A stretch of 64,000 bases of DNA, from assembly GCA_965215505.1 (NCBI GenBank), contig OZ244065.1, positions 3,936,001-4,000,000 of the forward strand, in the 5' to 3' direction. The DNA is from Capsulimonadaceae bacterium. Lineage in GTDB: Bacteria > Armatimonadota > Armatimonadia > Armatimonadales > Capsulimonadaceae. The stretch's first letter is position 1; every line of letters begins with the position of its first letter. This document shows, one piece after another, positions 1 to 64,000 of the stretch. Under the pieces are notes generated by a model. It was not told the DNA's origin, did not search any database, and was given only the letters and a program-made list of their open reading frames with translations. Position numbers and translations under genes: made by a program.

Positions 1-1
1 T

Positions 2-487
2 CCTACAGCTAATTTCAATCTCAATCCGACCGTCACCGTCTCAGCAAAAGATAATCCTGCCACCACTGGCGGGGCGCTGGGAATCAGCAGCTTATGGACG
101 GTCGGCTTTAACGCAATGCCGGGATGGCTGCAAGGTATCTTAAAGGTTGCCGGCATTTCGGACGACAGCCTCAAGCCTGAGACGCTAACTTGGAGCGTCG
201 GATTCAATGATGTATGGGACAACTCCAGCATAGATGGCGCGACGTGGCAAGGTGGCGTAAAACCGGCAGACAGCCAAAAGGCGTTTTGGCAAATGACGCC
301 GCGTGTGCAGCGGTACTACATCCGCACTTGGACACGCTCGGATCATTATGTCATGCCTGGCGATGACTCCGGCTACACTGGTTTTGCAGGACAGGACCCT
401 CAGCACTTCGAATCCAGATGCAACCAATCAGGCTCAGTGGGATTGCGCGGGTCTGGTGATTTCTCTCTGAACCCTCCCACTTCTTGA
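2..487 (+). CDS. Hypothetical protein, 5'-truncated by the window edge
   Basis: The frame of ORF 116..487 is open back to base 2 (PTANFNLNPTVTV...); lower GC than the rest of the window; no family recognised. Confidence 0.6.
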   Translation, partial: PTANFNLNPTVTVSAKDNPATTGGALGISSLWTVGFNAMPGWLQGILKVAGISDDSLKPETLTWSVGFNDVWDNSSIDGATWQGGVKPADSQKAFWQMTPRVQRYYIRTWTRSDHYVMPGDDSGYTGFAGQDPQHFESRCNQSGSVGLRGSGDFSLNPPTS

Positions 488-509
488 CTTCTACCGGAGG
501 AGGCCTTGG

Positions 510-1331
510 ATGCGAACACCGGCCATCAGTCTTATTCTTCTGGCGTTCGTGGCTGGCTGTGGATTACATCATGCCTCCTCCCAGCAGTTTGTTCCGCGTC
601 CTGTCTCACAGCCGGAAATAGAGGCCCGTCAGAACTTTGCTTGGTCAAGACTTCCGATCAACGGCGATGATACGCCTTACGCTCAGATCGCGTTACACAT
701 TGACCAGGCGATCCGGTCTGGGGTTTCCCCGCAATCACTCCGCAGTCAATACGGCCTCCAGGCACAGCGACAGTCCGATAGCCCGCAAGCACAGTTTGCC
801 TGGGCTTATGCTTCCTGGAAAGCTCTGCCTGCGGATTTTACCCTATCCGATAAAGCGGACATACTGGAAGGTGTTCCAGAAGCATTAGCCCATGCCACGT
901 TTCCACGCGCATACCACTTCGCCCGCATCCGCTTCCTAGTAGAAGGCTCTGACTCGCGGATGTGGCCGCTCGGGGAGACGTTGTTGGCACATGATCCCAA
1001 TGACAAGGAGGTCAAGACAAATCTGATTAACTGCTACGGTGCTTTTTTGCTAGCTTCCAAACCGAGCGATGCCACTGTGCCGAAGATCAAGCAAAAGGCG
1101 CTTTCTTACGCGCAGGATATGCTGCGGTCTGACCCTCAAAAACCGAGATACCACGCCACTATTGGATGGGTTTACTTGATGTCATGGGCGGAAAAAAGCA
1201 ACCAGAACGACGGCCGGAACGCCATCAAGTACTTCCAAGAGTATCTGCGCCTCGCGCCTGCTAATGACAGTTGGCGCAGGCAGGCAGAGTCCTTCATCAA
1301 AATGATCCAGAGCCAGCAACAGTCAAAGTAA
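510..1331 (+). CDS. Putative lipoprotein with helical/TPR-like repeats
   Basis: Strong RBS GGAGGAGG; signal peptide with lipobox VAGC; TPR-like C-terminus (YHATIGWVY...AIKYFQEYLRLAP). Confidence 0.75.
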   Translation: MRTPAISLILLAFVAGCGLHHASSQQFVPRPVSQPEIEARQNFAWSRLPINGDDTPYAQIALHIDQAIRSGVSPQSLRSQYGLQAQRQSDSPQAQFAWAYASWKALPADFTLSDKADILEGVPEALAHATFPRAYHFARIRFLVEGSDSRMWPLGETLLAHDPNDKEVKTNLINCYGAFLLASKPSDATVPKIKQKALSYAQDMLRSDPQKPRYHATIGWVYLMSWAEKSNQNDGRNAIKYFQEYLRLAPANDSWRRQAESFIKMIQSQQQSK

Positions 1332-1536
1332 GATTGGGTGCGAAACTGTACTTGTTACCAAACATGACGCCTCGTTTCAAGTTCAGCCAGCCGTTTGAGG
1401 AGCGACTAGCAAGGTACTGACCATCTTCAATTAAGGACAGGCACAAGCTGTCTGCCTTCTCCATTGCGCCTTCTCTGGGATGGCACTGCCGCCCTTGACC
1501 GAGTTTTCTGCTCCCTTCTGCCTATCTTAGTAGGAC

Positions 1537-1562
1537 TGAGACTTTCCGCCGCCTTTGACGTG
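1537..1562 (+). promoter_or_regulatory. Putative ECF promoter variant TGAGAC-N16-CGTG
   Basis: The 16 bp spacer is identical to that at 2662-2687; lies upstream of 1626. Confidence 0.45.
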
Positions 1563-1625
1563 GGAGAAGCAGGCCCCCTATGTTTGGGGCCTGCGCTTCG
1601 TTAAAGAGGGAAACACTACAGCACG

Positions 1626-2609
1626 ATGAAGAATACGTCGGACCTCAAAATGCCTTCGGCGTCTTCACCTACCTTGGGCCTGGATCGTGAGGGGGCCAAC
1701 GATGATGAGGGCCGATCCGGTGAGAATCAACAAAAAAAGGCACTCGCGTTTGCGGCGGCAGTGGCTATGATCGTCACCTATTCCGCCGCAACGCAGCGGG
1801 CTTGGCTGACGGCGCTCGTGCCCATGGCGGCGGAAGCCGCCATCGACCCACTCGCTGCCGCGCGATACCAGGAATATGCGCCCAGTGACCCCGTAGGGGA
1901 GAAAACCATCGCTGAGAACGCATCCTCCTGGCGGCATGAGACATGGGGCGGCGACGACGGCCCTTATCAGAAAGCGCGCCGGGAGATTGATGCTGCTGTC
2001 GCTGCCGGCACATCCCCCATGCATCTTGCGCGCCAGTATGAAGCGCAAGCGGACCAGAACCCGAAGGCCCCTTTAGATCAATTCCGCTGGGGCTATGCCC
2101 TGTGGAGAACATTCACGCCGACTTCCACATCGGCTGAAAAGGGGACGAATAAACCAGGCGCTTTCTATTCACTGGCAAAGATCGAATCACCTAACACCTA
2201 CAACTACGCCCGCTTAAGGTATCTGCTCTCGTATCAGAGCGGCGACCTGACGGCGCTAGGTGAAAGGTTGATACAGCGGGATAACCAGGATGTGCAGGTC
2301 AAAGCCCATCTCGCTCTGGATTACACAACGCCTGGCTCGAAGCCGTACACCTTGGAGGTCAAACGCAGGGGCATCCAACTCTCGGAGGAGTTGATCCAGT
2401 CTGACCCAAAGTACCCTCAATATCACGCCATTCTCGCAGAAGAATACATAACGAGTTACTATGTAAATGGTCATCATCGCCAGGACGCTGCGGCTGCGGT
2501 CGTGGCGCTGAAGGAATACCTGACCCTGGCAAAGCCCAACGAGTTCTTCTATGAAGCGGCGAAAACCCGTGTCGCCACTTTGGAGCAGGAGTTAAATGGG
2601 GGTAAATAG
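1626..2609 (+). CDS. Membrane-anchored helical/TPR-like protein, paralog of 510..1331
   Basis: Colinear shared blocks (GDDxPY, IDxAxxxGxSP, QFxWxYAxW, YxxARxR, SDPxxPxYHA, EYLxLA); hydrophobic N-terminal segment. Confidence 0.75.
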   Translation: MKNTSDLKMPSASSPTLGLDREGANDDEGRSGENQQKKALAFAAAVAMIVTYSAATQRAWLTALVPMAAEAAIDPLAAARYQEYAPSDPVGEKTIAENASSWRHETWGGDDGPYQKARREIDAAVAAGTSPMHLARQYEAQADQNPKAPLDQFRWGYALWRTFTPTSTSAEKGTNKPGAFYSLAKIESPNTYNYARLRYLLSYQSGDLTALGERLIQRDNQDVQVKAHLALDYTTPGSKPYTLEVKRRGIQLSEELIQSDPKYPQYHAILAEEYITSYYVNGHHRQDAAAAVVALKEYLTLAKPNEFFYEAAKTRVATLEQELNGGK

Positions 2610-2661
2610 GGCAGTCAATCTGGATGCCGACCAAATTGGAACTCGCGCCGCCCGTCCCCCA

Positions 2662-2687
2662 TGAAACTTTCCGCCGCCTTTGACGTA
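2662..2687 (+). promoter_or_regulatory. SigW-like ECF promoter TGAAAC-N16-CGTA
   Basis: Exact match to the B. subtilis SigW consensus; the same motif recurs at 8053-8078 upstream of a paralogous gene. Confidence 0.6.
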
Positions 2688-2753
2688 TGAGAAGCAGCGC
2701 CCCATGCCTGGACCTGATTTTGGGGCCTGCGCTCTCGTCGAAAGGAACTGCGG

Positions 2754-4106
2754 TTGAAGTCTTTCCTGAAGTCTTTTCACTCCTACGCCCGGCTGATCCC
2801 GACCCTCGCCCTGGTCGGCCTGGCGGCCTGCGCCTTTGCCACCGGCGGGGCGAAGCCCGCACCGAAGGCATACCCGAAGGCCAGTGCGGTAGCACCGAGG
2901 GCGGTCACTTACGCCCACGACATCGCGCCGATTCTGTACCAGAACTGCACCACCTGTCACCGGGCGGGCGAGGTCGCGCCGTTCACCCTGTCCTCCTACG
3001 CGGACGCCAAAAAGCGCGCCCGGCAGATCGCGCTCGTCACCGACCAGCGCGTGATGCCGCCGTGGAAGGCCGACTCGCACGGGGAGTTCCAGGACGAGCG
3101 GCGGCTGACGGCCGCGCAGATCGCGCTGGTGAAGCGCTGGGTGGATGCGGGTGCCCCGGAAGGGAGCAAGGCGCAGGAGCCGCCCGCGCCGCAGTTCGCG
3201 GCGGGCTGGGCGCTGGGCAAGCCGGACCTGCTGGTCGCGCCCTCCGCGCCCTACACCGCGCCCGCCGAGGGGCGGGACGTCTACCGCTGCTACGTCATCC
3301 CCACCGACTTCGCCGAGGACCGCTACGTCTCCACCATCGATGTCCGCCCCGGCAACCGCGCCGTGGTGCATCACGCCATCGCCTATGTGGACACGGGCGG
3401 GGCCGCGCGCCGGTTGGCCGCGAAGTCGAGCGACGGCGGCCCCGGCTACCGGGAGTACGGCGGCATCGGCTTCCTGCCCGCCGGGATGCTCGGCGGCTGG
3501 GCGCCCGGCGCGATGCCCCACCCGCTGCCCGCCGACACGGGGATCGTCCTGCCGAAAGGCGCGGACATCGTGCTGGAGGTGCATTACCACCCGGACGGCA
3601 AGCCCGAAACCGATCTGACGCAGGTGGCGCTCTACTTCAACAAGGGGACCGTCGCGCGGCCTATGCACCTCTTCCCGCTCGCCAACCCGCGCCTGCACAT
3701 CCCCGCCGGCGACAAAGATTATGAGGTTCGGGCCTCGCTTCCCGTGGTCTTTGACGCCACCCTGCTGACGGTTTTCCCGCACATGCACGTCCTGGGGCGG
3801 CGGATGACCGTCACGGCGACCCTGCCCGACGGCACGACCAGATCACTTGTGGACGTGCCCGACTGGGACTTCAACTGGCAGGGGTTCTACGCCTACAAGC
3901 AGCCGGTCCGCCTGCCCGCCGGGTCGCACATTGATCTGGTCGCGCACTATGACAACTCGCCCGGCAACCCGCGCAACCCGAGCAGTCCGCCCAAGGACGT
4001 CACCTGGGGCGAGCAGACGACCGACGAGATGTGCCTGTGCTACCTCGGCTTCACGATCGACGCCGAACACGCCCCCAGGCAGGGGAAAACCGCCAGTTCG
4101 CGGTGA
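2754..4106 (+). CDS. Exported c-type cytochrome / copper type II ascorbate-dependent monooxygenase (PHM/DBH-like), copy 1
   Basis: Signal peptide; CTTCH heme motif; candidate Cu ligands VVHH, HYH, PHMH, DEMC; WDFNWQ. Confidence 0.85.
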   Translation: MKSFLKSFHSYARLIPTLALVGLAACAFATGGAKPAPKAYPKASAVAPRAVTYAHDIAPILYQNCTTCHRAGEVAPFTLSSYADAKKRARQIALVTDQRVMPPWKADSHGEFQDERRLTAAQIALVKRWVDAGAPEGSKAQEPPAPQFAAGWALGKPDLLVAPSAPYTAPAEGRDVYRCYVIPTDFAEDRYVSTIDVRPGNRAVVHHAIAYVDTGGAARRLAAKSSDGGPGYREYGGIGFLPAGMLGGWAPGAMPHPLPADTGIVLPKGADIVLEVHYHPDGKPETDLTQVALYFNKGTVARPMHLFPLANPRLHIPAGDKDYEVRASLPVVFDATLLTVFPHMHVLGRRMTVTATLPDGTTRSLVDVPDWDFNWQGFYAYKQPVRLPAGSHIDLVAHYDNSPGNPRNPSSPPKDVTWGEQTTDEMCLCYLGFTIDAEHAPRQGKTASSR

Positions 4107-4171
4107 ACCGTCGCGAAAGCCGTCCGTTCCGGGGTAACATGATGTCATCGTAAATCATCAAGTCCGATGGA

Positions 4172-7030
4172 GTGACAATGACCCCGAAAAGACTGTTCCT
4201 GAAAAGACTGTTCCTCGCGGCGGCCGTGCCCGCCGGGGCCTGCCTCGCCCTGGCGGCGTCGGCCCAGACCCCGTCCCCGCCCGCATCGCCTGCGGGCGGG
4301 CAGATGACCCCCCTCCGGCCCCCGGCCACCCCGCTGATCGTCCGGTCGCCCTATGTCAGCACCTGGCAGACCGCCGACTCGCTGGCCGGGACGCGGCCCG
4401 CCTTCTGGGCCGGACGCGCCAAGCCGATCACCGGCATCGCCCGCGTGGATGGCCAGTCCTACGTTTTCCTGGGCGACCCGCGCGATGCCGACGACAAGCC
4501 GCTCGCCCCGCCGATGACCCAGACCAGCCTTTCCGTCACGCCCACGCAGTCGCTCTACAAGATGTCGGGCGGCGGCGTCACGGTTTCGCTGGACTTCCTC
4601 TCGCCGGTCGAGCCGACCGACTTGCAGCGCCTGTCCGTGCCCTTCGGCTACGTCTTCGCCACCGCCCGCAGCGCAGACGGCAAGCCGCACACGGTCAGCC
4701 TGTACTTCGACATCACCGGCGCGTGGGCGCACGGGGACGACAACGCGCCCATCACCTGGGAGCGCCGGAGCATCCCCGGCATTGGGCAGACCCTCGCGGC
4801 CTTTGCGGTGACGCCCGCCGCTCCCAAGGTGCTGGGCGAGACGAACGACTACCCCCTGTGGGGGACGGCCGTCCTGGCGACCGCCGACCGGCCGGGCCTG
4901 ACGGCGCAGGCCGGCCAGGATACGGTTGTCCGCACCGCCGCGATCAGCAGCGGCGTCCTGGGCGGCTCCGTGGACGCCGACCAGCCGCGCGCCATCAACA
5001 GCCGTCCGCCGGTCTTCGCCTTCGACTTCGCCTTGGGCCAGGTCGGCAAGTCCGAAACCAAGCCCCTCGTTCTGGCCCTGGGTGATGTCCGCGACCCCGC
5101 CGTCAGCTATCAGGGTAAGCCGATCCAGCCGCTCTGGCGCTCCTACTGGCCGGAGTGGACCCAGATGATGGCCTCGTTCTACGCCGACGCAGGCACCGAG
5201 CGTTCGCGCGCCGACCGGATGGACAAGCGGGTCATGTCCGACGCGACGAAAGCCGGCGGCGCGAAGTACGCCGCCCTGTGCGCGCTGGCCTTGCGCCAGG
5301 CCTTCGGGGCGACCGAGATGGTCGGCACCCTGGGCAAGCCGTGGATGTTCATGAAGGAGATCAGCTCCGACGGCAACATCTCCACTGTGGACGTCATGTA
5401 CCCGTCCTTCCCCGCCTTCCTGTATGCCGACCCGCGCCTGGTGCGGATGCAACTCGACCCGCTCTTCGACTATGTGGAGGCGGGCCACTGGCCGCAGCCC
5501 TTCGCCCCGCACGACATCGGCGCGTCCTACCCGAACGCGGACGGCCACAACGACGGCGGCGGCGAGAACATGCCCGTCGAAGAGTCCGCCAACATGCTGA
5601 TCATGGCCGCCGCCTACATGCGCTACGTCCCCAAGAGCGAGGCCGCGCCCTATGCCCGCGCCCACTACCGCGCCCTCAAGCAGTGGGCCGACTACCTGCT
5701 CTCGGTGCCTAAGGGCGGCACGGCGGCCAACGCCCTGGACCCGCTCTACCAGAACCAGACCGACGACTTCACCGGCTCCATCGCCCACAGCGTCAACCTC
5801 GCCCTCAAAGGCATCGAGGGGGTCGGGGCCATGGGCCAGATTGCAGGCTACGCGGGCGACGCGCCGGGCGCGGCTCATTACGGCGGCGCGGCGAAAACGC
5901 TCATCGCCGAGTGGGCGCGGCGGGCACAGTCCAAGACCGGTCCGCACCTGACCATGCAGTACATCGAGGCGGACACGCCCAAGCCCGCCGGCTGGACGGC
6001 GGGCGTCGTCGGCCCGCATGCCCTCAGCCTGAGCGGCGTGGGCGGGGCGGACGCGCCGAAGCCCGCCGTGGACACGACCAAGAGCTACACGGTCTCGGCC
6101 TGGGTCAAGGTCGCCCGCATCGAGGGCTTCCAGACCTTCGTGAGCATTGACGCCGCCCACGTCAGCGGCTTCTTCCTCCAGCTCCGGGGCGACACCGGCA
6201 AGTTCAGCATGAGCGCCCTGGGCCGCGACAGCAGCGAGGGGGCGGGGGGCGTCTCGGCGGTCGCCCTGGCCCCGCCCGCCGTGGACACCTGGTATCACCT
6301 CGCGGGCGTCTACGACGCCGACGCGCACACGCTCTCCCTGTACGTCAACGGAGCCTTGCAGCAGACCGTCCCGTACACCTCGGCCTTCCGCGCGGACGGC
6401 CACACGGCCATCGGGCGCGGCTTCTACAACGGCGGCCGGACGGACTTCGTCAGCGGGGCGATAGACGACGTGCGCTTCTACCAGTCGGCCCTCCCCGCCG
6501 CCGCCGTCCTGGCGCTCTCCTCGCCCGGCGGGGCCGCCCCGGCCGCCCCGGCCCCCGCGTCCTATTGGACATTCGACGAGGGCACGGGCACGACGGTGGC
6601 CGACACGGCGGGCGGCGACAACGCGACCATCGAGGCCGGCGCGGCGGACCCGGACAACGCCTGGAGCCTGAAGTACAACGCCTTCCCCGACCGCGTCCTG
6701 GGGCTGAACCTCATTCCCAAGTCCATACTCCAGGAGGAGGCGAAGTTCTACCTGACCAAGCTCGGGCCGTTCGGCGTCCCGCTGGACATCCGGCACTCCT
6801 ACACCAAGGCGGACTGGGAGCTGTGGACGGCGGCCTCCACCGACGACGCCGCTTTGCGGCAGGGCTTCGTGGACGGCATCTACAACTTCGCCGACACGTC
6901 CCCGTCGCGCGTCCCCTTCAGCGACTGGTACGACACGGTATCGGTCCTGTATCAAGGCTTCCGCGCCCGCCCGGTCATCGGCGGCGTCTTCGCCATCCTG
7001 GACCGCACCGCGCTGAAGGTGGGGGAGTGA
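4172..7030 (+). CDS. Secreted glutaminase A (GtaA)-like six-hairpin enzyme (DUF5127/DUF4965/DUF1793 type) with inserted LamG domain
   Basis: RPPATPLIVRSPYVSTW, KEISSDGNISTVDV, PHDIG, MPVEESANM, TDDF, WSLKYN, YTKADW, FRARPVIGG; LamG segment (TVSAWVK...WYHLAGVYD...GAIDDVRFY). Confidence 0.85.
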   Translation: MTMTPKRLFLKRLFLAAAVPAGACLALAASAQTPSPPASPAGGQMTPLRPPATPLIVRSPYVSTWQTADSLAGTRPAFWAGRAKPITGIARVDGQSYVFLGDPRDADDKPLAPPMTQTSLSVTPTQSLYKMSGGGVTVSLDFLSPVEPTDLQRLSVPFGYVFATARSADGKPHTVSLYFDITGAWAHGDDNAPITWERRSIPGIGQTLAAFAVTPAAPKVLGETNDYPLWGTAVLATADRPGLTAQAGQDTVVRTAAISSGVLGGSVDADQPRAINSRPPVFAFDFALGQVGKSETKPLVLALGDVRDPAVSYQGKPIQPLWRSYWPEWTQMMASFYADAGTERSRADRMDKRVMSDATKAGGAKYAALCALALRQAFGATEMVGTLGKPWMFMKEISSDGNISTVDVMYPSFPAFLYADPRLVRMQLDPLFDYVEAGHWPQPFAPHDIGASYPNADGHNDGGGENMPVEESANMLIMAAAYMRYVPKSEAAPYARAHYRALKQWADYLLSVPKGGTAANALDPLYQNQTDDFTGSIAHSVNLALKGIEGVGAMGQIAGYAGDAPGAAHYGGAAKTLIAEWARRAQSKTGPHLTMQYIEADTPKPAGWTAGVVGPHALSLSGVGGADAPKPAVDTTKSYTVSAWVKVARIEGFQTFVSIDAAHVSGFFLQLRGDTGKFSMSALGRDSSEGAGGVSAVALAPPAVDTWYHLAGVYDADAHTLSLYVNGALQQTVPYTSAFRADGHTAIGRGFYNGGRTDFVSGAIDDVRFYQSALPAAAVLALSSPGGAAPAAPAPASYWTFDEGTGTTVADTAGGDNATIEAGAADPDNAWSLKYNAFPDRVLGLNLIPKSILQEEAKFYLTKLGPFGVPLDIRHSYTKADWELWTAASTDDAALRQGFVDGIYNFADTSPSRVPFSDWYDTVSVLYQGFRARPVIGGVFAILDRTALKVGE

Positions 7031-7169
7031 CACCGGCCATGAATGGCCGGTCTACTGTTGAGTGGAAACCCCTCCGGGGTTGGGGATTGTGACGATGGCG
7101 CTTCCTATGTCCTTTCCTCAGTCGCGGAGCGGCTTTCATTCGAGAGTAGGTCGCCCATTCATGGCCGGT
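7031..7169. repeat. REP/MITE-like inverted-repeat element
   Basis: Imperfect terminal arms accggccatgaatgg...ctact and agtag...ccattcatggccggt directly after a stop codon. Confidence 0.65.
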
Positions 7170-7428
7170 ATTTTATCATTCCGCGCCCCCCAGCGGCGTG
7201 GTCACTCTGATGAAACCTCCAGCCCCTCGTCCGCGAAGGGCGGAAAGGCAGAGTCTCTGTTATTTCGCAACACTCACCACACCTCAAGCATGATTACAAG
7301 GAGATGGTGTTCTGCTTACGAAACGACATAAATCGGGGTTCGCCGTACTCCCGGTTAGAAGTCTCCACGCGGGCCGGCGACGGTGCTGAGTTGTCGTTTA
7401 TTCGCCGGTCTCGTGCTACAATCGAGGC

Positions 7429-8055
7429 ATGAAAACGGCGCGACAGACGGCCGCAGGCCGGCGGCTCTCCCTGCTCCAGGCGGCACTGGAGCTTTTCTCC
7501 ACGCACGGTTATGACGGCACGACCACTCGGGCGATCGCCCAGCGGGTCGGGGTGACGGAGGCTTTGGTGTTCAAGCATTTCCGCACCAAGCGGGAACTGC
7601 TCCGTGCCGTCGTGGCGGAGTTCGGCCCGCGCCGGATGTTCCCGCCGCCGCCTCCATCCCTCCAAACAATCCCCGCCCGCGCGGCCCTGGAGACGTTCAT
7701 CACGCAGTACCTCGACACGTTCTGGGCCAACCGCGCCTTCCTGCGGATGCTGCTCATGGCGACCGACCGCGACCGGGCCGCCCTTGAGGAATTGCGGGCG
7801 CAGTTCTGGACCCTGGCGCTGTCCCTGCACGCGCTGCTGCAGGAGCGGGCCGCACGGGGCGAGCTGCGGCCCGACAGCGCCGTCGCGGCGACCGACGTGA
7901 TCTCCGCCTCCACCAGCGGCTTTTTGCAGCGGTCGCTGAGCGAGGAACCCGAGGACTGGGCCGCCGCCCGTAGCCAGTTCGTCGCGCACCTACTTCAAAC
8001 CCTGTTTGACGGCCTTCAGGAAAAAAAAGAATCGTCCGACGGCGAGTTCTCTTGA
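7429..8055 (+). CDS. TetR/AcrR family transcriptional regulator, probably leaderless
   Basis: N-terminal HTH (AALELFSTHGYDGTTTRAIAQRVGVTEALVFKHFRTKRELL); extended -10 TGcTACAAT ends 6 nt before the ATG. Confidence 0.92.
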   Translation: MKTARQTAAGRRLSLLQAALELFSTHGYDGTTTRAIAQRVGVTEALVFKHFRTKRELLRAVVAEFGPRRMFPPPPPSLQTIPARAALETFITQYLDTFWANRAFLRMLLMATDRDRAALEELRAQFWTLALSLHALLQERAARGELRPDSAVAATDVISASTSGFLQRSLSEEPEDWAAARSQFVAHLLQTLFDGLQEKKESSDGEFS

Positions 8056-8098
8056 AACATTTCTTTCCGCGAGTCGTATGGTAAGTGAACACTCACCA
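8053..8098 (+). promoter_or_regulatory. SigW-like promoter (8053-8078) followed by a palindromic operator TGGTAAGTG-AA-CACTCACCA (8079-8098)
   Basis: TGAAAC-N16-CGTA; 9 bp inverted repeat with one mismatch, next to a TetR gene. Confidence 0.6.
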
Positions 8099-8100
8099 GT

Positions 8101-9462
8101 ATGGGTGTAAAAGTCTTCGGGGGAGAAAGTTTGTTGAAAGTCTGGAGAGCGACGGTCTGGTTTTCGGCGGTCTTGCTGTCGGCGGCGGTGGGGCTGGCCT
8201 GTCTCGGCGGCCCGGCGGCGCGCCCCGTCGCGACGCGCGCGGCCGCGCCGGCGGGGACGGTGACGTTCGCCCGAGACATCGCGCCGATCCTAAACGAGAA
8301 GTGCGTCACCTGCCACCGTGCCGGTGAGGTCGCGCCGTTCGCGCTGACCAGCTACGCCGACGCCAGGAAGCGGGCCGCCTTCCTCGCCGCCGTCACTCGG
8401 AGCCGCTACATGCCGCCCTGGAAGGCCGACTCCCATGGCCAGTTCCTGGACGAGCGCCGGCTGACCGATTCCCAGATCGCCGCCATCCGGAAGTGGAGCG
8501 ACGAGGGGGCGCCGTTGGGCGACCCCCACGCCCTGCCGCCCACGCCGCACTTCGCGTCGGGCTGGCGGCTGGGAACGCCCGACGCCGAGTTCCAGCCCGC
8601 CCGCAGCTACACGCTGGCCGCCGACGGGAACGACGTTTACCGCTGCTTCGTCATCCCCACTCACTACAAGGAAGACCGCTGGGTGACGGCGATGCAGTTG
8701 CGGCCCGGCAATGCCAAGATTGTCCACCACACCCTGGTCTACCTGGACACCACGAGCAAGGCGCGGCAGCTTGAGGCGCAGGCCCACGACGGCAACCCCG
8801 GCTTCAGCCAGGCGGGCTTCACCGGCTCGGAGCTGCTGGGCGTCTGGGCCCCCGGCAACGACCCGCGCCGGCTGCCCCCCGGCGTCGGCATCCGGCTGCC
8901 CAAGGATGCCGACATCGTCTTGCAGGTCCACTACCACAAGGACGGCAAGCCGGAGACCGACCTGACCCGGCTCGGCCTCTACTTCGCCCAGGGGGCCGTG
9001 GACAAGCCGCTGCGCATCTTCCCGCTCCCGGCCTGGCTCTGGATTGCGCCGGGCGACGCGCACTATGTCACCCACGCCGACCTGACTGTTCCCGCCGACG
9101 CCACCCTGCTGGAGGTGATGCCCCACATGCACCTGCTGGGGCGCACGATGACGGTCACGGCGACCCCGCCGGGGGCGACAGCCGCGCAAACGCTGGTCGA
9201 TGTCCCGGACTGGGACTTCAACTGGCAGTCCACCTACGTCTACAAGCGGCCGGTCGAACTGCCGAAGGGGACGAAGATCCACATGACGGCGACCTATGAC
9301 AACTCGGCGGCGAACCCGCGCAACCCGACCCACCCGCCCAAACTGGTGACGTGGGGCGAGCAGACCACCGACGAGATGTGCCTCGCCTTTTTGTTCTTCA
9401 CGGTGGACGCCGAACACGCCCCGCAGGGCAAAGGCAAGGTCGCCGCGCGCCCGACGCGCTAG
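8101..9462 (+). CDS. c-type cytochrome / copper type II monooxygenase, copy 2
   Basis: CVTCH; IVHH, HYH, PHMH, DEMC; highly similar to copy 1; start may be the downstream TTG. Confidence 0.85.
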   Translation: MGVKVFGGESLLKVWRATVWFSAVLLSAAVGLACLGGPAARPVATRAAAPAGTVTFARDIAPILNEKCVTCHRAGEVAPFALTSYADARKRAAFLAAVTRSRYMPPWKADSHGQFLDERRLTDSQIAAIRKWSDEGAPLGDPHALPPTPHFASGWRLGTPDAEFQPARSYTLAADGNDVYRCFVIPTHYKEDRWVTAMQLRPGNAKIVHHTLVYLDTTSKARQLEAQAHDGNPGFSQAGFTGSELLGVWAPGNDPRRLPPGVGIRLPKDADIVLQVHYHKDGKPETDLTRLGLYFAQGAVDKPLRIFPLPAWLWIAPGDAHYVTHADLTVPADATLLEVMPHMHLLGRTMTVTATPPGATAAQTLVDVPDWDFNWQSTYVYKRPVELPKGTKIHMTATYDNSAANPRNPTHPPKLVTWGEQTTDEMCLAFLFFTVDAEHAPQGKGKVAARPTR

Positions 9463-9513
9463 GCGTTAACCGCTGAACGAGAACCGCTGAACGGGAACCA
9501 GAAAGCGACAACC

Positions 9514-11580
9514 ATGCACCGCAACAACAAACTCTGGAACAACAAACTCTGGGCAGTCAACGCGCTGGCGCTGGTCGTTTTGTCGGCCTGCGCCCTTCTC
9601 GCCGCCCCGACGCCGCCCCGCGAGGTGGTGCGCTCCTCCCAAATCCTGCGCTCCTCCCAGGTCCAGCGCTCCTCCCAGGTCCTGCACTCCTCCCAGGTCC
9701 TTCACCCGACCTTTACCAGAGACATCGCCCCGGTCGTCTTCGCGCAGTGTTCCTCCTGCCACCGGGCGGGTGAGGTCGCGCCGTTCTCCCTGCTGACCTA
9801 CCGGGACGTGCGGAAGCGGGCGCGGCAGATCGCCCTCGTCACCGACCAGCGCATCATGCCGCCCTGGAAGCCTGTGCCCGGCTACGGCGAATTCCAGCAT
9901 GAGCGGCGGCTGACGGACGCACAGATCGCCCTGTTCCGGCGGTGGGCGGAGGCGGGCGCTCCCGAGGGCAAGCCCGCCGACCTGCCGCCCGCCCCGCGCT
10001 TCGCGGACGGCTGGCAGCTCGGCAAGCCCGACATGGTCCTCTCCATGCTGAAGCCCGTCACGATCCCCGCCGAGGGGCAGGACGTCAACCGCAGCTACGT
10101 CATCCCTGTCCACATGCCGAAGGGCCGCTACCTCCGGGCGGCCGAGTTCCGGCCCGGCAACCGCCGCGTCGTCCACCACGGGACGGCGATGCTGGACAGC
10201 AGCGGCAAGGCATTGGCCCTGGAAGCGCGGCAGGGCGGGCCGGGCGCGGGCTACGTCTCCTTCGGCGGGCCGGGGTTCCTTCCGTCCGGCGGGCTGCCCG
10301 GCTACGCGCCGGGCATGGGGGCCGAGGTCTTCCCCGCCGACGCCTCCGGCGTTCTCCCCAAGGACGTGGACGTCGTGATGGGGATGCACTACCATCCGGA
10401 CGGGAAACTGGAAACCGATCAGTCCTCTATCGGCCTGTATTTCACCGACACGCCCCCGGTGCGCGTCGGCTCCCTCGTCACCATGGGGGCGCTGAACCTG
10501 GTCATCGAGCCGGGCGAGAAGGCGCATCTGGAACAGGACACCTACACGCTGCCCGTGGACGTGGACGTCGAGGCCGTCTACGAACACATGCACCTGCTCG
10601 GCAAGACCTGCAAGATGTGGGCCGCGCTGCCCGACGGCACGACCCGGCCGCTGATCCGGATCAACGACTGGGACTTTAGCTGGCAGGCGACCTACCACCT
10701 GAAGCGGCGCCTGCACCTGCCCCGAGGCACCGTCCTCCACGCCGAGTGGACGCACGACAACACGGCGGACAACCCGCACCAGTTCAACACGCCGCCGAAG
10801 CGGGTCACGAACGGCGAGAACAGCACGAACGAGATGGGCGGGGCGCTGATCAACGTCTATGTCGCCGACCAGAAGGACAACGGCATCCTCTGGATCGCCA
10901 ACCTCGGCCACCTGTGGCAGTTAAGCGTCGCCCCGCCCGCCCGTCCCGCCCCTGAGAAGAGGACCAGCGCCCGCAAGAAGAGGACAACCCCGCTCGGGTA
11001 CACGCTGGCCGCGGGCGGCATCAACGGCGTCACTGACTTCCTCATCAGCCTGGACCGGTCGCCGGGCGGGACACTCGGCGGAGGCCTTGCGGGCGGCGCG
11101 GCGCTCTGCCTGGTCTGCCTTGCGGTCCCGGCGCGTCTTCTCCCGCGCGCGTCGTCGCGGGCCGCCGAGGTGCTGGCGGCCTCGCCGTGGCGCTGCCTCG
11201 GGGCCGGCCTGCTCGCGCTGCTTGCGCTGAGTCTCATCACGCCCCCTCTGCTGTTTTCCCCCAGCGCCTTCCTCCAAGCACTGGCCGTGGCCCTCTGGGG
11301 CGGTGCGCTGGCAGCCCTGCTGGCGGGGTCCGGGGGGCTGGCGCGTCGCGCGAGCCGCCGCTTCTTCCGGCAGGCCGGGCCGGACCCGACGCCCGCCGTC
11401 CTGGTGAAAGGCAGCCTTCTCCTCACTCTGCTGTTCCTGCTGCCCGTCATCGGCTGGCTGCTCGCTCCCGCCGCACTCGTCGCCTCGCTCGGCGCGGGCC
11501 TCTGCGCCCTGCGCTTGCCTCGAATCGGCGTCCGGGCGCTCCCCCGCCGCGTCCCCCTCGTGAAAGCCGCCGCCCGATGA
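9514..11580 (+). CDS. c-type cytochrome / copper type II monooxygenase, copy 3, with C-terminal multi-pass membrane extension
   Basis: CSSCH; VVHH, HYH, EHMH, NEM; about 190 aa hydrophobic tail; short tandem repeats (NNKLW x2, RSSQxx x4) near the N-terminus. Confidence 0.8.
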   Translation: MHRNNKLWNNKLWAVNALALVVLSACALLAAPTPPREVVRSSQILRSSQVQRSSQVLHSSQVLHPTFTRDIAPVVFAQCSSCHRAGEVAPFSLLTYRDVRKRARQIALVTDQRIMPPWKPVPGYGEFQHERRLTDAQIALFRRWAEAGAPEGKPADLPPAPRFADGWQLGKPDMVLSMLKPVTIPAEGQDVNRSYVIPVHMPKGRYLRAAEFRPGNRRVVHHGTAMLDSSGKALALEARQGGPGAGYVSFGGPGFLPSGGLPGYAPGMGAEVFPADASGVLPKDVDVVMGMHYHPDGKLETDQSSIGLYFTDTPPVRVGSLVTMGALNLVIEPGEKAHLEQDTYTLPVDVDVEAVYEHMHLLGKTCKMWAALPDGTTRPLIRINDWDFSWQATYHLKRRLHLPRGTVLHAEWTHDNTADNPHQFNTPPKRVTNGENSTNEMGGALINVYVADQKDNGILWIANLGHLWQLSVAPPARPAPEKRTSARKKRTTPLGYTLAAGGINGVTDFLISLDRSPGGTLGGGLAGGAALCLVCLAVPARLLPRASSRAAEVLAASPWRCLGAGLLALLALSLITPPLLFSPSAFLQALAVALWGGALAALLAGSGGLARRASRRFFRQAGPDPTPAVLVKGSLLLTLLFLLPVIGWLLAPAALVASLGAGLCALRLPRIGVRALPRRVPLVKAAAR

Positions 11581-12128
11581 AACCATCCACGCTTCGCCCG
11601 TCACGTTTGCTCCCGGCCCTGATTACCCTCCTCTGCCTGCTCGCGATTGGCTCGCGGGCGGAGGCGGGCGGCGGCCCGCTGCCGAGCGCCGTCGGCAAGA
11701 AGGCCGTCGTGCTGCTGTTCATCGCCCGCGACTGCCCCGTCTCGAACTCCTACGCGCCCGAGATCGAGCGCATCATCGCCCGCTACACGCCCCTGAAGGT
11801 CGGCTTTACGCTCGTCTACCCGGACCCCGACACGTCGCTCGCCGCCGCCCGGCAGCACGCGAAGGACTATGGCTACACCTGCCCCCTCCTTCTGGACTCA
11901 GCCCACAAACTGGTGCGCCGGGCCGGCGCGACCGTCACGCCCGAGGCCGCCGTGTTCGCGCCGGGCGGCAGACTGCTTTACCGGGGCCGCATTGACGACC
12001 TCTACCTCGGCTTCGGCAAGCGCCGCAACGCCGCCACCCGTCACGACCTGCGGGACGCCCTCGACGCCGTCCTGGCCGGGCACGCCGTCCCCGCGCCCCG
12101 GACGGAGGCCATCGGCTGCTTCATCTGA
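11577..12128 (+). CDS. Exported redoxin (AhpC/TSA, thioredoxin fold)
   Basis: ATGA overlap with the upstream stop; signal peptide; DCPVS, GATVTPE, YRGRIDD, C-terminal GCFI. Confidence 0.85.
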   Translation: MKPSTLRPSRLLPALITLLCLLAIGSRAEAGGGPLPSAVGKKAVVLLFIARDCPVSNSYAPEIERIIARYTPLKVGFTLVYPDPDTSLAAARQHAKDYGYTCPLLLDSAHKLVRRAGATVTPEAAVFAPGGRLLYRGRIDDLYLGFGKRRNAATRHDLRDALDAVLAGHAVPAPRTEAIGCFI

Positions 12129-12187
12129 GGAGTGTAGTGGTTTTTCCCGCACCGCGCGCGGGTAAAGGGCGGGAGAGGTAAGCAACT

Positions 12188-12481
12188 ATGACGATGGAAC
12201 AACTGCGCCAGGCACCCGCGCCGGGCCTGGGCCTGGACCCCGAAGACAGCGGAAATCTCGCCCCGACCAACCAGGACGCGCTCACCGAGGATCCCGACGA
12301 GGAACTGCCGGACGACGACTCGATGGACGGCCTGCCCGACGGCGACCGGCAGCTCACGACCGACAGCACGGCCTTGGATGGCGGCGGGGCGGGGGAGAGC
12401 GGGGATTACACCGGCGGCGGCACCAACGACAGCGACCTGGGCGCGGACGTGGCCGGCGACATCGGGCCAAAGCACGATTAG
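12188..12481 (+). CDS. Small, highly acidic, probably disordered protein
   Basis: RBS GGAGAGG; D/E/G-rich 97 aa; GC-rich third codon positions. Confidence 0.65.
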   Translation: MTMEQLRQAPAPGLGLDPEDSGNLAPTNQDALTEDPDEELPDDDSMDGLPDGDRQLTTDSTALDGGGAGESGDYTGGGTNDSDLGADVAGDIGPKHD

Positions 12482-12499
12482 GGGCGGCTCCTGCAACCT

Positions 12500-12597
12500 G
12501 TAGGGGCGCGATTCATCGCGCCCTTCTGTTGCGGCCCGCGTAAGGCAGAGGAAGAGGGCGCGGCGGGAGAAGAGGGCGCGATGAATCGCGCCCCTAC
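12500..12597. repeat. GTAG-type REP pair (REPIN-like)
   Basis: gtaggggcgcgattcatcgcgccc (12500-12523) and its exact reverse complement (12574-12597) between convergent genes. Confidence 0.85.
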
Positions 12598-12622
12598 GCC
12601 AGACGGAGTGCAGGCCAGCCGG

Positions 12623-15600
12623 TCACAGCGGGCAGATCAGGCTGTACGCGCACGAACGGCATTCGTCGCCCGACTCGGGCCGGGCCGGGAACAGGCCGAG
12701 CTGGATGCCGCGTGCGGCCTTCTCGTATTTCGCCAGCCTGTCGCCCTCCCACTTCAACTCCTGCTTCTTCTCCGGCGGCGCGATGGCCTTGATGGTGCCG
12801 TCGGACAGGTAACGAAGCTCGACGCGGACCGGCGTGTCCGGGTGGGTCTGCGTGGCCGCGCGGCGGTACAGGGCGAGTTTCTTGTCCGTGTGGTCGCTGT
12901 CGCCGGGCCGGCCGGTGAGGTGGCGGGCGACGATCAGGGTTCCGTCCTCCGTGTCCCGGCGGATCACATCGGGCCGCACATGGACGTGGCAGTTTGACAG
13001 CGTCGCGCGCAGCGACTTGATCCCCGCCCGCTGCTCCGTTTCGGCCCCCAATGCCCCGCCCGCGCGCAGCATCCCCAGCGCGCTTTCTTTGTACTTCGCC
13101 TCGTGCAGATGCCCGACCGGGCCGTGTTCCGCCCAGATGGCCTCCAAACGCGCCTCGGCCTCCGCCGCCGTGGGCGGCTGCCCCGCTTCGCGCGCGTCTT
13201 CCAGCCAGTGCAGGGTCCGGCGGACGCAGGCGTGGAACTGCGGGTAGCCGTCCCCGCCGAACGCGCCGGGCAGCTTCAAGCTCTGTCCGTAGTGGTACTG
13301 GCGCGGGCAGCGCCCATACGTCTCCAGGGCCGACGACGAGTACTCCGGCAGGGCCTCGGGCGTCGGCGTTATTAGGTCGTCCGCCTCGGGCGCGGGCGCA
13401 CGCCCTGCCGGCCAGGCCGTCTCGGCGATGCCGCGCTCCTGCAAATGCGGCTGGATCAGGGCCAGCAGCGGGGAGGGCGCGACGGCCTTGTCGGCGGCGT
13501 TCCTCTCGGCCCGCGAAAGGACGATGTGGTCGCGGGCGCGGGACAGGGCGACGAAGAACAGGCAATGCTCCTCGTCCAGCTCCTCGCCCGCCGCGTCCGC
13601 CAGGCCCGGCGGGGTGGGGATGCCGTCGCTCCGGCCCCGCGTGGGGAACTGACCCGCGCCCAGGTTCGGCAGGAAGACGACCGGGTATTCCAGCCCCTTG
13701 GCGGCGTGGGCCGTCAGCAGGCGGACGGCGTCCAGCGCCTCGGCCTCGGGCGGCAGGCTCCCGCGCGGAGCGCCGCCGGACGCCTGAAGCCGGCGCAGGT
13801 GGGCCAGGAACGCGCGGACGCTGTTCGGCGACCCGTGCGGCGTCCGGGGCGCGACCAGGCGCTTGCCCGCGTCGGCGGCCATCCCCAGCAGTTGATGGAT
13901 CGCCAGGGTGCGGGCCAGCCGCGCCAGCTCGCGAGGCTCACCTGCCGTCAGGTGCCGCAGATAGTCGGACAGCCCGAACAAATAGTGCCGCAACAGGGCG
14001 GCCGGGTCGTTCTCCATCGTCTCCAGTTCGGCCAGGTGCGCCGCCAGTTTCGCCAAACCAGGGTGCAGGCCAGGCTCGCTTAACGCTTCCAGCAGCGGCG
14101 TCTCGGCCCGGCCCATCTGCGTCAGGAAGGCCAGCGCGTCCGCCTGCGGGACGGCGTATTCGGGGAACGCGGCCACGCGGATCAGCGCGGAGCCGTCGGG
14201 GTCGGCGAACAGGGCCAGCAGGCAGAGCAGGTCCTTGATCTCGGGCCGTTCCAGCAGCGCGCCCAGATAAAGGACGGGGATGTCGCGCGCCGCCAGCAGG
14301 CCCGCCAGCGCCTCCGCCTGGGCGTGTGACCGGCACAGGATGGCCTGGTGGCGGTGGTCACAGCCGGCGGCCTTCAGGTCTTTGACGGCCTGCGCGATGC
14401 CCTCCGCCTGCCCGACATCGTCGGGCGAGACGGCCAATGTGACGGCGGGGTGGGGCGGGTTTTCGTGCGTGCCACGGTGCGCGCGCCAGACGGAAACATC
14501 GGGAAGGACAGGAGGGTAGGACGGGAGAAGAGGGCGGGGGGACCCCGCCCCTACGCCATTCCCTGTAGGGGCGGGGTCCCCCCGCCCTTCTTTGTCCTGC
14601 CCGTCCTTGCCTGGTTCCATCATCCCGCTCGCCGCGCCGAACAGGTCCACGATGGGTGCCCGCGAGCGGTAGTTGACGCCAAGTTCCAGCCGCCGCCCCG
14701 TCGGGTAGTCCCGCTCGAAGGCGGCGACGTTGGCGGGGGAGGCCCCCTGGAACTGGTAGATGCTCTGCCGGTGGTCGCCGACCGCCCACAGGCCTTGGGC
14801 TTGTTCCCCGGCCAGCAGGCGGACCAGGCGGGCGCAGGCGCGGTTGACGTCCTGGTATTCGTCTGCCAGGACGTGTGGGTACTCGCCTTGCAGGTCCGCC
14901 AGGACGGCGGGGTGGCTTTCCAAAAGCTCCACCGTCCGCGAGATCAGGCCGCCGAAGTCCAGGAAGCCGCTCTCAGCCAGCAGGCGCTCGTAGACCGCGT
15001 AGCAGTGCGCGACCTCGGCCGCCTTCGCGGCCTGCGCTTGCCTCTTGGCGGCGTCTTCCAGCTTGCCTTTCAGGCCCTTGTCGCTGCCCGCCGCCTGCAC
15101 CTGCGCTTCCAGGGCGGCCATCGCGGCGTCGGCGGGGGCCTGCATCGCCGCGCAGAGTTCGGCGTAACGCGCCGGCGGGCAAAGCTCGTCCTTGGCCCGC
15201 CCGATCTGCCCTAAAATCCCGCCCAGGTGGATGGCCGGGTTATAGAGGTTGTCCAGCGCGTCCAGCTTCAGTTCGGCGAGATTGTTTTCCAGCAGCGTCA
15301 CGCCGTCCAGAGTGTTCAGCAGCTTGATGTCGCCGGTCAGCCCGATCTTTCCCCCGTAGCGGCGCAGCACTTCCAGGCCGAACGAGTGGAACGTCCCCAC
15401 CCACGGCCCGGCCTTCTCGGACCCGACGCCCGCCGCGACCAGGCGCTCCTTCATCTCCCCGGCGGCCTTGCGGGAGAAGGTGAGGGCCAATATCTGCGGG
15501 GCCGGAACACCCAACCGCTGAGTCAGGAATTGGCAGCGGCCCACCAGCGTCTTGGTCTTGCCCGTCCCCGGCCCGGCCCCGAGCAGCAGCGGGCCGCAGG

Positions 15601-16228
15601 AGATTTGCGCCGCCGCCTGCTGCGATTCGTCAAGCGTCACGTCGGCGGATGCGGGCGTCGGCGCTGCCTCTGTCACCCCGTCGCAGTGCGGCAGCAGGAG
15701 GGCGTCGGCGAGCTGCATCTGGACCATGCCGGTCGGCAGACCTAGTGCCTCGGCGATGGCCCCCGCCGACTGCCCTTCCTCGCTGAACAGGCTGCGGGCC
15801 AATGGGCTAGGCAACAGCATTTCGGCGGCGTAGACGTTCGCCTCGTTCTCGCGCCTCTGTTTGGGCGCGTAGCCCTCCACCTTGCTCATCGCGCCCGCCG
15901 TGGCCTCGGCGGTTTGGGACAGGTCGAGGTCGCCGGCCGTGCAGGAGATGGCCTCGGCGTGGAGCCAGAAGTGGGCGAACTCGTGTACGGCATCGAACGC
16001 CTGCATGGCGAAGGGCCGGGAGCCGTCCTGGTAGATGGCCGACATCTCGTGGTCCAGCACCGCCGAGGCCCCCGCCAGCAGGGCATCATCCGGCGTGAGG
16101 AAATGCCGCACGAGGCCCGTGGCATGGAGACACGCCTCCACCACCGACTGCGCCGGCAGGGCTTCCTCTACCAGCAGTCCTAATTCCAGCCGCCGCGCCC
16201 GCGCCTGCCGCCGTATTTCACTACTCAT
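12623..16228 (-). CDS. ImmA/IrrE-like Zn metallopeptidase + UvrD/PcrA (SF1A) helicase + AddB/Cas4-like FeS PD-(D/E)XK domain fusion
   Basis: HEFAHFWLH and ENEANVYAAEMLLP; LDESQ, AGPGTGKT, LTFSRKAA, TFHSF, DEYQD, VGDHRQSIYQF, NYRS, TAHAAKGLEY, FVALSRARD; SSSALETYGRCPRQY...CRSCAYSLIC. Confidence 0.9.
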   Translation of the reverse strand: MSSEIRRQARARRLELGLLVEEALPAQSVVEACLHATGLVRHFLTPDDALLAGASAVLDHEMSAIYQDGSRPFAMQAFDAVHEFAHFWLHAEAISCTAGDLDLSQTAEATAGAMSKVEGYAPKQRRENEANVYAAEMLLPSPLARSLFSEEGQSAGAIAEALGLPTGMVQMQLADALLLPHCDGVTEAAPTPASADVTLDESQQAAAQISCGPLLLGAGPGTGKTKTLVGRCQFLTQRLGVPAPQILALTFSRKAAGEMKERLVAAGVGSEKAGPWVGTFHSFGLEVLRRYGGKIGLTGDIKLLNTLDGVTLLENNLAELKLDALDNLYNPAIHLGGILGQIGRAKDELCPPARYAELCAAMQAPADAAMAALEAQVQAAGSDKGLKGKLEDAAKRQAQAAKAAEVAHCYAVYERLLAESGFLDFGGLISRTVELLESHPAVLADLQGEYPHVLADEYQDVNRACARLVRLLAGEQAQGLWAVGDHRQSIYQFQGASPANVAAFERDYPTGRRLELGVNYRSRAPIVDLFGAASGMMEPGKDGQDKEGRGDPAPTGNGVGAGSPRPLLPSYPPVLPDVSVWRAHRGTHENPPHPAVTLAVSPDDVGQAEGIAQAVKDLKAAGCDHRHQAILCRSHAQAEALAGLLAARDIPVLYLGALLERPEIKDLLCLLALFADPDGSALIRVAAFPEYAVPQADALAFLTQMGRAETPLLEALSEPGLHPGLAKLAAHLAELETMENDPAALLRHYLFGLSDYLRHLTAGEPRELARLARTLAIHQLLGMAADAGKRLVAPRTPHGSPNSVRAFLAHLRRLQASGGAPRGSLPPEAEALDAVRLLTAHAAKGLEYPVVFLPNLGAGQFPTRGRSDGIPTPPGLADAAGEELDEEHCLFFVALSRARDHIVLSRAERNAADKAVAPSPLLALIQPHLQERGIAETAWPAGRAPAPEADDLITPTPEALPEYSSSALETYGRCPRQYHYGQSLKLPGAFGGDGYPQFHACVRRTLHWLEDAREAGQPPTAAEAEARLEAIWAEHGPVGHLHEAKYKESALGMLRAGGALGAETEQRAGIKSLRATLSNCHVHVRPDVIRRDTEDGTLIVARHLTGRPGDSDHTDKKLALYRRAATQTHPDTPVRVELRYLSDGTIKAIAPPEKKQELKWEGDRLAKYEKAARGIQLGLFPARPESGDECRSCAYSLICPL
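14532..14587. repeat. GTAG-type REP pair inside the helicase CDS
   Basis: gggcggggggaccccgcccctac + 10 nt + exact reverse complement; first arm identical to 17798-17820. Confidence 0.8.
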
Positions 16229-16877
16229 CTCCGAGTGTCCCCTCGCTTTCTATTTCCACATGCCAATAGTCCCGGTCGGCCTGTGGCAGACCGCCGAGGA
16301 CATCCTCAAACTTTTGTCGTGGTCCCGACTCGCGCAGGACCGGTGCCTGCCTGGACTTATATTGCGCGCCCGATGCCAGCCGGGGGGGCAGCCGCAGGTA
16401 CGCCTCTACTTCGTCCGCCGAGCGGCCCAACGCCTGCGCGGCCCGCTTGGCCAGCGAGCGCGGGAGCGAGGCGGCGTCCAGCAGCCTCTGGTTCAGGCGG
16501 GAGAGGGCGAGCGTGTCCAGGCGCAGTGCTTGGGCGAACTCGCGGGCGGTCAGGCCGCGCGCCTTGGCCTCGTCCACCAGGCTGACCAGCGGCTTGGGCG
16601 GGGCGAAATGGCGGTCCAGGGCAGCCCGGCCCAGGGCAACGGTTTCGGGGTCCTCGGGGCCGCCTTCCAGCGGGTCGGTCAGCGACAGGCCCGCCGCGAA
16701 CCCGGCGAGGCTGACCTCCACCAGCGCGTCGGCGTGGGCCGGGTACTGCGCCGCCCACTCGCGCAGCAGAGTCCGGTCGCCGGGGGCAGCTTGGGACGCC
16801 TGCGCGTAGGCGAACAGGACGTCGTCCGCTTCCACTTCGGTCAGGCTGGGGTCATCGGGGACTGCTTTTTCGTTCAT
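16221..16877 (-). CDS. Hypothetical protein: anti-sigma-like N-terminus and XRE-like HTH
   Basis: Overlaps both neighbours (4 and 8 bp); LREWAAQYPAHADAL; GLTAREFAQALRLDTLALSRLNQR. Confidence 0.75.
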   Translation of the reverse strand: MNEKAVPDDPSLTEVEADDVLFAYAQASQAAPGDRTLLREWAAQYPAHADALVEVSLAGFAAGLSLTDPLEGGPEDPETVALGRAALDRHFAPPKPLVSLVDEAKARGLTAREFAQALRLDTLALSRLNQRLLDAASLPRSLAKRAAQALGRSADEVEAYLRLPPRLASGAQYKSRQAPVLRESGPRQKFEDVLGGLPQADRDYWHVEIESEGTLGDE

Positions 16878-17599
16878 CGCGTGTCTTCATTCCAGAATGC
16901 CTGGGCGGTCTTCGCCCAGTTGCGGAGGGTGCGGTCGGTGACGCCGAGCCGCGTGCCGATCTCTCGATCCGTGAAGCCGTGCAGCCGCAGGTGGACCATC
17001 TCGGCGACGCGCGGGTGCCTCTGCGCCAGCCGCCGACAGAAGGCGGCGTCTTCTATCGCCGTGAAGGCGTTCACAGGGTCGGCGATCTGTGCCAGGCCGT
17101 CATGCTCCTCGCCGTCCGCGTCCATGCGCGCCAGCGAAACCGCGTCTTCGCGCCGCCGCCTCGCCGCCCTCCATGTGTTGATGAGGCACCGGTTGAAGCA
17201 GCCGGTGAAGTTGCACTCCCATAGCTCCTTGCCTGGCCCCAGGTCCAATGCAGCCTGCACGACCGCAATGATCGTCTCCTGCTTGGCGTCGGTCTTCTCT
17301 TCGGGTGTCAGGCCGGACCACGCCGCGACTCGCTTGGCGATGCTGTGGCTGACGCGCCGGACCAGGGCGTCCATGACGCGCCGGGAGGCGTCCGCGTCCC
17401 CCGCCTTTTGGTAAGCGCGGGCCATCGCGACCAGCGTTTCCCAGGTCAAGCCGTCCCCGCCCGCCCGCATCAGGGCCGCGTCACGGGACAGCCGCGCCAC
17501 CTCGGACAGCTCCCGGATGACGCCCTCGGGGCGCGTCCGCACTTGCAGCGGGCGCAGGAACTCGGCCCTGCCTTCGGCGTCCTCTGTGTCTCTACTCAT
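16874..17599 (-). CDS. Divergent sigma-70 (ECF-type) RNA polymerase sigma factor
   Basis: Region 2-like (DAKQETII...NRCLINTWRAARRR) and region 4 HTH (LRLHGFTDREIGTRLGVTDRTLRNW). Confidence 0.75.
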   Translation of the reverse strand: MSRDTEDAEGRAEFLRPLQVRTRPEGVIRELSEVARLSRDAALMRAGGDGLTWETLVAMARAYQKAGDADASRRVMDALVRRVSHSIAKRVAAWSGLTPEEKTDAKQETIIAVVQAALDLGPGKELWECNFTGCFNRCLINTWRAARRRREDAVSLARMDADGEEHDGLAQIADPVNAFTAIEDAAFCRRLAQRHPRVAEMVHLRLHGFTDREIGTRLGVTDRTLRNWAKTAQAFWNEDTR

Positions 17600-17669
17600 G
17601 GTGATTTCTTGAAAGCGGAAAACGATTTCCGCTTCTCGCGGAAAGGCGCGAGTGGGGAAGTGTCAGCAC

Positions 17670-17699
17670 AGTATAACACAGGCGGGCGGGTTGAGGCAA
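17670..17699 (-). promoter_or_regulatory. Putative sigma-70 promoter of the sigma/HTH/helicase operon
   Basis: Minus strand TTGCCT-N18-TATACT with extended TG; imperfect inverted repeat aagcggaaa...tttccgctt in the leader (~17611-17637). Confidence 0.5.
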
Positions 17700-17711
17700 A
17701 TGAGTAAGGAC

Positions 17712-17897
17712 GCCACGGGTTGAAACCCGAGGCTTGGAAGTGCCCACCGTCGAAGCGACGTTAAGAGCGACAAGGATCGGAGGGCGAGAAACAAAGAGGG
17801 CGGGGGGACCCCGCCCCTACCCGGTCATGCTCTTAGGTTCATGTCTTGCGTCCCCTGGACGCTGGGCTTTTCGGAGCCTCGGGTTTCAACCCGTGGC
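17712..17897. repeat. MITE/REP-like element family B with a nested GTAG REP
   Basis: Terminal IR gccacgggttgaaacccgaggct / agcctcgggtttcaacccgtggc, shared with 32226-32366; GTAG-type arm at 17798-17820. Confidence 0.85.
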
Positions 17898-17937
17898 TCC
17901 CCGCCGCTGAACGCACCCGAAGAACACGGAGACTACC

Positions 17938-19410
17938 ATGAAAGCCCAGTACATCGAAGACCTGACGCCCGGCGATGCCGTGGACGGCGAGTTCGTCCTC
18001 TCCCGGGCCGAGCGCGGCAAGAGGAAGAACGGCGAAGCCTTCCTGCGGGGCCAGCTCCAGGACCGCACCGGCACGGTGGCCGCCGTCGCCTGGACGCTCA
18101 CCGAGGGACAGATCGGGGCCGCGCTGGCGTCGCGCTATGTCCGCGTCCGGGGCACCGTCGGCCGGTACAAGGACGGGCGGCAGGTCACGATCACGTCGGC
18201 CCCGGAAGACATGGGCGAGCCGGAAGACCTCTCGGACTTCACGCGGGCCGCCGCCCTGCCCCGCGCCGAGCTGTGCCGCCGCCTCGACTCGCACCTGGAT
18301 ACGATCCAGAACCCATTTCTAAACGCCCTGCTGCGGGCCTTCTTCCATGACCCCAGGTTCCGCCGCCGATTCGACGAGGCCCCTGCCGCCATGGGCCTGC
18401 ACCACGCCTGCATGCACGGGCTGTTGCAGCACACGCTGGAGGTGACCGACCTCGCCGCCGCGATCGCCGACGTGCAGGGCCGCTGGGGCTACCCCGCCGT
18501 CTCGCGCGACGTGGTGGTCGGGGGCGCGCTGCTGCACGACATCGGCAAGGTCTATGAGCTTACCTGGGACGGCCCCGAGTATGGCTACACCCGCCGGGGG
18601 CAGCTCTACCAGCACATCATCCTCGGCTTCCAGATCGTCTCCAAGAAGATCCTCGGCATCCCCGGCTTCCCTCCCGACCTCACCGACGCCCTGTTGCACG
18701 GCATCCTGTCCCACCACGGCAAAGAAGAACACGGCTCGCCCGTTTCGCCCCAGATGCCGGAGGCGCAGATCGTCCACATGGCCGACGCCCTGGACGTCCA
18801 GCTTTTCTACATGATGGAGGCCCGCGCGGGCGCGGAGGGCGACACCGCCTGGCACCCGGCTTTGGAGGGCCGCGTCAAGACCGGAGGCCGGCGCGTTTAT
18901 TCGGGGTCGCTCGACTTCGCGCCGGACTTCTCGCGGCCCGAGCCGGCCCGCCTCCTCCCCGTCTTCCGCCTGGCCTCACGCGGCTCCGCGCCGGCCTTCG
19001 AAACCCGCCGCCTGCCTCTGCGCGGGCGGACGGCGGCCGGCCCGCCCGTTCTGGCCGATGACCGTGTGGAGGAGGAGCTTGATGTGGCGGCTGAGGGCCT
19101 GCCCACTGGCCCGGACCTGTTCCTGCTGCGAGTGGACGGCGAGAGCATGACCGGCGACGGCATCGCGGACGGCGACCTGATCGTCGTCCGCCCGCAGCAG
19201 CACCACGCGCCTGACGCCGTCCTCGTCTGCCTGCTGGACGACGACACGGTCACGATCAAGCGCGTGGAGCGGACGGCGTCCGGGGGCCTGCGCCTGCTGT
19301 CCTCTAACCCCGCGTTCGCCGCCATCCCCATCCCCATCGCCGACCCCGAACGCTTCCGGGTGCGCGGGCGCGTCCTGGGCGTCGCGCGCGGTGTCCCGGC
19401 GGTCCCTTGA
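17938..19410 (+). CDS. YhaM/Cbf1-like OB-fold + HD 3'-5' exonuclease fused to a LexA/UmuD S24 autopeptidase
   Basis: LQDRTGTV (OB); PAAMGLHHA..GLLQHTLEV, LLHDIGK, SHHGK.E.GSP, VHMAD; TAAGPP cleavage site, VDGESM (Ser), TIKR (Lys), LLSSNP. Confidence 0.9.
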   Translation: MKAQYIEDLTPGDAVDGEFVLSRAERGKRKNGEAFLRGQLQDRTGTVAAVAWTLTEGQIGAALASRYVRVRGTVGRYKDGRQVTITSAPEDMGEPEDLSDFTRAAALPRAELCRRLDSHLDTIQNPFLNALLRAFFHDPRFRRRFDEAPAAMGLHHACMHGLLQHTLEVTDLAAAIADVQGRWGYPAVSRDVVVGGALLHDIGKVYELTWDGPEYGYTRRGQLYQHIILGFQIVSKKILGIPGFPPDLTDALLHGILSHHGKEEHGSPVSPQMPEAQIVHMADALDVQLFYMMEARAGAEGDTAWHPALEGRVKTGGRRVYSGSLDFAPDFSRPEPARLLPVFRLASRGSAPAFETRRLPLRGRTAAGPPVLADDRVEEELDVAAEGLPTGPDLFLLRVDGESMTGDGIADGDLIVVRPQQHHAPDAVLVCLLDDDTVTIKRVERTASGGLRLLSSNPAFAAIPIPIADPERFRVRGRVLGVARGVPAVP

Positions 19411-19435
19411 CAGGGCAATGGTGCAGTGCTATAAT
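19407..19435 (+). promoter_or_regulatory. Perfect consensus sigma-70 promoter
   Basis: TTGACA-N17-TATAAT with extended TG. Confidence 0.8.
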
Positions 19436-19473
19436 CCGGTGTCTTGACAGGAGGCTTGTTAGGAGGCACCGTT

Positions 19474-19746
19474 TTGGACCCCGATCTTCCCCAGAATGTT
19501 TCGCAGGACCCCGCCGTCTCCGGCCTGGTCCGCCGCGCCGCCCTGCGCGCCTTCCTCGCCGGCCTCGCGGTCGCCGCCCTGCTCGCGACCGCCGTCGCGC
19601 TGGGGGCCGAGACGTTCGCACACGGGTTCCGGCAGGGGGCCGTGTGGGGCTTCGGCATCGGCCTGGGCGTCGTCTTCGGCGGGTCGGTCCTGAACGCCCT
19701 CGTCGGCCTGCTGGACCAGGCCAAGACCGACATCACGGGGGGCTAG
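19474..19746 (+). CDS. Small two-TM membrane protein
   Basis: AGGAGG 7 nt before TTG at 19474; two hydrophobic helices. Confidence 0.65.
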   Translation: MDPDLPQNVSQDPAVSGLVRRAALRAFLAGLAVAALLATAVALGAETFAHGFRQGAVWGFGIGLGVVFGGSVLNALVGLLDQAKTDITGG

Positions 19747-19758
19747 AGGGCCTTCACC

Positions 19759-21078
19759 ATGACCCCCCTGCGCCGGGCGGCCCACCGCTGGGGGCCGCTG
19801 CTCGTCTACATCGCCGCCTGCGGCCTGCTCCTCAGCCTGCTCGGGCGGCAGGGTGCCGCCCTGCTGAGGGCGCTCCTCGCCGGCCTGCCGTTCGGCCTCG
19901 GCCTGTTCTGCGGCTTCGCCCTGGCGGTCGCGGCGGGGACGCTCTGGGTCTTCCTCGCCGGCCCGATACAAGAGTTGATCCAGGAGCGGTTCCTGGACCC
20001 GCCCCAGCCCGCTGCCGTGCTGACGCCGCCGCCGGACGGGCCGCAGGGGGTCCTCGTCTCCGACCTGCACATAGACACCTGGGGGCTGGCCGATGACGGC
20101 ACCCCGAACGCCCGGCGGGCGCGCTTCCTCGGTTTGCTGGCCGCCGTCAAGGCCGACCCGCACGTCAACAGCTTCTACCTCAACGGCGATCTCATGGACA
20201 TCCCGCTCCACCCGGACGCCAATGCACCCGAGCCGGAGATGCTGCGCCTGAGCGGGATGCTCGCCGAGGAGCGCGGCGTCCTGCTGGCGCGCTACGACTC
20301 CATCCTCGGGGCACTGCTAAACCTGACCCGGCCCGACCCCGCCTCGCCCGCCGAGATGGCCGCCCCTGTGCGGCGCGCGGTCTTCCAGACCGGAAACCAC
20401 GACGTGGGCGTTAGCGGCCTGCGCTACGTCCGCCCCGAACTGCCCCCGTTCCTGCCGCCCGTCCAGGCCGTCTGGAACCCCTCCCTGCTGATCCAGACCG
20501 ACGCCGACGGCAACGATCTTCCCCGCTGGACCTACATCGAACACGGCCACCGCTGGGACCCGCTGCTGTGGCTGTACATGCGCTACGCCCTGCTCGACAT
20601 CCTCCGCGCCGGGCACCGCCGACGGGAGGCGCAATTACTGTCAGGGATGCAGCGGGCGGGCAAGGCCGGCATGGGGGCGCAGACATCGGGCGGCGAGGTC
20701 CTGCCGCCCGCGCCCGCGCCGGGCACCTCGCAGAACCATTTCCCCGACGACCAGCCCGGCCTGCTGTCCACGCTCGTCCGCCTGCGCTACCGTCAGGCCG
20801 CCCGCCGTCTGTTCCGCGAGTTCCGCAGCCGGCAGGCCGACCCCCAGGCGGCGGTGCGCGTCCGCACCCTCCTGATGGGCCACACGCACCACCCGGACCG
20901 CTACGTCTTCCCCGGCGGCCTGCTTTACATCAACTCCGGCGACTGGTCCGGCTATACCGCCCACTGCGCCTACTGCGTCCTCGACCCCGACGGGTCCGTG
21001 CGCGGCCCCTTCCAGTGGGAGGGCGCGGGCAAGGCCGAGTTCGGCCTCCGCCCGGACTCCGACGGCGACAAGTCGTGA
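19759..21078 (+). CDS. Membrane-anchored calcineurin-like metallophosphoesterase (LpxH-like)
   Basis: SDLH, NGDLMD, GNHD, EHGH, GHTH, NSGDW; two N-terminal TM segments. Confidence 0.85.
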   Translation: MTPLRRAAHRWGPLLVYIAACGLLLSLLGRQGAALLRALLAGLPFGLGLFCGFALAVAAGTLWVFLAGPIQELIQERFLDPPQPAAVLTPPPDGPQGVLVSDLHIDTWGLADDGTPNARRARFLGLLAAVKADPHVNSFYLNGDLMDIPLHPDANAPEPEMLRLSGMLAEERGVLLARYDSILGALLNLTRPDPASPAEMAAPVRRAVFQTGNHDVGVSGLRYVRPELPPFLPPVQAVWNPSLLIQTDADGNDLPRWTYIEHGHRWDPLLWLYMRYALLDILRAGHRRREAQLLSGMQRAGKAGMGAQTSGGEVLPPAPAPGTSQNHFPDDQPGLLSTLVRLRYRQAARRLFREFRSRQADPQAAVRVRTLLMGHTHHPDRYVFPGGLLYINSGDWSGYTAHCAYCVLDPDGSVRGPFQWEGAGKAEFGLRPDSDGDKS

Positions 21079-21361
21079 ACCGGGCCTCCTAGCGGACGCC
21101 GGCAAAAGTGCCTGAAAGCGCACGGACCTACTGAAAGCCGGCATTCTTGCCGATGATAAGTAAGGCGACCGGCCTGGCGTTTTTATGAAAAGTGCTGTAT
21201 ACTAAACCCGGCAGACATCCTACCGGCCGCTGATGATGTGCGGGACGGGCCTCTGGCCTGGCCGCGCCCCCGCCCTGATTACCCACGGCTTACATCTTCA
21301 TCCTGCACCTTCACGTCCCATTTTCACGACACGTCTCACACTCGGAAAGGCCTTTTTCTTT

Positions 21362-24300
21362 ATGCTCGTTAGTTCCACCCTCGTCCGCCGCCTCGCGCGC
21401 CGGGTGAGTCCCCCGCTGCTGGGGGGCCTCGTGGCCGCCGCCGCGCTGCTCGGGGCCGCCCCCGCGCGGGCCGCCACGCTGCTCGTCACCGACACCAGCG
21501 ATGTCGCCACCGACGCAGGCTCACTCCGCCATGCGGTCAATGCCGCCCTCCCCGGCGACACCATCACCTTCGCGCCCAGCGTCACCGGCGTCATCACGCT
21601 CTCCCCGGCCAACGGCTCCCTGACGCTCAACCCGCCTGCGGGCGGCACCGCGATCACCATCAGCGGGCCGGGCGCGAACGCGCTCGCCGTTGACGGCGGC
21701 GCGGCCTCCACGGTCTTCGCCGTCTCCGGCGGGGCGGTCGCCATTTCCGGGCTGACCCTCCAGAACGGCATGTCCCCCTACTACGCCCTCGGCGGCGGTG
21801 CCGTTGACGTGGAAGGCGGCGGCGCGCTGACGCTGACGGCCTGCACCCTCTCCGGCAACACCGCCCCGAGCAACGCGAGCGGCGGCGGCCTGTATGTGGA
21901 CTACGGCTGCTCGGCGACCCTCAAGGCCTGCGCGATCGTCGGCAACACCGCCTCCGACGGCGGCGGCGTCTACGTCAACGGGACCGTCTCGCTGCTGAAC
22001 TGCACGGTCGCCGGCAACGCCGCCTCCACGGCGGGCGGCGGCGTCTATGTGGACTTCAACGCCGGCGGCTGCGCCATCGCCTCGTCCACCCTCTCCGGCA
22101 ACACTTCCGCAGGCACGGGCGGCGGGCTGGAGGTCAGCTACGGCGCGGCCGCAAGCCTCGTCGGCAGCCTCATCGCCGGCAACACGGCCGGTAACAACGG
22201 CGGCGCGGTCACCCCCGGCCCCGACATCACCGTGGACAGCGTCAGCCCGACCTTCCACGGCGTCGTCACCTCGGGCGGCGGCAACCTGATCGGCATTGAC
22301 GACGGCGGCACCAACGGCGACGCCGCCTATGCCGGCAATGACTCCGTGGGCACCGCGGCGCACCCGATCAACCCCCGGCTCGACCCCGAAGGCCTCAAGA
22401 TGAACGGCGGCCCGACCCCGACCGTCGCCCTGCTGCCCGGCAGCCCCGCCCTGGACCTGGTCCCGGCGAAGGCCGCGCCCGTCACCGACCAGCGCGGCGC
22501 ACTGCGGAACGTCTCCGGCGACGGCAAGAGCGACTGCGGCGCGTTTGAGGCTCAGGCCAACGACAGCATCACCGACCTGACCGTGAACGCCAACCCGGCC
22601 CTCCAGGGGCAGAATGTGACTTTCACCGCCCGCGTCTACACCTTCACCGGGACGCCGACCGGGAGCGTCAAGTTCGCCACAGGCGGGCAGACGGCCACCG
22701 CCCCCGTCAGCGCCTCGGGCACGGCGGCCCTCACGACCAACGCCCTGAGCCTCGGCTACCACGCCGTCACGGCCGCCTACTCGGGCGATACCCGCTTCCG
22801 GGCGAGCCAGTCCGCGCCGCTGACCGAGCACATCCTGTACGCATCTAAGACCCTTAAAGTCACCGACAAGTCGGACAACCCGAGCGACCCCGGCTCGATC
22901 CGCTCGATCGTCAACAACGCCCAGCCGGGCACCTCGGTCACGTTCCCTAACCTCTCGGGCACGATCACGCTGACGAACGGCCCCCTGGTCGGCGGCGACC
23001 TTTCCCTCCTCGGGCCGGGCGCGGGGAGCCTGACCCTTGACGGCAACCGGAACGGCTCCGTCCTCGTCATCACCGGCGGGACGGTCAGCATCTCGGGCCT
23101 GACCTTCCAGAACGGCCTGACGACCGGGGTGGGGGGCGGCATTGACCAGGAGGCGGGTACGCTGACGCTGACAGACTGCACCCTGATCGGCAACACCGCC
23201 AACTATGGCGGCGGCCTCTTCGCAGGCGGCACGGCGACCCTCAGCGGCTGCTCCATCACCGGCAACACCGGCAAGGGCGGCACCAGCATAGACGGCAGCA
23301 GCACGAGTGGCGGCGGCGGCGGCGTCTACGCCGCGAACCCCATCACCCTGACCGGCTGCACCGTGGCGGGCAACACGACCTCCGCCGACACCGGCTCCTA
23401 CGGCGGCGGGATCGAGGGCGCGGACGCCGTGACGCTTAACGCCTGTGCCGTCACCAAGAACACCGCCTCCGGCATCGGCGGCGGCGTCTACGCGGCCGGC
23501 ACCCTGGCGGTCAACGCCTGCTCCGTGCAGGGCAACACGTCCTCGGTGGACGGCGGCGGGCTGTACGGCTTCGGGGCCGTCACCCTCGCCTACAGCTTGG
23601 TGCAGGGCAACACCGCCGCGCGCGACGCGGGCGGCCTCTACGCCAACGGCGCGCTCACGGCTCCCTACAGCGCCCTGCTGGGCAACACCTCCAGCAGCGT
23701 CGGCGGCGGCGTCTACACCGGCGACGCGGCGATCCTGACGGGCTGCATCGTCTCGGGCAACACGTCCCTCTTCTCCGGCGGCGGCCTCTTCGGCGCCGGC
23801 GCTTCGTCCGGCGGCTTCTTCGGTGCCCCCCCCGTCGCCGGGCCCCTGGTGAGCCTGACGGGCTGCACCGTGTCCGGCAACACGTCCACGGCCAGCTACG
23901 GCGGCGGCCTCTACCTCTCCGGCCCCCTGACCCTGACCGGGTCCACCCTCTCCGGCAACACGGCCGGCGAGGGCGGCGGTGGCCTCTACTGCTCCGACCA
24001 GACCCTCGTCGCCGACTGCACCCTCGCGAACAACGCGGCCCAGGGCGACAGCGGCGGCGGCCTCTACGACGACGGGTTCCTGACGCTGACCGCCTGCACC
24101 CTCACCGGCAACTCGGACCCTAAGTTCAGCGGCGGCGGCCTGTATGTGGATTACCAGCCCTACCAGCAGGTCACGGCCACCCTCCAGGCCGACCTGATCG
24201 CCAGGAACACGGCGGGCACCGACCCGGACGTCGCGGTCAGCACGTCGTTCTCCTCGACCGACCCGGACGCGCCGGTCGTGACCTCGAACGGCTACAACCT

Positions 24301-24589
24301 GATCGGAGTGGGCGGCGTCACCTACGCCCCCGCCCCAAACAAGAACGACCAGGTGGGGACGGCGTCGCGCCCGATCAATCCCCAGCTCGACCCGAACGGC
24401 CTCCAGTTCAACGGCGGCCTGACCCAGACCATCGCCCTGATGGCCGGCAGCCCCGCACTGGACAAGGTCCCAGCGAAGGCGGCCCAGGCCGCCGACCAGC
24501 GCGGCGCTCCCCGCCCCGGCAACAACGACGGCAAGGCTGACATCGGCGCCTACGAGGCCCAGCTCAAGAACTCCGGGAAGGGGCACTAG
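21362..24589 (+). CDS. Large secreted beta-helix protein (GGG-type repeats, two choice-of-anchor Q-like ends, one Ig-like domain)
   Basis: Signal peptide ending ARA-A; GSLR.AV; repeated SGNTA..GGG; NGGPTPT.AL..GSPALD...DQRG...D.GA.E twice; VTAAYSGD Ig-like domain. Confidence 0.85.
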   Translation: MLVSSTLVRRLARRVSPPLLGGLVAAAALLGAAPARAATLLVTDTSDVATDAGSLRHAVNAALPGDTITFAPSVTGVITLSPANGSLTLNPPAGGTAITISGPGANALAVDGGAASTVFAVSGGAVAISGLTLQNGMSPYYALGGGAVDVEGGGALTLTACTLSGNTAPSNASGGGLYVDYGCSATLKACAIVGNTASDGGGVYVNGTVSLLNCTVAGNAASTAGGGVYVDFNAGGCAIASSTLSGNTSAGTGGGLEVSYGAAASLVGSLIAGNTAGNNGGAVTPGPDITVDSVSPTFHGVVTSGGGNLIGIDDGGTNGDAAYAGNDSVGTAAHPINPRLDPEGLKMNGGPTPTVALLPGSPALDLVPAKAAPVTDQRGALRNVSGDGKSDCGAFEAQANDSITDLTVNANPALQGQNVTFTARVYTFTGTPTGSVKFATGGQTATAPVSASGTAALTTNALSLGYHAVTAAYSGDTRFRASQSAPLTEHILYASKTLKVTDKSDNPSDPGSIRSIVNNAQPGTSVTFPNLSGTITLTNGPLVGGDLSLLGPGAGSLTLDGNRNGSVLVITGGTVSISGLTFQNGLTTGVGGGIDQEAGTLTLTDCTLIGNTANYGGGLFAGGTATLSGCSITGNTGKGGTSIDGSSTSGGGGGVYAANPITLTGCTVAGNTTSADTGSYGGGIEGADAVTLNACAVTKNTASGIGGGVYAAGTLAVNACSVQGNTSSVDGGGLYGFGAVTLAYSLVQGNTAARDAGGLYANGALTAPYSALLGNTSSSVGGGVYTGDAAILTGCIVSGNTSLFSGGGLFGAGASSGGFFGAPPVAGPLVSLTGCTVSGNTSTASYGGGLYLSGPLTLTGSTLSGNTAGEGGGGLYCSDQTLVADCTLANNAAQGDSGGGLYDDGFLTLTACTLTGNSDPKFSGGGLYVDYQPYQQVTATLQADLIARNTAGTDPDVAVSTSFSSTDPDAPVVTSNGYNLIGVGGVTYAPAPNKNDQVGTASRPINPQLDPNGLQFNGGLTQTIALMAGSPALDKVPAKAAQAADQRGAPRPGNNDGKADIGAYEAQLKNSGKGH

Positions 24590-24678
24590 CCCCGCCCCCG
24601 CCGGGGACTACCCGCTGGGGATCATCCGAAGACTGTCTGAAGATCATCCGGCGGGGCCACTCTGAGCATGACCGCGAC

Positions 24679-24717
24679 GACGGCCCGGACCTACACTGTA
24701 GGTCCGGGCCGTCTTTT
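24679..24717 (+). terminator. Rho-independent terminator
   Basis: 17 bp perfect inverted repeat followed by TTTT, downstream of the 24589 stop. Confidence 0.7.
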
Positions 24718-24820
24718 CGCGCCGGGGAATGACGCCGGCCGGCGCAGTGGCCGGCAGGAAACGGGGACGCGGGCGGCGAATGAGTGTTGTGAGAGGGACC
24801 ACACTGCGGGAGGTGTCACC

Positions 24821-25630
24821 ATGAACCCAAAAAGAGGCGGCCACTCGGGCCGGCGCGGCGTCGGCCCCGCGTCCGGCTTCACCCTGACGGAGCTGCTCAT
24901 CGTCATCGCCATCATCGCGGTCCTCGCCGCGTTCCTGTACCCCGTCTTCCAGCATGTGCGCGACAACGCGCATCGGGCGACCTGCCAGAGCAACATGAGG
25001 CAGCTCGGCATCGCCCTGGTCCAGTATGTCACCGACAGTGACGAAGTCATGCCCCGGTCCTGGTACGGGCCGCCCATCTCCAACGGCCCCTCCGACCCCA
25101 CGGCGGGCAAGTACAAGTGGATGGACATCGCCTACCCCTATGTCCACAGCGAACAGGTCTTCACCTGCCCCGACGACCCCGCCGCCGGGGCGCACCCCTA
25201 CATCTATTACCGGAACCTCCCGGCCCCCAGCGACCACAACTACGGCACCTACCGCAGCAACTTCGCCTACTACCGCACCAGTTCCTACACGCCGCCCTTC
25301 TCCGACTTCAACCGGCCCGTGCCCCAGTCCGCCGTCCGCGTTCCGGCGGACACCGCCTGGATTCTGGAGGGGGACGCCGACCAGACCATCTACGACACCG
25401 CCTGGCGGGACGTGTCGCAGACGCCCGTCATCACGGCGGACAACCCGCGCCGCCTGCAAAACAACGCCGACCCCGCCCGCCAGCGGGCCGTCGCCCGCCA
25501 CGGCGGCCTGACCGACGTGATCTGGTGCGACGGCCACGCCAAGGCGGTCTCTTTGGAGTACCTGGCCGCCACCCACACCATGCGGAACGGCGACAAGATC
25601 CTGTACCGCTTCACCATACAGGACGACTGA
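24821..25630 (+). CDS. Prepilin-type N-terminal cleavage/methylation protein with H-X9-DG motif (DUF1559-like)
   Basis: RBS GGAGGT; GFTLTELLIVIAIIAVLAAFLYPVF; CQSNMRQLG; RHGGLTDVIWCDGHAK. Confidence 0.9.
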   Translation: MNPKRGGHSGRRGVGPASGFTLTELLIVIAIIAVLAAFLYPVFQHVRDNAHRATCQSNMRQLGIALVQYVTDSDEVMPRSWYGPPISNGPSDPTAGKYKWMDIAYPYVHSEQVFTCPDDPAAGAHPYIYYRNLPAPSDHNYGTYRSNFAYYRTSSYTPPFSDFNRPVPQSAVRVPADTAWILEGDADQTIYDTAWRDVSQTPVITADNPRRLQNNADPARQRAVARHGGLTDVIWCDGHAKAVSLEYLAATHTMRNGDKILYRFTIQDD

Positions 25631-25631
25631 T

Positions 25632-25949
25632 TCACCATACAGGACGCCTGAATGCCCGCCGGGGGCGCTTCTTCAGCCGGTGCAGGATCTTCGGGTTCCG
25701 GTAGGTCGTCACCAAAGCGCCCCCTTGGGAGACGACGGCGACGGTGCCGTGGACGCGGGCGGCGTACTCCGCGCCCACCCAGAGCGGGATGTCGCGGCGG
25801 CGCAGATAGTACAGCACCGCGCCGGTGACGTGCAGGCGGGTCCCGTAGCGCAGGGTGAGGTCGAGCTGGTCGTCGGTGATGCCGCGCCGCCTCTGTCGCT
25901 CGGCCCCGTGGCCGGTCGTGGCGAGGCAGGCAAATGAGGTGATTGTCAT
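25632..25949 (-). CDS. Small basic DUF4258-like protein
   Basis: RBS AGGAGA; TGHGAERQRRRGITDDQLDLTLRYG; C-terminal LVTTY. Confidence 0.7.
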   Translation of the reverse strand: MTITSFACLATTGHGAERQRRRGITDDQLDLTLRYGTRLHVTGAVLYYLRRRDIPLWVGAEYAARVHGTVAVVSQGGALVTTYRNPKILHRLKKRPRRAFRRPVW

Positions 25950-26060
25950 CGGTTTCTCCTGTTCCGTCGGGGCGTGCTGCTGTCCTACTCGCGGGGAACG
26001 CGCGGAACCGGAAAGCGCGCAGGAAAACCGCCCCCCCGTGAACAACTATCACGAACGCCC

Positions 26061-27581
26061 ATGATTGAACAGACAGCCACCCCGCACCCCCCCGATGCCG
26101 CGCCAATCCTGGAGATGTCGGGGATTCGAAAAGCCTTCCCCGGCGTCCGCGTGCTTGACGACGTTTCGCTCTCGGTCAAGCCCGGCGAGGTCCACGCCCT
26201 GATGGGCGAGAACGGCGCGGGCAAGTCCACCCTGATGAAGATCCTGGCGGGCGCGCTCCAGGCCGACGACGGACGAATCCTGCTCGGCGGCAAGGCCGTC
26301 CACATCGCCACGCCGCAGCAGGCCATGGACCTCGGCATCGGTATCATCTACCAGGAACTCAACCTCGCCCCGCACCTGTCCATCGCCGAGAACATCTTTC
26401 TGGGCCGTGAGCCGCGCCTGCTGCCGGGCTGGGTGGACGGGGCCAAAATGCGCCGCGAGGCCCAGGCGTTGATGCAGAACCTGGGCATGAACCTGGACGT
26501 CCGCACCCTCGTGGGCCGGCTGACCATCGCGCAGCGTCAGATGGTGGAGATCGCCAAGGCCACCAGCCGCAAGGCGCGCGTCCTGGCGATGGATGAGCCG
26601 TCGGCGACCCTGACCGCCCACGAACTCGAAAACCTGTGGCGGCTGATCCGGCAGTTGAAATCGCAGGGCATCGGCATCATCTACATCTCACACCGCATGG
26701 ATGAGGTGTTCCAGATCGCCGACGCCGTGACCATCCTGCGTGACGGCCGCATCGTCGGCAGCAGCCCCATCGGTCAGATCGGGCGCGACGATGTCCTGCG
26801 CCTGATGGTCGGGCGCGACCTGGACGAGACCTACCCCAAGGAACACGCCCCCATCGGGAAACCGGTGCTGGAAGTCCGGGGCCTGTCCCGGCGCGGTGTG
26901 TTGGAAAACATCAGCTTCACGGTCCGCGCCGGGGAGGTGGTCGCCCTGGCCGGCCTGGTCGGGGCGGGGCGGACGGAGATCGCCCGCTGCCTCTTCGGGG
27001 CGGATGCGTGGAGCGCGGGCGAGATGCTTTTGGAGGGCGTCCGGTTCGTGCCCAGGTCCCCGCATGAGGCCATCGCGGCGGGCATCGGGTTCGTCACCGA
27101 GGACCGCAAGGAGCAGGGGGTCGTCCTGAACCTGACCGTCCGCGAGAACGTCTCGCTCGCTTCGCTGCCGAAGGTTTCCAGGCTGGGCTTCGTCCGGCGC
27201 GGGGCCGAAAACGCCGAGGCGCGCGAGAGCGTCCAGCGCCTGCGGGTGCGGACGCCCTCGGTCGAGCAGAAGGTCGGCAACCTGTCCGGGGGCAACCAGC
27301 AGAAGGTCATCCTCGCCAAGTGGCTCCAGATCCCCCTGAAGCTGCTGATCCTGGACGAGCCGACGCGCGGCATTGATGTGGGGGCGAAGCGCGAGATCTA
27401 CCAGATCATGAACGAGCTGGCCGCGCGGGGCGTCGCGATTTTGATGATCTCCTCCGAGCTGCCCGAGGTCTTGGGCATGGCTGACCGCATCGTGGTGGTC
27501 CGCGACGGCCGCGTGGCCGGTGCCCTGGACCGGGCGGAGGCGACGCAGGAAAAGGTCGGGGCGCTGGCGCTGGCGGGGTGA
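26061..27581 (+). CDS. Monosaccharide ABC transporter ATP-binding protein (RbsA/MglA type, two ABC domains)
   Basis: GENGAGKST, MDEP, ISHR, EDRK..G, LSGGNQQK, LDEPTRGIDVGAK. Confidence 0.95.
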   Translation: MIEQTATPHPPDAAPILEMSGIRKAFPGVRVLDDVSLSVKPGEVHALMGENGAGKSTLMKILAGALQADDGRILLGGKAVHIATPQQAMDLGIGIIYQELNLAPHLSIAENIFLGREPRLLPGWVDGAKMRREAQALMQNLGMNLDVRTLVGRLTIAQRQMVEIAKATSRKARVLAMDEPSATLTAHELENLWRLIRQLKSQGIGIIYISHRMDEVFQIADAVTILRDGRIVGSSPIGQIGRDDVLRLMVGRDLDETYPKEHAPIGKPVLEVRGLSRRGVLENISFTVRAGEVVALAGLVGAGRTEIARCLFGADAWSAGEMLLEGVRFVPRSPHEAIAAGIGFVTEDRKEQGVVLNLTVRENVSLASLPKVSRLGFVRRGAENAEARESVQRLRVRTPSVEQKVGNLSGGNQQKVILAKWLQIPLKLLILDEPTRGIDVGAKREIYQIMNELAARGVAILMISSELPEVLGMADRIVVVRDGRVAGALDRAEATQEKVGALALAG

Positions 27582-27610
27582 GGGCGAGCGGCGGGGGCGG
27601 AGCAAAGGCG

Positions 27611-27934
27611 ATGCATGTCTACCAGCCGGTTGATTTGGTACTGGGGCTGCTTATGTCCCTGCTGGGCCTGCCGGGTGTCGGCCATGACTTGTACCGTATC
27701 ATCACCAAGCAGTTCAGGAACCGCTATGATGACTGGCGTTCCCTGACTTTGAGCGTGTGGTTCATGTCAGACGGCCCGGCCCATCTTTCCAAAGCGCTCG
27801 ATCCGCGGCATCAAGAGTCACACCGTACTGGCATTCTCACCACCGTTGCGGTATGTGTCTTCTGCGCCCTTGTAGCAGCCAGTAGTATCGCTTGGATCGT
27901 TTGTAGACGCCAGAGGTCACAACTGGCTGGGTAG
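27611..27934 (+). CDS. Small membrane hypothetical protein
   Basis: Two hydrophobic segments; lower GC; start uncertain (27578 or 27611). Confidence 0.45.
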   Translation: MHVYQPVDLVLGLLMSLLGLPGVGHDLYRIITKQFRNRYDDWRSLTLSVWFMSDGPAHLSKALDPRHQESHRTGILTTVAVCVFCALVAASSIAWIVCRRQRSQLAG

Positions 27935-27937
27935 AAA

Positions 27938-28062
27938 CACGGGGCTGAACCCCCGTGCTTCATAAGTGCAAGCCCGCGAGGGTAAGGGCGAAGATTTCGG
28001 TCCCTCTGATGCCCGCGCAGGCGTGGATTTGCTCTATTAAAGCCCAGGGGTTCAGCCCTGGG
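27938..28062. repeat. MITE/REP-like element family A
   Basis: cacggggctgaacccccgtgct...aagtgcaagccc...ggggttcagccc; homologous to 41093 and 44570. Confidence 0.85.
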
Positions 28063-28085
28063 TAAGCATCGGCACGAAAGAAACT

Positions 28086-30905
28086 ATGACGAAACAGACA
28101 TCACCCGCCCGCCTCCTCATCGCCCTCGCCCTGACCGCATCGGCTTGGAATGCGGCCCCGAGCTGCGCCGCCGCGCCCGCGCCGGGCGCTGCCTCCCCGA
28201 CCGCCAGCGTCAACCCGTTCGTCGGGACGGCGGGGCACGGGCACACCTACCCCGGCGCGACGGTCCCGTTCGGTCTGGTGCAGCTCAGTCCCGACACGCG
28301 CACGGAAGGGTGGGACGGCTGTTCGGGCTACCACTACGACGACACCACCATCCAGGGCTTCAGCCACACGCATCTGACCGGGACGGGGGCGGCAGACCTC
28401 GGCGATGTCCTGCTGATGCCGACGGTCGGGGACGTACACTTGAACGTCGGCATGCCCGGCGACGGCTACGTCTCGCGCTTCTCCCACGCCAACGAGACGG
28501 CGCACCCCGGCTATTACAGTGTCTTTTTGGAGGACCCGAAGGTCAAGGCGGAGCTGACGGCGACGGCCCGCGCGGGCTTCCACCGGTATACCTTCCCGGC
28601 CACGGACAGCGCCCACGTCGTTCTGGACCTCGTCCACGGCATCGGCTGCACTGTCTACGAGGCCGGGCTGACCGTTGAGGGCGGCGACACGATTTCCGGC
28701 TACCGCAAGACGCACGGCTGGGCCGGCGACCGGTCGGTCTACTTCGTCATGCGCTTCTCGCGGCCCTTCGACGCAGCGGGGATCGAACAGGACGGCACCC
28801 GGCTGGCCCCCGGAGCGCGCGAGGCGAAGGGCGCGCACCTCAAAGCGTTCGTGAACTATAAGACGACGGCGGGAGAGGCCGTGCTGGTCAAGGTCGGCAT
28901 CTCCGGGACCGGCATTGACGGCGCGCGCAGGAACCTGGATGCCGAGATCCCCGGCTGGGACTTCGACGGGGTTCGCAGACAGGCCGCCGCCCAGTGGGAC
29001 CGTGCGCTCGGCAAGATCGCCATCGAGACGCCCGACCCGCACCTGCGCGCGACCTTCTACACGAACCTCTACCAATCGTCGCTGGCCCCGACCCTGTTCA
29101 ACGACTCGGACGGGACGTACCGGGGGATGGACCGCAAGAACCACGCCGGGGGTGGCTTCCAGAACTACACCGAGATGTCGCTCTGGGACACCTTCCGGTC
29201 CGAGAATCCCTTGCTGACCCTCGTTCAGCCGGCCCGCGTGGGTGACATCGTGCATACCATGACCGCCGAACACAGCGAGCTGGGCCGGCACATGCTGCCG
29301 GTCTGGCCGCTCTGGGGCAACGAAACCTATTGCATGATCGGCTACCACTCGGTCCCGGTCATCACCGACGCCTACTTTAAAGGCTTCAAGGGCTTCGACG
29401 CCGAGGCCGCCTATCAGGACATGCGCGACACGGCCATGCAGGACCGCAGCGGCCTGGCCGACTACAAGACCTTGGGCTATGTCGCCTCCCGCCCCGGCCG
29501 GCAGGCGACCTCCTGGACTTTGGAATATGCCTACGATGACTACTGCCTCGGGCGCATGGCCGCCGCCCTGGGCCACCCCGGCGACGCCCGGCTCTTCTAC
29601 GGGCGGGCGGCGAACTACCGGCGCGTGTTCGACGGTGCGAGCGGCTTCATGCGCGGGCGCAAGAGCGATGGGTCGTGGCGGACGCCCTTCGCGGCCAACG
29701 GCCTGGTCAACGACGAATACACCGAAGCGGACGCCTGGCAGTATGCGTTTTCCGTCCAGCAGGACGTTCCCGGCCTGATCAAGCTGTACGGCGGCGATGC
29801 CGGGTTCCTGCATAAGTTCGCCGCCATGCTGGCCGCCAATTCGGCCTTCCACCCGTACCTCCCTGATATCACCGGCATGATCGGTCAGTACGCGCACGGC
29901 GACGAGCAGTGCCACCACGTCGCCTACCTCCCGAGCTACGCGGGCGCGGCCTGGAAGACGCAGGCGCTGGTCCGGCAGGTGATGAAGGCCTTCTACGACG
30001 ACACCCCGGCCGGCCAGTGCGGCAACGACGACTGCGGCCAGATGTCCGCCTGGTACGTCTTCAGCGCCCTGGGCTTCTTCCCCGCCAACCCCGCGTCCGG
30101 CGATTACGTCTTGGGCAGCCCGCTCGTCAGCCGGGCCGTCCTGCGCCTGGACCCCGCCTACTACCCCAACGCCAAAGGCCACACGTTCACCGTCGTCGCC
30201 CAGAACAACTCGGCCCGGAACGTGTACATCCAGTCGGCCGTGCTGAACGGCATGCCGCTCAAGCGGTCCTGGTTCACCCACGCCGACCTTGCGCGTGGGG
30301 GCGAACTGCGGCTGGTGATGGGGCCGAAGCCGAACAAGAATTGGGGCGCGGCACTCGCCGACCGCCCGCGGTCGGGGATGCCCGCCGGGATGGCCCTCCC
30401 CGCCCTGCCGATGCCCGCCTTGCCGCCTTCCCCGCCCGCGCGGCTGACCCTGCCCATCCGCCTGAGCGCGGCGGGCGGGGGCGGTTTCACCTCCGATGAG
30501 GCCTACACCGACGGCGGGAGCGCCCAGGGCGCGGCGGCGATTGACGTCAGCACCCCGAATGCCGCTCCTGCCGCCGTCTACTTGGGCGAGCGGTACGGGA
30601 CGCCTCTGGTCTACACCCTCCCCGTGCCGCCCGGCGGGCCGTACACGGTCCGGCTGCACTTCGCCGAGCTGTTCGACGACGGGCCGGGGATGCGGATTGA
30701 GGACGTCTCGATCAACGGGGCGCGCGTCCTGACCGGCTTCGAGATCTTCAAGGCGGCGGGCGGCCTGAACAAAGCCGTCGTGCGCGACTTCCCCGGCATC
30801 CGGCCCGACAAGGACGGCGACATCACCCTGTCGTTCGCCGCCACGGCGGCCAGCCCCGACCAGAACGCGAAGGTCAGCGGCATCGAGATCTTTAAGCAGC
30901 CGTAA
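28086..30905 (+). CDS. GH92 alpha-mannosidase with C-terminal malectin-like domain
   Basis: VNPFVGT..HGHTYPGATVPFG.VQLSPDT, FSHTHL.GTG, SLWDTFR, TLEYAYDD, GNDDCGQMSAWY; malectin VRLHFAE. Confidence 0.93.
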   Translation: MTKQTSPARLLIALALTASAWNAAPSCAAAPAPGAASPTASVNPFVGTAGHGHTYPGATVPFGLVQLSPDTRTEGWDGCSGYHYDDTTIQGFSHTHLTGTGAADLGDVLLMPTVGDVHLNVGMPGDGYVSRFSHANETAHPGYYSVFLEDPKVKAELTATARAGFHRYTFPATDSAHVVLDLVHGIGCTVYEAGLTVEGGDTISGYRKTHGWAGDRSVYFVMRFSRPFDAAGIEQDGTRLAPGAREAKGAHLKAFVNYKTTAGEAVLVKVGISGTGIDGARRNLDAEIPGWDFDGVRRQAAAQWDRALGKIAIETPDPHLRATFYTNLYQSSLAPTLFNDSDGTYRGMDRKNHAGGGFQNYTEMSLWDTFRSENPLLTLVQPARVGDIVHTMTAEHSELGRHMLPVWPLWGNETYCMIGYHSVPVITDAYFKGFKGFDAEAAYQDMRDTAMQDRSGLADYKTLGYVASRPGRQATSWTLEYAYDDYCLGRMAAALGHPGDARLFYGRAANYRRVFDGASGFMRGRKSDGSWRTPFAANGLVNDEYTEADAWQYAFSVQQDVPGLIKLYGGDAGFLHKFAAMLAANSAFHPYLPDITGMIGQYAHGDEQCHHVAYLPSYAGAAWKTQALVRQVMKAFYDDTPAGQCGNDDCGQMSAWYVFSALGFFPANPASGDYVLGSPLVSRAVLRLDPAYYPNAKGHTFTVVAQNNSARNVYIQSAVLNGMPLKRSWFTHADLARGGELRLVMGPKPNKNWGAALADRPRSGMPAGMALPALPMPALPPSPPARLTLPIRLSAAGGGGFTSDEAYTDGGSAQGAAAIDVSTPNAAPAAVYLGERYGTPLVYTLPVPPGGPYTVRLHFAELFDDGPGMRIEDVSINGARVLTGFEIFKAAGGLNKAVVRDFPGIRPDKDGDITLSFAATAASPDQNAKVSGIEIFKQP

Positions 30906-30919
30906 GGCGGGCACTCCCG

Positions 30920-31031
30920 GCGGGCGGTTAAAACCGCGCCAACAAAGGCACAAAGTCCACCTTTGTGGACTCCGACTTGAACCTGCGAATGCAGGTTTCG
31001 TGAACTCGTTGGCGCGGTTTCAACCGCCCGC
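30920..31031. repeat. REP-like long inverted repeat
   Basis: gcgggcggttaaaaccgcgccaac ... gttggcgcggtttcaaccgcccgc with internal hairpins. Confidence 0.75.
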
Positions 31032-31121
31032 AAAAGCCGACACATCGGCCAGTCGCAAAGCGGGCAGGAGAATGACGCGCGAGGCGCGAACTCTGAGGAG
31101 TAATTCAAAGGAGACTGACAC

Positions 31122-32195
31122 ATGGACATGACGCGCAGAAGCACGGGACTCGGCACGAAATTCGGCATGGCCGCCGCACTGCTGGGGCTGACGGCGGCGT
31201 TGGCCGGCTGCGGCCACGGCAGCGGCGGGACGGCGACGAGCGGCGGGTCGGCCTCGACGGGCGGCGGGACCCCGGCGGGCGGTGCGCCGCTCCAGATCGC
31301 CGTCATCCCCAAGGGGACCTCTCACGAGTACTGGAAGTCCATCCACGCCGGGGCGATGAAGGCCTCGCAGGACCTCGCGGCCAAGGGCACGCCGGTCAAC
31401 ATCATCTGGAAGGGCACCGAGAGCGAGGGCGACCGCAACGGCCAGGTGACCATCGTCGAGAACTTCATCACCCAGAAGGTCAGCGGCATGGTGCTGGCCC
31501 CGCTGGACAAAGACGCCCTCAAGACGCCCGTCCATGATGCCGCCGACCATAAAATCCCTGTGGTTATCATCGACTCGTCGCTGAACGGCAGCGACTACAC
31601 CTCCTTCTGCGCTACCGACAATGAGAAGGGCGGGACCCTGGCGGGCGAGCAGATGGTGAAGCTGCTGGGCGGCAAGGGCAACGTCCTCGTGCTGGCCTAC
31701 GCCCTCGGCTCGGCCAGTACGGAGGCGCGCGAGAAGGGCTTCCTGGACGCCGTCAAGAAGGCCCCAGGCATCACCGTCCTGTCGAGCAACCAGTACGGCG
31801 GCCCGACGACGGAGGTCGCCCAGAAGACCTCGGGCAACCTGCTGGCCCGCTACGGCGCGCAGGTCAACGGCATCTTCGCCTCCAACGAAACCAACACGCG
31901 CGGGATGCGGCTCGCCCTCAAAGATCACGGGCTGCTGGGCAAGGTGAAGTTCGTCGGCTTCGACGCCGCTCCGGACCTCTTGGACGCGCTGAAAGCGGGC
32001 GAGTTACAGGGCCTGGTCGTGCAGAACCCGTTCAAGATGGGCGAGATCGGCGTCACGACCCTGGTGGACTCGATCCAGGGCAAGACGGTCCCCAAGACCG
32101 TGGACACCGGCGTCGCCCTCGTCACCGCCGACACGATGAGTGCCCCGGACATGCAGGACTTCCTGCACCCGCCGATCGACAAGTATCTGAAGTAG
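31122..32195 (+). CDS. Sugar ABC transporter substrate-binding lipoprotein (RbsB-like)
   Basis: RBS AAGGAG; lipobox LAGC; IAVIPKG..HEYW, ATDN.KGG, VGFD, VVQNPFKMG. Confidence 0.92.
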   Translation: MDMTRRSTGLGTKFGMAAALLGLTAALAGCGHGSGGTATSGGSASTGGGTPAGGAPLQIAVIPKGTSHEYWKSIHAGAMKASQDLAAKGTPVNIIWKGTESEGDRNGQVTIVENFITQKVSGMVLAPLDKDALKTPVHDAADHKIPVVIIDSSLNGSDYTSFCATDNEKGGTLAGEQMVKLLGGKGNVLVLAYALGSASTEAREKGFLDAVKKAPGITVLSSNQYGGPTTEVAQKTSGNLLARYGAQVNGIFASNETNTRGMRLALKDHGLLGKVKFVGFDAAPDLLDALKAGELQGLVVQNPFKMGEIGVTTLVDSIQGKTVPKTVDTGVALVTADTMSAPDMQDFLHPPIDKYLK

Positions 32196-32225
32196 AGGGG
32201 CTTTGGGCGAGTGACGCAGGCATTC

Positions 32226-32366
32226 GCCACGGGTTGAAACCCGAGGCTCCGAAATGCCCGCTGTCCAGGGAACGCAAGAGGGAGATGGCCTGTGACGGAT
32301 GGCTCTTCTGCCTTCACGTCCCCTGGACGGCGGGCCTTTTCCAGCCTCGGGTTTCAACCCGTGGCG
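32226..32366. repeat. MITE/REP-like element family B
   Basis: Same terminal IR as 17712-17897. Confidence 0.85.
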
Positions 32367-32402
32367 GGTACCGATGAACCGGCCCTGGAAGAAAGAATCG
32401 CC

Positions 32403-33419
32403 ATGAGCGCAAGCACGACGGCCGGCCCGCGCGCCGACACGGAAAACCCCGCCCCCCCCCGGTCGGGGCGGCAACTCTTGACCTTGCTCGGCCCGTTCAT
32501 CGGGCTGGCTCTGGTCATCCTGCTGTTCTCGATCCCCGCCCAGATCCGGCCCACCTTCCTCAGCCTGGACAACTTCAAAGGCGTCGCCACCCAGACCGTC
32601 ATCACCGGGCTGGGGGCGCTGGGCATGACGCTCATCATCATCAGCGGCGGCATCGACCTCTCCGTCGGGTCCGTCCTGGCCCTGACCAGCGTGGTCGTCG
32701 CCCTGCTGCTGAACCACCACGTCGCGCCCGCCTTCGCCATCCTGGCCGCCGTCCTGGTCGGCAGCGTGGCGGGGGCGGTCAACGGCTCCCTCATCACCGC
32801 CCTGCGCGTCACGCCTTTCATCGTCACGCTGGGGACACTGGGCATTGCGCGGGGCGTGGCGAGCTGGCTGGCGAATGAGCAGGCGGTCAACGCGCCCGAA
32901 ACCTGGATCAACAACCTGGCGGCCACCTACCCGACGCCGACCTGGCTGCTGGTTTCGCCGGGCGTCTGGATCACCCTCGCCCTCGCCTTCGTGACGGCCG
33001 TCCTGCTGCGCGCGACCGTGCTGGGCCGCTACATCGTCGCCATCGGGTCCAACGAGACCACGTCCCGGCTGTCCGGCCTGCGGGTGGACGGCCTGAAGAT
33101 CGGCATCTACGCCATCGCGGGCCTGTTCTTCGGCCTGGGCGGGGCCTTGCAGTTTGCCAGGCTGGGCCAGGGCGACCCGACGGTGCAGGTGGGCGGCGAG
33201 CTTGACATCATCGCCGCCGTCGTCATCGGCGGCGGCAGCCTCTCGGGCGGCGAGGGGTCCGTGCTTGGCACGATTTTAGGCGCGCTCATCATGGCCTTCC
33301 TGCGGAACGGCTCGCAGCAGATGGGCTGGCCCGCCTACGTCCAGCAGATCATCATCGGCATCGTCATCATCGCCGCCGTCGCCCTGGACCGCCTGCGGCA
33401 CCGGTCGCCGGGCAAGTAG
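32403..33419 (+). CDS. Sugar ABC transporter permease (RbsC-like)
   Basis: GGIDLSVGS, PFIVTLG, AIGSNE..SRLSG, ELDIIAAVVIGG.SLSGGEG. The ORF-track start at 32292 lies inside a repeat. Confidence 0.93.
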   Translation: MSASTTAGPRADTENPAPPRSGRQLLTLLGPFIGLALVILLFSIPAQIRPTFLSLDNFKGVATQTVITGLGALGMTLIIISGGIDLSVGSVLALTSVVVALLLNHHVAPAFAILAAVLVGSVAGAVNGSLITALRVTPFIVTLGTLGIARGVASWLANEQAVNAPETWINNLAATYPTPTWLLVSPGVWITLALAFVTAVLLRATVLGRYIVAIGSNETTSRLSGLRVDGLKIGIYAIAGLFFGLGGALQFARLGQGDPTVQVGGELDIIAAVVIGGGSLSGGEGSVLGTILGALIMAFLRNGSQQMGWPAYVQQIIIGIVIIAAVALDRLRHRSPGK

Positions 33420-33428
33420 GCTACGACA

Positions 33429-33578
33429 AGCAGGCCATGTGTTGAAACACACGGCTAGACGGCGCGGACGCCAACAAGCGCCGCTTCGCGGGGCTAAGAA
33501 AAGTCTATCCGAGTGCCGCGAAGCGGTACTTCTTGGCCGCAGGCCGTCTAGCCGTGTGTTTCAACACATGGCCTGCTT
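33429..33578. repeat. REP-like long inverted repeat
   Basis: agcaggccatgtgttgaaacacacggctagacggc paired with gccgtctagccgtgtgtttcaacacatggcctgct. Confidence 0.8.
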
Positions 33579-33639
33579 TTCAACACATGGTCCTCCTGTT
33601 CATGCGACAACGCCAGTAGAAACTATTTTCTCGCCCCCC

Positions 33640-33681
33640 TTGACAACCTCCGCCGTTTGTGTTAATATGTTAACACAAACG
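33640..33681 (+). promoter_or_regulatory. Sigma-70 promoter with overlapping palindromic operator, probably for the BlaI-like repressor
   Basis: TTGACA-N17-TAATAT; perfect 12 bp IR CGTTTGTGTTAA-N4-TTAACACAAACG (33654-33681). Confidence 0.8.
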
Positions 33682-33695
33682 ATCTGGAGGAAGCA

Positions 33696-34094
33696 ATGCC
33701 CCGCGCCCCCGGCGATTATCTCAACCCACGCGAACAGCAGATCATGGAGGCCGCCTTCCGGCGCGGGCGCGTCACCGCCGCCGATTTGGAAGAACTCCTG
33801 CCGGGTCGGCCCAGCAACTCCACCGTCCGCACCCTCCTCCGCATCTTGGAAAGCCGGGGCCACCTGACGCACGTCGAGGAGGAAGGCCGCTTCGTCTACC
33901 TCCCGGTCCTGCCCCGTGCCAATGCCGCCCGGTCGGCTTTAGACGGCGTCCTGCACACCTTCTTTGAGGACTCGGTGGAACAGGCCTTCGCCGCCCTGCT
34001 CTCCGCCCGCGAGTCCCGCCTGACGCCCGATGACCTGGACCGGCTCTCCGAGATGATCCAGCGCGCCCGCGACGGTCAGGAGGACCAGCCATGA
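33696..34094 (+). CDS. BlaI/MecI/CopY family repressor
   Basis: LNPREQQIM, STVRTLLRILE.RG, FVY.P, TFFEDS; coupled to an M56 gene. Confidence 0.92.
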   Translation: MPRAPGDYLNPREQQIMEAAFRRGRVTAADLEELLPGRPSNSTVRTLLRILESRGHLTHVEEEGRFVYLPVLPRANAARSALDGVLHTFFEDSVEQAFAALLSARESRLTPDDLDRLSEMIQRARDGQEDQP

Positions 34095-36382
34095 GCGCCC
34101 CGGTGTTCGTCGCCTGGCTCGTCCTCCTGCGCGACCTGTCGGTCAAGGGCGCATTTCTCCTGCTGGCCGCCTGGGCGCTGACATTCGCGATGCGCCAGGC
34201 CCCCGCCGCCGCCCGTCATCTGGCCTGGCTGCTGACGTTCGCCGGCCTGCTCCTCCTGCCCCTGCTGTCCGTGACACTGCCTGCCCGTCCCATCGCCGTC
34301 CTGCCCGCGCCCGCCGCGCCGGTCGTTCTTCCATCTCCGGTCGCAATGCCGTCCGTTGCCGAGCCGCCCGCTGCCGTTGAAGCCCCGGCCTCTATCGTTC
34401 CCGACCAGCGGCCTGCGCCGCCCCTGCCTGCCCGCATCCGCCCGGCCCGTACCTTGCCGATCCGCGCACTGCCTCCGGCACCGCCCGACTTGCCCGCGCT
34501 CCTCTGCTGCCTCTGGCTGCTAGGCGTCGCGCTGGCCGTGCTTCCCCTGGCCGCCGGGTGGACACTCGCCGCGCGGCGGCTGCGGCGCTGCTCCCCCATC
34601 ACCGACCGGGCCACGCTCGCCCTGGCCGCTGAGGCTGGACGCCGACTCGGCCTCCGCCGCCCCGTCTCCCTCCGCTCCGGCCCTTCGGTGTCCGTGCCCG
34701 TGACGTTCGGGCTGGTGCGCCCCGTCATCCTGCTGCCGGACGGGGCCGCGTCCTGGCCCGCCGAGCGCCTGCGCGTCGCCCTGCTGCACGAGCTGGCCCA
34801 CATCCATCGCGGCGATTGGGCGACGCAGACGGCGGCCCGACTAGTATGCGCCCTCTTCTGGCATAACCCCCTGGTCTGGCCCGCCGCCCGGATGCTCCGG
34901 GCCGAGGCCGAGCGCGCCTGCGACGACCTGGTCCTCTCATCCGGCATCCCCGCCCTCGACTACGCCCAGCACCTGCTCGCCGTCGCCGCCGCCCTCTCGG
35001 GGGCTGACCGCCCCTTGCCCCTGGCCGTCCCGATGGCCGGGCTTGGACCGCTGGAATCGCGCCTGCGCGCCGTGCTCACCGCCCGCCCCCGCCTCGCCCC
35101 GAGCCGCCGCGTTGCTGTTGTGGCCTTCGTCTTGGCTCTCGGTGTCCTGATCCCGCTTGCCGTCCTGCGCCCCGCCGCCCGCGCTGCGCGCCGGATTGCA
35201 GCGCCATTGACGCTTGTGCCCGTCGTTCTGCCCGCCCCGCCGGAGGCCGTGCGGCCTTCTCCCGTACCCCTTAGCGCGCCCGCCGCCCCACCCGCACCCT
35301 TTCTCACCAAACCCACACCGACAGGAGTTCCGCCCATGAAGCCGCTCACGCCCGTCAAAGCCGTCGCCTTGGCCGCGCTCGCCGCCACCCTGGCACTCCC
35401 CGTCGCAAAGGCCCAGTCGCCCAACTTGCCGGCCAGTGTTCCCGCTGCGTCTGCCCCTGTTGCGTCTGCCCCTGTTGCGTCTGCCCCTGTTGCGTCTGCC
35501 CCTTCCACACCACTGGCTGTATCTGTGCCCCCCAGTGTCGGTGCGTTCCCAATCAGCCTCGCTGTCAATCAAGCGTCCATGCGGGATGTTTTGGCAACGA
35601 TGTTCAAGCAGGAACATCTAGACTACATCATCGATCAGAGCGTCTCCGGCACCGTGAGCCTGCATCTGAATGGTGTCCCTTTTGATGTAGCCCTGACCAC
35701 TCTCCTGAAGGCGAGCTCCCAGCCTCTGGAGTACACTGTTCGAGGCGGCGTTTACCACATCCAGCCCCGCGTCGCGGCGGCTGGTGCCAAGGAGGCGGTG
35801 CCTGCTACCCCGCGTCAAGTGCAGATCAAGTTCGAGTGGGTTTCCTCGGCAAGCACCCCCAACGCCGCCCCGGACAAGAACGTGGAGGTCCTGACAATTA
35901 TTGCCGAGGAGGGCCGCACGACTCAGGCCAGCAGCCGACACATGCGGGACGGGGTGGGTGGCGAAGAAACCATCAGCGTTTTAGCCCACCTGAAGCCGGG
36001 CGGGGTGGTGACCCTGGACATCACGGAACACAGCACCATGACGGCCAAATCGGCCGGAGCGGTGTCCAGTGTTAACCAAACGATGGTGAGCTTCAAGGAT
36101 GGAGAAACGAGATCGATAAGCAGCTCGATTCTAGGTTCCAAGCAGGTCGGGCAGAGCATGGAGCGGATGCTGTTCGTGACGCCTACGATTATCCAGCCTC
36201 CTGCCGATGGTTCCGCTGAGCCTCGTCCCGCGCCTCCCCAAACCGGAGGTGCAACGCCCCAGAACCCGGACATTATTACGCTTGATGCTCGCATCGCCGA
36301 GGTGCAGCGGAGACTAATAGTATCCGTGATGAAGCCGATGATTCGGAAGCGAGTCAGCCCCGCGCCGGGCAAGACCCCCTAG
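34091..36382 (+). CDS. BlaR1-like M56 metallopeptidase with Pro-rich linker and secretin/STN-like C-terminal domains
   Basis: AARH..W, P.TFG..RP.ILLP, LLHELAHI.RGD, WHNPLVW, E.ACDD, YAQHLL; C-terminal RDVL...SVSGTVSLHLNGVPFDVAL. Confidence 0.9.
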   Translation: MSAPVFVAWLVLLRDLSVKGAFLLLAAWALTFAMRQAPAAARHLAWLLTFAGLLLLPLLSVTLPARPIAVLPAPAAPVVLPSPVAMPSVAEPPAAVEAPASIVPDQRPAPPLPARIRPARTLPIRALPPAPPDLPALLCCLWLLGVALAVLPLAAGWTLAARRLRRCSPITDRATLALAAEAGRRLGLRRPVSLRSGPSVSVPVTFGLVRPVILLPDGAASWPAERLRVALLHELAHIHRGDWATQTAARLVCALFWHNPLVWPAARMLRAEAERACDDLVLSSGIPALDYAQHLLAVAAALSGADRPLPLAVPMAGLGPLESRLRAVLTARPRLAPSRRVAVVAFVLALGVLIPLAVLRPAARAARRIAAPLTLVPVVLPAPPEAVRPSPVPLSAPAAPPAPFLTKPTPTGVPPMKPLTPVKAVALAALAATLALPVAKAQSPNLPASVPAASAPVASAPVASAPVASAPSTPLAVSVPPSVGAFPISLAVNQASMRDVLATMFKQEHLDYIIDQSVSGTVSLHLNGVPFDVALTTLLKASSQPLEYTVRGGVYHIQPRVAAAGAKEAVPATPRQVQIKFEWVSSASTPNAAPDKNVEVLTIIAEEGRTTQASSRHMRDGVGGEETISVLAHLKPGGVVTLDITEHSTMTAKSAGAVSSVNQTMVSFKDGETRSISSSILGSKQVGQSMERMLFVTPTIIQPPADGSAEPRPAPPQTGGATPQNPDIITLDARIAEVQRRLIVSVMKPMIRKRVSPAPGKTP
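35447..35503 (+). repeat. 15 bp tandem repeat x~4 (ASAPV)
   Basis: gcgtctgcccctgtt three times plus a partial copy, in frame. Confidence 0.9.
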
Positions 36383-36550
36383 CCCTTCCCCGGATTGAAA
36401 TCCGGGTCTTCGGCAGAGCGATTGTCCACCTGTTCACCCCGCTACGGAGCGGAGCGACTAGGGGCGTGGACACCAGATGTAGGGGCGCTGCTTGCCGCGC
36501 CCTCTTTTCTGACTCTTTTCTGACTACAGCCCCGGTCTTCAGACCGGGGC
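36382..36550. repeat. Composite REP-like region including a GTAG REP at 36479-36502
   Basis: cccggattgaaatccggg; gtaggggcgctgcttgccgcgccc (near-identical to 42841); gccccggtcttcagaccggggc. Confidence 0.65.
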
Positions 36551-36573
36551 CTTGTTGAGCAGGAAGCCCGCTG

Positions 36574-37677
36574 TCACTCCTCCCCCTCCCTGCCCTCCGC
36601 CTTGTATTTGAGCTGCCCCAGCACGCAGTCGCCGGCCTCGATGTCGTCGCGCTCCGTCAGATACGTCGCCTGGTAGAGCGAGCCGCCTTTGTAGGCGTAC
36701 AGGTAGCGGATTTCAACGAGGGCACCGGCGGCAGGGATGGCCTTGTTCGGGGGGATGGTGACATTTCCCACATTGACAGGCTTCCCTGCGTCGTCCAAAA
36801 GGTGCAGGCGGATGCTGCGCTGGTCGTTCTGGGCCGTGACAAGGCAGGTGCAGGTGGCGTAGAACTTGCACTTGACCTGGGAGCCGCCCGAGGCGGGCCG
36901 CCCGGCGATGTATTGGCCGTCCGCCTTTTTGAACACGACCCCCTCGCCGCCCGACGCCGCGATGCGGTCGTAGAGCGCCCGCTTGCCGTCCGCGTCCCAG
37001 GCGGTCTCGGCGACGACGAGGGCCGGGGTGGGGGAGGCGAGGACGGCGGCGCGGAGGGCGTCGTAACGCTCCCGGTAGGGATGCGTGCGGCAGTCGGTCT
37101 CGCCCGATTTCAGCAGGTCGAAGACGACGTAAGCATCGCCGAGCAGTTCGCCGTCCAGCTCGCCGTCCGGCAGGGCGGCGAGCGCGTCGCTGATCTCCTG
37201 GGTTAGCGGGACGCACAGCCCCTTGCGGTTGGAGCCGGCCGGGACGCCGCCGCTGACGGCGACCATGATGCGCCGCCCATCGAACTTCTCCTGGAGGCAC
37301 CAGGCCGGGTCCGCCAGCAGTGCTTCGGCGGCCTCCTCCCCGATGGAGTTGAGGAGCTGCGGGTGCAGGCCGGACCGGCGGCCTTCCAAGTCGGTCAGGG
37401 CGAACAATGCGCCGGTGCCGTCAGGCGTGTAGCCTTTGGCGGTCTTCTCGGCCAGCAGCTTGTCATAGATCTGTTGCGCCTTCTCCCAGGCGACCGGCGT
37501 GGTGGTCTTCGTCCCGGCCGTCATCGCGCTCCCGCGCCGCCCGAAGGCGAACGTGACGGTGAAGCCGTCGCCGACGGCGTTGATGTTGGCATGATAGACT
37601 TTGTCGGAGCCGCCGTCGCGGTAGAAAAGGCGAGCGCTCGGCAGGGGGTCAGGGATAGCTTCCGTGGGTGGCGTCAT
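36574..37677 (-). CDS. WGR domain + ATP-dependent DNA ligase
   Basis: RBS AAGGAG; WGR-like SDKVY...AFGRRG...EKTAKGY; ligase motifs QEKFDG, LDGEL, VFDLL, EGVVFK, K.K; OB-like tail VEIRY. Confidence 0.88.
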   Translation of the reverse strand: MTPPTEAIPDPLPSARLFYRDGGSDKVYHANINAVGDGFTVTFAFGRRGSAMTAGTKTTTPVAWEKAQQIYDKLLAEKTAKGYTPDGTGALFALTDLEGRRSGLHPQLLNSIGEEAAEALLADPAWCLQEKFDGRRIMVAVSGGVPAGSNRKGLCVPLTQEISDALAALPDGELDGELLGDAYVVFDLLKSGETDCRTHPYRERYDALRAAVLASPTPALVVAETAWDADGKRALYDRIAASGGEGVVFKKADGQYIAGRPASGGSQVKCKFYATCTCLVTAQNDQRSIRLHLLDDAGKPVNVGNVTIPPNKAIPAAGALVEIRYLYAYKGGSLYQATYLTERDDIEAGDCVLGQLKYKAEGREGEE

Positions 37678-37839
37678 GGGTGTGTCTCCTTGTCTGCCTG
37701 AGTGTACCGCAGGGGAGCAGGGAGAGGATGCGTCGGCGCAGGGCTGACGCGGGCGATCTCGTGGAATTCGCGTGTGGTGAGATTCTTGCGCCCCTCCCGG
37801 CAGAAGGAACTCGGCGCGGCCGTAGCGAACCGGGGTTCC

Positions 37840-38739
37840 ATGACACACTCCGGGGGCCGCGCGCCCTTCCCCATTGCCGCCTCTGTCCCCGCCCTGCTGG
37901 CGGCGTTCCTGCTCTGCCTGGCGGTGCGTTGCCCCGCCGACGCGCCCCCGCACACGCTGACGGGCGACTTCTGCCTGCACCCGCGTTTCCACTCCCGGTT
38001 CCTGCGGGCCGACCGTGACGTGCTCGTCTTCCTGCCGCCCGGCTATGAGGCGGGCGGCAGGCGGCGCTACCCCGTCCTGTATTTGCAGGACGGGCAGAAC
38101 CTCTTCGACGGCGCGACGAGCTTCCTGCCCGGCCAGGAGTGGCGCGTGGACGAGACGGCCACGGACCTGATCGCCCGCGGCGTCATCGAGCCGCTGATTA
38201 TCGTGGGGGTCTACAATGTGGGGAACGACCGGATCGAGGAGTACACGCCGACGCAGGCCGGGGCCGGCGTCGCTCGGGGGCGCGGCGGCGGGGCCGCCGC
38301 CTACGGGCGGATGCTGACCGAGGAACTGAAGCCCTACATTGACCGCCACTACCGGACGCGGACGGACGCCGCCCACACCGGCCTGGGCGGATCGTCTCTG
38401 GGCGGTCTGGTATCCCTGTGGCTCGGCCTCCAATACCCCAAGACGTTCGGGCGGCTGGCCTGCCTCTCCACGTCGGCGTGGTGGGACGACCGGGCCATCG
38501 TCCGTCAGGTCCGGGCGCTGCCCGCGCGGCCTCCGGGGCGGGTCTGGCTGGACATCGGGACGGCGGAGGACGCGGACTCGGTCGCCGCCGTGCGGGACCT
38601 GCGCGACGCCCTGGCGGCGAAAGGCTGGAAGCCGGGCGCGGACCTCAGCTACTACGAGGCGCCGAACGCCCAGCACAACGAGGCCGCCTGGGCCGCCCGC
38701 GTCGGGCCGATGCTGGCCTTCCTGTTCCCCAAGGGATGA
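37840..38739 (+). CDS. Putative esterase (alpha/beta hydrolase)
   Basis: LPPGY...YPVLYLQDGQNLFD, GGSSLGG nucleophile elbow, DIGTAE, HNEAAW. Confidence 0.9.
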   Translation: MTHSGGRAPFPIAASVPALLAAFLLCLAVRCPADAPPHTLTGDFCLHPRFHSRFLRADRDVLVFLPPGYEAGGRRRYPVLYLQDGQNLFDGATSFLPGQEWRVDETATDLIARGVIEPLIIVGVYNVGNDRIEEYTPTQAGAGVARGRGGGAAAYGRMLTEELKPYIDRHYRTRTDAAHTGLGGSSLGGLVSLWLGLQYPKTFGRLACLSTSAWWDDRAIVRQVRALPARPPGRVWLDIGTAEDADSVAAVRDLRDALAAKGWKPGADLSYYEAPNAQHNEAAWAARVGPMLAFLFPKG

Positions 38740-38762
38740 CGCGCCCCGGCTATCGCAGCCAG

Positions 38763-40139
38763 CTATCGCAGCCAGTGCAGCAGGACGGAGGCCAGGCTGA
38801 GGAAGATGCTGATGCCGATGACGTCCTGGAAGGCCGTCTCGAACGGCCCCGCCGTCAGGGCCGGGTCGAAGCCGGCCCGCTTGGACAGGAGCGGGACGCA
38901 CGTCCCGACGACGCCCGCGATGTTGACCGAGGCGAACATGCCCAGGAACACGACCAGCCCGAAAGCCCAGTGCTTGTCCCAGATGCCGCCGATGAGGCCG
39001 ATGGTGGCGGCGCACGCCCCGCCCAGAATCAGCGTGGTCGTCATCTGCCGGCCCACGGCGTGACGCCAGTGGGAGAGCTGCACCTGCCCGCTGGACAGGC
39101 CGCGGATGATGATGGCCGCCGACTGCAAGCCCGTGTTGCCGCTGATGGCCGAGATGATCGGCATGAAACTCGCCAGCAGGATGAACTTGGTCAGCGTCGC
39201 ATCGAAAACGTGGATGACCACCCCCGCCCCCAGCTCGATGAACAGCGTCGCCAGTATCCAGGGCAGGCGCAGCTTGGCGATCTGGAGGGGCGACTTCCGC
39301 TCCAGCTCCTCGGCGTCCGACCCGACCGAGCGCAGATAATCCTCGTTGAACTCCTCGACCAGCACGTCCATGATGTCGTCCACGGTGACGATCCCCAGCA
39401 TCCGCCCCGCCGCGTCCGTGACCGGCAGTGTCAGCCGGTCGTAACGCGAGATCAGCAGGGCCGCCTCCTGCTGGTCGGTCTCGGGGCGGACCGAGATCGG
39501 CTCGGCCGCCATCAGGTCGCGAATCTGGGTCAGCGGGGCCGCCGTCAGGACATGGCGGAGGGGGATGACGCCGCACAGCCGCCGGCCCTCGTCCAGCGCG
39601 TAGATCTCGTTAATCGTCTCCAGATCGTCCGCATGCCGGCGCAGATACTCCAGAGTCTGGCTGGCCGTCGCGCTGAGCGGGATGGCGGCGAACTTGTCGG
39701 TCATCAGCCGGCCCGCCGACCCCTCCGCATAGGACAGCAGCTTGCGGACCTCGGCGGCGTCCTCGGGCGCGCGCGCCGTCAGGTCGGCCATCAGCGCCTC
39801 CGCCTGGTCCGGCCCGGCCTCGGAGACCACCTCGGCGGCGTCGTCCATCGGCAGGTGATCCAGCAGCTCCGCGATCCGGCCCGAGGGCGCGTTGCTGGTC
39901 AGGAACTTCACCGTCTCCGCGTCCAGCTCGTCCAGCACCTCGGCGGCCCGCTCATTGTCCAGCCAGTTGAAGACGGCCAGGGCTTCGGGCGGAGACATCG
40001 CATCCATCGCCTCGACGATGTCGGCGGGGTGACGCCCCGCTAGGGCCGCCGTCAGGCGCACGTCGCCGCCGCCGCCCAGCGGCTTCCGCAAGGCCGCTCT
40101 CAGGTTCTCCGCCAGTGACTGGCGCTCGGTCTGTGGCAT
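38763..40139 (-). CDS. mgtE: Magnesium transporter MgtE
   Basis: HPADI, SAGRLMT, CBS pair, GIVTVDD, RLPW, GNTGLQS, DPAL.AGPF...QDV.G. Confidence 0.95.
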   Translation of the reverse strand: MPQTERQSLAENLRAALRKPLGGGGDVRLTAALAGRHPADIVEAMDAMSPPEALAVFNWLDNERAAEVLDELDAETVKFLTSNAPSGRIAELLDHLPMDDAAEVVSEAGPDQAEALMADLTARAPEDAAEVRKLLSYAEGSAGRLMTDKFAAIPLSATASQTLEYLRRHADDLETINEIYALDEGRRLCGVIPLRHVLTAAPLTQIRDLMAAEPISVRPETDQQEAALLISRYDRLTLPVTDAAGRMLGIVTVDDIMDVLVEEFNEDYLRSVGSDAEELERKSPLQIAKLRLPWILATLFIELGAGVVIHVFDATLTKFILLASFMPIISAISGNTGLQSAAIIIRGLSSGQVQLSHWRHAVGRQMTTTLILGGACAATIGLIGGIWDKHWAFGLVVFLGMFASVNIAGVVGTCVPLLSKRAGFDPALTAGPFETAFQDVIGISIFLSLASVLLHWLR

Positions 40140-40206
40140 GATGTCTCTTTCGTTCGCGTCTGAGGCATTATAGCACGGAACGGGCGGTGAAAAAGATTGT
40201 CGGAGG

Positions 40207-40270
40207 AAAGTGTAAATAGTACGTTTTCTTTGGTTTTCCGGGTATAGTGTTAACGTAAATAAAACACTAT
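40207..40270 (+). promoter_or_regulatory. Two NrtR-like 21 bp operators flanking a -10 box
   Basis: AAAGTGT-N7-ACGTTTT (40207-40227) and TTAACGT-N7-ACACTAT (40250-40270); TATAGT at 40243; upstream of NAD-salvage genes. Confidence 0.65.
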
Positions 40271-40288
40271 CAAGCGGAGGCAAAACAA

Positions 40289-41083
40289 ATGCAGGTAGAA
40301 CTACTCATCATTGACCCACAAATAGACTTCTGCGACCCGTCAGGCGCGCTCTACGTCCCCGGCGCGGAAGGGGACACGGCCCGGCTCGCCCGCATGGTCC
40401 GGCGGCTTGCCCCGAAGCTCGACGACATCCACGTCACGCTGGACTCGCACCATTTCGTGGACATCGCGCACCCGATCTTCTGGAAGGACACGGCGGGCAA
40501 CCACCCCGCGCCCTTCACCATCCTGAGCGCCCCGGACGTCGAGGCGGGCCGGTGGACCACGACGCAGCCCGGCGCGTACAAGCGCGCACTGGCCTATGTG
40601 CAGGCATTAGAAAAGCACGGCCGCTACCCGCTCTGCATCTGGCCGCCGCATTGCCTGATCGGCAGCGCGGGCCACGCCGTCATGCCGGACCTGTTCGCCG
40701 CCCTAGCCGAGTGGGAGCAGCGCTTCGCGGTCGTGGACTATGTCACCAAGGGCAGCAACATCTGGACCGAGCATTACTCGGCCATCCAGGCGGACGTCCC
40801 CGACCCCGCCGACCCCAGCACGCAGATCAACACGGCCCTGATCCAGACCTTGATGAAGGCAGACATGGTCGTCGTGGCGGGCGAGGCCGGGAGCCACTGC
40901 GTCGCCAACACCGTCCGCGATGTCGCCAACAACTTCGGCGACGACAGCCTGGTTTCCAAAATCACCCTGCTGACCGACGCCACCAGCCCCGTGCCGGGCT
41001 TCGAGTTGTTCCAGGATGATTTCCTGCGCGAGATGACCGGGCGCGGCATGAAGCTGTCCACGACGACGGATTTTTTGGCGTGA
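40289..41083 (+). CDS. pncA: Nicotinamidase / isochorismatase-family hydrolase
   Basis: IDPQIDF, LDSH, WPPHC, TKG, GEAGSHCV; in the same operon as pncB. Confidence 0.8.
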   Translation: MQVELLIIDPQIDFCDPSGALYVPGAEGDTARLARMVRRLAPKLDDIHVTLDSHHFVDIAHPIFWKDTAGNHPAPFTILSAPDVEAGRWTTTQPGAYKRALAYVQALEKHGRYPLCIWPPHCLIGSAGHAVMPDLFAALAEWEQRFAVVDYVTKGSNIWTEHYSAIQADVPDPADPSTQINTALIQTLMKADMVVVAGEAGSHCVANTVRDVANNFGDDSLVSKITLLTDATSPVPGFELFQDDFLREMTGRGMKLSTTTDFLA

Positions 41084-41092
41084 GGCAGGCTG

Positions 41093-41221
41093 CACGGGGC
41101 TGAACCCCCATGCTGTAGAAGTGCAAGCCCTCGCCTTCGCGGGCGAAGACATTCCTCTTTGCCTCTTCTGCCCGCGAAGGCGGGGAGTTGCTTTCCCGAA
41201 GCACGGGGGTTCAGCCCCGTG
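41093..41221. repeat. MITE/REP-like element family A
   Basis: cacggggctgaacccc...gggggttcagccccgtg. Confidence 0.85.
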
Positions 41222-41247
41222 GCACACACCCGAAAGGAACCAAGACC

Positions 41248-41994
41248 ATGCCACTCCTGATGACCACCGACGGTCTCCGCCAGGCGGCACTGCCGACCAG
41301 CGGGTACGGCTACTCGGCCACCCGGCTCGACGACCTGGGGGCCGCCGAGTACACCCTCGTCTCCATCGTGTGCGATGCCAGCGGCAGCGTCGCCGCCTTC
41401 CGGGGCGAACTGGAGCAGGCCTTGAAGAGCATCGTCCAGGCCTGCCGCCTCAGCCCGCGCGCCGACAACCTCCTGCTGCGGCTGGTTTCGTTCGACGACA
41501 CCCTGAAGGAGCTGCACGGGTTCAAGCTGCTGGAACGGTGTAACCTCGCCGACTACGACGGCGTCCTGCGGGCCGGCGGCACGACCGCCCTCTACGATGC
41601 CGCCGAGAATGCCGTCAGCGCCACGACCGACTACGCCCGGCGTCTCGGCGCGAGCGACTTCGCCGCCAACGCCCTCGTGTTCGTCCTGACCGACGGCATG
41701 GACAACGCCTCCACGCTGACCGCGCGGAACGTCAAGGCGGCGCTGGGGCGGGCCGTCGCCGAGGAGGCCCTGGAGTCCTTCCTGTCGGTCCTGATTGGCG
41801 TCAACGTCGCAGGCCGGGCGGTCGGCGGCTACTTGCAGGACTTCAAGACGGACGTCGGCTTCACGCAGTACGTCGAGATCGGCAAGGCCGACGCCAAAAC
41901 GCTGTCGAGGCTGGCCGACTTCGTCTCGCGCAGCATCAGCGCCCAGAGCAAGTCCCTCGGCACCGGCGGCGGCTCGGCCTCGCTGACGTTTTAG
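41248..41994 (+). CDS. vWA domain protein (TerY/YegL-like)
   Basis: MIDAS DASGS, GGTTALYDA, VLTDG; RBS AAAGGA. Confidence 0.88.
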   Translation: MPLLMTTDGLRQAALPTSGYGYSATRLDDLGAAEYTLVSIVCDASGSVAAFRGELEQALKSIVQACRLSPRADNLLLRLVSFDDTLKELHGFKLLERCNLADYDGVLRAGGTTALYDAAENAVSATTDYARRLGASDFAANALVFVLTDGMDNASTLTARNVKAALGRAVAEEALESFLSVLIGVNVAGRAVGGYLQDFKTDVGFTQYVEIGKADAKTLSRLADFVSRSISAQSKSLGTGGGSASLTF

Positions 41995-42010
41995 GGAAGG
42001 CAGCGGGGCC

Positions 42011-42844
42011 ATGAACAGCGACTGTGCGTTCGCCATCGGCAGGACCCACCGCGTGTGCCAGGACTATGCCGTCGCCGGCACGGGGGCTGGGGGCGGAAGT
42101 GCCTTCGTCCTCCTGGCCGACGGCTGCTCCTCCTCGCCCGACTCGGACGTCGGGGCGCGGCTGCTGGTCAAGGCGGCTCAGTGCCTCCGGCCCGGCCCGT
42201 CCGCCACTGCCGCCGAGTGGGACGCTTATCACGAGGCGGCTGTTCGCCGCGCCGCCGGGGCGGCTCAAAGCCTGGACCTGCGCCCGGACTGCCTGGACGC
42301 GACCCTGCTGACCCTCACGGCGGCGGGCGGCGCGTTCGCGGCCTGCTGTCATGGGGATGGCGTGGTCGCATTGGGGCGGCATGACGGGCGGCTTGAGGTC
42401 CATGCCGTCTCCTACGCGGCCTCCTACCCCGGCTATCCCTCCTACCGGCTGGACACGGCCCGGCAGTGCCAGTGGGAGGCGCAGCCGGGCAACGAGAAGC
42501 GCGTGACGCGCTGGGTGCTGGGCGAAGACGGCGCGGCGGAAGAAACCGCCTGCCTCAGCCACCGCCCTTACGAACTTTGGGCGGGCACCGCGGACGAGTA
42601 CCGTTTCGCCGCCGTCCTCAGCGACGGCGTCCAGTCCTTCACCGAGACGTGCGAGACGGACACCTCCCGGTCGCCGCGCTCCGTCCCCCTGGCCGAAACT
42701 CTGCCCTCCCTGCTCGCCTTCAAGGGCAGCCGGGGCCAGTTCGTCCAGCGCCGCGTCACGGCCTTCTTCAAAGACTGCGCCGCGCGCCGCCGACAGCACG
42801 GCGACGACTTTTCGCTTGGCGTGGTGTGGCTGGAACCTTCGTAG
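42011..42844 (+). CDS. PP2C-like protein phosphatase (TerY-P/YegK-like)
   Basis: G.TH.VCQD, LADGCSSS..SDVGA, ATLL, HGDG, LSDG, DDFS. Confidence 0.88.
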   Translation: MNSDCAFAIGRTHRVCQDYAVAGTGAGGGSAFVLLADGCSSSPDSDVGARLLVKAAQCLRPGPSATAAEWDAYHEAAVRRAAGAAQSLDLRPDCLDATLLTLTAAGGAFAACCHGDGVVALGRHDGRLEVHAVSYAASYPGYPSYRLDTARQCQWEAQPGNEKRVTRWVLGEDGAAEETACLSHRPYELWAGTADEYRFAAVLSDGVQSFTETCETDTSRSPRSVPLAETLPSLLAFKGSRGQFVQRRVTAFFKDCAARRRQHGDDFSLGVVWLEPS

Positions 42845-42864
42845 GGGCGCCGCTTGCCGCGCCC
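42841..42864 (+). repeat. GTAG-type REP
   Basis: gtaggggcgccgcttgccgcgccc; its TAG is the PP2C stop codon. Confidence 0.7.
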
Positions 42865-42899
42865 CCTACACAGAATAGCGGCGATCAGGAGACAACCCG

Positions 42900-44564
42900 A
42901 TGGACGTGTATGTACAAGGGAGAAAAGTGCGGCTCACCCAGGCCGAGTTCAAGGCGCAGGGCGGGCAGGGCGCGGTCTACGTCAAGGACAAGACCGCCTA
43001 CAAGATCTACGCCGACCCGGCCCAGATGATCCCGTCCGCCAAGATCGCCGCCCTGTCCGCGCTGACCCTGCCGGACATCATCCGGCCCCAGGACGTACTC
43101 CTGGACGCCCGCCGCGCCCCAATCGGCTACACCATGCCCAGCGTGGCTGATGGAATCGTGCTGTGCCAGACGTTTCCCAAGACGTTCCGCCAGCGCGAAG
43201 GTCTAACGCCCGATCTTACGCTCGGCCTGGTGCGCCGGCTTCAAGAAGGCGTCGCGCACGTCCACGCGCAGGGTATTCTCATCGTGGACCTGAACGAGAT
43301 GAACTTCCTCGTAGACCCCGCCTTCGGGCGCGTCTACTTCCTGGATGTGGACAGCTACCAGACGCCCGGCTTCGCCGCCACCGCCCTAATGGAGAGCGTC
43401 CGGGACCGGCACGCGGCGGCCTGGAACGAGGGCACGGACTGGTTCTCGTTCGCCGTCGTCTCGTTCCAGATGTTCGTCGGCATCCACCCCTACAAGGGCA
43501 AGCATCCCACTTTGAAGACCCTGGACGAGCGCATGGCGCACAACGTCTCCGTCCTGAACCCGGACGTGTCCGTCCCCGCCGCCTGCCTGCCCTTCGACGT
43601 CATCCCGCATTGCTGGCGCGACTGGTATCACGCCGTTTTAGACTGCGGCCAGCGCCTCCCGCCCCCACGCGACTTGGTCGCCGCCGTCATCGCGCTGCCC
43701 GTGCGAGTGAACCGGCAGGCGGGCAGTGGCCTGTTCCGCATCGAGCATCGCCTGGACTGCGACGGCGCGATTATCTCCTTCACAGCGGGCGTCGTCGTGA
43801 CCACGGAGGCCGTCTACCTCAATGGCCGCCGCCATGCGGACGCCGCGCCGGGGACGAAGATCGGCCTGACGACGCCCGGCGGTCTGCCCGTCGCCGCCCG
43901 GCTGGAGAATGGCCGTGTGCATCTGCTCGACCTGACGCGCAGCCAATCCATCCCCTGCGACATCGCCGCCGAACAGCTCACGGCGGCTGAGGGCCGGCTG
44001 CACGTCAAGCATGGCGCGGCCCTGGTCGAGATCGGTTTCTTGGAGTTGCCCGGCCGCCTTCTGCCCCAGGTCAAGACCGTCGGGGCCGTCTTGGAGAACG
44101 CGACGCAGCTCTTCGAGGGCGTCGCTTTGCAAAGCCTGCTCGGGACCTGGTACGCTTCGCTCCTGGCCGCGCCGGGCCGGTGCCATCAAGTGCGGCTGGC
44201 CGAACTCGACGGCGCACAGGTTTTGGACGCCAAACTTCAAGGCGGCGTCCTGATGGTGACGGCGGCCCGCGCGGGCCGCTACGAGAAGCTGATCTTCCGG
44301 TTCGATGCCGACTACGCCTCTTATGACGTTCGCGTCGTCCCCGACATCGCCGTGACCGGCCTGAACTTCGTCGTGCTGGCCCACGGCGTCTGCCTGCACC
44401 TGAACGACCGGGACGAGCTGGAAATCTTCCCGGCCCGGAAAGGTGCGGCGGGCCTGAAGGTCATCGCCGACCCCGCATTGGGCGGCGACTGCCTGCTGCT
44501 CCACGACGGCCCACAGGCATTGCTGGCGCGCGGCGGCGCGCTGTTTGGGTTTGCGATGAAGTAG
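42900..44564 (+). CDS. Ser/Thr protein kinase (YegI-like) with beta-rich C-terminal domain
   Basis: QGGQGAVY, AYKIY, VDLNEMNFLV, LDVDS, TDWFSFAV, GIHPYKG. Confidence 0.88.
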   Translation: MDVYVQGRKVRLTQAEFKAQGGQGAVYVKDKTAYKIYADPAQMIPSAKIAALSALTLPDIIRPQDVLLDARRAPIGYTMPSVADGIVLCQTFPKTFRQREGLTPDLTLGLVRRLQEGVAHVHAQGILIVDLNEMNFLVDPAFGRVYFLDVDSYQTPGFAATALMESVRDRHAAAWNEGTDWFSFAVVSFQMFVGIHPYKGKHPTLKTLDERMAHNVSVLNPDVSVPAACLPFDVIPHCWRDWYHAVLDCGQRLPPPRDLVAAVIALPVRVNRQAGSGLFRIEHRLDCDGAIISFTAGVVVTTEAVYLNGRRHADAAPGTKIGLTTPGGLPVAARLENGRVHLLDLTRSQSIPCDIAAEQLTAAEGRLHVKHGAALVEIGFLELPGRLLPQVKTVGAVLENATQLFEGVALQSLLGTWYASLLAAPGRCHQVRLAELDGAQVLDAKLQGGVLMVTAARAGRYEKLIFRFDADYASYDVRVVPDIAVTGLNFVVLAHGVCLHLNDRDELEIFPARKGAAGLKVIADPALGGDCLLLHDGPQALLARGGALFGFAMK

Positions 44565-44569
44565 GCCTC

Positions 44570-44690
44570 GCCACGGGGCTGAACCCCCGTGCTGTAGAAG
44601 TGCAAGCCCCGAGGGTAAGGGCGAAGAATTCTGGATGTCCGCGAAGGCGGAGATTTGCTTTACCGAAGCACGGGGGTTCAGCCCCGTGGC
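44570..44690. repeat. MITE/REP-like element family A
   Basis: gccacggggctgaacccccgtgct...agcacgggggttcagccccgtggc. Confidence 0.85.
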
Positions 44691-44729
44691 AAGTGCCTCT
44701 TTCGGGTAAACTGCCTCCAAAGGAACGCC

Positions 44730-45914
44730 ATGATCATCCAATCCCTGCTAGACAGCGACCTTTACAAGCACACGATGCAACTCGTCGTCTGGAACCAGTT
44801 CCCGAACGTGCCGGTCGAATACGCCTTCCAATGCCGGACGAAGGGCGTGGACCTTTCGCCCTATGCCGACGAGATCCGCGCGGAGCTGGCCGCCTTCTGC
44901 GGCCTGCAACTGACCGAAGGCGAAGCGAAATACCTGAAAGGCATCCGGTTCCTCAAGCACGGCTACGTTGACGCGCTTGCCGACCTGCGGCTCTGTGCGG
45001 ACCATGTCACGATTACTGTCCGCCCCGATGCGCCGCCGGAGCAGCGGCTTCAGGTGCAGATCAAGGGCAACTGGTTCCAGACCATTCTGTTTGAGGTGCC
45101 GCTCCTCGCCATCATCAACGAGGTCTATTTCCGGCACACGCAGCCGGACGACGCCGCCAACCGGGCGGAGGGAATGCGGCGGCTGGAGGCCAAGATCGCC
45201 CGGCTCCAATCGGCCGACGTGCCCGTGCCGCTGATTGACTTCGGCACGCGCCGCCGCTACCGGGGGGACTGGCACCGGACCGTTGTCGCCACCCTCAAAG
45301 AACGGCTCGGGCAACAGTTTCTTGGCACAAGCAACGTCGCCCTGGCCCGCGAGCTGGGCCTAAAGCCGCACGGGACGATGGCCCATGAGTTCTTGCAGGC
45401 GTGCCAGGCGCTCGTCGCCCTGCCGGACTTCCAGCGCTTCGCCTTCGACACCTGGATGCAGGAGTATCGGGGCGACCTGGGCATCGCGCTGTCCGACGTG
45501 GTGGGTATGGATGCCTTTTTGCGCGACTTCGATAAGCTGTTCTGCAAGGCCTACGACGGCTGCCGCCACGACTCGGGCGACCCCTACGAGTGGGGCGAGA
45601 AGCTGATCAAGCACTACGAAAGCATGGGGATTGACCCGAAAACCAAGTCCGCCGTCTTCAGCGACAGTTTGGACGTGGAGAAGGCCGTCGCCCTGGCCGA
45701 GCGGTTTGAGGGGCGGCTGCGGTCGTCGTTTGGCATCGGGACGTTTTTGACCAACGACATGGGCTTCGCGCCGCTGTCCATCGTCATCAAGATGGTCCGC
45801 TGCAACGGCCGCCCCGTCGCCAAACTCAGCGACAGCCCCGGCAAGGCCATGTGCCACGATGATGTCTATCTCGCCTATCTGCGTGAGATCTTCTATTCCC
45901 AGAAAGCCGAGTGA
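44730..45914 (+). CDS. pncB: Nicotinate phosphoribosyltransferase
   Basis: SLLDSDLYK.TM, DFGTRRR, GTSNV, GTMAHE, RHDSGDP, FSDSL, FGIGT.LTND, KLSDSPGK. Confidence 0.97.
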   Translation: MIIQSLLDSDLYKHTMQLVVWNQFPNVPVEYAFQCRTKGVDLSPYADEIRAELAAFCGLQLTEGEAKYLKGIRFLKHGYVDALADLRLCADHVTITVRPDAPPEQRLQVQIKGNWFQTILFEVPLLAIINEVYFRHTQPDDAANRAEGMRRLEAKIARLQSADVPVPLIDFGTRRRYRGDWHRTVVATLKERLGQQFLGTSNVALARELGLKPHGTMAHEFLQACQALVALPDFQRFAFDTWMQEYRGDLGIALSDVVGMDAFLRDFDKLFCKAYDGCRHDSGDPYEWGEKLIKHYESMGIDPKTKSAVFSDSLDVEKAVALAERFEGRLRSSFGIGTFLTNDMGFAPLSIVIKMVRCNGRPVAKLSDSPGKAMCHDDVYLAYLREIFYSQKAE

Positions 45915-46558
45915 TGTTTATGCAGTTCGACCTACAAGGTGTGGACAAGTCCCAGGCCTACCGTCTGCTGGCGAGTGTGGTCGTCCCGCGCCCCATCGCC
46001 CTGGTCACGACAGTGGGCGCTGACGGCACCGTCAACGCCGCCCCGTTTTCCTTCTTCAACCTGCTCGGCTCCTCCCCGCCCGTCGTCGCGCTCGGCATCG
46101 CGAACCGGGACGCGGACACGCCCAAGGACACCCGCGCCAACATCGAGCGGACGGGGGAGTTCGTGGTCAACCTCGTCGGCGAGGCGCTGGCCGACGCGAT
46201 GAACGTCTGCGGCATTGACTTCCCTGAAGGCGTCAGCGAACTTGCCGCCGCCCGGCTGACGACCCTGCCGTCCGCCTCGGTGTCTGTCCCGCGCCTGGCC
46301 GAGTCCGACGTGCATCTGGAATGCCGCCTGCACTCGGTCGTCCCCATCGGCGACAACCGGATCGTGCTGGCCGAGGTCGTCCGCCTGCACGTCCGCGACG
46401 AGTTCATGGACCGGGACACCCTGCGCGTCCGCACCGAGGCCCTGCACCTGATCGGCCGGATGCACGGCGGCGGCTGGTACGCCCGCACTGCCGACCTGTT
46501 CGACCTGGCGCGCATCCCGTACAAGGAGTGGCAGGAGCAGGAGAGACGCGGTGCATAG
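45911..46558 (+). CDS. Flavin reductase-like family protein
   Basis: VVPRPIALVTT, NAAPFSFFN, KDT..NI..TGEFVVN, GRMHG..Y; overlaps the pncB stop. Confidence 0.9.
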   Translation: MMFMQFDLQGVDKSQAYRLLASVVVPRPIALVTTVGADGTVNAAPFSFFNLLGSSPPVVALGIANRDADTPKDTRANIERTGEFVVNLVGEALADAMNVCGIDFPEGVSELAAARLTTLPSASVSVPRLAESDVHLECRLHSVVPIGDNRIVLAEVVRLHVRDEFMDRDTLRVRTEALHLIGRMHGGGWYARTADLFDLARIPYKEWQEQERRGA

Positions 46559-46799
46559 GCAGGATGGTCAGTCCCGGCCATAGATGACCGGTCTAGTCCC
46601 GGCTCCGCCGGTGGGCCGCCCCTTCGGGGCTTCGGAGGGCATTGTTCGGAGGGCATTGCAGGGGCGCGATTTATCGCGTCCTCTCTTCGTATCGCGCCCT
46701 CTTCTCCCCTCTGCGCCCTTTCGAAAATCCCGAAGGGCCGGGCCACACTTTTTGATCGGTTTGCCTGTTCGGGTGTCCATTATACAGTGGGAGGCCGAA

Positions 46800-47966
46800 G
46801 TGGAAGACCAGCGACTACTTGCGCGATTTGTCGAGGAAGGTTCCCAGGCGGCGTTCGCCCGGCTGGTGGAGCGCCACCGGGACCTCGTCTACAGCACATG
46901 TCGGCGGGAACTCGGGGACAGTGGCCTGGCGGAAGACGCCGCCCAGATCGTTTTCCTCATCCTCGCTCGGAAGGCACGATCGCTCCGGCGTGAGGTCGTC
47001 CTGAGCGGGTGGCTGTTCCAGACGGCTAGGTTCACGGCGAAGGACCTGCTGAAGCGTGAGAACCGACGCAGGGTGCGCGACGAGAGGGTGGAGGCGGAGG
47101 CAATGAGTCTCGCGGGGCAGGAGCAGGAGGCGGGCTGGCGGGAGGTCTCCCCCTGGCTGCATGAAAGCCTGGCGCGACTCAGCGAGAAGGACCGCCTCGC
47201 CGTACTCCTGCGCTTCTTCGAGGACCAGAGTTTTGCCGAGGTCGCGCTGGCGCTGGGGCAGAAGGAAGACGCGGCCCGCCACCGCGTCAACCGTGCCCTG
47301 GAAAAGATGCGCCGGACGCTGTCCGCGCGTGGCGTGGTTCTCTCCGCCGCCGCGCTCGGCGGCCTGATCGCCGCCAATGCGGTCAAGCCACCGCCAGCCT
47401 CCGCCTCAGTGATGCCGACCTTCGTGCCGTCCGGCGCTTCCACTCCCGGCATCTCCCGCCTTCAGCATCTCACAAGAGGAGTCTCACAAGCCATGACACT
47501 GAAACAGAACCTCGCCGCCGGTGCGGCCGTCGTCTTCACATGCATCACGCTAGGGGCCGGCGCGGGGCTGGCGAAGAACACGCATCCTGTGGCGGTCCCG
47601 CCCTCGCCTCCCGCCCCGCCCGCACACGCAGCCCCTGAAAGCGAGAAGATTTTCGGCACCTGGACCAGTTACGTTCAGGGACATCCGAAGCAGACGCAGG
47701 TCCTCCGGTTCAACCGGGACGGCACCTTTCGGCAAGACCTGAACGCGGCGGGGACCGCCTTCTGCACCGGCCATTTCGTCGTCAAGAACGATCTACTGAC
47801 TATCACGGCCGAAACCGTGACGGTTAAAGGAAAATCTTCCCCGGTGCTGCCACAAGAGGTGGGAGCAACGGCGGGTAAACTCTCCTACCAAGGCAGCACC
47901 ATCCTCTGGGATACGTCCTCCGGAGGAACCCCATTCAAGAACGTCTTTGTGCGCCGGAAGGCGTAA
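46800..47966 (+). CDS. ECF sigma factor with membrane-spanning C-terminal extension
   Basis: GGAGG before GTG; AAFARLVERH..LVY, AEDAAQ.VF.IL.RKA, GWLFQTAR, LRFFE..S..EVA..LG; hydrophobic segments then a soluble tail. Confidence 0.9.
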   Translation: MEDQRLLARFVEEGSQAAFARLVERHRDLVYSTCRRELGDSGLAEDAAQIVFLILARKARSLRREVVLSGWLFQTARFTAKDLLKRENRRRVRDERVEAEAMSLAGQEQEAGWREVSPWLHESLARLSEKDRLAVLLRFFEDQSFAEVALALGQKEDAARHRVNRALEKMRRTLSARGVVLSAAALGGLIAANAVKPPPASASVMPTFVPSGASTPGISRLQHLTRGVSQAMTLKQNLAAGAAVVFTCITLGAGAGLAKNTHPVAVPPSPPAPPAHAAPESEKIFGTWTSYVQGHPKQTQVLRFNRDGTFRQDLNAAGTAFCTGHFVVKNDLLTITAETVTVKGKSSPVLPQEVGATAGKLSYQGSTILWDTSSGGTPFKNVFVRRKA

Positions 47967-48015
47967 ATATCTGCTGGAGGCGGAGTGGGAAAGGGTTTGG
48001 CAGGGGAGCAACATG

Positions 48016-48048
48016 GGGGAGGCCCGGCGCGTCTGCGCCGGGCCTCTC
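48016..48048. terminator. GC-rich hairpin, probable terminator
   Basis: gaggcccggcgc-gtct-gcgccgggcctc downstream of the ECF gene; weak U tract. Confidence 0.45.
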
Positions 48049-48112
48049 TGTCGTGTGGTCTTTCTGTTCCGTCGCCCGTGGTCAGATACTCTTGCATCAA
48101 CCCGGAGGATGC

Positions 48113-48141
48113 TTGACGGTTTCATATGAATGCCCTATAAT
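48113..48141 (+). promoter_or_regulatory. Sigma-70 promoter
   Basis: TTGACG-N17-TATAAT upstream of 48203. Confidence 0.7.
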
Positions 48142-48202
48142 AGAGGAGGACGGCCCAGGGAAGCGAGCGGGACGCCCATCAGCGAGACAGAGGAGAAAGT
48201 CC

Positions 48203-48784
48203 ATGAAGCGCCCGACGAAGCTGTTCCTTTTTGCGGCCGGTGTCCTGACGCTGCCGGCGCTCTCCGGGTGTGGGGGCGGCGGCTCCGGCACGTCGCCGAA
48301 TGTCCCGGTCACGCCGCTGATCCCCCTGCCGCATTCCGTGTCGGCGGCCCTGTCCGACGGCCTGACCGCGACGGTGGCGGAGGACCGGACGAGCGTTCCC
48401 GTGGGCGGCACGGTCACTTACACGATGACCCTGACCAACAACACGGCCCAGCCGATCACCTTCCAGCCGGTCCAGCCCGACACCTCCCCGGCGGGGGGCG
48501 TCGGGGACCATTTGACCGTCACTGATGTCAAGGCAAACGTCGCGTTCCCGCAGGGGGGGGCGCTGGAAGTCCTCGTCTACGGCAAGGTCACCACGCTGAC
48601 CCCCGGAAACTCCATCTCGGGCACGGTCGTGGTGGGCAGCGACAAATCGCAGGGGCAGCTCTCCGCCGCCGGGCCGTACACCGCCAACGTGAAGTTCACA
48701 GTCACGACGGCGCAGGTTTCCCCCCTGCAAAGCCCGCCGCTGGCGACGGTGACGGTGGGACCGCTGGAAGTGGACGCGCAGTAG
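48203..48784 (+). CDS. Lipoprotein with Ig-like (DUF11-like) domain
   Basis: RBS GAGGAG; lipobox LSGC; VGGTVTYTMTLTN. Confidence 0.8.
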   Translation: MKRPTKLFLFAAGVLTLPALSGCGGGGSGTSPNVPVTPLIPLPHSVSAALSDGLTATVAEDRTSVPVGGTVTYTMTLTNNTAQPITFQPVQPDTSPAGGVGDHLTVTDVKANVAFPQGGALEVLVYGKVTTLTPGNSISGTVVVGSDKSQGQLSAAGPYTANVKFTVTTAQVSPLQSPPLATVTVGPLEVDAQ

Positions 48785-48831
48785 AAAGGCACGGCAGCGG
48801 AGGGAGCGCGATGAGTCGCGCCCCCACATCG

Positions 48832-49482
48832 TCAGCCGTCCCCGCGCCCGGCGATCACCCGCCCCAGGGCCAGCGCCTGCACGGACGACGCGCCCGCGTC
48901 CAGCAGCAGCTCGCGGCAGGCGACCAGGGAGGCCCCGCTCTTGGCGATGTCGTCCAGCAGCAGGACCTGCCGACCCTGGATCAAGTGGGCCTCCTCTACC
49001 ACGACGGTCGCGTGGTGCAGGGCGCGCGTGCTGGGGCCGCCGAAGATGATGCGCCGGATGGTCGTGTGGCGCACCAGGCAGGCCGTGGCGTCCACGCGCC
49101 CATGGGCAGCCAAGCGCTGGGCGAGGGTGCGCGTCGGCCAGAAGGCTTGATAGGCGCGGTGGGGCGGCACGGCGGCGAGGGCGATGCCCGGCTCCAAGAG
49201 GGGGTCGAGCTGCTCGAACAGGCGCTTCAAGGGCCACTGACGGCCCGCGTTCAGGGCCGTGAGGAGCCGCGTCCAGTCGGCGTTCCGCGCCACGGCCTGT
49301 GGGTCTGCATCCCCGGCGTCATAGGCGGCTGCGCCCTCGCGGACGACGCGGAGGGCGTCTTTGGCTGCCCGGCCTTGCCCCTGCGGGTAGACGTGGCCCA
49401 GGGTCACGATGCGCGCGGGCCGGTTGAAACGGTCCGCGTCGGGGACAAAGATGTTCGGGGGAGTGTCGGGTTCGTCTGGCAC
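48832..49482 (-). CDS. Phosphoribosyltransferase-fold protein (ComF-like)
   Basis: PRPP-binding loop VLLLDDIAKSGASL; AVP motif; start uncertain. Confidence 0.8.
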   Translation of the reverse strand: MPDEPDTPPNIFVPDADRFNRPARIVTLGHVYPQGQGRAAKDALRVVREGAAAYDAGDADPQAVARNADWTRLLTALNAGRQWPLKRLFEQLDPLLEPGIALAAVPPHRAYQAFWPTRTLAQRLAAHGRVDATACLVRHTTIRRIIFGGPSTRALHHATVVVEEAHLIQGRQVLLLDDIAKSGASLVACRELLLDAGASSVQALALGRVIAGRGDG

Positions 49483-49552
49483 GATGTGTTCTCGGCGGCG
49501 AAAAATTAAGCGCTTCGGGGCTGATTTGCCGCCCCGCAAGCTCCCGAACGTC

Positions 49553-49581
49553 TTGACAATGCCGGAACGAGCGGGTAGAAT
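49553..49581 (+). promoter_or_regulatory. Sigma-70 promoter of tRNA-Leu
   Basis: TTGACA-N17-TAGAAT. Confidence 0.8.
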
Positions 49582-49617
49582 AGCACTCGTTCCGGCGGAA
49601 ACGCGCGGGACGCCCGT

Positions 49618-49700
49618 GCCGAAGTGGTGAAATGGTATACACGCTGTGTTCAGGTCGCAGTGCTCGCAAGGGCGTGCGAGTTCGAGTCTCGCCTTCGGCA
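49618..49700 (+). tRNA. tRNA-Leu (anticodon CAG)
   Basis: Acceptor GCCGAAG/CTTCGGC + A; anticodon arm CTGTG-TTCAGGT-CGCAG; long variable arm; T loop GTTCGAG; CCA not encoded. Confidence 0.95.
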
Positions 49701-49755
49701 GTCCTTCACCTGATTGATGATGTAGATTGAAACCAGAGCAGTTTCAGGACGCTTG

Positions 49756-49796
49756 AAAGCGCCGACGGTCCAAGGTGGATCGTCGGCGCTTTTTTC
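49756..49796. terminator. Rho-independent terminator, possibly bidirectional
   Basis: aaagcgccgacggtcca...tggatcgtcggcgc followed by a T tract. Confidence 0.8.
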
Positions 49797-49809
49797 TCGG
49801 CTTGCGTCC

Positions 49810-51642
49810 TCACCAGGCCAGCGGCGGCGCGATGCGGTCCTGCTCGACGACCACCGTCGTCCCCGTAGGCCCAGTCAGGAGGAACGTGCGGTCCGCCGTC
49901 TGGAGCATCATTTTCATCCCATGTCCCATCGTCCCCGCCGTCGTGAACCCCTTCCGCAGCGTCGCGTGCGGCAGGTTCTCCAGCGAGATGCCCGGCCCGT
50001 GGTCGCCAACCCGCGCCTGCACCGTCCCGCCCTCCGTGTCCACCGTCACCTCCGCGACGCCCTCGCCCACATGCACCACGCAGTTCATGCCCGCCTCACT
50101 CACCGCCGTAACCATGTCGTGTTCGCGCTCCTCCGCCAGCCCCGCCGCCCGGCAGGCCGCCCCCGCCGCCCGGCGCAGCTCGCGCAGGCCGCCCTCCATC
50201 GAGAGCGTGATCGGGCCGGACCCGGTGCCCGGCAGCGGCGCGGGCAGCTCGTCCTCCGACTGGCACAGGATCAGGCGGCCCTCCGTCACCGACGCCAGAA
50301 CGTCCCGCAGGAACTGCCGCTGGCGTGCGGCGGACTGCCGCAGCGCGCGCTCGGCCCGCACCCGCTCCGTCACGTCGAAGGCCACCCCGATCAGGCCCGC
50401 AGGCCGCCCGTCCGCGCCCGCGAGCGGCAGGGCCTGCGTCTCGAAGAACAGCCCGCCGACCTCCGCCAGCCACCGGCCCGGCTCGCCGGCCAGGCCCCGC
50501 GCGACCCCCGTCAGCAGGGCGGGCACGTCCGCGTACACCTCCAGGTAGGACCGGCCCACCAACTCCCCAGGCATCAGGCCCAGCGCCTCCAGACCCTTGC
50601 CCGCCGACTGGGTGAAGACGCCGTCCGCGTCCAGGGCGAACAGGATCACGGGGACGCTCGTAATGAGCGCGTGCAGCCGCTGCTCGCTGGCGGTGAGGGC
50701 GGTGCGCGCCTCAGCCTCCGAGGCGGCGCTCAAGGCGGCCACGGCCAGGCTCACCATCATCTCCACCAGCGGCAGGACGGCGGCTGGGAAGGCGGCGGGG
50801 GAAGCGGAGTAGACCTTAAGGACGCCGACCGTGCGGCCCAGGAACGTCAGCGGCGCGACGACCATGGAGCGGACTCCGAGGCGGCGGCACGCGGCGCGGT
50901 CCACGCGCGGGTCGGTCTCGGCGTCCTCGCACGAGAGCAGGCGGCCCTCGGTGATGCACCGTCCGGACAGGCTCGTCTCACGCCCCAGGCGCAGGCCGAC
51001 GTGTCCGGCGGCGGTGCCGCTGACGGCGCGATAGACCACGTCGCCGCCCTCGACCATCTCGACCGCCGCGCCGCCCGCCCCCGTCAGAGTCTGGACGTGG
51101 CGGGCGACGACGCCCAGCACCGCGTCCATGTCCCGGCCGGCGCGGGCGACCTCCTGCTGGGCGGCGACCAGGGCCTCGTGCCGCTCGGCCCCCGCCCGGC
51201 GCTCCTCCGCGGAGCGCCTGCCCTCGGTGTCGTCGGCGACCAGGATGGCGAAGCCCTCGACCGCACCGCCCGGCCCGCGCTGGGGCGCGTAGGTGGCGCG
51301 CACCGCCCGCTTGGTGCCGTCGGGCCAGGTGAGTTCGCGCTCGTAGCTGACGGTCTCGCCCGCCAGCGCGGCGGCGATGTTGTCCGCGACCAGGGCGTGG
51401 AAGTCCTCCCCCAGCACCTCCCGGATCGTCCGGCCCGTCATCTGCTCGCGCGGGATGCCGATCCACTCCTCGTAGGCGCGGTTGTTGAAGCGGTAGCGCT
51501 CCTGGGCATCAACGTAGGCGATGAGGGCGGGCAGAGCGTCGGCGATGCCCCGCAGCCGCGCCAAGTCGCCGGGGTCGTCCGGCGGCGGGAGGCTCGGGGT
51601 GCCGCCAACGGGGGACGGGGGTATGGGGTCCAGGTCTGGCAC
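49810..51642 (-). CDS. PAS-GAF-PAS sensor with RsbW/RsbT-like HATPase output
   Basis: PAS (DALPALIAYVD), GAF (EDAETDPR...RSMVVAPL), PAS; SEAGMNCVVH, DHGPGI, TAGTMGHG; no HisKA seen. Confidence 0.85.
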   Translation of the reverse strand: MPDLDPIPPSPVGGTPSLPPPDDPGDLARLRGIADALPALIAYVDAQERYRFNNRAYEEWIGIPREQMTGRTIREVLGEDFHALVADNIAAALAGETVSYERELTWPDGTKRAVRATYAPQRGPGGAVEGFAILVADDTEGRRSAEERRAGAERHEALVAAQQEVARAGRDMDAVLGVVARHVQTLTGAGGAAVEMVEGGDVVYRAVSGTAAGHVGLRLGRETSLSGRCITEGRLLSCEDAETDPRVDRAACRRLGVRSMVVAPLTFLGRTVGVLKVYSASPAAFPAAVLPLVEMMVSLAVAALSAASEAEARTALTASEQRLHALITSVPVILFALDADGVFTQSAGKGLEALGLMPGELVGRSYLEVYADVPALLTGVARGLAGEPGRWLAEVGGLFFETQALPLAGADGRPAGLIGVAFDVTERVRAERALRQSAARQRQFLRDVLASVTEGRLILCQSEDELPAPLPGTGSGPITLSMEGGLRELRRAAGAACRAAGLAEEREHDMVTAVSEAGMNCVVHVGEGVAEVTVDTEGGTVQARVGDHGPGISLENLPHATLRKGFTTAGTMGHGMKMMLQTADRTFLLTGPTGTTVVVEQDRIAPPLAW

Positions 51643-51940
51643 GGTTCGCTACTCGCTTCCAGTCACTATTCTATTCCGGCAGGCATTACGCCGCCGCTAT
51701 TCTACCCAAATGCGAGCCGAATGTACGAAGATTACCGACTATCTCGGTCAGGATCAAGCGCCGCAAGCCCCTTCGGGATCACCGATGGCGATTCTCCCGT
51801 GACATTATGGTATATTCGTCTGGTGAGGTAGCTGAATATCCGGGGCCACGGCCGCAGAGTGACGGGAACGCCCCCCGCCCCCTCCAAAGGGAGGACTCCC
51901 CCTAACACTCCCGGTGTCGGTAGAGAAATGTTGGACCGCT

Positions 51941-54763
51941 ATGACCGCCCTCCCGCCCGATGGCGACCAGGAGCGGCTCGCCGCCCTGGACGAGTACCGC
52001 CTTCTGGACACTGATCCGGAAGATGCCTACGATGATATCGTGCGGCTCGCCGCCCAAATCTGCGGCGTCCCCATCGCCGCCGTCTCCCTGGTCGATGCCG
52101 AGCGCCAGTGGTTCAAGAGCGTCGTCGGCCTCCCCGTCACCGAAACGCCGCGCGACACCGCTTTCTGCGCTCATACCATCCTCCAGAGGGGTTTGCTCGT
52201 CGTCCCTGACACTCACATCGACCTGAGATTCGCCGACAACCCACTCGTCACGGGTGACGTCGGGATTCGCTTCTACGCGGGTGCCCCCCTGGTCACGGCG
52301 CGCGGGTACGTCCTCGGCTCCCTATGCGTCCTCGACAGGGTTCCGAGAAATCTCACGACGGAGCAGGAAGAGGCGCTCGCCGCACTCGCCCACCAGGTGG
52401 TGGAACTGATGGAAAAGGCGCGGCTGCTGGCGATCCAGCGGCGGTTCATTGCCGCTGTGGAGAACGCCGAGACGGTGATGCGTCTGAGCCACCGTCGTCT
52501 GGAGAATGTCCTGGAAAGCATGTCGGATGCCATCATCGTCCTAGACAATGATTGGCATTACACCTATGTGAATCCGAAAGCCGCCCAGACCTTCAGCCGC
52601 CGCCCGGAGGACATGATCGGCAGGCACATCTGGACTGAGTTTCCCGAGGGCATCGGACAGCCGCTCTACTACGCCTACTACAAAGCGGTCGCGGAACAGA
52701 CTCCGCTCCAGGTGGAGGAGTACTATCCCCCCTACGATCGCTGGTTTGAAAACCGTATCTACCCGAGTGCGGAGGGCCTCTCGGTCTTCTTCCAGGACGT
52801 GACGGAGCGCAAGAACTCCGAGCGGGAGCGACGCCGGGTGGAGGAGGCGCTGCGGGCCTCGCAGCGTTTCGCCCAGGCAACACTTGATGCCCTGTCGGCG
52901 GAGATCGCGATCCTGGACGGTGCGGGAACGATCCTCGCCGTCAACGAGGCGTGGCGGCGGTTCGCGCCGGAGGCGACCTCAGTCAATCGAGACGCCGCAG
53001 GCGAGAACTACCTCCACGTCTGCGACGCCGCGACGGGGGAGGCGGCGGAAGAGGCGCAGCGGGCGGCGGCCGGCATCCGCGCCGTGATCGCGGGCCGGCA
53101 AGACGTGTTCACGCTCGACTACCCGTGCCGCCTGCCCCGCGGGCTGCGGTGGTTCCACCTGCGCGCCACCCCCTTCCCCGGCGACGGCCCGGCGCGCGTG
53201 GTGGTCTCGCACGAGAACATCACCGAGCGCAGGGAGGCCGAGGAGGAGAAAGCGCGCCTGACTGAATACAACCGGCTGCTCCTCGAATCGACGGCCGAGG
53301 GCATCTATGGGATGGACATGTGGGGGCGCTGCACCTTCATCAACCGGGCGGCGGCGCTCCTCCTCGGGTACACGGCGGAGGAAGTCCAGGACCGGGACAT
53401 GCATGCCCTGATCCACCACAGCCATGCCGACGGTTCGCACTACCCAATCCAAGAGTGCCCGATCTACAAGACCTTCGGGCTAAACCTCTCGTGTCACGTC
53501 GAGACGGAAGTCCTCTGGCGGCAGGACGGGACGTGCTTCCCCGCCTCCTACTCTTCCCTCCCGATGAGCGACGCGGGCGGGGTCATCGGCGCGGTCGTCA
53601 CCTTCACCGACATCACCGAGCGCAGGCGCGTCGAGCGGGAGAAGGAGGCGTCGCTCGCCGAGGCGCGGGAGCAGGCGGACCGCGACCCGCTGACCGGCCT
53701 GCTCAACCACCGCGCCTTCTACAGCCGGCTGGACGCCGAGGCCGCCCGCGCCCGGCGCGAGGGCACCGCCCTCGCCGTCGTCATGCTGGACCTCGACGGG
53801 TTCAAGTTCTTCAACGACGTGTATGGCCACGCGACGGGCGATGAGGTCCTGCGCCTCGTCGCCGACCGCCTGCGGGCGGCCTGCCGCCCCTACGACACGC
53901 CGGCGCGCTTCGGCGGGGACGAGTTCGCCCTGCTCCTGCCCGCCGTCGGCCGCGCGGCCGGGGAGGAGATCGAGGCGCGGCTGCGCGCGGCCCTGCGCGG
54001 GATGTCCTGCCGCGCCGGTGAGGGCGCGGAGGCCGTCCCCGTCTCCGTGTCCCTGGGCGTGGCCCTGTTCCCCGACGGTGCGACGGACTCGCACGCGGTG
54101 CTGCGGCGGGCCGACGAGCGGCTGCACTGGGCGAAGACGGGCGGCACCGTCGAGGAGAACGCGCGGCGCGTCCGCGCCGACGCCGTGGACCGCGTCCAGG
54201 GCTTCTCGATGCTGGACGCCTTGGTGGCCGCCGTGGACAACAAGGACCGCTACACCCGCCGCCACTCCGAGGACGTCATGGAGTACAGCCTGATGATCGC
54301 CCGCGCGCTGGGGATGGGCGAGGCCCAGCAGCGGGCCGTGGCCGTGTCCGCCCTGCTGCACGACGTGGGCAAGATCGGCGTCCCCGACCACGTCCTCCGC
54401 AAGCCGGGCCGGCTCTCCGACGCCGAGTTCGAGGCGGTCAGGCAGCACCCGATGATGGGTGCGGTCATGGTGCAGGCGGTTCCGGGGCTGGAGGAGACTC
54501 TGGACGCGGTGCGCCACCACCACGAGAGGTGGGACGGCGCAGGCTACCCGTCCGGCCTGCGGGGCGAGGCGACGCCGCTGATCGCCCGCCTGATGGCCGT
54601 CGCCGACGCCTTCAGCGCGATGACCACGGACCGCCCGTACCGGCAGGGCATGGACCGGACCGTCGCGCTGGACATCCTGGCGGCGGGCGCGGGGACCCAG
54701 TGGGACCCCGCCTGCGTCGCCGCGTTCCTGAGCGCGCAGGGGCACGGCAAACGGGGGGATTGA
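51941..54763 (+). CDS. GAF-PAS3-GGDEF-HD-GYP c-di-GMP cyclase/phosphodiesterase
   Basis: GAF (RFYAGAPL); DPLTGLLN, RFGGDEF; YTRRHS, HDVGK, HHERWDGAGYP, VADAFSAM. Confidence 0.93.
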   Translation: MTALPPDGDQERLAALDEYRLLDTDPEDAYDDIVRLAAQICGVPIAAVSLVDAERQWFKSVVGLPVTETPRDTAFCAHTILQRGLLVVPDTHIDLRFADNPLVTGDVGIRFYAGAPLVTARGYVLGSLCVLDRVPRNLTTEQEEALAALAHQVVELMEKARLLAIQRRFIAAVENAETVMRLSHRRLENVLESMSDAIIVLDNDWHYTYVNPKAAQTFSRRPEDMIGRHIWTEFPEGIGQPLYYAYYKAVAEQTPLQVEEYYPPYDRWFENRIYPSAEGLSVFFQDVTERKNSERERRRVEEALRASQRFAQATLDALSAEIAILDGAGTILAVNEAWRRFAPEATSVNRDAAGENYLHVCDAATGEAAEEAQRAAAGIRAVIAGRQDVFTLDYPCRLPRGLRWFHLRATPFPGDGPARVVVSHENITERREAEEEKARLTEYNRLLLESTAEGIYGMDMWGRCTFINRAAALLLGYTAEEVQDRDMHALIHHSHADGSHYPIQECPIYKTFGLNLSCHVETEVLWRQDGTCFPASYSSLPMSDAGGVIGAVVTFTDITERRRVEREKEASLAEAREQADRDPLTGLLNHRAFYSRLDAEAARARREGTALAVVMLDLDGFKFFNDVYGHATGDEVLRLVADRLRAACRPYDTPARFGGDEFALLLPAVGRAAGEEIEARLRAALRGMSCRAGEGAEAVPVSVSLGVALFPDGATDSHAVLRRADERLHWAKTGGTVEENARRVRADAVDRVQGFSMLDALVAAVDNKDRYTRRHSEDVMEYSLMIARALGMGEAQQRAVAVSALLHDVGKIGVPDHVLRKPGRLSDAEFEAVRQHPMMGAVMVQAVPGLEETLDAVRHHHERWDGAGYPSGLRGEATPLIARLMAVADAFSAMTTDRPYRQGMDRTVALDILAAGAGTQWDPACVAAFLSAQGHGKRGD

Positions 54764-54806
54764 AGATGCAGCGCGCGGCCGGGGTCAAAGCCGGTGAGGT
54801 GTCAAG

Positions 54807-56024
54807 ATGCTCGAATCCGTTTTTCTTACGCGCCGGGCGCTCCTGCGCGCCTGCTTCATCGCCGGCGTGGCCGCCCTGAGTGGGAAGGCCCTGGGCGACG
54901 CCGCCGACCCATCGGCCCGCCGCCTCGCCGAGGCCGGGACGGACTTCGGACTCCGGCTGTTCCGGCGACTCGCTCCGGGCGAAGGCGGCAACGTGTTCTT
55001 CTCCCCCTTCAGCGTTTCCAGTGCCCTCCTGATGGTGCTGGCCGGGGCGGGCGGGAAGACCGAGCGTGTCCTGGCCTCGGCCCTCGCGCTGGGGGCGATG
55101 ACGCCGGGCCAGACCGACCGGGCCGCCGGGCTGCTCCTGTCCGCGCTCTCCCGCACCGACCCGAAGGTGCAGCTCTCGGTCGTCGGCGCGCTCTGGGCTG
55201 ACCGGCGCACCACGTTCGACGCCGACTTCGTGCGGCGCTGCCGGACCTTCTACGGTGCCCGCGCTTCCTCCCTCGACTTCGGCTCCCCCGCCGCTCCCGG
55301 CGTCATCAACGGCTGGGTGAGCAGGAACACGCACGGCAAGATCACGCAGCTCGTCTCCCACCCCGACATCGCGGCGGCGTCGGCAGTGCTGACGGACGCG
55401 GTCTACTTCCACGGCCAATAGCGGACGCCGTTCGACAAGGCCGCCACCCAGGACGCGCCGTTCGTGGTGGCGGGCGGGCGGCGGAAGACGGTGTCGCTGA
55501 TGCAGCAGGTGGACGCCCTGCCGTACCTGGAAACCTCGGAGTTCCAGGCCGTCGGCCTGCCCTACGGCGCGGGCCGCGTCCGCCTGTACGTCTTCCTGCC
55601 GAAGCGGGGCGCGGGCCTGAACTCTTTCCTGGACACGCTGGACGCCAAAACGTGGGACGGCTGGATGGCCGGGATGAGTCCGACGCGCCTGACACTGCTG
55701 CTGCCGCGCTTCAAGGCCGACTACCGGGCCAACTTGAATTCCGCCCCGATCGCCCTCGGCATGGGGGAGGCGTTCGGGGCGGGGGCCGACTTCCGCCCGA
55801 TGGGCCTGGGCCGTTCCCGCCTCGGCGCGGTGATCCACAAGGCGGTGCTGGCGGTGGACGAGGAGGGAACGGTCGCCGCCGCGACCGGGAGAATCATGCG
55901 GCCTATGGCCGTGCCCGCCGCCCCGCCGGTGGTGATGCGCGTGGACGGCCCGTTCTTCTGCGCGATCCGCGACGACCTGACGGGGACCCTGCTGTTCGCG
56001 GGCGCGATCCGGGACCCGCAGTAA
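54807..56024 (+). pseudogene. Serpin with Tat-like signal, interrupted by an in-frame TAG at 55419-55421
   Basis: NVFFSPFSVSSAL, INGWV..NT.GKI, AVYFHGQ*RTPF, LPRFK, IHKA...VDEEGT.AAA, VDGPFF; both ORF halves share one frame. Confidence 0.85.
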
Positions 56025-56165
56025 AGGGGATGGGGAAAGCGGGGGCCTGTAAAAAATCCCGTGTTTACCCATAATGGTAACAGGTAGGGGGAACCGCTTT
56101 TTACCAACAATGATAGCAGGCCCACCAAGCGGAACCGCTCCCGTGCCAAAGATAGGTTTGTCAGA

Positions 56166-59100
56166 ATGACCGCCCCACTCCCCAAGAACGAAGACGCCCG
56201 GCTGCGCGCCCTGCACGACTGCGCCGTCCTGGACACGCCCGCCGAAGAAGACTTCGATGAGATCACCCGGCTCGCCGCCCACATCTGCGGCGTCCCCATC
56301 GCCGCCGTCTCCCTGGTCGATGCCGAGCGCCAGTGGTTCAAGAGCATCGTCGGCCTCCCCGTCACCGAAACGCCGCGCGACAGCGCCTTCTGCGCCCACG
56401 CCATCCTGCGGGACGACGTCCTGGTCGTCCCCGACGCGCGGGCGGACCTGCGGTTCGTGGACAACCCGCTGGTGACGGGCGACCCCCGCATCCGCTTCTA
56501 CGCGGGCGCCCCCCTCATCACCGAGGACGGGCAGGCCCTCGGCTCCCTCTGCGTCATAGACCGCACCCCCCGGCATCTCACGGCGGACCAGCAGGAGGAG
56601 CTGCGCCTCCTCGCCCGCCTGGTCACCAGCCAGCTCGAAAGGTCCCGGCGGGCCGCCGAGCGGGAAAAGGCCGAGGCGGAGCGCCGGGAGAGCGAGGCGG
56701 AGCGCCTGCGGCTGGCGGCGATCATCGAGACGAGCCACGACGCCATCTACAGCATGACGCCCGAGGGGTGCATCACGAGCTGGAACCGGGCGGCGGAGCG
56801 GCTTTACGGCTATGCCGCCGCTGAAATGATCGGGCGCAACATCTCCCTACTCGTCCCGCCCGGCCTCCAGGCCGAGCTGGACGAGGCGCTGGCCGCCGTG
56901 GGGTGGGGCATGGCGAGCGTGCCGCTGGAGACGGTGCGCCTGACGAAATCCGGCGCGCGCCTGAACGTGTGCCTGCGCGCCTCGCCGCTCACGGACGCGC
57001 AGGGGCGCGTCGTCGGGGTGTCCATGATCGCCCAAGACGTCACGGCAAGGAAGCGCGCCGAGGAGGCCCTGCACCACGAGCGCGAGTTCACCCAGGCCTT
57101 GCTGGAGAGCATCCAGGAGGGGATCGTCGCCTGCGACTCCCAGGGCACGCTCACCCTCTTCAACCGCGCCGCCCGCGACCTGCACGGCCTGCCGGCCGAG
57201 CCGCTGCCCGCCGAGGAGTGGGCGGAACACTTCGACCTGTACGCCGCCGACGGCGTCACCCCGATGCAGACCCGCGACATCCCCCTGTTCCGGGCCTTCC
57301 AGGGCGAAACCGTGCGCGACGCCGAAATGGTGGTCGCCCCCCGGTCCGACATCGCCCGCACCCTGCTCGCCAGCGGCCAGGCCATCCGCGATGGGTCGGG
57401 CCGGAAACTGGGCGCGGTGGTGGCGATGCACGACATCACCGAGCGCCGCCGGGCCGAGCGGGAGCTGGCCCGGCTGGCCGCCATCGTCGAGTCCTGCGAA
57501 GACGCGATCGTGGCGGCGACGCTCGACGGCACCATCATCGGATGGAACCGCGGCGCGGAACGGCTCTACGGCTACGCCGCCGCCGAGATGGTGGGCCGGA
57601 GCGCGACGGTCCTGGCCGCCGACGGTGCGCCAAGCCCGGTCCCCGCCATCGTCACGCGCCTGCTGCGCGGCGAGACGGTGGAGCCGATGGAGGTGGCGCG
57701 CGTCCGCCGGGACGGCACCGGGTTCTGCGCCCTGCTCACCTTCTCCCCGATCCGCGATGCGTCGGCACAGGTGGTCGGGCTGTCCTGCATCGCCCGCGAC
57801 ATCACGGCCCGCAAGGAGATCGAAGCCGCCCTCGCCGAGAGCGAGGCGCGGCTCCGGCGTCTGACGGACGCCGCCTTTGAAGGCATCGCCGTCACCCAGG
57901 GCGGGGCGCTGGTGGACGTCAGCCCCGCCTTCGCCGCCCTGTTCGGCTACGCGGACCCCGCCGAGATGGCCGGCCTGTCCGCCTCCCTGCTTCTCTCGCC
58001 CGCGTCGCTCGCCTCCGTACTCCAGGACGACGCCGAACACGGCGACGAGCCTTACGAGGCGACCCTGCGGCGTCGGGACGGCTCGGCGTTCCAGGCCGAG
58101 ATGCGCGGGCGGATGATCCAGCTCGGCGGGCGGGCCGCCCGCGTCACCGCCGTGCGCGACGTCAGCGAGCAGCGGGCCATGGAGGAGAGGCTGGGTGCCA
58201 GCCACGCCGCCCGCGCGATCAGCGAGGCGCGGCTGGCCGAGGCGCAGCGCGTGGCGGGCATCGGGAGCTGGCACTACGACCTTACCACGGACGCCATCAC
58301 GCTGTCGGCGGAGATGTACCGCCTCTTCGAGATGGACCCCGCCGAAGGGCCGCGGGCGCTGGAGCAGATCCTGGCCCGCTACCACCCCGACGATGTGCCG
58401 ATGCACAAGGCCATCTTCGAGCAGAGTATGCGCGACGGCACATCCTACGAGTTCGACATCCGCGTCGTGCGCCGGAACGGCGACACCCGCTGGATGCACG
58501 TGTCTGGCGAATGCGCGCGGGACGCATCGGGCCGGCCGCTGCGCCTGTTCGGCACCCTGATGGACATCCACGAGCGCAAGGGGATGGAGGAGGAACTGCG
58601 CGCCAGTCACCGCGCCGCCCAGGAGAGCGCGGCGCGGCTGGCCGAGGCCCAGCGCGTCGCCAAGATCGGGAGCTGGGAGTACGACCTGGTCACGGACAAG
58701 GTCGCCTGGTCGGACGAGCTGTTCCGCCTGTTCGGGCTGGACTCCGCCGAGGGCCAGCCGGGCTACGAGGCCGCCGTCGCCCTGTACCACCCCGAGGACG
58801 CCCCCGTTCTGGACGCGCTGGTGGCGCGGTCGGCCCGCGAAGGGGTCGGCTTCGAATTGGACCTGCGGGGCGCCCCCGGTGCCTTCCCCGACGGCCGGAC
58901 GCGGTGGTATCATGCGCTCGGCACCGCCCATGCGGACGAGGAGGGCCGCATCGTCCGGCTGACGGGCACTCTGGCGGATATCACCGACCGCAAGGAGGCG
59001 GAGGAGGCGCTGCGGGAGAACAGCATCGCCCTGGAGGAGAGCCGGCGATTCGCCCGCAGCGTCGCCGAGAACTCGGCCAGCATCATTTTTGTCTTCGACC

Positions 59101-60758
59101 TGGAGACCAAGGCCAACGTCTACGCCAACCGGGACGTTGGCGAGTTCCTGGGCTACGCGCCCGAACAGGTCGCCGCCCTGGGCGCGGATTTGCTGCCGGC
59201 CATGATCCACCCCGAAGACCTCCCGCGCCTCCTGGCTCACCTGGAGGAATTCGAGGCCGCCCAGGATGAGCAGGTGGTCGAGTTCGAGTACCGCGCGCTC
59301 CACGCCGACGGCGGCTGGCGCTGGATCTGGAACCGCGAGGTCGTCTTCGAGCGCCGCGCGGACGGCAGGCCGCGCACCATCCTCGGAAACGCCCAGGACA
59401 TCACCGCCCAGAAGACCCTGGAGGCGAGCCTGCGCGCGCAGGCGGAACAACTGCGCCGCAATGAGGCCGCCCTGCGCGCCGTCCTGGAGAGCGCCCCCGT
59501 CATCCTGTACGCCGCCGACGCTGACGGAACGGTGACGCTGTCCGAGGGGACCGGCCTGGCCTCGCTGGGCCTCAAACCGGGCGAGGCGGTCGGGCGCTCC
59601 GTCTTCGATTTCAGTGACGGGGACGCCGAGAGCGACGCGAGGACGCGACGCGCCCTGGCGGGCGAAGCGCTCTCCTACGACGCGCACATCTACGGCCTTT
59701 CCCTGCACACCGAGGTGCGGCCCCTGCGGGACGCGGACGGCGCATTGGCCGGCATCATCGGCGTCTGCTTCGACGTGACGGAGCGGGTGGCCTCCGAGGA
59801 GCGGTTCCGCGTGCTGTTCGAACGGTCGTCCGACGCCCACCTCCTCGTCGGGGAAGGCGGCATCGTTGACTGCAACAACGCCGCCGTCGCCCTGCTGCGC
59901 TGTGAGGGCAAGGACCAGCTCCTGTCCCTGCACCCGGCCGTCCTGTCGCCCGAATTCCAGCCGGACGGCCGGCGCTCCCGCGACAAGGGGCCGGAAATGG
60001 AGGAGATAGCGCGGCGGACCGGCTTCCACCGCTTCGAATGGACCCATCACCGGAGGGACGGCGAGGAGTTCCCCGTGGAGGTGGCCCTGACGCCGGTGAC
60101 CTTGGCGGATCGCCCCGTCATGCTGGCCGTCCTGCACGACCTGACCGAGCGCAAGCGGGCCGAGGAGACCGTCCGGGACCACGCCGTCGTGCTGGAATTC
60201 CAGAAGCAGGCTTTGGAAGAGGCCAACGCCGAGCTGGAGGCGCTGGCGACGACCGACGGCATGACGGGGCTGAAGAACCACCGCACCTTCCAGGAACAGC
60301 TCGCCGATGAGGTGAACCGGGCGGGCCGCTACCACACGCCGCTCTCGCTCGTGATCCTGGATATTGACCACTTCAAGGGCTTCAACGATGCCTTCGGCCA
60401 TCCGGCCGGCGACACCGTCCTCAAGGCCGTGGCGCGCATCCTCCAGGGGAGCGCCCGCGAGACGGACCTGGTGGCCCGCTACGGGGGCGAGGAATTCGTC
60501 CTGCTCCTGCCCCAGACCGACGCCGCCGGCGCGGCCCTGTTCGCCGAGCGCCTGCGCGCCGCGATCGAGGGGGCGGACTGGCCGGTCCGAGCCGTCACCG
60601 CCTCCCTGGGCGTGGCCTGCCTGCGTCCGGGCGTCGAGGACGGCGGTGCGCTCATCGCCCGCGCCGACGAGGCCATGTATCTTTCCAAAACGGGCGGCAG
60701 GAACCGGGTGACGGCGGCGTGCGCCGCGCCGGTCGTCCCCCACCCGGTGGAGGCATAG
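56166..60758 (+). CDS. GAF + multi-PAS diguanylate cyclase
   Basis: GAF, about nine PAS/PAC units; TDGMTGLKN, DIDHFK, RETD I-site, RYGGEEF. Confidence 0.95.
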   Translation: MTAPLPKNEDARLRALHDCAVLDTPAEEDFDEITRLAAHICGVPIAAVSLVDAERQWFKSIVGLPVTETPRDSAFCAHAILRDDVLVVPDARADLRFVDNPLVTGDPRIRFYAGAPLITEDGQALGSLCVIDRTPRHLTADQQEELRLLARLVTSQLERSRRAAEREKAEAERRESEAERLRLAAIIETSHDAIYSMTPEGCITSWNRAAERLYGYAAAEMIGRNISLLVPPGLQAELDEALAAVGWGMASVPLETVRLTKSGARLNVCLRASPLTDAQGRVVGVSMIAQDVTARKRAEEALHHEREFTQALLESIQEGIVACDSQGTLTLFNRAARDLHGLPAEPLPAEEWAEHFDLYAADGVTPMQTRDIPLFRAFQGETVRDAEMVVAPRSDIARTLLASGQAIRDGSGRKLGAVVAMHDITERRRAERELARLAAIVESCEDAIVAATLDGTIIGWNRGAERLYGYAAAEMVGRSATVLAADGAPSPVPAIVTRLLRGETVEPMEVARVRRDGTGFCALLTFSPIRDASAQVVGLSCIARDITARKEIEAALAESEARLRRLTDAAFEGIAVTQGGALVDVSPAFAALFGYADPAEMAGLSASLLLSPASLASVLQDDAEHGDEPYEATLRRRDGSAFQAEMRGRMIQLGGRAARVTAVRDVSEQRAMEERLGASHAARAISEARLAEAQRVAGIGSWHYDLTTDAITLSAEMYRLFEMDPAEGPRALEQILARYHPDDVPMHKAIFEQSMRDGTSYEFDIRVVRRNGDTRWMHVSGECARDASGRPLRLFGTLMDIHERKGMEEELRASHRAAQESAARLAEAQRVAKIGSWEYDLVTDKVAWSDELFRLFGLDSAEGQPGYEAAVALYHPEDAPVLDALVARSAREGVGFELDLRGAPGAFPDGRTRWYHALGTAHADEEGRIVRLTGTLADITDRKEAEEALRENSIALEESRRFARSVAENSASIIFVFDLETKANVYANRDVGEFLGYAPEQVAALGADLLPAMIHPEDLPRLLAHLEEFEAAQDEQVVEFEYRALHADGGWRWIWNREVVFERRADGRPRTILGNAQDITAQKTLEASLRAQAEQLRRNEAALRAVLESAPVILYAADADGTVTLSEGTGLASLGLKPGEAVGRSVFDFSDGDAESDARTRRALAGEALSYDAHIYGLSLHTEVRPLRDADGALAGIIGVCFDVTERVASEERFRVLFERSSDAHLLVGEGGIVDCNNAAVALLRCEGKDQLLSLHPAVLSPEFQPDGRRSRDKGPEMEEIARRTGFHRFEWTHHRRDGEEFPVEVALTPVTLADRPVMLAVLHDLTERKRAEETVRDHAVVLEFQKQALEEANAELEALATTDGMTGLKNHRTFQEQLADEVNRAGRYHTPLSLVILDIDHFKGFNDAFGHPAGDTVLKAVARILQGSARETDLVARYGGEEFVLLLPQTDAAGAALFAERLRAAIEGADWPVRAVTASLGVACLRPGVEDGGALIARADEAMYLSKTGGRNRVTAACAAPVVPHPVEA

Positions 60759-60768
60759 GTCAAATCCG

Positions 60769-61725
60769 ATGCTCACCACCCCGGCCCCGCCGCCTCCCCT
60801 GAACGAGGCGGAGCGCTTCACACACTACCGGTCCCTGGCCGACGCCATGCCGCTGATCGTCTGGATCAGCCGGGACGGGGTCGGCGTGGACTACTACAGC
60901 CGATGCTGGTTCGAATACACGGGGCTGGACGGCGCGGGGCCGGGGGACCTGGGCTGGCGGGCCGCCCTGCACCCCGAAGACGAGCCTCTGCTTGCCCGGC
61001 TGGGTGCGGCGGGCCGGGCCGACGGCGAGCCGTATGAGTTCGAGTACCGCCTGCGGCGTCACGACGGCATCTACCGCTGGCACCTCGGCCGCGTAGTGCC
61101 CCTGCGCGACGAGGCGGGCCGGGTGTGCCTGTGGGTCGGCACCGGCACCGACATTGACGACCAGAAGCGGCAGGCCTGCCAGCAATTCGTCTTCCTCCGC
61201 GACGTGCTGGGGGGTGTGACCGAGGGGAAGCTGCGCCTGTGCGCGTCCCCCGACGACCTGCCGGCCCCCCTCCCGCCCGCGGGTGCCGCCTTCCGCCTGG
61301 CACGCGGGGCGGGGCTGTCCGACCTGCGCCGCAGCGCCGAGGCCGCCGCCCAGGCCCGCGCGTTCCCCGACGGCCGCTGGATGGACCTGGTGACGGCGGT
61401 GGGCGAGGCGGCGATGAACGCCGTCGCGCACGGCGGCGGGGCGGGGCGTGGCCGCGTCCACGCGGACGCGGACACCGTGCAGGTCTGGGTCAGCGACCAG
61501 GGCGGCGGCATCCCCGTCGAGTGTCTGGCCCAGGCCACCCTGAAGCGCGGCCACTCCACGGCGGGCAGCTTCGGCCACGGCTTCTGGCTCATGCTCAACA
61601 CCCTGGACCGCGTCTGGCTCCTGACCGGGCCGACCGGCACCACGCTGGTGCTGGAACAGAGCCGCGCCTCCCGCGCCCCCTCCTGGCTGGCGGGGGCTTG
61701 CAAAACCCACGGCGCCCCACTATAA
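60769..61725 (+). CDS. PAS sensor with RsbW/RsbT-like HATPase output, paralog of 49810..51642
   Basis: PAS (LADAMP.IVW, HPED, YRLRRHDG.YRW); FLRDVL..VTEG.L.LC; GEAAMNAVAH, DQGGGI, TAGSFGHG. Confidence 0.85.
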   Translation: MLTTPAPPPPLNEAERFTHYRSLADAMPLIVWISRDGVGVDYYSRCWFEYTGLDGAGPGDLGWRAALHPEDEPLLARLGAAGRADGEPYEFEYRLRRHDGIYRWHLGRVVPLRDEAGRVCLWVGTGTDIDDQKRQACQQFVFLRDVLGGVTEGKLRLCASPDDLPAPLPPAGAAFRLARGAGLSDLRRSAEAAAQARAFPDGRWMDLVTAVGEAAMNAVAHGGGAGRGRVHADADTVQVWVSDQGGGIPVECLAQATLKRGHSTAGSFGHGFWLMLNTLDRVWLLTGPTGTTLVLEQSRASRAPSWLAGACKTHGAPL

Positions 61726-61734
61726 TGAGCGCCT

Positions 61735-63984
61735 ATGGAACAACCGACAGGCCGTGAAGCCGACTCACTGCGGCGGCGCGTCTTCCTCGCCAGGCTGTGC
61801 GGCGTCCTGGCTGGCCTGCCCTGGGCGGCCCGCGCACTGGCCGCGCCGGGCACGCCGCCCCTTGACCCCTACGCGCGCTACGTTCGCACCTCCCAGGACT
61901 TCCAGCCCGTCAAGAAGGACAAGGCGTGGTGCCGGAAAGCCTTCCCCGGCTGGCTGTACATGCCCTGGGCCTACCAATGGACCATCGGCTACACCGAGGC
62001 GTCCGGACTCTGGAGCCGCGCGCACGGCTACAACGGCGCGTTCCTGGACGGCAACGGCGGGACGCCCGACTCGCCGCCCGGCAAGCTGGCCTGGATCAAC
62101 CGCTTCGGCCTGCGCTTCTACCTGGACCACACGGCGGGCAAGCATGACCTGCACCTGTGGGACGGCGGGCAGCAGAAGCCGCACCTGGCCGAACTGCATG
62201 GGAACGGCGTCCGCACCGTCCCGGTCAACGACGCGCTCAGAACGAAGCTCCAGGGCAGGATAAAGAACAACATCGCGCAGGTGAAGTCCTCCCCCTTCCG
62301 CGCCGCCTATGCCCTCGATGACGAGGTTTCGTGGGGCCACTTCGTCCACCCGGCCATGTGGCGCGTCACCGACGACCCTGCCGCCTACCCCGCCTGGCTG
62401 GCCTCGGTCTACGGGCCGGGCGCGGCCCCTGGACGGGATCGCTGGGTCACATACGACGACATCCGGCCCCATCTCCCCGCCTGGTCCGTGCGCGACTTTG
62501 ACGCCTCCCCTCTCCTAAACCAGTGGAGCTTCAACGACTCGCACTGGTGCAATTTCCTGGGTGAACTGGTGGGGTACGCCAACGCGCTCGACCCGGACAC
62601 CCCCTGCGGTATCGTCGGCGGCCAGGCCCCGAACGCCTTCGGCGGCTACGACTACGCCAAGCTGATGCCGAAGCTCCAGTACATCGAGGCGTACAACCTC
62701 GGGTCGTCGCAGGCCGTCATCCGCTCGCTCAACCCCAAGAACGCCGTCCCCACCGTCACCAGCATGTTCCACCGGTCCGCCGAGGACGACATCTGGCAGG
62801 CCTGGTATTATCTGGCGCACGGCAACCGGGGCCACATCGGGTGGGTGGAAAACTGGTTTGACGGGACCACGCCGCGCCCTTGGCACGAGGCCGTCGCGCC
62901 GCACTACCAGGAGGCCGCCCGAAAGATCGGCCCCCTGATGCAAGATGCCGAATGGAGGCACGACGGCGTCGCCCTTCTCTACAGCCACCCTTCCATCCAA
63001 CTCGGCTGGGTGCTGGACGCTCAGGCGCACGGCGCGACCTGGGTGAACCGCGACGGCGACCATCGCCTGGGGGCCTCGCACCTGGTCCGGCAGGCCTGGG
63101 AGAACATGCTGCGCGACGGCGGCCTACAATACAGCTTCCTCTCCTACGCCGACGTCATCCGGGGCGGCATCCCCGCCGAGTACCGCGTACTGATCCTCCC
63201 CGCCTGCCTTTGTCTGTCAAATGCCGAGGCGTCGGCCATTGAAGCCTTCTGCCGCCTGGGCGGCACCGTCATCGCCGATTACCTGCCCGGCGTCTGGGAC
63301 CAGCACGGGCGTGGGCGCGCGGCGGGCGGCGTCCTGGACTCCCTTTTCGGAGTCCGCCACGACCCCGCCATGACCCAGGCCGATGTGTTCGGCGGCAAGT
63401 GGTACGAGGTGGACCAGGACGCGGGCTACGGATGGAAGACCTACGCCGAGTTCCTGTCCCACGCGGGCGGCTGCCTGAAGGACCCCAGCGGCTTCAACAA
63501 AGCCGTCCGCGCGATGCCCACGGCGAACGTCCGCCGCATCGGCCAAGGAGCCGCCGTCCTCTTGAACCTCTCGCCGCAGTGGTACAACGCCTACCGCGTG
63601 GCCGGGCATGAGGCCGCCAAGCGCCGCGAGACATTCCTGCGCCACGTCAGAGCGGGCGGCGTCCAGCCCTGGGTCCAGATCGAGGGCGCGGGCGATGCCG
63701 AGTTCGGGGCCGATGCCGAGTTCGGGGCGGAGATCACCTACTTCCGCAAGCCTGACGGCCGGATCATCCTGTTCCTCTGCCTGAACCCCGAAACCGTCGG
63801 CACCGAAGCGGGTGGGGGAAACGCCGTCGGCCTGAAGACGGGGATGGTCCCGGTCACGCTGAAGTTCGCCCGGCCCGTTCACAGGGTCCGCGATGAGCGG
63901 CGGGGGACGGAGATGGGCGACGGGACGCGGTTCCGTTTCGAGTGGGTGCGGAACGAGGCGGTGGTGCTTTCGTTTGCGGGGTGA
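61735..63984 (+). CDS. Tat-exported putative glycoside hydrolase with beta-galactosidase trimerisation-like domain
   Basis: LRRRVFL signal; acidic motifs LDDEV and YIEAY; VALLYS...YRVLILP...GGTVIAD..PG..D. Confidence 0.7.
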   Translation: MEQPTGREADSLRRRVFLARLCGVLAGLPWAARALAAPGTPPLDPYARYVRTSQDFQPVKKDKAWCRKAFPGWLYMPWAYQWTIGYTEASGLWSRAHGYNGAFLDGNGGTPDSPPGKLAWINRFGLRFYLDHTAGKHDLHLWDGGQQKPHLAELHGNGVRTVPVNDALRTKLQGRIKNNIAQVKSSPFRAAYALDDEVSWGHFVHPAMWRVTDDPAAYPAWLASVYGPGAAPGRDRWVTYDDIRPHLPAWSVRDFDASPLLNQWSFNDSHWCNFLGELVGYANALDPDTPCGIVGGQAPNAFGGYDYAKLMPKLQYIEAYNLGSSQAVIRSLNPKNAVPTVTSMFHRSAEDDIWQAWYYLAHGNRGHIGWVENWFDGTTPRPWHEAVAPHYQEAARKIGPLMQDAEWRHDGVALLYSHPSIQLGWVLDAQAHGATWVNRDGDHRLGASHLVRQAWENMLRDGGLQYSFLSYADVIRGGIPAEYRVLILPACLCLSNAEASAIEAFCRLGGTVIADYLPGVWDQHGRGRAAGGVLDSLFGVRHDPAMTQADVFGGKWYEVDQDAGYGWKTYAEFLSHAGGCLKDPSGFNKAVRAMPTANVRRIGQGAAVLLNLSPQWYNAYRVAGHEAAKRRETFLRHVRAGGVQPWVQIEGAGDAEFGADAEFGAEITYFRKPDGRIILFLCLNPETVGTEAGGGNAVGLKTGMVPVTLKFARPVHRVRDERRGTEMGDGTRFRFEWVRNEAVVLSFAG

Positions 63985-64000
63985 GGGTCTTATCCCCATG

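Follow-up and report, generated by a model that had tools for sequence, protein, structure and literature searches.

We have analyzed a locus contained in a stretch of 64,000 nucleotides of the genome of a Capsulimonadaceae bacterium (GCA_965215505.1 OZ244065.1:3936001-4000000), which we call the window. The original prediction had placed four genes here, and four open reading frames were indeed found, each in the expected position. Three of these (P0001, P0002 and P0003) lie on the minus strand, and are faced divergently by P0004, encoding a fusion of OB, HD and S24 domains. The features are collected in Table 1.

Table 1. Features of the locus, with positions counted from the first nucleotide of the window.
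Feature	Position	Strand	Basis or remark
P0001, M78 peptidase-UvrD helicase fusion ending in an Fe-S PD-(D/E)XK-like domain, 1201 aa	12623-16228	-	
P0001 C-terminal Fe-S PD-(D/E)XK/Cas4-like domain, residues about 960-1201	12626..13351	-	PF12705, E 4.3e-13
P0001 UvrD/PcrA-type SF1 helicase, residues about 199-930	13439..15634	-	PF00580, E 2.7e-58; PF13361, E 1e-25
P0001 M78 (CapP/IrrE-like) peptidase domain, residues 1-198	15635..16228	-	PF06114, E 2.5e-7
P0002, anti-sigma-like protein with XRE-type HTH, 218 aa	16221..16877	-	fold and complex models
Overlap of P0002 and P0001 genes (8 nt)	16221-16228	-	
P0003, ECF-like sigma factor, 241 aa	16874..17599	-	PF07638 Sigma70_ECF, 28.1 bits, cut-off 21.1
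Overlap of P0003 and P0002 genes (4 nt)	16874-16877	-	
Second motif copy, back to back with the first; GAGTAG block overlaps sigma start codon (ATGAGTAG)	17592..17621	-	
Promoter-like motif TTTCCG-N18-GAGTGG, toward YhaM-S24 gene	17626..17655	+	also in G011 and G022, same orientation
Candidate housekeeping-type promoter for sigma operon, TTGCCT-N17-TGTTATACT	17670..17699	-	sequence reading
Repeat element, MITE-like, inverted ends, between motif and YhaM-S24 start	17700..17905	.	comparison with G011
P0004, OB-HD (YhaM-like) nuclease and LexA-type S24 autopeptidase, 490 aa	17938..19410	+	PF01966, PF01336, PF00717
105-aa ORF, start 36 nt downstream of motif at 25986..26013	25635..25949	-	GC3 0.90
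Further motif copy (TTCCGGTTCCGCGCGTTCCCCGCGAGTA)	25986..26013	-	

The order of sigma factor, P0002 and fusion gene was observed in 28 of the 41 loci examined, from several families of the phylum, and the arrangement is therefore not a chance juxtaposition. This was the check on gene order that the original prediction had called for. The same order is found in the distant families f8 and f27, and orthologs of the sigma factor form the first gene of the trio in 27 loci. Within the genus, 21 of the 23 other genomes carry the fusion, and across the phylum it was found in 40 of 301. Its peptidase motif HExxH has been destroyed, or the domain deleted, in seven copies (L115, L119, L124, L166, L185, L128 and L170), all seven of which lack adjacent partners. 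No P0002 was found by whole-genome profile searches in G002, G006, G009 and G023. The motif is kept in three copies that are without adjacent partners (G074, G174 and G158), and in those genomes P0002 is encoded elsewhere; in G074 the sigma factor and P0002 remain paired though the helicase gene sits elsewhere. An exception to joint loss is G019, where HExxH is kept and P0002 was not found. Taken together, the conserved order and joint loss support in silico the view that the trio is a functional unit, as expected from the coupled three-gene unit originally proposed.

The trio does not lie in a defence island, proximity to which was among the checks proposed; its neighbors encode a thioredoxin-like protein and Cu-monooxygenase-like proteins. 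Related cassettes also occur on plasmids, such as that of a Sinorhizobium. We found no published description of a trio of sigma factor, P0002 and protease-helicase in the literature searched, in agreement with the earlier statement that no described system with such an architecture was known.

The score of P0003 against TIGR02937 is 22.9 compared with a cut-off of 42.9, and so P0003 is a divergent member of the ECF group, though its match to PF07638 is above cut-off. The HTH of region 4 comprises residues 197-231.

P0001 is a protein of three parts. The Peptidase_M78 match spans residues 75-173, with the sequence HEFAH at 82-86, and H82, E83, H86 and H90 are invariant in 21 aligned M78 copies, taken from loci where this motif is retained. 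Among solved structures, the M78 profile best matches CapP (7t5t, E 6e-7), followed by IrrE (3dte, E 0.0019), supporting in silico the assignment of a CapP/IrrE-like peptidase that had been made from the outset. The UvrD match spans residues 200-907, with GPGTGKT at 219, DEYQD at 456, and motifs III-VI present. Conservation across 39 full-length copies extends to Walker A, DEYQD, GDxRQSIY, NYRS, AKGLE and VALSRA. The helicase nevertheless falls below all NCBIfam equivalog cut-offs (PcrA 269 vs 911, Rep 218 vs 951, UvrD 212 vs 1144). The peptidase-helicase fusion was thus correctly recognized, with both HExxH and helicase motifs intact, but the third, C-terminal domain had been missed. Its PF12705 match spans residues 963-1200, and it has four invariant cysteines (C974, C1190, C1193 and C1199). 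In nuclease motif III the residues R-H-L replace D-x-K, whereas the relative L182 keeps D-Y-K, and the domain is probably not a nuclease.

P0002 gave no family match in Pfam, NCBIfam or PADLOC, nor any match to an HTH model of Pfam. The family comprises 1604 representative clusters at E<=0.001. The protein consists of N-terminal helices (residues ~11-91) followed by an HTH (~98-165), with a conserved segment PPRLAxGAxY(K/R) at 164-174 and a C-terminal tail FxxA...DxxYW. Its AlphaFold model has a pLDDT of 85. All the fold matches were to XRE HTH proteins, with weak E-values (0.046 or worse). The middle domain aligns with the N-terminal domain of CapH (7t5u) with a target-normalised TM-score of 0.73, and other matches were to ClgR, 434 repressor and DdrO. 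By analogy with CapH, the HTH could bind DNA.

The complex of the sigma factor with P0002, another of the checks proposed at the start, was modeled with a score of 0.82, compared with 0.00 for the best of three controls. Of 80 solved complexes, 58 reached the score mark that this model passed, as did 2 of 110 mismatched pairs; both counts are only approximate, since the alignments were our own. The runs share at least 93% of contacts, and the partner pLDDT is at least 82. In the predicted interface residues 11-91 of P0002 are placed against residues 69-147 and 185-217 of the sigma factor, i.e., regions 2 and 4. Since sigma/anti-sigma complexes have already been solved, the pass may partly reflect likeness to them. 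P0002 is thus predicted to clamp the sigma factor by its N-terminal helices, and looks like an anti-sigma factor with an XRE-type HTH. The identity originally suggested for the 218-aa protein therefore has in silico backing from both the fold matches and the complex model.

In P0004 the residues of the HD domain are retained, and the S24 part has a TAAG site resembling that of LexA (365-368), GESM (401) and IKR (440). The S24 site and Ser/Lys dyad are conserved in nine fusion homologs and two LexA sequences, the alignment having in common the AAG site, GxSM and (V/I)K(R/H/T), with an invariant lysine. The proposal of an intact S24 autopeptidase is upheld by the preservation of the Ala-Gly site and dyad. 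The protein matches the solved YhaM structure 9h3f (E 8.5e-36) and the C-terminal domain of LexA (E 5e-15). It is not an equivalog of YhaM (NF010007, 147.6 vs 460), though its OB and HD architecture matches, and against TIGR00498 (LexA) it scores 77.5 with a cut-off of 110.95, having OB and HD in place of a winged helix. HD plus S24 is carried by 30 of 120 homologs among the matches listed, and going by the names on the matches the OB-HD-S24 fusion appears largely confined to Armatimonadota.

Only here and in the nearest relatives, G011 and probably G022, does the YhaM-S24 gene adjoin the trio; elsewhere it is far off. The repeat element that lies before it has 154 BLAST pieces in the genome, and is absent from G011. 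The conserved locus linking YhaM-S24 to the trio that had been envisaged is not observed. What the two share is a promoter motif: as judged from the sequences, they are probably linked by common regulation rather than by a conserved locus.

This motif has two blocks, TTTCCG-N18-GAGT(A/G), and is found beside the sigma genes of different families, facing either way. Of the 14 sigma genes displayed from the genus, 13 have the form TTTCCG-N16-ATGAGT, the sequence for L114 ending before the start codon. The motif lies directly before the sigma start in the f27 and f8 loci; in this genus the -10 block and the start codon overlap, a caveat to autoregulation by the sigma factor. At least eight loci of the genus have conserved TTGCGT-N17-TGTTATGAT-like boxes ahead of the sigma gene. 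There are palindromes near the sigma start, which arise because two -35 boxes of divergent promoters stand back to back, and no operator for P0002 was found there beyond these boxes. On the Sinorhizobium plasmid, TTTCCG-N18-TTGTA(G/A) precedes the sigma-like gene of the cassette and recurs behind the helicase. Distant YhaM-S24 homologs in G013 and G017 are also preceded by the motif. With the motif ahead of its gene, the YhaM-S24 protein can be read as a member of the regulon.

We have scanned genomes for the motif, using a search pattern derived from sites in these same lineages. There were 6 matches in this genome (G000) compared with 2 in the control, 20 vs 4 in five genomes of the genus, and 36 vs 11 in five more distant genomes. 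There was no enrichment in G061 (1 match, with 7 in the control). The motif in this genome precedes the genes for YhaM-S24, recJ, a PLD-SF2 helicase and a DUF488 protein, the 105-aa ORF, and probably also a YhcG nuclease gene; one match falls within a coding frame, at its 3′ end. A similar motif accompanies a second ECF sigma gene of the genome. The 105-aa ORF has no Pfam match, and a homolog lies directly upstream of the YhaM-S24 homolog in G035. In relatives the motif precedes CRISPR-Cas, restriction-modification and other nuclease genes. Most of the genes that follow the motif encode nucleic-acid enzymes. Three of the five matches in G021 fall in one CRISPR-Cas I-C locus, in the array leader, before cas5 and before cas4. 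In the genus, recJ has the motif upstream in 14 of 23 genomes. G002, G003 and G018, all of which are without P0002, do not have it there; exceptionally, G023 retains the recJ motif, and P0002 was not found in that genome.

The conclusion that we favor, with a probability of about 0.6, is that the trio is a cytoplasmic DNA-sensing proteolytic switch of sigma and anti-sigma factors, with a dispersed regulon of repair and defence genes. P0003 would be a dedicated ECF-like sigma factor, held inactive by the N-terminal helices of P0002 as the complex model suggests. P0001 would be the sensor, its UvrD motor and catalytically dead, end-binding-like Fe-S domain engaging abnormal DNA, perhaps ends, single-stranded DNA or foreign DNA. 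Such engagement would allow the CapP-like M78 domain to cut P0002, by analogy with CapP/CapH, IrrE/DdrO and ImmA/ImmR, and the freed sigma factor would transcribe from the TTTCCG-N18-GAGT(A/G) promoters. YhaM-S24 would be a member of the regulon, and might be subject to a second gate, dependent on RecA, through its LexA-like autocleavage site. The interpretation offered in the original prediction stands in part: the trio, the anti-sigma character of P0002, the CapP-like peptidase and the intact S24 domain are retained, while the adjacency of YhaM-S24 and the defence island are not.

Might P0002 rather be a DNA-binding repressor of the CapH/DdrO type that is cut by P0001, with the sigma factor a passenger or mere target gene? 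Its middle domain has the XRE HTH fold, every M78 partner characterized in the available portions of the literature is a repressor, and palindromes lie near the sigma start. However, the palindromes are accounted for by the paired -35 boxes, the complex model puts residues 11-91 onto regions 2 and 4 of the sigma factor (0.82 vs 0.00), and the pair stays together in G074 even with the helicase gene elsewhere. We consider this explanation unlikely. It is a little less probable still that the main role of P0001 is in DNA repair, as a helicase-nuclease of the AddA/AdnA kind to which the M78 domain and the neighboring genes are incidental. The UvrD core with its RecB/Cas4-like end domain, weak NCBIfam matches to AddA and RecB, and vertical inheritance within the genus would be consistent with such an enzyme, but nuclease motif III has been lost, all the equivalog cut-offs are missed widely, and whether the M78 motif is intact goes with whether the partners are present.

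The matches of the PADLOC GajB and DRT helicase models to the UvrD core, together with the plasmid-borne cassettes, could be taken to indicate a self-contained anti-phage effector like GajB (Gabija) or Nhi, for which the sigma factor and HTH protein provide only self-tuning. Yet these are generic UvrD matches, there is no GajA-like neighbor, the nuclease-like domain is probably inactive, and the motif marks genes far from the locus; we regard this as very improbable. The motif itself might belong to another sigma factor or be an accident of composition, making the regulon spurious. It is short, the controls gave 2, 4 and 11 matches, G061 shows no enrichment, and the second ECF sigma gene of G000 has a similar motif. 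Against this, the motif accompanies the sigma gene of the cassette itself in several families, and also on a plasmid from a proteobacterium, that of recJ is absent in genomes without P0002, and three copies are grouped in one cas locus. A spurious regulon is in our judgement as improbable as the repair enzyme.

How bacteria time the expression of immune and repair genes that are costly or dangerous is an open question. If the sigma switch is correct, the cassette adds a different logic, in which an ATP-driven DNA motor and a protease act upon an anti-sigma factor. The readable promoter code would make targets predictable genome by genome. In this lineage that code brings together CRISPR-Cas and restriction systems with enzymes of recombination and repair, and such a link between repair and immunity would tie both to one signal. 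The YhaM-S24 fusion provides a simple test case for the gating of a nuclease by LexA-type self-cleavage.

A close parallel is with CapH and CapP. These regulators of CBASS, Bub and other immune operons sense DNA damage via single-stranded DNA, according to the part of the Corbett laboratory's work available to us. Like them, the trio has an M78 HExxH peptidase with an XRE-HTH partner encoded just upstream. Unlike CapP, the peptidase of P0001 is fused to a complete UvrD helicase and Fe-S domain, and unlike CapH, P0002 has an extra N-terminal domain, predicted to bind sigma. Output here would be via a sigma factor and dispersed promoters, in contrast to the derepression of one adjacent operon. 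In IrrE/PprI and DdrO of Deinococcus, and in ImmA and ImmR of ICEBs1, DNA damage leads a COG2856 protease to inactivate an XRE protein, whereupon repair or element genes are induced, as far as the accessible portions of those reports describe. IrrE has a GAF-like domain where P0001 has a helicase, and DdrO and ImmR are repressors, with no sigma factor involved.

The trio also resembles ECF pairs subject to regulated proteolysis, including DdvS/DdvA, in which an adjacent anti-sigma factor holds the sigma factor and proteolysis releases it. In those pairs the anti-sigma factors are membrane-spanning proteins that site-1 and site-2 proteases process. P0002, in contrast to the DdvA type, is cytoplasmic and contains an HTH, its counterpart being a DNA motor that bears its own protease. 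DdvS/DdvA of Myxococcus xanthus control CRISPR-Cas and CBASS genes, in the available sections of the two accounts (PMC6061681, PMC11506125). Like AddA/RecB/AdnA and AddB/Cas4, P0001 has a UvrD-type motor and, behind it, a RecB-family domain containing a cluster of four cysteines, but it differs from AddA/RecB/AdnA in having other residues in place of the catalytic D-x-K and a peptidase at its N terminus, and its scores are far below the cut-offs. Unlike Gabija, no GajA ATPase-TOPRIM partner lies beside the P0001 gene. P0004 resembles LexA/UmuD in its AAG site and Ser/Lys dyad, and YhaM in its OB and HD parts; unlike LexA it is without a winged-helix DNA-binding domain, and is therefore not a repressor.

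The accessible part of a 2026 paper names only three families of DNA-damage-sensing regulators of immune operons. We suggest tentatively, at somewhat less than even odds, that a helicase-driven protease destroying an anti-sigma factor constitutes a further, fourth class of regulators that sense DNA and govern bacterial immunity and repair, joining CapW/BrxR, CapH+CapP and CapK+CapS. In Armatimonadota it would be the chromosomal master switch of a LexA-independent alarm regulon, in which enzymes that process DNA ends (RecJ, the PLD-helicase and YhaM-S24) are co-induced with CRISPR-Cas and restriction-modification, while in Proteobacteria it would be plasmid-borne.

Three coupled genes on the minus strand, whose open reading frames overlap by 4 and 8 nt, encode an ECF-like sigma factor (P0003), a small protein (P0002) and a large fusion protein (P0001), in a window whose G+C content is 66-72%. 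This arrangement had been noticed in the original prediction, together with the fusion of an HExxH peptidase to an intact helicase in P0001 and of an OB-HD protein to an intact S24 domain in the divergent YhaM-S24 gene, and each of these is seen in the domain analysis. The description of the fusion was correct for the peptidase and the helicase, the motifs of which are present through motif VI, and had missed a C-terminal PD-(D/E)XK/Cas4-like domain. Four cysteines of the latter are invariant in 39 full-length copies, R-H-L stands in place of the catalytic D-x-K, and D-Y-K is kept in one relative only; this domain is probably an Fe-S module that no longer cuts DNA. A phmmer search of the M78 domain against the PDB gave nothing meaningful and a profile search was needed, in which CapP (7t5t, E = 6e-7) was the best of the solved relatives, followed by IrrE (3dte, E = 0.0019).

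The OB-HD part of the YhaM-S24 protein (P0004, 490 aa) matches solved YhaM with E = 8.5e-36, and its S24 part retains TAAG (365-368), GESM (401) and IKR (440). A near-identical YhaM-like relative, P0296 (390 aa; 98% identity, 70% coverage), has no S24 domain listed and may be a truncation. The genes around the locus encode glutaminase-like, TetR, Cu-monooxygenase-like, thioredoxin-like, Ig-like repeat and DUF1559 proteins. The surroundings of the trio are not a defence island, so that a check for such proximity, suggested at the outset, gave a negative answer. A PADLOC search, in which a match to a known system would count against the proposed novelty, returned only generic GajB and Cas3-HD models at the locus.

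Features of the locus and of related loci (window positions, unless a locus (L), the window's own genome (G000) or residues are named)
Feature	Location	Strand	Remarks
ECF sigma gene (P0003)	16874-17599	-	241 aa; PF07638, 28.1 bits against a cut-off of 21.1
P0002 gene	16221-16877	-	218 aa; no family in Pfam, NCBIfam or PADLOC
P0001 fusion gene	12623-16228	-	1201 aa; M78 + UvrD + PD-(D/E)XK/Cas4-like
P0001, M78 peptidase domain			HEFAH at residues 82-86
P0001, complete UvrD-type helicase			GPGTGKT at 219, DEYQD at 456, motifs III-VI
P0001, PD-(D/E)XK/Cas4-like domain	residues 963-1200
YhaM-S24 gene	17938-19410	+	OB fold + HD domain + LexA-type S24 domain
Motif copy	17592-17621	-	back to back with the plus-strand copy
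Motif copy	17626-17655	+	points at the YhaM-S24 gene
MITE-like repeat	17700-17905		~200 bp, inverted ends
105-aa ORF	25635-25949	-	motif at 25986-26013 (-)
Sixth motif hit	G000 4713063		ambiguous
DUF3800-IX RNA match (Rfam)	L191:1163-1232	-	G000 about 4712162-4712231
Sigma-like gene (L192)	G000 5056470-5058068	-	533 aa
Small-protein genes	L171:13267-13599, L172:6367-6684, L177:6088-6420, L178:13088-13423, L174:12987-13505, L175:5510-5794, L179:4788-5153, L182:13161-13865
Canonical lexA gene, G122	L174:13694-14332
Insertion, G013	L112:5813-8060		~2.2 kb
Insertion, G111	L179:7101-8235		~1.1 kb
Split fusion gene, G017	L122:8176-11636		ORFs of 644 and 679 aa

At E <= 1e-100, 21 of the genus's 23 other genomes contain the fusion and none of 17 further genomes does. 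Sampled across the phylum, 40 of 301 genomes carry it (E <= 1e-60), concentrated in four families (f1 16/18, f8 13/17, f27 6/15 and f2 3/14), and the M78 domain is present in 93 of the best 120 database matches. A scan of genome contigs with the whole of P0001, which relied on a generic helicase pattern, gave ordinary PcrA loci only and was discarded. An absence of the cassette from f2 was also considered and is wrong, a P0002 homologue being present in 16 of 16 genomes of this family.

Is the order of the three genes conserved, as the original prediction would have it? We examined 41 loci (40 fetched, plus the window) by iterated profile searches. The order sigma, P0002, fusion is found in 28 of these, one of which has its sigma gene cut off at a contig end. 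HExxH or the entire N-terminal domain has been lost in seven (HHFAH in three, HA(E/D)AH in two, HAAAR in one and a deletion in one), and the partners adjoin the fusion in none of the seven. HExxH is retained without adjacent partners at four loci, and two of the 41 are cut by contig ends. Whole-genome profile searches found no P0002 in G002, G006, G009 and G023, in all four of which the peptidase motif of the fusion is dead; in G074, G174 and G158, whose fusions keep a live motif, P0002 is encoded away from the fusion. The exception is G019, with a live motif, fragments only of the sigma gene and no P0002 found in the same search. These losses are spread over about four separate lineages. Joint loss of this kind is to be expected if the partner pair is the target of the peptidase.

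No further conserved neighbour of the trio was found beyond the genus. Insertions separate the P0002 and fusion genes in two genomes (G013 and G111), and the fusion gene of G017 is split into two overlapping ORFs, which suggests a frameshift or an assembly error.

The junction of the M78 and helicase domains (residues 1-260) matched 89 plasmid records, 78 of them with at least 80% query coverage; 45 records are from Acinetobacter and 10 from Rhizobium. Plasmid pMl5 of Sinorhizobium medicae carries three overlapping genes of matching sizes followed by an operon in which a ThiF/E1-like domain is weakly matched (25.6 bits against 28.1), and TTTCCG-N18-TTGTA(G/A) occurs before the first gene and again after the helicase. 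The copy of the cassette in the window is chromosomal and inherited within the genus, and would have a dispersed regulon.

There is no family model for P0002. A word-based search gave 15 matches only and a profile search was needed, which among 1.84 billion proteins recovered 1604 representatives with E <= 0.001, 1132 with E <= 1e-10 and 240 with E <= 1e-30. With 35 aligned sequences as input, AlphaFold gave a model whose pLDDT averages 85. The Foldseek matches are all to XRE-type HTH proteins and align with the middle of P0002 (ClgR, C.AhdI, 434 repressor, the CapH N-terminal domain, DdrO and HigA), with weak E-values of 0.046 or worse; for the CapH domain the target-normalised TM is 0.73.

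Modelling of the complex of sigma with P0002, also proposed at the outset, gave a score of 0.82 in three runs, compared with 0.00 for the best of three controls. Contacts agreed by at least 93% between runs, with a partner pLDDT of at least 82. Of 80 solved complexes 58 attained this score, as did 2 of 110 mismatched pairs; these counts apply only roughly here because the alignments were self-supplied; since sigma/anti-sigma complexes have already been solved, the score indicates likeness and is not proof of binding. In the model, residues 11-91 of P0002 contact residues 69-147 and 185-217 of the sigma factor, corresponding to the region 2/region 4 clamp typical of anti-sigma domains. This interface leaves free the HTH (approximately 98-165), an unstructured conserved PPRLAxGAxY(K/R) segment (164-174) and a conserved tail. 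The models support the view that P0002 binds the sigma factor as an anti-sigma factor, and that it carries an XRE-like domain.

Alignment of the regions upstream of the sigma genes gave a promoter-like motif of two blocks, TTTCCG(G/C)TT and (C/G)nGAGT(A/G), with a distance of 18-19 nt from TTTCCG to GAGT. The motif lies directly before the sigma start in f27 and f8, which would give a leaderless or near-leaderless message. Within the genus, the sigma start codon and the -10 block of the sigma-proximal copy overlap (ATGAGT in 13 of the 14 genus loci compared); a transcript from this copy would begin too late to include the sigma start, and might serve only the anti-sigma and sensor genes. A candidate housekeeping-type promoter (TTGCGT-N17-TGTTATGAT-like) is present upstream of the sigma gene in the genus. 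Many loci have a second copy pointing in the opposite direction, and the back-to-back arrangement of the window recurs in G011 and G022. CGGAAA...TTTCCG palindromes were considered as operators or RNA hairpins; they are actually back-to-back -35 boxes. A 426-residue N-terminal extension of the G074 fusion is no fused partner; it comes from an over-extended ORF containing a motif copy. The MITE-like repeat lies between the motif and the YhaM-S24 start; it is missing from G011, the closest relative, and gives 154 BLAST pieces genome-wide.

Genomes were scanned with the pattern TTCCGNTT-N13-15-SNGAGTR, using the pattern read backwards as control. This gave 6 hits against 2 for the control in the window's own genome, 20 against 4 in five genomes of the genus, and 36 against 11 in five more distant genomes (singly, G211 7/0, G281 7/1, G074 12/1, G174 9/1 and G061 1/7). 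The sigma-like gene at L192, whose product has sigma regions 2 and 4 and weakly matches a SnoaL-like domain, begins 9 nt past the similar motif TTTCCG-N19-GAGTGG; this could be cross-talk between sigma factors, or chance.

Genes preceded by the motif in the window's own genome are recJ, which starts 7 nt past it, the YhaM-S24 gene, a DUF488 gene, the 105-aa ORF and a 1075-aa PLD-plus-SF2-helicase gene. The 105-aa ORF, which has no family and a GC3 of 0.90, is flanked by a DUF1559 gene and an ABC ATPase gene, and its homologue in G035 is directly upstream of a YhaM-S24 homologue. The sixth hit falls within a conserved coding frame, at its 3′ end, which makes the conservation of this hit in G008 weak evidence. 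About 830 nt downstream of it is the DUF3800-IX match, which at 38.6 bits exceeds the gathering score of 36.8. A looser pattern adds a YhcG/DUF1016 nuclease gene.

Among the 23 genus genomes examined, recJ is preceded by the motif in 14 and lacks it in four (G002, G003, G018 and G012), the first three of which have no P0002; G023 has kept the motif, with no P0002 found. Five of the 23 carry an inserted pair of small genes instead. This conserved pair (L197 in G022, L204 in G006, L208 in G019, L215 in G009 and L217 in G015) directly precedes recJ, where other genomes have the motif-bearing intergenic region. The predicted link of the YhaM-S24 gene to the trio holds in the common motif and in the arrangement of G011 and, probably, G022, and fails as regards proximity elsewhere: YhaM-S24 homologues of G013, over 1 Mb away from the trio, and of G017, on a different contig, have the motif as well.

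In other genomes of the genus the putative targets include the PLD-helicase once more, together with REase-ARP, a VWA protein, a DEAD/Cas3-like helicase and an ARPP-1 family gene divergent from sigma. Three of the five hits in G021 fall within one 10-kb stretch of its CRISPR-Cas I-C locus: one is ~160 nt upstream of the first repeat of an array, and the others precede cas5 and cas4. The targets of distant genomes, where 10 of 30 downstream ORFs were scanned and three were without family, include Cas3, an N6/N4 DNA methylase, an Eco57I-type methylase, an HTH-M78 fusion and two Uma2 nucleases. The putative targets are mostly nucleic-acid enzymes, a mix of repair and defence.

The ARPP-1 cluster gene (PF20208 for the L113 member) is divergent from sigma in L111, L112, L113, L118, L122 and L130, with a fragment only in L121; a motif copy aims at it in four loci (L111/G001, L112/G013, L118 and L130). 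The REase-ARP gene with a motif lies elsewhere in G013. A family of small proteins (~95-110 aa, EYxRFR(D/E)(I/V)L, no Pfam) is encoded divergently from sigma in f27 and f8, in some loci behind a motif copy.

There is only a hint of a LexA box for the YhaM-S24 homologues of f2, where GAACTTAAGTTC-like palindromes lie downstream of a TATAAT box in three genomes. The exact GAACTTAAGTTC word is not enriched, with fewer matches than the control, and GAAC-N4-GTTC was not found near the S24 genes of the window's own genome. A related palindrome, GCAAAT-N4-GTTTGC, occurs at the lexA genes of G033 and G040. The canonical lexA gene of one f8 genome is divergent from the cassette, beyond a gene of the small-protein family.

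The sequences themselves show the set of domains, the conservation of their gene order, the pattern of joint loss, and the motif with its distribution. The M78 domain may cut P0002, by analogy with CapP/CapH, IrrE/DdrO and ImmA/ImmR. The fusion itself suggests that the trigger would be a DNA structure that the UvrD motor and Fe-S domain encounter, and the freed sigma factor would then use the motif. The YhaM-S24 protein would be made on demand, and its LexA-like site could allow RecA filaments to release or activate the nuclease.

The original prediction knew of no system with such an architecture, and we found no description of an M78-UvrD fusion accompanied by a sigma factor and an HTH protein in the literature searched, including PMC3632139, PMC7907104, PMC13373217 and bioRxiv 2024.11.21.623953; the cassette may figure, as an unnamed neighbour or within the CapH+CapP counts, in supplementary tables of the Bub and CapK/CapS papers. 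A 2026 paper names three DNA-damage-sensing regulator families of immune operons, CapW/BrxR, CapH+CapP and CapK+CapS, and DdvS/DdvA provides a precedent for ECF sigma/anti-sigma control of defence genes. The cassette combines a COG2856/XRE switch with a sigma/anti-sigma pair, both of kinds already known; what is unusual in comparison with these is its sensor.

Follow-up and report, generated by a model that had tools for sequence, protein, structure and literature searches.

A conserved nicotinamidase, vWA, PP2C and kinase gene unit of bacteria and phages: a candidate phosphorylation switch on nicotinamide salvage

TerY-P triads, composed of a vWA protein, a PP2C phosphatase and a Ser/Thr kinase, are widespread, and their input and target are merely hypothesised in the literature covered here. 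In E. coli the three components are YegL, PphC (YegK) and YegI. YegI is reported to have two membrane helices, and the last Ser of its DSDS motif is an essential autophosphorylation site (10.1101/819920). Another report describes TerY-P kinases ending in a zinc ribbon, or in an OB-fold in a defence variant, and presents the TerY-P-like module with the OB-fold kinase as a stand-alone defence system (PMC11090510). In NrtR regulons of nicotinamide salvage, 21-bp GT-N7-AC operators precede pncA-pncB and ADP-ribose lifts repression by members of the NrtR family; vWA, PP2C and kinase genes do not appear in the passages of the regulon table covered here (Rodionov et al. 2008, PMC2330246). Phages carry NAD salvage genes of their own, known as NARP1-3, which rebuild NAD through ADP-ribose, amidated NMN or nicotinamide riboside, with the gene pairs Adps+Namat, Nampt+Nmnat and PnuC+NadR (10.1101/2024.02.11.579819; PMC13464706).

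Here we analysed a window, that is, a 64,000-nucleotide stretch of DNA from a Capsulimonadaceae bacterium. It holds pncA, vWA, PP2C, kinase, pncB and flavin reductase genes, all six intact on the + strand and in the order given by an earlier sequence-only reading. The features, in window coordinates, are as follows.

40207..40227, + strand: predicted NrtR-type operator 1 (GT-N7-AC, 21 bp), at about -80, position kept in relatives, genome rank 5
40250..40270, + strand: predicted NrtR-type operator 2 (GT-N7-AC, 21 bp), at about -38, position kept in relatives, genome rank 3
40289..41083, + strand: long-form nicotinamidase PncA, 264 aa (PF00857, E 5e-6; PDB nicotinamidases best with the profile, E 1e-15)
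40424..40426, + strand: PncA Asp46 codon, residue kept when the triad is present
40745..40747, + strand: PncA Thr153 codon, adjoining catalytic Lys154, possible site of docking or phosphorylation
41093..41221, no strand assigned: hairpin repeat copy 1, of a genome-wide family (-97.9 kcal/mol, z -10.4)
41248..41994, + strand: vWA protein (TerY/YegL-like), 248 aa (two weak Pfam hits, E 0.007 and 0.03, neither reaching the cut-off; intact MIDAS)
42011..42844, + strand: PP2C phosphatase (PphC/YegK-like), 277 aa (PF13672, E 3e-13)
42900..44564, + strand: YegI-type Ser/Thr kinase, 554 aa (PF00069 hit short of the cut-off, E 1.5e-4; kinase fold Z 19.5)
43719..44561, + strand: kinase residues 274-554, predicted beta-propeller domain (structure model, Foldseek, fold comparison)
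44567..44693, no strand assigned: hairpin repeat copy 2, oriented like copy 1
44730..45914, + strand: nicotinate phosphoribosyltransferase PncB (TIGR01514, E 1e-139, above cut-off)
45911..46558, + strand: flavin reductase-like gene (PF01613, E 3e-29)

A sigma-70 promoter scan of the region found no site, and Rfam gave no match at gathering score.

The triad proteins and their relation to TerY-P

Profile comparison related the kinase to YegI (prob 98.8, E 9e-17), the phosphatase to PphC (prob 92.7) and, weakly, the vWA protein to YegL (prob 46, E 2e-4). The triad proteins are remote relatives of the E. coli set, in support of the TerY-P-like identity proposed earlier. The three genes are adjacent and in an order identical to that in E. 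coli. Catalytic motifs are intact in all three proteins and in PncA. The vWA MIDAS reads D43-x-S45-x-S47, T113 and D149, with D43, S47, T113 and D149 present in 116/116 sequences and Ser or Thr at 45; its C-terminal tail is Ser-rich and conserved (S227, S229, S231, S234, S243), and its profile found nothing under E 0.3 among solved structures. In the phosphatase, D37-G38, D205 and D265-D266 are invariant. The kinase domain spans residues 1-260 and carries K35 (145/146), D130, N135 and D149 (146/146 each), and, as in YegI, it has no HRD and a DxDS sequence replacing DFG; its D149-V-D-S152 corresponds to the YegI DSDS motif.

With the full-length protein as query, kinase matches took up the fold search, so we folded the C-terminus alone. 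These 281 residues were modelled as one beta-propeller (pLDDT 96.7), matching WD40 proteins in Foldseek (E 3e-6) and VIA (Z 15.1, rmsd 3.8, 249 aligned). All fold matches were tied near Z 13-15, with no family singled out, and a feature search on the homologue P0011 returned no usable match. The C-terminal region, previously noted as an unrecognised beta domain, is thus beta as stated but now recognisable, by predicted structure, as a propeller. It stands in place of the zinc ribbon or OB-fold of TerY-P kinases, neither of which was found, and of the membrane helices of YegI; no obvious membrane segment is present in PncA, vWA, PP2C or kinase.

Conservation of the unit and its predicted NrtR-type control

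To survey the neighbourhood in other genomes, we used kinase-seeded loci, de-duplicated and with at least 3.5 kb upstream (n=66 bacterial, n=67 viral). PncA and vWA were both present in 57/66 bacterial and 64/67 viral loci, which bears out the expected link to NAD genes. The fixed unit is pncA-vWA-PP2C-kinase, and pncB is not a constant member: it occurred in 21 of the bacterial and 29 of the viral loci, and where bacterial loci had pncA, kinase and pncB, it immediately followed the kinase in only 7/22. In 11 viral loci it sits inside the unit. The placement of the triad between pncA and pncB therefore stands for the pncA side, while pncB changes place. Viral loci seeded with PncA (n=79, not de-duplicated) agreed, containing vWA in 74 and PP2C and kinase in 73 each. 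The pncA adjacency of the triad holds across phyla and phages. A sister PncA subfamily likewise comes with such a unit, in the order PP2C-kinase-PncA-vWA (genomes G191 and G412). Departures were also seen: five propeller kinases lack pncA and vWA upstream, and PP2C is absent from 6/57 bacterial pncA loci with kinase motifs still intact, a finding that strains the idea of a strict on/off pair. The flavin reductase, which the earlier reading listed in the gene order, is a local passenger outside the system, matching in 0/165 kinase loci and found only in relatives G011 and G012.

The kinase is encoded in at least 172 viral stretches, and members of its family are frequent in contigs of large phages. 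Recurring neighbours (31 families, Pfam scan) are NAD and RNA-repair genes; Ter, DNA restriction and defence genes were not among them, and ADP-ribosylglycohydrolase and NADAR genes are occasional neighbours. The unit thus differs from TerY-P in its fixed nicotinamidase partner, its NrtR-type operators, its frequency in large phages and the absence of Ter or restriction genes from its recurring neighbours. PncA, PncB and NadE occur together in 21/67 viral loci, with a NadD-like gene too in 13/67. Like NARP1-3, these loci hold salvage genes that could rebuild NAD from nicotinamide, but by a deamidating route accompanied by the kinase triad; NARP1-3 are described without PncA, and the PRTase of our region is of the nicotinate type. 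The main text of the NARP3 paper never mentions PncA, vWA or isochorismatase. We found no published account of the pncA-triad unit, in a search that did not extend to the main TerY-P paper (Anantharaman, Iyer and Aravind 2012).

Upstream of pncA, the NrtR-like boxes reported earlier proved to be two GT-N7-AC 21-bp palindromes conserved in relatives, and we predict that they are operators. A matrix built from 17 boxes of 9 relatives, with the window and its nearest relative left out, ranked them 3rd and 5th among all sites of the 6.18-Mb genome. Other bacterial loci scored at least 12 in 16/51 cases, compared with 0.26 in shuffles, and a high-scoring box preceded pncA in only 1/63 viral loci. 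The same genome encodes an NrtR-like gene (G000, 3202211-3202942; neighbour-profile match E 6e-78, family carrying PF21906 NrtR_WHD). It belongs to an nrtR-NADAR-ADP-ribosylglycohydrolase cluster at a distance of 770 kb, and the best-scoring box falls within this cluster. Nudix/NrtR genes lie near 27/66 bacterial loci.

The nicotinamidase and the loss of the triad

PncA carries D9, K154 and C204, which we take from nicotinamidase chemistry to be catalytic, and the presumed metal ligands D52, H54 and H121; all are invariant in 116 triad-linked and 21 triad-less rows. This pattern is the same as in canonical nicotinamidases (yeast Pnc1, 2H0R; M. tuberculosis PncA, 3PL1), and all but one of 6 solved-structure matches are named nicotinamidase. 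The protein exceeds the canonical enzymes in length by about 50-80 residues and has extra sequence inserted between profile positions 68 and 115; it scores 27.9 bits against NCBIfam nicotinamidase NF008623, short of the cut-off of 174. By its low family score the protein represents a divergent subfamily, one that probably works like PncA. By eye, in an unscored comparison, the nicotinamidase metal motif is missing from all 4 further isochorismatase-family proteins that the genome encodes; PncB is the sole PF04095 match in the genome.

The vWA-PP2C-kinase triad is optional. The PncA family of the region occurs in 33/41 genomes of the group and the kinase in 13/41, and one close relative has pncA directly followed by pncB. 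Triad-less pncA genes lie near pncB in 17/21 loci and immediately before it in 14/21. The triad, lost while PncA and PncB were kept, is therefore dispensable for the pncA-pncB pair. A vWA profile had no match in 5/5 triad-less genomes, in a search that included no positive genome. In a quick IQ-TREE phylogeny all triad-less PncA rows were nested (5 changes), whereas FastTree rooted on the sister subfamily placed three triad-less lineages near the base. This conflict led us to set aside a triad ancestral to the whole PncA family; recent triad losses alone are secure.

Two hairpin repeats of about 130 nt, presumably REP/BIME-like, bracket the triad. We rejected them as ends of a mobile cassette because the family is genome-wide, with 37 matching stretches. 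One repeat remains at the triad-loss junction of G012, making loss by repeat-to-repeat recombination possible there. The alignment fails across copy 1 in G022 and G011 and across most of copy 2 in G011. Contigs from 4 runs join the two hairpin repeats, and, the repeat being multi-copy and the sides short, they were not counted.

Comparison of PncA sequences with and without the triad, across 245 columns, singled out Asp46 and Thr153 as the pair under the greatest relaxation along triad-less branches. Asp46 is found in 107/128 triad-linked rows versus 2/21 triad-less, and Thr153 in 104/128 versus 4/21; for each, p was about 4e-4 in this first set, not significant after correction for 245 columns. 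Position 153 holds only T, V, S, A or N in triad-linked proteins and mostly R, E, Q, P or L in triad-less ones. With both residues named beforehand, a fresh sample of 6 triad-linked and 4 triad-less rows, the latter representing 2 lineages only, kept Asp46 in 6/6 versus 0/4 and Thr153 in 5/6 versus 0/4; of 105 conserved columns, no more than 5 were lost throughout the four fresh triad-less PncAs. Thr153 is retained in 2/8 triad-less lineages, plus 2/9 members of a third. Since V, A or N occupies position 153 in 16/128 triad-linked PncAs, some of them also without Ser/Thr at 156, Thr153 is not a universal phosphosite. The tendency to lose Asp46 and Thr153, in PncAs whose catalytic residues all remain once the triad is gone, points to PncA itself as the partner of the triad. 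A complex prediction for vWA and PncA scored 0.00 against a mark of 0.32, which is evidence neither way.

A proposed switch and its alternatives

In the model to which we give about even odds, the triad is an optional switch: it docks on the nicotinamidase and, by phosphorylation, controls the opening step of nicotinamide salvage when NAD is under stress. Breakdown of NAD would supply the ADP-ribose that relieves repression by NrtR, so that enzyme and switch would be made together. Either vWA or the propeller of the kinase would touch PncA at a surface including Asp46 and Thr153. Phosphorylation by the kinase would fall on the Ser-rich tail of vWA and possibly on PncA Thr153/Ser156, next to catalytic Lys154, and PP2C would undo it. 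The effect on PncA could be either activating or inhibiting. Large phages may run their own deamidating NAD route with the pncA-vWA-PP2C-kinase unit.

A possible but doubtful alternative is that PncA serves as a nicotinamide sensor: nicotinamide released in a burst by an NADase would change PncA, vWA would relay the change to the kinase, and other proteins captured by the propeller would then be phosphorylated. The outcome would be growth arrest in bacteria, and in phages counter-defence or takeover of the host. Beta-propellers commonly serve as platforms for binding, the Asp46/Thr153 docking signature fits, and clusters with the kinase propeller are 66-79% viral. The tie of PncA to the triad is also tighter than its tie to pncB (64/67 against 29/67 viral loci), and one kinase with no pncA upstream (L057) adjoins nrtR-like and Nudix genes. 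However, the PncA catalytic set is complete, the enzyme stays beside pncB after triad loss, and the recurring neighbour families include no conserved extra effector gene.

The defence reading suggested earlier from the sequence now appears improbable; it would make the unit a TerY-P-type module against phages or toxins, one that uses the NAD operon for induction or guards PncA as bait. Homology to TerY-P triads, the stand-alone OB-fold relative, the occasional ADP-ribosylglycohydrolase and NADAR neighbours and a patchy occurrence in close relatives, like that of defence genes, would agree with it. Against it, no PADLOC triad model matched (neither vWA nor PP2C was hit, and the kinase gave generic matches only, E >= 1e-4), the kinase has a propeller rather than a zinc ribbon or OB-fold, GC content equals that of the flanks, the recurring neighbours are of another kind, and the kinase family is at home in large phages. 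We also consider it quite unlikely that the triad is merely co-regulated with pncA through shared NrtR induction, acting on unrelated substrates with no direct contact; repeated triad loss from an intact pncA-pncB pair and the variable position of PncB would fit, but adjacency to pncA spans phyla and phages, where the box is rare, and PncA residues change upon triad loss. A cysteine hydrolase acting on some other amide, with an incidental NAD link, is a very improbable identity for the PncA-like protein, as its structural matches, its place directly before pncB in triad-less loci and the lack of the metal motif in its paralogues outweigh its low family score and a length beyond that of solved nicotinamidases (180-235 aa).

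Returning to the phosphorylation switch on the nicotinamidase, we tentatively extend it to an undescribed NAD-stress signalling system. Here the nicotinamidase would be both the enzyme and the input of a vWA-phosphatase-kinase/propeller switch, through its Asp46/Thr153 surface. Giant phages would have adopted this switch together with PncB, NadD and NadE, gaining a fourth way of rebuilding NAD after host NADase defences fire, one that is deamidating and controlled by phosphorylation. The variant described here names a likely partner for a TerY-P-like triad and points to particular residues: Asp46/Thr153/Ser156 of PncA, the Ser-rich tail of vWA and Ser152 of the kinase. With no obvious membrane segment in the four proteins, the question is testable with purified proteins, and natural triad-plus and triad-minus relatives offer a ready comparison. 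If true, the model would add post-translational control to bacterial nicotinamide salvage, and large phages would gain a deamidating NAD route outside NARP1-3.

Gene content and protein features

The sequence-only reading described a vWA-PP2C-kinase triad between pncA and pncB, followed by a flavin reductase gene, and all six genes were found intact and co-directional. Family scans identified them as listed, with weak support for the vWA protein and the kinase.

Features of the locus in the window
40207–40227, GT-N7-AC site 1, upstream of pncA
40250–40270, GT-N7-AC site 2, upstream of pncA
40289–41083, + strand, PncA-like protein
41248–41994, + strand, vWA protein
42011–42844, + strand, PP2C
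42900–44564, + strand, kinase
44730–45914, + strand, PncB
45911–46558, + strand, flavin reductase

The vWA gene starts at the ATG at 41248, preceded by AAGGA; an upstream TTG, the choice of the ORF tool, falls within a repeat and was rejected. PncB is the single PF04095 match in a family scan of the window's own genome (G000), which also has a NadA gene for de novo NAD synthesis.

Judged by their conserved residues, PncA, vWA, PP2C, and the kinase all look active. Residues D9, K154, C204, D52, H54, and H121 of PncA did not vary across 116 aligned rows; in their alignments, the vWA protein displayed a complete MIDAS and a conserved Ser-rich tail, and the metal-site aspartates of PP2C were invariant. 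Kinase active-site residues K35, D130, N135, and D149 are present and conserved, together with YegI-type VDxNxxN and DxDS motifs; the YegI Ser equivalent to S152 of the window kinase is essential, according to the available text of 10.1101/819920. Profile comparison related the kinase to E. coli YegI, PP2C to PphC and, weakly, vWA to YegL. Modelled at full length (pLDDT 95.9), the kinase has a Hanks-type domain at its N-terminus (Z 19.5). Its C-terminal 281 residues, a beta domain previously left unrecognized, fold as a beta-propeller when modelled separately (pLDDT 96.7), matching propellers along their entire extent (Foldseek E 3e-6; Z 15.1, rmsd 3.8, 249 aligned), and no single propeller family stood out among the structure matches.

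Copies of a ~120–190 nt hairpin repeat lie at 41093–41221, at 44567–44693, and near 27.9 kb (G000 3963938). The repeat has fixed ends, a variable centre, and very stable folding (z −8 to −10); it has 37 matching stretches in G000, occurs in the close relative G012, and gave no match to Rfam. These repeats could alter mRNA stability along the operon. A short GTAG-type palindrome (17 pattern matches genome-wide, both strands counted) separates PP2C from the kinase at 42841–42869, and a further repeat family (69 copies in the genome) is found 3' of the flavin reductase gene at 46586–46645. Elsewhere in the window are a protein that joins a WGR domain to one resembling ATP-dependent ligases (36577–37665, −), conserved in G012, and a BlaI-type repressor with a BlaR1/M56 peptidase bearing an STN domain (33696–36382, +).

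NrtR-type operators

The magnesium transporter gene mgtE (38763–40139, −) is divergent from pncA, an arrangement shared with G012, so the operators sit between these two genes. The NrtR-like boxes anticipated ahead of pncA were recovered as two sites, with matching positions occupied in close relatives; GT-N7-AC is the core of the 21-bp NrtR operator in the available text of PMC2330246. A matrix trained on 17 boxes from 9 relatives ranked them third and fifth genome-wide. Scores of at least 12 preceded pncA in 16 of 51 other bacterial loci, compared with 0.26 in shuffles, and in 1 of 63 viral loci. The unit is likely a member of the NrtR regulon.

The top box of G000 (~3.20 Mb) lies between nrtR and NADAR in an nrtR-NADAR-ADP-ribosylglycohydrolase cluster (C1 3199918–3202942, −). 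The second (C1 5188251) precedes a 248-aa ORF without annotation (5187383–5188129, −), which begins with a Cys-x-x-Cys motif and is a possible additional regulon member.

Linkage and distribution of the unit

The kinase family comprised 942 clusters at E ≤ 1e-30. We analysed 165 loci (from 8 of 12 stretches, 77 among the genome matches listed, and, of 172 viral matches, the best 80); dropping 14 near-duplicates and loci with <3.5 kb upstream left 66 bacterial and 67 viral loci.

Genes at kinase loci (bacterial, among the matches listed; viral, from the best 80 of 172)
PncA: 57/66 bacterial, 64/67 viral
vWA: 57/66 bacterial, 65/67 viral
PP2C: 51/66 bacterial, 66/67 viral
PncB: 21/66 bacterial, 29/67 viral
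Nudix/NrtR: 27/66 bacterial, 23/67 viral

These counts therefore define pncA-vWA-PP2C-kinase as the fixed unit, which is real and conserved, and uphold the proposed linkage to NAD genes beyond the window. The sandwich between pncA and pncB is true of the window, whereas elsewhere pncA is constant and pncB a frequent yet mobile neighbour.

By record titles, the matches listed include Armatimonadota, Acidobacteria, Myxococcota, Patescibacteria, Proteobacteria, and Clostridia. Nine bacterial loci were without PncA: four had no propeller match, and five (L032, L056, L057, L058, L066) were lone propeller kinases without pncA, vWA, or PP2C upstream. VDGNE replaces VDLNE in four of these five, and L057 has nrtR-like and Nudix genes downstream. 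A PP2C-less order, pncA-vWA-kinase, occurs at L041, L050, L055, L062, L063, and L064 and in genomes G102, G138, G152, and G193, mostly Myxococcota, usually with an adjoining nrtR-like gene. A gene near the kinase at L044 (8843–11041) and eight further bacterial loci encodes a 732-aa protein that has a SAM methyltransferase domain at its N-terminus.

The kinase occurs at full length in two uncultured phage records, of 485 and 595 kb, the larger having pncA, vWA, and PP2C upstream of it, and Atlas clusters with this propeller are 66–79% viral. PncA-seeded viral loci contained the unit in 73–74 of 79 cases, a count that is partly circular because the search profile was made from triad-linked proteins. 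PncA, PncB, and NadE co-occurred in 21 of the 67 viral loci (from the best 80 of 172), 13 also having a NadD-like gene. Near the viral units (L105–L184) we also observed the RNA/tRNA repair genes Thg1 (10/67), RtcB (6/67), and KptA (3/67), as well as NADAR (8/67); an NrtR-like protein of full length is encoded at 10 viral loci.

In a sample picked independently of the kinase (G000 and 40 relatives), 33 of the 41 genomes had the PncA family, 31 had PncB, and 13 had the kinase, excluding one weak match (E 1e-4). Seventeen of the 21 triad-less pncA genes lie near pncB, 14 immediately 5' of it. G012 keeps mgtE, pncA, pncB, and the flavin reductase gene with the triad cleanly absent; in G011, a draft assembly of 740 contigs, PP2C and kinase are reduced to fragments and vWA is gone. 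Among 150 Myxococcota genomes besides the seed, 8 have the PncA family (E < 1e-100), 6 with the kinase adjoining. Across 200 genomes from the phylum to which G042 belongs, the family was found in none except the seed, and a longer sister subfamily in 20. That subfamily (~340 aa) is mostly triad-less; a PP2C-kinase-PncA-vWA order occurs at L307 (G191), L318 (G412), and L315 (G224), where the kinase gave no match to the propeller profile. A quick tree required five changes of triad state; a second contained eight triad-less lineages, three close to its base.

Known systems and the role of the triad

The triad resembles TerY-P in parts and gene order, as the sequence-only reading held. Two traits that define TerY-P in the available text of PMC11090510 are absent: a zinc ribbon or OB-fold at the end of the kinase, and nearby Ter or restriction genes, of which the 31 recurring neighbour families scanned with Pfam contained none. 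The unit is classed as a variant, not a member. It is probably none of the NARP1–3 pathways as described in the available text of PMC13464706 and 10.1101/2024.02.11.579819. TerY, PP2C, and isochorismatase do not occur in the available text of the jumbo-phage survey PMC7824862, and a full-text literature search, covering few subscription papers and no supplementary operon tables, found no description of the unit.

The catalytic residues of PncA are unchanged in triad-less rows. By parsimony over 149 PncA rows (G011 remnant left out), Asp46 and Thr153 ranked top of 245 columns (p ~4e-4 each; not significant after correction). Asp46 was present in 107/128 triad-linked rows versus 2/21 triad-less, and Thr153 in 104/128 versus 4/21, triad-less G010 and G037 retaining it. 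Newly fetched rows, excluding two duplicates and the sister subfamily, gave 6/6 versus 0/4 for Asp46 and 5/6 versus 0/4 for Thr153, the four triad-less rows representing two lineages; all four had lost 5 of 105 conserved columns (46, 153, 156, 216, 224). Position 153 is V, A, or N in 16 triad-linked rows, so a docking surface needing a small residue probably fits this region better than an obligatory phosphosite.

The main rival to control of PncA by the triad, with PncA as the sensor and kinase signalling directed at other targets, would accommodate these residues but seems unlikely. Stand-alone defence, part of the earlier reading, is improbable. A triad only co-regulated with pncA through NrtR is likewise improbable, given the PncA residues that track the triad. 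A different substrate for the PncA-like protein is very improbable: its closest solved structures are nicotinamidases.

The gene content of the unit and its conservation are established here, along with the motifs, operators, and fold; each biochemical step beyond them is an inference. The likeliest role for the triad, at roughly even odds, is accessory control of PncA. NAD breakdown would induce the triad along with PncA through NrtR, the triad would dock on PncA, and nicotinamide deamidation may then be tuned as the vWA tail or PncA itself is phosphorylated and dephosphorylated.
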